Assembly: GCA_048885525.1 (NCBI GenBank)
Contig: JBHLLP010000056.1
Location: forward strand, 1 to 18,240
From: Candidatus Hermodarchaeota archaeon
GTDB lineage: Archaea; Asgardarchaeota; Lokiarchaeia; Sigyniarchaeales; SOKP01
DNA length: 18,240 nt
Direction: 5' to 3'
Positions within the stretch are counted from its first letter, which is position 1; each line of letters opens with the position of its first letter. This document shows positions 1-18,240 of this stretch, piece after piece. Position numbers and translations under genes: made by a program. Under the pieces are notes generated by a model. That model was not told the origin of the DNA and did no database searches. It saw only the letters and a list, made by a program, of their open reading frames with translations.

Positions 1-104
1 CGGGCTATAGGGGAATTGAACCCCTGACCTTTCTTTTTAAGGAAGATTTTTCCTTAAATGTCAGGTTAAAAGCCTGCTGCGCTACCTGCCTGCGCCAATA
101 GCCC
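1..104 (-). tRNA. tRNA-Lys(UUU) with a ~30-nt non-canonical intron at the anticodon-stem/variable-loop junction
   Basis: Reverse complement reads GGGCTAT-TG-GCGC-AGGCAGGTA-GCGC-A-GCAGG-CT[TTT]AA-CCTGA-(insert)-AGGTC-AGGGG-TTCAATT-CCCCT-ATAGCCC-G. Acceptor, D, anticodon and T stems all pair. Anticodon is at 68-70 and discriminator G at position 1. Confidence 0.93.
30..59 (-). other. tRNA-Lys intron (30 nt, position ~43/44-44/45; boundaries +/-1)
   Basis: 30 extra nt lie between CCTG and the variable loop, with an internal 9-bp hairpin TTTAAGGAA/TTCCTTAAA. The central BHB helix is poor (CCTG/AAGA), so the exact junction is uncertain. Confidence 0.7.
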
Positions 105-235
105 ATAAAGAATTTTATTTATGTGTAGGCGTGAATTGTATAAGAATAAATCCATTATAATATAAAAATTTTATCTAAATGGGATTCTTTCCTTCAATTT
201 TTAAATAGTATATAAAGAGCTATAAAATCTCAAAC

Positions 236-1255
236 CTATTTGTTGAAATGTTCAAATCCATAATTCTTTAATTCTTTTTTCTCACTCTCTTTAACAATAT
301 AAAGTTTTTCCTCGGACACTGCTTTTCCTATTTTAAAAATCTGCCCATTTTTGGATTGAAGTTCTTTTTGAGCAGTATTAAAATCTTTAGGATCTAGAGT
401 AAATAGGTGAATGAATTCTTCACCCCCATTGAAGACCAATTCTTCTAAGGAAACATTAAATTCCTTGGAATATTTAATTGCTTCTGCATCAATTAAATTA
501 TCATTAAAATAGATTTCAAAACCTAATTTGGGATTTGATAACATTAAATCCTTTAAAGATTTATACAATCCATCAGAAGAATCTATGCTTGAAGTTGCTA
601 AATTTGTTTCTGATAATATGAATGCTTCATTTCCGGAGATTTTCGGTTCTAAAACACTCATTATAGATCTTTCATAGTTTGGAAAGTTATGATAATCAAC
701 CCTTCTGTTTAAAAGAATATCAAAACCTACTCCAGTTAATCCAAATTTATTATTAGCTACCACTATATCACCTAAATTTATCCCTTTCCTATAAATTATT
801 CTTGAAGGATTCTTAAAACCAAACACAGTCGGATTTATAATTAATTCTTTTGTTTCATTAATATCCCCCCCTATATAATCTAAATTAAATTTATTACTAT
901 AATCAATAATCCCATTCAATAATTCAACAAGTTCAAATTTTTTCAATTCATTCGGTAAGCCGAAAGATATAATTAAACCACTTGGTCTTACACCTTTAAC
1001 CAATAAATCACTCACATTCATTAATATAGATTTTCTACCAATTTGATAATAATTCATTTGGGGAGGGACATCTGTGGTGGAAACTAACATATCAGAATTT
1101 AAAATAATATTTCTAGTTGAATATTCGTTTTTAAATTCAAAAAAAAAAGAATCATCTCTTAATAGTTCTTTTCCAGTTTTTTTAAAGATTAATTCTTCTA
1201 TGACCTCTATTATTTCTAATTCTCCTAAATTTCGTATCTGAAGATTATTATTCAT
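236..1255 (-). CDS. thiL: thiamine-monophosphate kinase
   Basis: N-terminal GELEII, DD, SDML..TD, NVSDLLVKG, IGGD.N, SIDSSDGL, GGEEF and C-terminal GFEHF motifs match the ThiL (PurM-like) family. Confidence 0.92.
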   Translation of the reverse strand: MNNNLQIRNLGELEIIEVIEELIFKKTGKELLRDDSFFFEFKNEYSTRNIILNSDMLVSTTDVPPQMNYYQIGRKSILMNVSDLLVKGVRPSGLIISFGLPNELKKFELVELLNGIIDYSNKFNLDYIGGDINETKELIINPTVFGFKNPSRIIYRKGINLGDIVVANNKFGLTGVGFDILLNRRVDYHNFPNYERSIMSVLEPKISGNEAFILSETNLATSSIDSSDGLYKSLKDLMLSNPKLGFEIYFNDNLIDAEAIKYSKEFNVSLEELVFNGGEEFIHLFTLDPKDFNTAQKELQSKNGQIFKIGKAVSEEKLYIVKESEKKELKNYGFEHFNK

Positions 1256-1275
1256 TAAATAAAATTTAAAATTTT

Positions 1276-1289
1276 ATTATAATTATAAT
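1276..1289. promoter_or_regulatory. possible bidirectional TATA element between thiL and tRNA-Thr
   Basis: Perfect 14-bp palindrome ATTATAATTATAAT in the 66-bp gap between the divergent thiL (start 1255) and tRNA-Thr (start 1322). The AT-rich background weakens this call. Confidence 0.3.
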
Positions 1290-1321
1290 TTTTGAAGATT
1301 TTCGCATTTTTAAGATTTCTT

Positions 1322-1423
1322 GCCTCTGTGGCTTAGTGGGTATAGCAACATTAAAAATCATTTTGATAAAAATGTTAAAGATTCGTAATCTGTAGGTCGG
1401 GGGTTCAAATCCCCCCAGAGGCT
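1322..1423 (+). tRNA. tRNA-Thr(CGU) with 29-nt intron at position 28/29
   Basis: GCCTCTG...CAGAGGC-T acceptor and T arm GGGGG-TTCAAAT-CCCCC. After intron removal the anticodon arm is ACAGA-TT[CGT]AA-TCTGT (anticodon 1384-1386). No encoded CCA. Confidence 0.94.
1350..1378 (+). other. tRNA-Thr intron (29 nt, BHB, non-canonical 28/29)
   Basis: Central helix AGCA(1344-1347)/TGTT(1373-1376), with 3-nt bulges AC|A and AA|A. Removal restores the anticodon stem. Confidence 0.85.
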
Positions 1424-1424
1424 C

Positions 1425-2441
1425 TCATCTTACTTCCTCAGTAAAAACATAACGCTTTATCATTTGTAAAGCGAGCATTTTAAATGCATCGTTGATATTT
1501 TCTCCTGTTTTAGCTGAAGTTTCAATATATGAAAGATTTAATTTTTGAGCAAGTTCCTCTCCTTCTTCATATGATATAACACGTTGATCTTCTAGATCTA
1601 TCTTATTTCCCACCAAGATTAGTGAAATTGTTGAAGATACTTCCTTAATTTCATTAAACCAATTTTCTAATTTGTCAAAACTGTCTTTACGAGTTACATC
1701 AAACACTAAAATACCTGCTTCTGCATTCCCTAAATATGTTTGCCTTACACGTTTAAATTGTGCTTGTCCAGCTAAATCCCAGATAACAAAACGTACTTTT
1801 GATTCTAAACTTTGAAAATCACATTCTTTCTTCATTATAGATGTTCCAATTGTAGATTTATAATCACTCTGAAATGAATCCTCAACAAATCGATGGACCA
1901 TACTTGTTTTTCCTACTCCACCTTCACCACCAAGGATTAACTTGAATGCATACTCTCCTGATTGTATCTTAATTTGCTGAAGCTTATCAACTTTTCTTTG
2001 AATCTTCGGAGCTTCTTGTTCTGTGAATAATTTTGGAATCACAGGACTTACCGTTCGACCATCAAGTATTCTGGCAATTTTCTCTGCAGCTAAATATGCA
2101 TATGGAAATATAGGATCCACCATAGCAACCGAATCTAACACAGTTACAAAAATTGCTTCAGGACCAGCTTCACAAAAAATGAATCTTTGCTCTTCTGTAT
2201 CAAAAGTTCCTGTCCCAAAAGAGCCAAAACTGAATTCTTCAGTAATTCTGGTCAAAACCGGTTCCACTAATGCACTCACTCCGCCAATTACATCTTCTTC
2301 TACTTCACTTTCCGAAGATCCTTTTAAAGCAGACATTACAAGACCTTCTCTATTTACGATAAGAGCTGTGATTAAATTTTCTCCAACTTCTTGTTTATAC
2401 CATTTTAATAATGCTTCAAGTTTATTTCGATCAACTGACAT
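1425..2441 (-). CDS. Roadblock/LC7 (MglB-like) domain fused to a Rab-like small GTPase
   Basis: C-terminal half has G1 GEGGVGKTS, G2 STIG, G3 WDLAGQ, G4 NKID and G5 ETSAK. The N-terminal ~125 aa show the roadblock pattern (ALIVNREGLVMS...IGGVSA...EAGPEAIFVTV...AEKIARIL). No C-terminal prenylation cysteine. Confidence 0.9.
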   Translation of the reverse strand: MSVDRNKLEALLKWYKQEVGENLITALIVNREGLVMSALKGSSESEVEEDVIGGVSALVEPVLTRITEEFSFGSFGTGTFDTEEQRFIFCEAGPEAIFVTVLDSVAMVDPIFPYAYLAAEKIARILDGRTVSPVIPKLFTEQEAPKIQRKVDKLQQIKIQSGEYAFKLILGGEGGVGKTSMVHRFVEDSFQSDYKSTIGTSIMKKECDFQSLESKVRFVIWDLAGQAQFKRVRQTYLGNAEAGILVFDVTRKDSFDKLENWFNEIKEVSSTISLILVGNKIDLEDQRVISYEEGEELAQKLNLSYIETSAKTGENINDAFKMLALQMIKRYVFTEEVR

Positions 2442-2821
2442 GAATCAACCAACCATTTAATTTTATTTCCAAATGCATTATAGAATAAATAAAATATATT
2501 ATTTTATATAATAGATTTGTTATAAAAATTTATAGAAAACGATAATCTTAAAGAAATTTGAATTTAAGCTCGTGATTTATAAAAATAAAATGAGATATCT
2601 CATCTATGGAATTACAACAAAAATTAGCTCTTATTTTTCTTCAAAGATCCAGTTTCTCTTTTAAATATAATAAATAACTTAATGTATTAATCAAGGATAA
2701 TAAGGAAGAAAAATTATAAAAATTGTATTCACTATCTTAAATCTATTATTCAAGAGAAATTTGTTTACAAGAAAATAGCCTTATCACGGCAGGAGTTGCC
2801 AAGCCTGGTCTACGGCGCTAG

Positions 2822-2851
2822 AATATTGCACTATTGTGCTCTTATGGCGTT
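2822..2851 (+). other. tRNA-Leu intron 1 (30 nt, BHB, position 30/31)
   Basis: Full hBHBh' motif: outer CGG/CTG, central CGCT(2816-2819)/GGCG(2846-2849), bulges AG|A and TT|A, inner ATA/TAT plus a GCAC/GTGC hairpin. Confidence 0.87.
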
Positions 2852-2875
2852 ACTGAGGCTCTAGTGACATAGGTC

Positions 2876-2903
2876 TTCGAAGGAACATTGTCCTCGACCT
2901 AAA
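2876..2903 (+). other. tRNA-Leu intron 2 (28 nt, BHB, in the variable arm)
   Basis: Central TAGG(2870-2873)/CCTA(2898-2901), bulges TC|T and AA|T, inner TCGA/TCGA. Removal gives a normal Leu variable arm. Confidence 0.87.
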
Positions 2904-3099
2904 TTCGTGGGTTCGAATCCCACCTCCTGCACATTATTTTGAATTTCATATTATTTTCATATATTATTATATTTAAATTAAAGATAAATTAAATCTTAAT
3001 TTAAAATTATAATATATATCTCTACTAAAAAAAATGAATTTAAATTAATGACTATTAACTATAGTATTTAAAATAAAATATTCAATAACAAAATAATTA

Positions 3100-4302
3100 G
3101 TGATTTCAATTTCAACATTACAGATATATGATGAACCAAACACGCTTGAACATGTTAAATCATTAGCTTTTAATCGAACTGCTACGTCTACGGGAGAAAC
3201 TGAAGCAGTAAATTATATAGAAAAAGAGTTAATAGAGAGTGGTATTAATCCAAAAATTGAACATTTTGGGTGGGCAGGACCCCTGAAGATATTGATGAGA
3301 ACGACATATATCCTAATTTTAATTTATTTAATCCTTTTTCGCCTATATTTAGTTATTATCGCGTACTTTATTATAAAAAATATGTTTGAAAAAACTCGTA
3401 AAATCACATTTGTAAAAAATGAAGAATCTAAGAACATCTATACACTTATCCCAGCTAAGGAAAATGTACCAAATCGACCTTTAGTCATAATAACTGCTCA
3501 TTATGATTCAATTTCAGCAAATTTACCGTATAAAATACAGGTGATTATTTTCTTTATTTATCGTCTCATAGTCATATTTTACATTTTACTTACTATAACA
3601 TTTTCAGTAATACTTATTCTCGATATTCTTGCCATCGCCCCTTTCACAAATTTTATTGTTATTCTAATAACTTTTAGTACTATTGGTGGTGTGTTTATTT
3701 CAATCCCAATACTATATCTAGTATTTAGTGAAAAAGATTCATTTGGCTCAATTGATAATGCAAGTGGTGTTGCGATTTTAATTGAAATGGCAAAAATGTT
3801 TAAAAAAAACCCACTTGAAAATATGGATCTTCTTTTGTTATGGTGTGGCGCTGAAGAATGGGGATTAAAAGGCTCAAGAAGTTTTTGTCGAACTCACTTT
3901 ATAAGTTTGATTAGAACATATGATTTCAATAGATCTTATAATATTAATCTCGATATGGTAGGAACATACATAGGACTTCTAAATAAAACGGGAATATTTA
4001 GAAGGAAAATTAATAAAAATCTAAATGATATTCTTGAAGCAACAGCAAAACAATTGAATTTACCAATCGTAAAATATAATAAAACTATTAAACCTCAAAG
4101 TGATTATAAAACTTTTAAAAGCTTTGCTAAAAAAGCTAGAAGAAAATTACAAGTAGCCTGCTTTCATTCAAGTAAAGATTCAAAATATATCCATTCTTTA
4201 AAAGATACACCTGCATTGTGTTCTGTAGAAAATCTTAACGGGTGTTTAAATATCTGCCTTCAAAGTCTGAGGAGTGTGGACTTAAGGTTAGAAGATATTT
4301 AA
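3100..4302 (+). CDS. membrane-embedded M28-family metallopeptidase
   Basis: AHYDS, DNASGVA, GAEEWGL, NLDMVG, SDY and IHS..DT zinc-binding motifs, with hydrophobic transmembrane-like stretches inserted. GTG start is uncertain. Confidence 0.85.
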   Translation: MISISTLQIYDEPNTLEHVKSLAFNRTATSTGETEAVNYIEKELIESGINPKIEHFGWAGPLKILMRTTYILILIYLILFRLYLVIIAYFIIKNMFEKTRKITFVKNEESKNIYTLIPAKENVPNRPLVIITAHYDSISANLPYKIQVIIFFIYRLIVIFYILLTITFSVILILDILAIAPFTNFIVILITFSTIGGVFISIPILYLVFSEKDSFGSIDNASGVAILIEMAKMFKKNPLENMDLLLLWCGAEEWGLKGSRSFCRTHFISLIRTYDFNRSYNINLDMVGTYIGLLNKTGIFRRKINKNLNDILEATAKQLNLPIVKYNKTIKPQSDYKTFKSFAKKARRKLQVACFHSSKDSKYIHSLKDTPALCSVENLNGCLNICLQSLRSVDLRLEDI

Positions 4303-7300
4303 AAAAAATCAGAGAGTTTATGTTGTTTAATTTTTGGATTATTAGTTAAACTTTCAACATATTCTTCTATTAATTCCATTCGCTGTTTAGTATAATCATC
4401 TAAATTAAATTCATCACATAATTTTAAAGCGCGAGGAATGTATTTTTCAATGCCTCCACGATTTACGGTTAAAATAATTCTATTACCACATTTAATGCAT
4501 TTTCCACTGTTTGATATAGGAGGACGTCTGTATTTCTCATTGCATTTAACACACCGAAAATTCTGAACAGAAAACTTTCTCAAATTTCCTAGTATATCTG
4601 GGTTGAAATGAGTAGTTAGAATTTTTTCAGCCACTTTTTTTGCTTTAACAGGTTTGATAATGTTTGCAAGGTGCAGTTGAGCTTCGATCTTATCGTCCAT
4701 AGATTCATACAATTTGTATGCGCTAGTTACAGGACCTTCATTAATGTCATTAGTTGGAATATTGTACCCTATATCTTCATATTGTTCAGGAAGTCCTAAT
4801 CGATTTTTAACTAAATTCATTATTGGTTCTATTTCAGAAGGCAAGCAATATTGTTCAGTTGCCTCATAAAACTCTAACGGATATTTAGTTAGTGTATCTA
4901 TATTATGTGCTTCAACATCAATTTCATTAGGGTCAATTTTAGTACCAATTACTAAAGTAGCATCCATTCTTCCACCTATCTTACTAGGAAGATAATGTCT
5001 TGAAAAATTTAGTATAGGATCTAAAAGCAACATAATCCCATCTTCATCGCCATCACAATTTCTCCTCTTTGCTGCATGCCAATAGGGATGAGCATAAATT
5101 GCTCTTGCGGGTGTAAATCCAATTATTCTACCAATTATTCCCGCGCTTGTATGAGGTGCTAAACCTACCACTAAATGTCCTATTAAATCTTCTCTAATTG
5201 ATACATTATAGAAACGCTCCATTTTATAAAAAAACTCTAATTCATCATCTAAAAAATTCGCAACTTTTATGAAATAATTAGCACAATCATCAGAGAGAAT
5301 AATATCTTGAACTTTCAATTCTAAAACTTGACTTTCTTCTATAAGAGTGTTTTTATTACAATCTTGCTCATATCCTAAATCTTTTAATAATTTTATTGAT
5401 ACACCGATTTCTAATGGTTTAAAATGAGTTAATGGTATATCAGTAGCATCATATCTTATTTCTGCTGTTTTATAAACTAAAACATCATTTTTTGCTCTCA
5501 AAATTCCTTTTTCAAGAGGTTCGGGAACTTTATATTCATTGGTTAAACCGATAATACCCTTTGTTTTCTTAGGTAATTGTAATTTAAGTGATTTTAATAT
5601 TGAGCGTACATATTGTTTAATATTGAATTTTACTTCACTAGTGGTTTTCAGAAGTTCGTGACATTTTGAGCATGTTTGTTCAAAGGTAGGGTAAAGTATT
5701 TTGCATCGTGAACATATTTTTTGCACTTCAGTATGAGCACCACATGTTGGACAGATGTTAAAGATACTAGGCTTCCCACAATTCGAGCATTTTTTTCTGC
5801 ATACATCTATTATGACTTTCCCCGTTTCTATAATGTTATTATTTCTACTAAAATCGACAGTGCTCCTTTTTTTAAGTCTAATTTCATTTTCATTTTTTTT
5901 TCGTGTATTATATCCAATTGCTTTCACAAGTAATCTTGAACTACCAACAACATTACTTAAAGGAAAAAGTGTATGGATTCCTTTCATACTTTTTCTTTCT
6001 GATTTTTCCGGGCGTCCCATACGTGATCCAATATAATATGGTGCTTTATTTTTGATTTTAAAAGGAGAAATCTTATAGAAATAAGTGAAAACGTCATCAT
6101 CCTTTTCAAAATTTGTTTCTTTCTCATCCTCTAAATTAAAAATTTTTTGATAAATAAAACTCATTGCTTTACTAAAGACAATTTTATTGTCCTTTACTTT
6201 ATGAAGAATAAATGCTTTTTCCAGAATTTTTTTAATTGATTTTTCATAAGGTAATTTAATCCTTGGTTCATGTTTAGAGAAATTATTTATTAGAACAGTT
6301 CGTATTAAATCCAACTCTTCTGTTGTAATATTACCCCAGAAATCTAAATATGAAGGATGTAAAGGAATATCAAATCTTTTTGAAATTTTTATTGCTTCTT
6401 CTGCTGATGGGATATTTTGAAAAGGATTTTTAATAAAGTCATCCAATTGAGTGTCTTTTTTTTTTAGATCTTTAGTAGCTTTCTCTAATTCTAAAGCCCA
6501 CCACTCTTCTACATATCCAGAGGGTATTAAAATATGGTTATTCTCATTAAATTCACCATAACCAAAGAGTATATCACCTAAAAATAGTACCTTCATAATT
6601 TCTGGAAAAATTTGTTTTGCTTTTTTAAAACTTGAAACTTTTATTACATCCTCATTTTTTAGTTTAACAATAGGTGGTTCAATACTATTTACAGGACATA
6701 TACTAGTACTTTTTCCTGGGCGTTCAATTCTCAATTGAGTCCCAATTGCTATAAATTCATCCAAAACTGCCATTGTTGCAGGATGCATTCCTCCTGCAGC
6801 TAACCCTGTATTTCTAGATCGCCCATATCTTATTCTATGACCGCCTACTTTTGAAGGATGACTAAAAACTGGTCGGCCTGCGATAATATCCGCTACGTAT
6901 TTAGAATTTGGTGTAATTTCTACTTTTTTTTTGTTCTCTCCCTTTTGAACTTTTTCCTTCTTATCTTGTTTCTGAACAATTTTTTTCAATTCCCCAAGCC
7001 AGTTCCAACCTTCTAAATTCATAGCATTTGCGATCTTGAGCAATTTAGGTGCTTTAAGGAGTATGCCATCATTTAGAACCAAACAAGCACCTCCTCTTAT
7101 ATTATTTGTTTCAATTCTAGGTAAATCTCTAAATGCTGAAACTTCTTCAGCCTCAGTCGAATCGCCATTAATTTCTACTGGCAATTGACTCACAGCATAT
7201 CGAATTTCTTGGTTCGATGAAGGGTATTGCAAATGTACAATTCTATCATATAATTTAACTTCTTCTACATATCTGCCAATTTCAGCTTCAGTAGCTTCAT

Positions 7301-7820
7301 ATTTAGGAATTTTTGATTTTCTTCTCACATAATCAGCAATCAACACACATAATGCAGCGGTTGTACCCCCCGCAGCTCGAATTGGCCCAGCAAAATATAA
7401 TGACAAATATTTTTTGCCAAAAGTATCTTTTCTAATTAAAATTTTAGAAATTCCTTCAAGTGGAGCACTTACAACTCCCATTGTTTTTATAGCTAATCCT
7501 ATTCTTATTGCTCTATCCGCACGAGCCTCTAAAGATTCAATTTCTCCTATTTTATTTTCTAAAATATCTGCAACTACTTTGAAAACAAGTTCATTCTCAG
7601 TTAATCCTTTTGATTTTAATGCTCTTATTACCTCTGCAACACCTTTTGGACCTACCAGCTTCTCTACTCGTCCAGCTAAGTCTTTCGCTTGAGGAGATTC
7701 TACTTCTACTTCAGGATCAAGTCCTTTTTGACGTGCTTGTTCTGCAACAGAATAACATTTATCAACTTGCTTCTGAATTCGATTAAAATATAATTCCATA
7801 CCTTTACTTATATCTGGCAT
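4299..7820 (-). CDS. polC: DNA polymerase D large subunit DP2
   Basis: YFAGPIRAAGGT, IAGRPVF, RYGRSRNTG, RMGRPEK, catalytic KRRNCDGDED, GG.MDA.LV, CxxC zinc fingers and a C-terminal PIP box QHKLSDFF. No intein. Confidence 0.98.
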   Translation of the reverse strand: MPDISKGMELYFNRIQKQVDKCYSVAEQARQKGLDPEVEVESPQAKDLAGRVEKLVGPKGVAEVIRALKSKGLTENELVFKVVADILENKIGEIESLEARADRAIRIGLAIKTMGVVSAPLEGISKILIRKDTFGKKYLSLYFAGPIRAAGGTTAALCVLIADYVRRKSKIPKYEATEAEIGRYVEEVKLYDRIVHLQYPSSNQEIRYAVSQLPVEINGDSTEAEEVSAFRDLPRIETNNIRGGACLVLNDGILLKAPKLLKIANAMNLEGWNWLGELKKIVQKQDKKEKVQKGENKKKVEITPNSKYVADIIAGRPVFSHPSKVGGHRIRYGRSRNTGLAAGGMHPATMAVLDEFIAIGTQLRIERPGKSTSICPVNSIEPPIVKLKNEDVIKVSSFKKAKQIFPEIMKVLFLGDILFGYGEFNENNHILIPSGYVEEWWALELEKATKDLKKKDTQLDDFIKNPFQNIPSAEEAIKISKRFDIPLHPSYLDFWGNITTEELDLIRTVLINNFSKHEPRIKLPYEKSIKKILEKAFILHKVKDNKIVFSKAMSFIYQKIFNLEDEKETNFEKDDDVFTYFYKISPFKIKNKAPYYIGSRMGRPEKSERKSMKGIHTLFPLSNVVGSSRLLVKAIGYNTRKKNENEIRLKKRSTVDFSRNNNIIETGKVIIDVCRKKCSNCGKPSIFNICPTCGAHTEVQKICSRCKILYPTFEQTCSKCHELLKTTSEVKFNIKQYVRSILKSLKLQLPKKTKGIIGLTNEYKVPEPLEKGILRAKNDVLVYKTAEIRYDATDIPLTHFKPLEIGVSIKLLKDLGYEQDCNKNTLIEESQVLELKVQDIILSDDCANYFIKVANFLDDELEFFYKMERFYNVSIREDLIGHLVVGLAPHTSAGIIGRIIGFTPARAIYAHPYWHAAKRRNCDGDEDGIMLLLDPILNFSRHYLPSKIGGRMDATLVIGTKIDPNEIDVEAHNIDTLTKYPLEFYEATEQYCLPSEIEPIMNLVKNRLGLPEQYEDIGYNIPTNDINEGPVTSAYKLYESMDDKIEAQLHLANIIKPVKAKKVAEKILTTHFNPDILGNLRKFSVQNFRCVKCNEKYRRPPISNSGKCIKCGNRIILTVNRGGIEKYIPRALKLCDEFNLDDYTKQRMELIEEYVESLTNNPKIKQHKLSDFF

Positions 7821-8060
7821 AAATTACACTATTTTTAAAATTGAGAATAACCAATTTTATGAAACTTAGAATTAATATATTTAATTTTATGAATTAAATT
7901 AAATTCATTTATTAATCAGCTATTTCATTAATAAATTTAGAGAGAATGCTAATTTTCTACAGTCTTAGTTTATAAAAAGAAATATGTTTTTCCTTTAATA
8001 ATAAAAAATTTATTTATTATCCTCAACAATTATAATAATTCCATTTTAAATAGAAGAATA

Positions 8061-9854
8061 TTGAAAATCGATAACTTAAATCAAAAAGAAGTCATTGTTA
8101 AAGAATTAGTTAATTCTGGTATCAATGTAACTCCCTCAATTTTAGATTTTCTTGTAAATTTGGAGGACCCCTTGCAGAATGTTAAAATGATTATAAAAAA
8201 TGTTAGTTTTCTTCCTGATTTTGATGGGCATTTAACAAAAGAAATTTTGCACAAAATTACGAATGAGGAACTAAGCAAATCATTGAAGAAGGTATTATTA
8301 AAAAAAACAAACTCAATCACTATTCAAAAGAAAGAATTAAGAGAAAATCATGATATTGGTTTACCAAATTCATTTAATGTCAAAGAAACTGAAGAACCCA
8401 AAACAAAACCTCATAAAATTACTGATAATGAGGTTCAATTAAAAAATCAACTAGATTTTTATGAGGAATCATCGATTTTAAAAAAAAACAATCAGGATTT
8501 ATCTAAAATTGAAAAAAAAAATAAATTAAGAGTCAAACCTTTTGATCGTTCGAAAACTACACTAAGCTTTAGACCAATCGCAAAAGATTTTGACTTTGAT
8601 TACGAGATTTTAAAGGATCCTACTGGAAAACTCTATACAAATGGAGATTATGAAGATTTTTACAATTTAACTTTAGATAAATTTAATAAACTTCGAGCTT
8701 TAATGAGAAAGAGGCCAGAAGTTCTGTCCGCAAATAATATTAACAATATTTTAAGATTAAATAATAAAGTAGAAGTTTCTGCCATTGGAATAGTCAATGA
8801 GATTCGCAAAACTAAAAATGGAAATTATTTTGTAACCTTAGAAGATCAGACTAGTACGATTAATGTTATTATCTATAAAGACTCAGAAAATCAAGACAGT
8901 GTAAAACTTGCGGAAAGAATTCTTAATGATCAGATGATTTATATCGAAGGAACTTACAATCCGGGAGAAAGAGGTAAAAAAGGTATAATATATAGTAATT
9001 ATTTATCTAAAATTGATATTCCAAGAGACTATAACCCAAATAAATCACCTGATCCTTTATCAATTGCTTTAATTTCTGATACTCACATCGGAAGTAAAGA
9101 ATTTGAGGAAAAATTATGGAATAGATTTATAAATTTCTTAAATGGGAAAATTGGAAACAAGAATCAAAGAGAACGAGCGGGAAGAATTAAATATATTATA
9201 ATTAATGGTGATTTAGTTGATGGAATAGGAGTATATCCAACACAACAGAGTGACCTTAATATCACTAATATTCATAACCAATTTAAAAAAGCAACAAAAC
9301 TGCTTTCAGGAGTTCCCGATTATATAAAAATTTTCTACAGTTCTGGTAATCATGAACCAGTGAGAAATGCAATTCCTAGACCTGCAGTACCAAAAAAATA
9401 TTCTTCAGAACTTATAAGTAATGGAATTAGGTGTATAGGAAACCCCTCAATTGTGCAAACCCATAAGGTTAATACATTAATTTTCCATGGTGATAGTCTT
9501 CTCGATTTAAATATGTTAATACCTGGTTTAGAAAACAATAAACCAATCGAAACAATGAAAGAACTTCTAATATGTAGACATTTAGCTCCAATTTATGGAA
9601 AAAAAACACAAATAGCACCCACAAATAAAGATTGGCTTGTAATTGATAAAATTCCCGATATTTTTCATACAGGACATATTCATATTAATGATATGGGCTC
9701 GTATAATAATATTTTATTAACTAATTCAGGATGTTTCCAAAGTCAGACAGAATTTATGAACTCTTTAGGTATCAAACCTACTCCGGGTATTTTATCCATT
9801 GTTGATTTAGATAGTCTGAATGGAACACAATTAGATTTAAAAAGTAGTGTTTAA
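8061..9854 (+). CDS. polB: DNA polymerase D small (proofreading exonuclease) subunit DP1
   Basis: OB-fold (IGIVNEIRKTKNGN...LEDQT) followed by calcineurin-like motifs ISDTHIGS, GDLVDGIGVYP.Q, GNHE, HGDS, RHLAP.YG, HTGHIH and NSGCFQ.QT.F. TTG start. Confidence 0.96.
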   Translation: MKIDNLNQKEVIVKELVNSGINVTPSILDFLVNLEDPLQNVKMIIKNVSFLPDFDGHLTKEILHKITNEELSKSLKKVLLKKTNSITIQKKELRENHDIGLPNSFNVKETEEPKTKPHKITDNEVQLKNQLDFYEESSILKKNNQDLSKIEKKNKLRVKPFDRSKTTLSFRPIAKDFDFDYEILKDPTGKLYTNGDYEDFYNLTLDKFNKLRALMRKRPEVLSANNINNILRLNNKVEVSAIGIVNEIRKTKNGNYFVTLEDQTSTINVIIYKDSENQDSVKLAERILNDQMIYIEGTYNPGERGKKGIIYSNYLSKIDIPRDYNPNKSPDPLSIALISDTHIGSKEFEEKLWNRFINFLNGKIGNKNQRERAGRIKYIIINGDLVDGIGVYPTQQSDLNITNIHNQFKKATKLLSGVPDYIKIFYSSGNHEPVRNAIPRPAVPKKYSSELISNGIRCIGNPSIVQTHKVNTLIFHGDSLLDLNMLIPGLENNKPIETMKELLICRHLAPIYGKKTQIAPTNKDWLVIDKIPDIFHTGHIHINDMGSYNNILLTNSGCFQSQTEFMNSLGIKPTPGILSIVDLDSLNGTQLDLKSSV

Positions 9855-9875
9855 TTATCTTTCTTAATTATTCAT

Positions 9876-10577
9876 GTGGACAATATTAATAATATGAATC
9901 TTGCATTTCCTCGTAATAATAATTCAGAAATGTTATTATATATTTGGAAAATAATTGATCTACCCTACATATCATTTGATGATTTATTTTATAAAATATC
10001 ATTTGATTTATTTCTCCTTTCTCCAGATAAAGCTATTGATTTCATAAACACCTGTATTGATAAAAAACTCATTATCAAAGATAATGATTATAATCTTAAA
10101 TTATCAAAAGATCTATCTGATCAATTAAAAAATTGGCAAAAAATTAGAAAGAATAGTATTATTGAAAAAATCAACTCTGCAAAGAAAATTGCTCAATTGA
10201 AAAATGATATTGATAAAAAAGATTTATCTAATTTTGGCTTATTAATCAACGCTTTCGTAGATAAAGGAACGTTAAATAGATCTGTAACCGTCTCTGATGC
10301 TGCATTTGATATATCGGAATATAATCGTTTGGAAGGAATTATTAAGTCAAAAGTTAAGGGTTCTAAAGAAGAATCATATATTATAGAAATAAATACTAAT
10401 GATAAGATATTACGTCATAATTGTCATGATTTTGAGACTAGAAGAGCTGATAATAAGAAGTTTTGTAAACACATAGCAAAACTTTTCCTAATACTTAAAG
10501 AGAAAAATAATAAATCTGCTGAGTACTTCTTAAATCAATTAGCGGAAGATATAGATAAGTGGGAATTCATTACCTAA
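9876..10577 (+). CDS. SWIM-type zinc-finger protein with an N-terminal winged-helix-like (DUF2240-like) region
   Basis: VKGSKEESYII...HNCHDF-x9-CKH is a SWIM-like motif with HxC in place of CxC. The N-terminal ISFDLFLLSPDKAIDFI...KKLI recalls archaeal DUF2240. Lies 21 bp after DP1 on the same strand. The true start may be the ATG at 9894. Confidence 0.7.
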   Translation: MDNINNMNLAFPRNNNSEMLLYIWKIIDLPYISFDDLFYKISFDLFLLSPDKAIDFINTCIDKKLIIKDNDYNLKLSKDLSDQLKNWQKIRKNSIIEKINSAKKIAQLKNDIDKKDLSNFGLLINAFVDKGTLNRSVTVSDAAFDISEYNRLEGIIKSKVKGSKEESYIIEINTNDKILRHNCHDFETRRADNKKFCKHIAKLFLILKEKNNKSAEYFLNQLAEDIDKWEFIT

Positions 10578-11881
10578 ATCAGCTTTTTAAATATGTTATT
10601 TTTTAGTTTAACTTTATCAGTTTGTAAAAAAACCGGTTTATAATTCATAATTCCCTTGATTTTATCAATATCTGCTAAAACTTTTTCAATGAGTTCCATT
10701 CCTATATCAAATTTAATTATTTTAGTTCTTCCATAATGTCCCATAGATTTAACATCAGCAGAGATAATTCCTGCCAATGATAATTCATTGATATAATCAC
10801 TTATTCTCCTCTTAGTTAATTGCCTAACACCAGGGATTAATCCCCTAATTTCTGAATGTACATCATAAATATCACCAGATATAATAATATGCTCAGAATT
10901 AAATCTTGAAATTAAATAAATTGATGCTAATATCAGTTGGGCTTGAAGTGGCATACCTTTTATATATTCTATAATATGATCATTTTCTAAATCCTCTTGA
11001 GCTTTCTCTACATGTTTACCTGTAATTATTTTATTTTGATCTCTTTCAGCTAATTCTCCTGCCTTCCTAAACAATTGCAGAGCTTTCCGAGCATCACCAT
11101 GCTCCTTTGCTGCGAGAGCAGCACATAATGGTATTACGTCTTGTTTTAACACATTCTCTTGAAAAGCAATTTTGGCTCTATCTTTTAAAATATCTCTCAG
11201 CTCACTTGCATCGTAAGAAGGAAAAACTATATGTTCTTCACCTAAACTAGATAATATTCTTGGATCTAAGCTTTCTCTGAATTTTAATTTATTAGAAATT
11301 CCAATTATACTTGTTCTACTATTATCTAAATTTTCATTTAATCTTGTTAAATCATATAAAATTTCGTTTCCTCCTTTCTTATCCACTAAGATATCTATCT
11401 CATCTAATACTAAAAAGCAAATTGAATTCCTGACCTTAGAATCTAAGATTCCTAGTAATTTTTTAAAAATTATATCCTTTGGAAGCCCAGTAGGTGGAAT
11501 CTTCTCCTGTCTTGAAATTGTGTTGTAAATATGAGCTAATATGCGATAGGGGGTTGATACAATATTACAATTGATATAAATCCACCATGGTTTAATTTCT
11601 GAGGCTTGTTGGGCTAGTTTTTGACTTACATATCTTATAGTTGCCGTTTTCCCCGTGCCTGTCATTCCATAACACAAAAAATTAGGAGGTATATCACCAA
11701 ATAGAGCACAAGCCGTTTTTTCAGCAATATTTTTAATTTGAGAGTCTCGATGAGGCAGCTCTTCGGGAATATAGGATGAATCTAAGGCGTCTCGATTTTT
11801 AAAAATTCTTGGACCTTTTAGATAGTTTTTGTAAAATTTATCAATGTTAAATTGATGATTATTATTATGATTTTTCAACAA
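10574..11881 (-). CDS. cdc6: Cdc6/Orc1 replication initiator AAA+ ATPase
   Basis: Y.PEELPHRD.QI, Walker A GMTGTGKT, Walker B VLDEID, LDPRILSSL, F..Y...EL..IL..R, HGDARKAL and a C-terminal winged helix with G.YGRT. TTG start preceded by GGTG. Confidence 0.96.
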   Translation of the reverse strand: MLKNHNNNHQFNIDKFYKNYLKGPRIFKNRDALDSSYIPEELPHRDSQIKNIAEKTACALFGDIPPNFLCYGMTGTGKTATIRYVSQKLAQQASEIKPWWIYINCNIVSTPYRILAHIYNTISRQEKIPPTGLPKDIIFKKLLGILDSKVRNSICFLVLDEIDILVDKKGGNEILYDLTRLNENLDNSRTSIIGISNKLKFRESLDPRILSSLGEEHIVFPSYDASELRDILKDRAKIAFQENVLKQDVIPLCAALAAKEHGDARKALQLFRKAGELAERDQNKIITGKHVEKAQEDLENDHIIEYIKGMPLQAQLILASIYLISRFNSEHIIISGDIYDVHSEIRGLIPGVRQLTKRRISDYINELSLAGIISADVKSMGHYGRTKIIKFDIGMELIEKVLADIDKIKGIMNYKPVFLQTDKVKLKNNIFKKLI

Positions 11882-11917
11882 TTATGACACCATTAGTATA
11901 TCATATTAATAGATATA

Positions 11918-11935
11918 TTTCCACTCGAAATTGGG
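11918..11935 (+). promoter_or_regulatory. ORB-like (origin recognition box) element upstream of cdc6
   Basis: TTTCCACTCGAAATTGGG resembles the archaeal ORB core TTCCAnTnGAAA(C/T) followed by a short G-string. It lies 36 bp upstream of cdc6, next to a very AT-rich ~270-bp stretch. Confidence 0.5.
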
Positions 11936-12209
11936 ATATATTCAATATTTCAATTGCATATTTAAAATTATTTATTAATCTTTAATATAGTAGAAAAATG
12001 TTAAGGCTTTAATAGTTAAATTTGATGAATCTTTTTAATTATTTTAATAATATTGTCGGTAATTTAAAAGAATATTATTTATGAAGCAATATTTATTAAG
12101 TTCTTATTAACAGATCTTTTAATTAAAAAATGTTTAATTTAATTAAATATTTGTCTAATTATTCATTTTATTAACGCAAAAAATACTCCTACTAAGGAAA
12201 TATAATACA

Positions 12210-12965
12210 TTGAGAACTGGAACTGAAAAAAATCATAAAAAAATAGCAGGAATTTTAGCTATAACATTTGCATGTTTAATTTTAGCTAATTTTCTTCTAA
12301 TTGCTATTTTCTTCAAATGGGCTGATTGGGTTGCTCTATTAATATTCAGCCTTTTATTGATTGTTCCCGCTTACATTTCAAATGCTTCGATGGTTATCAC
12401 TGGTGGAGGTAAACCTATTGATGGTGGGAGGACTCTTCGGGATGGTCGAAGAATTTTAGGGGATCATAAAACTTGGAATGGATTAAAGGGACCATTATAC
12501 ATTGGAATTCCAATCTCCTTTTGCATATTTCTTCTTTTTAATTTTTTATGGGTCCCTATAAGGGCTCTCATTATTGATGCAAGTGCTCAAGGGCAATATC
12601 TCCTCTATAATGATATTAGAATTTTTAAATATTACTTTTTAGGTGGAGAATTCCCTGCCAATTTTTTAGTTTTAATAATTAGAATTATATTGGCATCATA
12701 TGGGGCTGTAGTAGGCGACTTAATTGGTTCTTTTTTGAAAAGAAGAATTGATATTAAAAGTGGAGCGCCTTTCTGGATCGTAGATCAGTTAGATTTTGCA
12801 TTAGTAGCATTACTCTTTGTTTCAATCCCAGGATTCTTATTACCAAATCTTTTCTTACTTCCCGACATATTTATCATAATTTTTCTAATAATATTGACTC
12901 CCGCTGTGAGTATAATCGCAAATACAGTAGCTTATATTATCGGTCTAAAAAACGTACCTTGGTAA
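12210..12965 (+). CDS. carS: CDP-archaeol synthase (CDP-2,3-bis-O-geranylgeranyl-sn-glycerol synthase)
   Basis: PAYISNA, GGGKPIDGG, DGRRILGDHKTW, GDLIGSFLKRR, DQLDF and C-terminal GLKNVPW motifs, with multiple transmembrane helices. Confidence 0.93.
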   Translation: MRTGTEKNHKKIAGILAITFACLILANFLLIAIFFKWADWVALLIFSLLLIVPAYISNASMVITGGGKPIDGGRTLRDGRRILGDHKTWNGLKGPLYIGIPISFCIFLLFNFLWVPIRALIIDASAQGQYLLYNDIRIFKYYFLGGEFPANFLVLIIRIILASYGAVVGDLIGSFLKRRIDIKSGAPFWIVDQLDFALVALLFVSIPGFLLPNLFLLPDIFIIIFLIILTPAVSIIANTVAYIIGLKNVPW

Positions 12966-12983
12966 AATTTCTATAATTTGATA

Positions 12984-13484
12984 TCATTCCCTAAATTTAC
13001 ATTTAACTTTTAAAGGCTTATTGCGATTTTCAAAAACAACATATTTTTCAAAGAATTCATTTACTGCTCTAATATAATCTCCATTACGACCTATTGCAAT
13101 CCCTCTTTCTTCATAAAATAGAAAATACACAGAAATTTCTCTACTTCCAGATTTATTATCAAATTCAATCTTTATATCATCAATATTCAAATCTGGAAAA
13201 AAACTAAAAAGTAGATTGATTAGAATTTTCTCTACTCTTATAATCATTATTTTCCTTTTAATATTTTGCCTCCTTATTGAATCTAAATGCATTTTTGAGA
13301 TCGAATAATATTTTTTTCTAACAAAAAAGAAGATATAATTATTAATTACTACAAGAAATTCTGGATATATTCCATTTGTTTTTTTTGCGAAATATTCACG
13401 CAAAAGTAGTTCAAAATTTGAATATCTTTTAACAAATGATAGCAATTGATAAAGTATCAGATCATCCGCAATCGTATAAAACAT
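12984..13484 (-). CDS. divergent archaeal NusA-like KH-domain protein
   Basis: Second half has ERGIAIGRNGDYIRAV, the KH GxxG motif as in archaeal NusA. The layout (IFFFV...RKIMII...LL...F.PD...DIKIE) fits two KH domains, the first lacking GxxG. Confidence 0.65.
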   Translation of the reverse strand: MFYTIADDLILYQLLSFVKRYSNFELLLREYFAKKTNGIYPEFLVVINNYIFFFVRKKYYSISKMHLDSIRRQNIKRKIMIIRVEKILINLLFSFFPDLNIDDIKIEFDNKSGSREISVYFLFYEERGIAIGRNGDYIRAVNEFFEKYVVFENRNKPLKVKCKFRE

Positions 13485-13601
13485 ATTATTACATTACCTA
13501 TAATCAATTTAAACTACTCAGAAATTTATATAATTACAAAAATGTTATATATATCAAGCACTTCTAGATCCCATAATTCTACTCAAATTGGCTAAAAGAA
13601 G

Positions 13602-14039
13602 ATGAAGAAAGCAGGTTATAGATTTCTAGAACATACTGCCGATGTCTCGGTTGAAGCTCAAGGCAGAAACTTGGAAGAAGCTTTTGAGCAAACTGCTTAT
13701 AGTTTAATGGAAACAATAACTCCTAGTTTAAGAATACTATCTTCTGAAATTGAAAGAACCATTACAATTGAAGCAGAAGATAAAGAAGCATTATTATTTG
13801 ATTTTTTAACTGAATTTCTTTATCTATTTGATGTAGAGGAACTAATTTTTAATAAGATTGATATCCAACCTATTAAAAAAGAACAAGAAAAATATCATTT
13901 AGTAGCATATGTTAAAGGAACTAAATTTAATAAAAACAAACATGAACCAGGCACAGAAGTTAAAGCCATAACTTATTCATTTATGAAAATCGAAGAAAAT
14001 GCCAAAGGAGTTATAATAAATATTGTATTTGATATTTAA
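13602..14039 (+). CDS. archease (RtcB activation cofactor)
   Basis: YRFLEHTADV, LLFDFL.E.LY, EVKAITY and C-terminal VFDI motifs. Confidence 0.96.
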   Translation: MKKAGYRFLEHTADVSVEAQGRNLEEAFEQTAYSLMETITPSLRILSSEIERTITIEAEDKEALLFDFLTEFLYLFDVEELIFNKIDIQPIKKEQEKYHLVAYVKGTKFNKNKHEPGTEVKAITYSFMKIEENAKGVIINIVFDI

Positions 14040-14068
14040 ATAAAAATTAATATTTAAATCTGAAGAAT

Positions 14069-15541
14069 TCATCCCTTTACTACTCCTATTGGGATTAATC
14101 TAACTACTTTTTCAACGATACCGAGATTGTGACTAACCTGAACAACTTGATCTATATCTTTATAAGCACCAGGAGCTTCTTCAGCAATTACTTTCATCGA
14201 AGCAGCACGTATCATAATACCTTGTTTTCTTAAACTTTCTTTAACTCGTTCCCCCCAGTATTCCTTAGTAGCTTTTGATCTAGACATTACTCTTCCAGAG
14301 CCATGAGCAGTCGAACCAAATGATAGATCCATTGCATTTTCTTTTCCAACACATAGATAAGATGCAGAACCCATTGTTCCAGGGATTAATGCAGGTTGTC
14401 CTATAGATTTATAATCAGATGGTAGATCAGGATGTTCTGGTGGAAAAGCTCTCGTTGCTCCTTTTCTATGGACATTTAATTTCATCTTTTTACCATCAAT
14501 TTCATGTTCTTCTATTTTTAAAATATTGTGGCAGACCCCATAAATTAGATGTAAATCTAAAGTGTCAATATCTTTTTTAAAGATATTTTGAAAGGATTCT
14601 CTTAACCAATGTGTAATTAATTGACGGTTTGTAAATCCAAAATTAGCTGCACATGCCATTTGTTTTAAGTAGTCTTGTGCTTCTGGTTTATCCGCTGGAA
14701 CACTTGCTAATTCTCTATCAGGTACTCTAATATTATATTTTTTCATTGCTTGTTCAATATTACGTAAAGAGTCTGTGCAAACCTGATGTCCAAGAGCCCT
14801 ACTCCCTGTATGAACCATTACAGTAATTTGGTTTTTTTCATGTATTCCTAAAGTTTTAGCGATATTTTTATTATAAATTTCATCAACTTTTTGAATTTCA
14901 AGAAAATGATTTCCACTCCCTAAGGAACCAAGTTGTTTTATTGCACGCTGTTTTGCTCTTTGGGAAACAAAAGTAGCATCAGCATTCTTTAAACAACCAT
15001 TCTCTTCCAAGTGTTTAAGGTCTTCTTCAATAGCATAACCATTATCTAATGCCCAATTTACTCCATTATTCAATACTTTATCCAAATCTGAATAATTTAT
15101 ATTTAGTTTCCCTTTTGATCCTAACCCAGAAGGGATATTATTAAAGATAGTATTTAAAAGATCCTGGAGTACACCTTTAACATCTTTAAGAAATAAGTTT
15201 GTACGTAATAATCTTACACCACAGTTAATATCGTAACCAACTCCTCCAGGAGAAATCATCCCATTCTCTGCATCAGTTCCTGCAACGCCCCCAATACAAA
15301 ATCCATACCCTTGATGAGCATCCGAAAGAGCAATAGCATGTTTCTGTATTCCAGGTAAACAAGCAACATTACAAATTTGATCAAGTGTACGATCAAGCCT
15401 TATTTTCTCTAAAATATAATCATTCGCATAAATTTTAACAGGAACCCTCATCTGAAATTTCTCAATGTTACCTTTAATCCTTGCCATTAAAGTTTTTGGT
15501 GAAATCTCGAAAATATTATCATCAATTTTATTGACATTCAT
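14069..15541 (-). CDS. rtcB: RNA-splicing ligase RtcB
   Basis: DAHQGYGF.IG, GVGYDINCG, GSGNHFLE, HTGSR, HNI, HRKGATR, PGTMG, STAHGSGR, EEAPGAYKD and C-terminal VVKG. No intein. Confidence 0.98.
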   Translation of the reverse strand: MNVNKIDDNIFEISPKTLMARIKGNIEKFQMRVPVKIYANDYILEKIRLDRTLDQICNVACLPGIQKHAIALSDAHQGYGFCIGGVAGTDAENGMISPGGVGYDINCGVRLLRTNLFLKDVKGVLQDLLNTIFNNIPSGLGSKGKLNINYSDLDKVLNNGVNWALDNGYAIEEDLKHLEENGCLKNADATFVSQRAKQRAIKQLGSLGSGNHFLEIQKVDEIYNKNIAKTLGIHEKNQITVMVHTGSRALGHQVCTDSLRNIEQAMKKYNIRVPDRELASVPADKPEAQDYLKQMACAANFGFTNRQLITHWLRESFQNIFKKDIDTLDLHLIYGVCHNILKIEEHEIDGKKMKLNVHRKGATRAFPPEHPDLPSDYKSIGQPALIPGTMGSASYLCVGKENAMDLSFGSTAHGSGRVMSRSKATKEYWGERVKESLRKQGIMIRAASMKVIAEEAPGAYKDIDQVVQVSHNLGIVEKVVRLIPIGVVKG

Positions 15542-15680
15542 CTTAAATTTATTAATAAAACAATTTTCAAAAATATTTTCATTTAATCCAATAAAATGTC
15601 AAGAAATTCAAAAAACAAGAAAATCTTTTAAATAATATGAGGTGTTATTAAAAAATAGATTTATGAAATAGATTTATGTT

Positions 15681-16467
15681 TTACTTTATTTCTATAAAAG
15701 AAAGTAACCCTAAATTATCTAAACTCCCAATAATACGTTGGATCTCTCCCTCTGGCCGCCCACTCTCCTCAGCAATCTCAGCAATCGTATGAAAACCATC
15801 CGCTAAATGAGCTATCTTATACTCCTTCTTATCCAGAAATCCCTGGGTAATTATTTGTTTAGGAAGCCTTTTAGAAGTCCATTCGGGCTTTACATCCTTC
15901 ACTTCACGTAAATCCTCCTCTGATATAACTAATCCCTTCTTCGTAATCTGCTTCTGCGATTTTAGAAAATCCTTCTTAAATATCTTCAGTATAGGAAGCT
16001 TTAACTCTATCTCAGCAAGCCTACCATTCTCTAAAATCTCATCAATAATTTGATCAAAATCCCGAAAGATACGAACATCTCCAGACCACGCCTCAAGTTG
16101 ATCCCCATAATCAACCACAAATTTATCAATAATATCCGTTAACGCTTTATGCGTAATCTTCGCATCATCGTTCTTATCCGCCGCCGCTGTTATCAAAACT
16201 CCCTCCTTAAAGACTAAAAGCAAGTAAAATACCTGCATGTCTTTACTATTAGATAGAAACTATCTAAAACCTATAACCTTGAGTTCGCCACTTCCCTTGG
16301 AAAACTCAACACTAAAGTCCTTAAGGGCTGTTAAAAAGCCACTCACTAAATCTTGATTAAATTCGATGCTACCATACTTACGATGTATTAAACAAATACC
16401 CGTTCACAAATGGCAGAGAAACTCTGCACATTTTATGTTGGTGGATTAAATAAACATTATGGAGCAC
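15681..16467 (-). CDS. longin-domain + winged-helix protein (241 aa), spliced: exons 16467-16434, 16402-16271, 16240-15681
   Basis: GTG start at 16467 with GGAGGT 9 nt upstream. The joined exons (34+132+560 = 726 nt) translate as MLHNVYLIHQHTGICLIHRKYGSIEFNQDLVSGFLTALKDFSVEFSKGSGELKVIDMQVFYLLLVFKEG..., a complete Asgard-type longin pattern. A C-terminal wHTH follows (LADGFHTIAEIAEESG...LDNLGLL). The track ORF 15681-16238 covers only exon 3. Confidence 0.8.
16241..16270 (-). other. putative BHB mRNA intron 2 (30 nt, contains in-frame TAG)
   Basis: GTTTTAGATAGTTTCTATCTAATAGTAAAG. Central helix TTAT/GTAA, bulges AG|G and AG|A, inner hairpin TTAGATAG-TTT-CTATCTAA. Removal gives ATA GAC ATG (I-D-M). 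Confidence 0.82.
16403..16433 (-). other. putative BHB mRNA intron 1 (31 nt, frameshifting)
   Basis: AAATGTGCAGAGTTTCTCTGCCATTTGTGAA. Outer CC/GG, central AACA/TGTG (3 pairs plus A.G), bulges TA|A and AA|C, inner AATG/CATT plus GCAGAG-TTT-CTCTGC. Removal gives CAT ACG GGT (H-T-G) in frame. Confidence 0.75.
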
Positions 16468-16476
16468 CTTTCATTT

Positions 16477-16482
16477 ACCTCC
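16477..16482 (-). promoter_or_regulatory. Shine-Dalgarno site of the spliced longin gene
   Basis: AAGGAGGTAA on the minus strand, with GGAGGT ending 9 nt before GTG 16467. Confidence 0.7.
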
Positions 16483-16658
16483 TTGCTGTAATTCTAAACT
16501 TGGTTAATTTATTTGATGGAAATATATTTTAACAAATTAAATTTTACTATTCAAAAACGCATTTTGTAAAAATAAACTTGTTTTTATGCATAATAACGTT
16601 TTTACTATTTATAATTTCTGCTATAATGCTCATAATATATTAAACAAAAAAAATTTTT

Positions 16659-17342
16659 TTAGAATAATTCGTTAAATTCTTTAGTAGAATAGTTCAAATC
16701 GCTTTGGTCATTTTTAATTACTTCAATGTTTTCAACAGCTTTTTCCTTTAATATTTCTCGAGCGTCCTCGTCATATATGGCTTTTTTGGCGAGATTGACA
16801 GATTCCATGAAGTCATCATAGGTTTCTCCTTGATATCCCATAAAAAGCGCAAAATTATTTGGATCTAAGATAAAAATATTATGATCATCTTGTGCAATGT
16901 AATCGACTGATTGGGGTTCATTTGCTTTCAGGGATACGAGAAAGAGTGTTTTTTTCTTCCCTTGATATCCTCTAATGCTATAGTCACGCGCGTGCTCCAT
17001 TGAGGCACCAAGATAATAATCAACATTAATGATTTTAATATCTGGTCGGATATGGGCAAAGAAACCAGCATTGTTGGATAAGTTTTTGAAATTTTCATCA
17101 ATTATAATTGCGATATCTCCGTTTTCGTTGACATCATAGAAAGATTGACAGTTATGGTCTCTGGTATGTTCCATAAAAATTTTTTCAGCATTCCAATGAA
17201 AATTTTTTCCAATGGGTGATAAAGTGTTAGACGAATTTGGATCCAATCCAGCTTCAATTAAAACTTCGGGGTACATAATTCCTCTTCTATTTATCGCTTT
17301 AAAAAAATCAAAATGCCCAATTTCTTTTTCTGATGGTTCCAT
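16659..17342 (-). CDS. hypothetical protein, possibly a degenerate PD-(D/E)XK nuclease-like fold
   Basis: 227-aa ORF with ATG and an upstream AGGAG. The order G..FH...E / D-IAIII / IINVDY / GYQ / LFLVS loosely follows a restriction-endonuclease topology. Function is unsupported. Confidence 0.6.
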   Translation of the reverse strand: MEPSEKEIGHFDFFKAINRRGIMYPEVLIEAGLDPNSSNTLSPIGKNFHWNAEKIFMEHTRDHNCQSFYDVNENGDIAIIIDENFKNLSNNAGFFAHIRPDIKIINVDYYLGASMEHARDYSIRGYQGKKKTLFLVSLKANEPQSVDYIAQDDHNIFILDPNNFALFMGYQGETYDDFMESVNLAKKAIYDEDAREILKEKAVENIEVIKNDQSDLNYSTKEFNELF

Positions 17343-17461
17343 TTAATAATTCTAAACTCCTAATTATATTCTCGTATAAATAAAATTATTTTATAATGTA
17401 GAAGATTTAAGTTGGAACAGTCTATATTTCTTTTGCTAAATGTGAGAAAAACTGAAAATTT

Positions 17462-17650
17462 ATGCTAAGAGATTATATATTTGAATTGTTAGAATCTTAT
17501 AAAGATGGATGGCCTGATGATCTGTGGAAATCATTTGTAGAAGAATATCATCTTACAATTGAACGATATAAAGTCTTACAACCTTCTAAGTGGAAGAAAT
17601 GGGGAAAACATTTTTTAGATATAATATCTAAATTCCCCCTTTTTCTTTGA
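17462..17650 (+). CDS. small hypothetical protein or gene fragment
   Basis: 62-aa ORF with ATG start and protein-like, Trp-rich composition. No recognisable motif and no clear RBS. Confidence 0.35.
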   Translation: MLRDYIFELLESYKDGWPDDLWKSFVEEYHLTIERYKVLQPSKWKKWGKHFLDIISKFPLFL

Positions 17651-17794
17651 TTTCAGGTATTTAAAAATTTTATCAGAAAAATATAATCCTTTTCTAATTG
17701 ATAAAAATGTAAATATTTATAAATTAAATTAGCAATTTATTTCATGTCACAGATTATTAAGTCTATTCTAATATTTGGGTTAGAGGTTAAAAAA

Positions 17795-18240
17795 ATGGCT
17801 TTTTTATTGAAATCAGAAGTTGAAAGCATTGATATTGATAAAAATCAAATAAAAAGAACTGTTTACTGCCCTTATTGTAACAATATTATGTTAAAAAGAT
17901 TAGATTCAAATAAGTTTTATGATAAGCTTCAATGTTGGAATACAAAATGTGAGAAAAAAAATACTCCATTCATATTGTTAAAAGAATATATTCAGTATGA
18001 AGACTTATTTAAACCTGTATGCGAATCTTGTGGACAATCTTATAATCGTGAATTTATAGCTAATGGGAATCATAATTTATTAATAAAGTTTAGCTGTCTT
18101 GGAAATGATTGTGAAACAAATTTAAAACCCTACTGTTATAATATATTTCGAGGTGAATGGGAAGGTACTCCTCCGCGGTTTATTAACTATGATGAGAAGA
18201 TTAATTCTAAAGACTTTAATCAAGTTAAAAATGGGAATAA
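17795..18240 (+). CDS. partial (3'-truncated) protein with two C4 zinc-ribbon motifs
   Basis: Not in the ORF track. GAGGT RBS at 17783-17787 and ATG at 17795, open to the window end. Translation: MAFLLKSEVES...YCPYCNN-..-QCWNTKCEK...VCESCGQ-..-SCLGNDCET. Confidence 0.8.
   Translation, partial: MAFLLKSEVESIDIDKNQIKRTVYCPYCNNIMLKRLDSNKFYDKLQCWNTKCEKKNTPFILLKEYIQYEDLFKPVCESCGQSYNREFIANGNHNLLIKFSCLGNDCETNLKPYCYNIFRGEWEGTPPRFINYDEKINSKDFNQVKNGN

What the first reader, a model, noticed from the sequence alone, without database searches (positions are those of the whole stretch)
15681..16467. Protein-coding gene interrupted by two tRNA-type (BHB) introns: candidate multi-intron mRNA splicing in an Asgard archaeon
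Seen in sequence: upstream of the called 185-aa ORF the longin reading frame continues but is broken twice by hairpin inserts of 31 nt (16403-16433) and 30 nt (16241-16270). Each folds as a 4-bp helix flanked by two 3-nt bulges. Cutting after the second bulge nucleotide, as for tRNA introns, joins the exons in frame into a 241-aa protein with a strong RBS and GTG start. Unspliced, translation frameshifts and stops after 29 aa. With only intron 1 removed it hits a TAG inside intron 2. Established: archaeal EndA cuts BHB motifs and RtcB/archease ligate the exons. The well-known archaeal mRNA example is the single cbf5 intron of Crenarchaeota. Inference: this is a spliced mRNA with two introns in a eukaryote-like gene, which standard gene callers truncate.
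Basis: partly seen in the sequence, partly recalled or inferred. Interest (0 to 1): 0.97.

Follow-up and report, generated by a model that had tools for sequence, protein, structure and literature searches.

The report
Two tRNA-type introns in Asgard mRNA
A conserved Asgard-archaeal gene beside the RNA-ligase gene rtcB is broken by two ~30-base hairpins shaped like the substrate of the tRNA-splicing enzyme, so its mRNA almost certainly has to be spliced, which the papers I could search report inside an archaeal coding sequence for only one gene (cbf5).

Summary
On the minus strand, 31 nt (16433-16403) and 30 nt (16270-16241) interrupt a 241-codon gene. Removing exactly these bases gives a protein that aligns without gaps to uninterrupted 241-aa homologues and matches the closest one over the first 81 residues.

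Both inserts sit in bulge-helix-bulge (BHB) geometry, with cuts after the second bulge base. Intron 2 is canonical. Intron 1 has 3 of 4 central pairs.

Homologous inserts occupy the same two sites, plus a third 6 nt away, in roughly one orthologue in six from independent assemblies. All carry in-frame stops, and their lengths vary from 28 to 35 nt. The helices show compensatory changes, including exon-intron pairs, and the exons remain under strong purifying selection.

The genome has two EndA paralogues. RtcB and archease lie next to the gene.

Best reading (about 0.85): these are mRNA introns removed by EndA and RtcB. No RNA data could be obtained. The N-terminal domain has a longin fold.

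I verified five more such introns in other genes of this genome. This scan had already reported the phenomenon in this and other Asgard genomes. The searched papers document only cbf5 and one Haloferax 5'UTR.

The parts
16477..16482 (-). Shine-Dalgarno-like GGAGGT, 9 nt upstream of the GTG start
   Evidence: sequence
16434..16467 (-). Exon 1 (34 nt: GTG start, 11 codons plus the first base of the Thr12 codon)
16403..16433 (-). Intron 1 (31 nt, frame-shifting). BHB parts: outer CC 16441-16440 with GG 16401-16400; central helix 16439-16436 with 16408-16405 (3 pairs plus A.G); bulges 16435-16433 and 16404-16402; inner 10-bp helix 16432-16422 with 16418-16409 and bulged U 16428; loop 16421-16419
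16271..16402 (-). Exon 2 (132 nt; codons 12-56 in part)
16241..16270 (-). Intron 2 (30 nt, in-frame TAG). Canonical BHB parts: central helix 16276-16273 with 16246-16243; bulges 16272-16270 and 16242-16240; inner 10-bp helix 16269-16260 with 16256-16247; loop 16259-16257
15681..16240 (-). Exon 3 (560 nt with stop). Gene callers report only its 185-aa ORF 15681..16238. It encodes the end of the longin-like domain, a linker and a C-terminal winged-helix region
14069..15541 (-). rtcB (RNA 3'-phosphate ligase, 490 aa, uninterrupted here), 139 nt downstream on the same strand
   Evidence: Pfam PF01139, E 3e-171; downstream on the same strand in 75 of 88 loci
13602..14039 (+). Archease gene (RtcB cofactor), tail to tail with rtcB
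   Evidence: PF01951, E 4e-42; ORF

Best explanation
The gene at 16467..15681 (minus strand) encodes a 241-aa Lokiarchaeia-family protein with an N-terminal longin-fold domain and a C-terminal winged helix. Its primary transcript carries two archaeal BHB introns of 31 and 30 nt. Each intron, together with the last 6 bases of the upstream exon, folds into a 4-bp central helix flanked by two 3-nt bulges on opposite strands, extended by a 10-bp intron hairpin. The heteromeric splicing endonuclease EndA (one catalytic and one non-catalytic paralogue in this genome) cuts after the second base of each bulge. RtcB with archease, both encoded next door, joins the exons. Only the doubly spliced mRNA can be translated into the conserved protein, because each intron carries a stop or a frameshift. 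Shown here: the exact collinearity, the BHB geometry, its conservation and covariation, selection on the exons, and the presence of the enzymes. Inferred: cleavage and ligation of this RNA in the cell.
For: (1) Removing exactly 31 and 30 nt gives a 241-aa product that aligns without gaps to 94 homologues and is identical to P0005 over the first 81 residues. (2) With junctions fixed by homology, both inserts fall in the canonical register, cut after bulge base 2. Such fits occur at about 2e-5 and 1.4e-5 of genome positions. (3) Homologous inserts lie at the same sites in other assemblies: site 1a in 7 loci and site 2 in 14 of 88 loci. Among genomes of the same family, 11 of 66 have stops inside the match. 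(4) Every copy read in frame has an in-frame stop, and lengths vary (28, 30, 31, 35 nt), which splicing tolerates but translation does not. (5) Covariation at site 1a: 85% of cells paired, 9 of 16 pairs with changes on both sides, 0 of 500 shuffles as high, slid controls about 44%. This includes exon-intron pairs of the central helix (A-U/G-C/G-U and C-G/U-A), where a synonymous or His/Tyr exon change is matched in the intron. At site 2: 91% paired, 4 pairs with double changes, including an exon-exon pair. (6) Exons 1-2 of the 16 intron-bearing genes have pN/pS of about 0.08 with near-saturated synonymous sites. (7) Intron 2 is more conserved than third codon positions (0.80 against 0.49). (8) The enzymes are present. 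One EndA paralogue is closest to crenarchaeal EndA chains (3p1z_B, 3ajv_B, 2cv8_A). The second lacks the aligned His. RtcB and archease are adjacent. (9) The same architecture interrupts universally conserved motifs in five other genes of this genome, and rtcB itself in three relatives, each time with one sliding-equivalent cut in the canonical BHB register.
Against: There is no RNA-level evidence. In this window, intron 1's central helix has only 3 standard pairs, and the outer exon-exon helices are weak (2 bp and 1-2 bp), so these are relaxed rather than strict hBHBh' motifs. The site-1b intron of L086 fits only with an internal mismatch. The heterotetramer assignment of EndA rests on sequence alone. 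Most orthologues (about 5 in 6) lack the introns, so the introns are dispensable.
Confidence: 0.85

Rival explanations
1. The gene is dead or dying. Hairpin insertions disrupted it, and at most the 185-aa ORF from ATG 16238 is made, so exons 1-2 are relics.
For: Gene callers report only the 185-aa ORF here and in 15 database proteins. Most orthologues lack the inserts.
Against: Exons 1-2 are under strong purifying selection among the 16 intron-bearing genes (pN/pS about 0.08) and are identical in protein sequence to intact homologues. The inserts are conserved at orthologous sites with compensatory changes. The genome has no second close copy of the gene; the next best hit is 30% identical. 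The 185-aa ORF would begin in the middle of the longin fold, at strand 4.
Confidence: 0.03
2. The inserts are removed from the RNA, but not by EndA and RtcB. Another nuclease/ligase pair or an unknown activity recognises the hairpins.
For: The outer helices are weak and intron 1 has an A.G in the central helix. No cleavage assay exists.
Against: The junctions coincide with the EndA rule (second bulge base, 4-bp spacing) at three sites of this gene and in six other genes. No other known archaeal system excises about 30 nt precisely. Both EndA subunits, RtcB and archease are present.
Confidence: 0.07
3. The ribosome bypasses the inserts (programmed hop or frameshift), as in phage T4 gene 60.
For: Each insert holds a stable hairpin and a stop codon near its start.
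Against: A hop needs matching take-off and landing codons. Here the codon before the gap (CAT; ATA) differs from the codon before the resumption (TGA; AAA), and the junction codons ACG and GAC are split 1|2. This follows directly from the sequence. A 1-nt length difference in the hairpin (30 against 31 nt) would not matter for splicing, and it is accompanied by an unchanged product.
Confidence: 0.01
4. The inserts are an assembly or sequencing artefact, or a DNA-level polymorphism, and the cell's real gene is uninterrupted.
For: The window comes from a draft genome of 87 contigs. Raw reads could not be examined.
Against: Homologous inserts occur at the same sites in MAGs and metagenome contigs from many independent studies and assemblers. 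Their sequences diverge in step with the host gene and with compensatory changes. Both inserts are unique in this genome rather than repeats.
Confidence: 0.02

Closest known systems
cbf5 pre-mRNA intron of Crenarchaeota (Watanabe 2002; Yokobori 2009, PMC2738675)
   Same: A short BHB intron lies inside a protein-coding frame and is removed by the tRNA-splicing endonuclease of a host with hetero-oligomeric EndA. Its distribution is patchy, with lineage-specific loss, and gene callers mis-predict the gene.
   Different: The phylum (Asgard/Lokiarchaeia) and the gene are different. There are two introns in one gene, and a third site in relatives. At least 9 and 7 presence/absence changes are needed on the gene tree. 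It is one of several interrupted genes in the same genome. The cbf5 intron was shown to be spliced experimentally, and this one was not.
Multiple and non-canonical tRNA introns of Asgard archaea (PMC11291895; bioRxiv 10.64898/2026.10.13.758758)
   Same: The lineage is the same, as are the BHB motif with part of it built from exon sequence, the inferred enzymes (two EndA paralogues) and the repeated gains and losses.
   Different: Those papers treat tRNA genes only, and I found no statement in them on coding sequences. Here the exon partner of the motif is constrained by a protein code.
BHB element in the 5'UTR of Haloferax volcanii HVO_1309 mRNA (PMC7714728)
   Same: An archaeal mRNA is cut by EndA at a BHB.
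   Different: That element lies in an untranslated leader, not within the reading frame. The paper states that cbf5 was the only other mRNA case reported.
HAC1/XBP1 unconventional mRNA splicing in eukaryotes (for example PMC11747266)
   Same: A small intron in the mRNA of a DNA-binding-type protein is removed without a spliceosome, and the exons are joined by RtcB. Translation of the full protein depends on splicing.
   Different: The nuclease there is IRE1 acting on twin stem-loops, not EndA on a BHB, and the splicing is stress-regulated. No regulation is shown here.

Membership tests
Archaeal BHB introns (EndA substrates) | [quoted passage not shown] | tested here: met
   Intron 2: UUAU/GUAA with bulges AGG and AGA. 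The central helix is 100% paired in 12 distinct sequences.
Archaeal BHB introns (EndA substrates) | The same motif for intron 1 | tested here: inconclusive
   The bulges are 3 nt and correctly spaced, but the outermost central pair is A.G in 6 of 7 copies (4 of 4 pairs only in L047). A 2-bp CC/GG helix follows. This is a relaxed BHB.
Archaeal BHB introns (EndA substrates) | Cutting after the second base of each bulge gives the mature junction | tested here: met
   The junctions were fixed independently by gap-free alignment to uninterrupted homologues, and they coincide with that rule at both sites and at site 1b in L071.
Archaeal BHB introns (EndA substrates) | Flanking helices h (outer) and h' (inner) | tested here: met
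   h' is 10 bp in both introns. h is weak (2 bp, and 1-2 bp). This is acceptable for broad-specificity EndA types according to PMC5829648 (abstract).
Archaeal BHB introns (EndA substrates) | Structure maintained in evolution | tested here: met
   Pairs with changes on both sides: 9 of 16 at site 1a and 4 of 16 at site 2. Slid controls pair in 31-49% of cells, against 85-91% for the structure.
Archaeal BHB introns (EndA substrates) | Host encodes EndA, RtcB and archease | tested here: met
   two EndA paralogues; RtcB; archease.
Archaeal BHB introns (EndA substrates) | Cleavage and ligation of this RNA observed | not testable with these tools
No identical spliced product was found among the database proteins.
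cbf5-type pre-mRNA intron | Host EndA is hetero-oligomeric, (alpha-beta)2 | tested here: inconclusive
   The two paralogues are 33% identical. One keeps Tyr, His and Lys at the aligned catalytic positions, and the other lacks the His. Assembly state was not tested.
cbf5-type pre-mRNA intron | Located in the cbf5 gene of Crenarchaeota | tested here: not met
   The gene is different (longin plus winged helix) and so is the phylum.
Longin domain | The beta-beta-alpha-beta-beta-beta-alpha sandwich fold | tested here: met
   The model of residues 1-135 of homologue P0005 has pLDDT 91.9 and that topology. The top Foldseek hits are AP sigma subunits, TRAPP Bet5/TRAPPC1, Mon1-Ccz1 and Sec22b, with TM 0.6-0.72.
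Longin domain | Match to Pfam Longin above its cut-off | tested here: not met
   There is no Pfam hit for the N-terminal domain. Only a sub-threshold Longin hit was seen, in a distant relative, along with weak profile hits to longin proteins in the PDB.
Pseudogene | Relaxed selection (dN/dS near 1) on the disrupted part | tested here: not met
   pN/pS is about 0.08 in exons 1-2.
Repeated mobile mini-element (MITE-like) | Multiple similar copies in the genome | tested here: not met
   Each insert is unique in the genome, even when 4-6 substitutions are allowed.

The most novel reading that the evidence does not exclude
The intron-bearing gene is a splicing-gated regulator of the RNA-ligation module. 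It is a winged-helix protein kept directly upstream of rtcB and archease (75 of 88 loci), and in some lineages its mRNA can be translated only after EndA cleavage and RtcB ligation. Its level would then report the cell's splicing and ligation capacity. That would make it an archaeal counterpart of the XBP1/HAC1 logic, in a lineage where rtcB mRNA itself sometimes carries a BHB intron.
Probability: 0.07. Interest if true: 0.9.

Novelty: new variant of a known kind. Interest (0 to 1): 0.8.

Why it matters
If the mRNA is spliced, Lokiarchaeia routinely use the tRNA-splicing enzymes on messenger RNAs. In this genome alone that covers at least six genes, including aIF2-gamma, RNase HII and a small GTPase.

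That has three consequences. It would extend protein-enzyme mRNA splicing from a single crenarchaeal curiosity to the closest archaeal relatives of eukaryotes. It would give a natural system for studying intron gain and precise loss in coding sequence. It would also show that standard gene callers truncate or split such genes: here 185 aa are called instead of 241, and 15 similarly truncated database entries exist.

It also raises a bootstrapping question, because rtcB itself is interrupted in some relatives.

Tried and rejected

(2) Homology-free genome-wide scans for 'BHB plus ORF-bridging' candidates gave as many hits with a mirror-repeat decoy pairing rule as with real pairing. Adjacent genes and open off-frames in this 29% GC genome swamp the signal, and one decoy count was also inflated by N spacers. 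I therefore give no genome-wide number, only cases verified through conserved motifs.

(3) The full-length AlphaFold model built from 28 near-identical sequences was unusable (pLDDT 41.6). It was replaced by a domain model built from 82 diverse relatives.

(4) An intron-specific pattern search of metagenome contigs returned 76 stretches, of which only 3 carried the gene.

(5) I looked for an intron-less, otherwise identical (cDNA-like) product among the database proteins and found none.

(6) The truncated database proteins of 171-212 aa are not extra intron sites. Their loci are uninterrupted and start at unusual codons.

(7) ARAGORN finds no tRNA in the window, so the hairpins are not tRNA fragments.

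(8) No complex prediction was run, because the report makes no binding claim.

Full report
**Observation.** A GTG start, preceded by GGAGGT, opens a frame that runs 34 nt. It is then interrupted by 31 nt (16433-16403), resumes for 132 nt, is interrupted by 30 nt (16270-16241), and continues for 560 nt to the stop. Unspliced, the frame ends after 29 codons. With only the first insert removed, it meets a TAG inside the second. Joining the three pieces gives 241 codons.

**Are the junctions right?** A search with the 185-aa ORF found 411 relatives. The modal length is 241 aa, exactly the predicted spliced length. In an alignment of the joined product with 94 relatives of 226 aa or more, no gap occurs at either junction. 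The product is identical to P0005 over the first 81 residues, start codon apart, and includes ..HQHTGICL.. and ..LKVIDMQ... The excision points are therefore fixed by homology, independently of any RNA structure, up to a 1-nt (site 1) or 2-nt (site 2) sliding ambiguity.

**Structure.**
- In the canonical archaeal motif, the last six exon bases supply the 5' strand of a 4-bp helix plus two bulge bases.
- The intron supplies the third bulge base, an inner hairpin, the 3' strand of the 4-bp helix and two bases of the second bulge.
- Intron 2 fits exactly: UUAU/GUAA, bulges AG|G and AG|A, and an inner helix of 10 pairs with one U.U.
- Intron 1 fits with (A)ACA/UGU(G), that is three pairs and an A.G, bulges UA|A and AA|C, a 10-pair inner helix with one bulged U, and a CC/GG outer helix.
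- Fits this good occur at about 2e-5 and 1.4e-5 of all positions of this genome for the given lengths. Two such fits at two registers set in advance are not chance.
- Plain minimum-free-energy folding recovers the hairpins but not the bulges. This is usual for BHB motifs and carries little weight either way.

**Comparative evidence.**
- Eighty loci from species-representative genomes, three metagenome contigs and four looked-up contigs carry the gene.
- Inserts occur at only three positions. Site 1a lies after CDS nt 34 (7 loci including the window). Site 1b lies after nt 40 (L071 with 28 nt; L086, a Lokiarchaeum GC14_75 contig, with 35 nt). Site 2 lies after nt 166 (14 loci).
- Twelve of the 80 unselected loci are interrupted. 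In an even sample of the phylum, 11 of 66 genomes of the window's family, and 4 of 21 congeners, have stops inside the match.
- Every copy read in frame carries an in-frame stop.
- Site 1a introns are 30 nt in five lineages and 31 nt in two. The extra base is a bulge in the inner helix, which is harmless for splicing but fatal for translation.
- At site 1a, 9 of 16 pairs change on both sides. These include two pairs of the central exon-intron helix, where CAA/CAG and CAT/TAT exon variants are matched by the intron. No shuffle out of 500 reaches the observed values, and slid partners pair in only about 44% of cells against 85%.
- Site 2 varies less but shows four double changes, including an exon-exon pair (G-C to A-U), with 91% pairing.
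- Intron 2 is more conserved than third codon positions of the same genes (0.80 against 0.49). The inserts are single-copy in the genome.
- Among the 16 intron-bearing genes, exons 1-2 have pN/pS of about 0.08 with synonymous sites close to saturation.
- The genome has no second close copy of the gene.

Together these results exclude an artefact, a recent pseudogene and a repeated mobile element.

**History.** On a gene tree of 87 sequences, presence of intron 2 needs at least 9 changes and presence of a site-1 intron at least 7. Several intron-bearing genes have intron-less sisters at short distance, for example L045/L040, L046/L162, L027/L004, and L086/L035 for site 1b. Sixteen full-length genes from 17 congeners first sampled are uninterrupted. 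Gain cannot be told from loss without a root. Precise presence/absence at identical sites with homologous intron sequences fits either repeated exact loss or transfer with the allele.

**Machinery.**
- The genome holds two EndA paralogues of 198 and 205 aa, each with both Pfam domains and 33% identical to each other. One keeps the aligned Tyr/His/Lys positions and is closest to crenarchaeal EndA chains. The other lacks the His.
- This suits an (alpha-beta)2 enzyme, the broad-specificity type reported as common in Asgard genomes (bioRxiv 10.64898/2026.10.13.758758), but assembly state was not tested.
- RtcB lies 139 nt downstream of the gene on the same strand, and archease lies tail to tail with rtcB. 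RtcB follows the gene in 75 of 88 loci.

**The protein.**
- Pfam sees only a weak winged-helix (TrmB-like) signal at the C-terminus.
- A profile search found 604 relatives of the N-terminal ~130 residues in many architectures, for example fused to Ras-family GTPase or TIR domains.
- A model built from 82 diverse relatives is confident (pLDDT 91.9) and has beta-beta-alpha-beta-beta-beta-alpha topology.
- Its best structural matches are longin domains of AP sigma subunits, TRAPP, Mon1-Ccz1 and Sec22b, followed by roadblock proteins. 'Longin-like' is therefore supported by fold, not by family membership.
- Close orthologues are confined almost entirely to one family of the phylum.

**Context in the genome.**
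- Prompted by earlier notes of this scan, I checked five other cases directly in the genome sequence: RNase HII (GIDEAGR|GSVLGP, 30 nt), a JAMM protease (HSHPGF|KVMMSHID, 31 nt), AMP phosphorylase (DKHS-T-GGVPG, 30 nt), aIF2-gamma (GHVDHG-K-TTL, 30 nt) and a small GTPase (LLLWD-I-GGQ, 32 nt).
- In the four whose fold I tested, one of the sliding-equivalent cuts falls in the canonical BHB register. For the GTPase I checked only that removing the insert restores the motif.
- That these motifs are continuous in the families concerned is established knowledge, not something tested here.
- In three relatives, rtcB itself carries a 29-nt, perfectly canonical BHB insert inside GGVGY|DINCG.

**Comparison with what is known.** The papers I could search report a BHB intron within an archaeal coding sequence only for cbf5 of Crenarchaeota, plus a BHB element in a Haloferax 5'UTR. 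A 2020 paper says so explicitly, and a 2025 structural paper still cites only the cbf5 work. Papers on Asgard introns treat tRNA genes. Subscription journals are not covered, so prior description cannot be excluded. The mechanism is of a known kind. What is new is the lineage, the multiplicity (two introns per gene, several genes per genome) and the turnover. This scan had already flagged and followed up the same phenomenon in other Asgard genomes. This report adds a well-sampled orthologue series with covariation and selection tests.

**Verdict.** I put confidence that these are EndA/RtcB-spliced mRNA introns at about 0.85. The missing piece is RNA evidence.

Noticed in passing
L036:~4261, L073:6527-6557, L076:4133-4163 (rtcB downstream of the gene in relatives): In three relatives, rtcB itself is interrupted by a 29-nt frame-shifting insert inside the conserved GGVGY|DINCG motif. 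The BHB is perfect: UUGG/CCAA, bulges AUA and AAA, and a 9-bp inner helix. The ligase mRNA would need the ligase in order to be made. The window's own rtcB is uninterrupted.
   Followed up: partly
L071 and L086 (Lokiarchaeum GC14_75 contig LAZR01002112), about 40 nt into the CDS: A third intron site lies 6 nt downstream of site 1a, in the Ile14 codon. It is 28 nt in L071 (canonical BHB) and 35 nt in L086 (relaxed BHB, flanked by a GGAA repeat). L035, almost identical to L086 in the exons, lacks it, so this is a very recent gain or exact loss.
   Followed up: partly
Own genome: C4 ~36.15 kb (RNase HII), C7 ~62.56 kb (JAMM protease), C6 ~109.04 kb (AMP phosphorylase), C19 minus strand (aIF2-gamma), C39 ~27.86 kb (small GTPase): Five further 30-32-nt inserts split universally conserved motifs. 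Exact removal restores each motif. BHB register was checked and met for the first four.
   Followed up: partly
window 13602-16467: Archease, rtcB and the intron-bearing longin/winged-helix gene form one cluster. The gene-rtcB order is kept in 75 of 88 loci, which hints at a functional link between this protein and RNA ligation.
   Followed up: partly
Whole genome (G000): ARAGORN finds only 30 tRNA genes in a 99%-complete genome, 17 of them with anticodon-loop inserts. The missing ones may carry non-canonical or multiple introns.
   Followed up: no
L159-L162 and database proteins of 171-212 aa: Many orthologues start at unusual codons (ATT, CTT or TTG, read as I or L before HN..), so gene callers pick internal starts. 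These truncated entries are annotation errors, not extra intron sites.
   Followed up: yes
A2 (site 2 introns of 14 loci): Intron 2 is far more conserved than synonymous positions of its host gene (0.80 against 0.49 pairwise identity). The window's copy is 93% identical to that of L086 although the exons are saturated at third positions. This points to sequence-level constraint or spread of the intron between lineages.
   Followed up: partly
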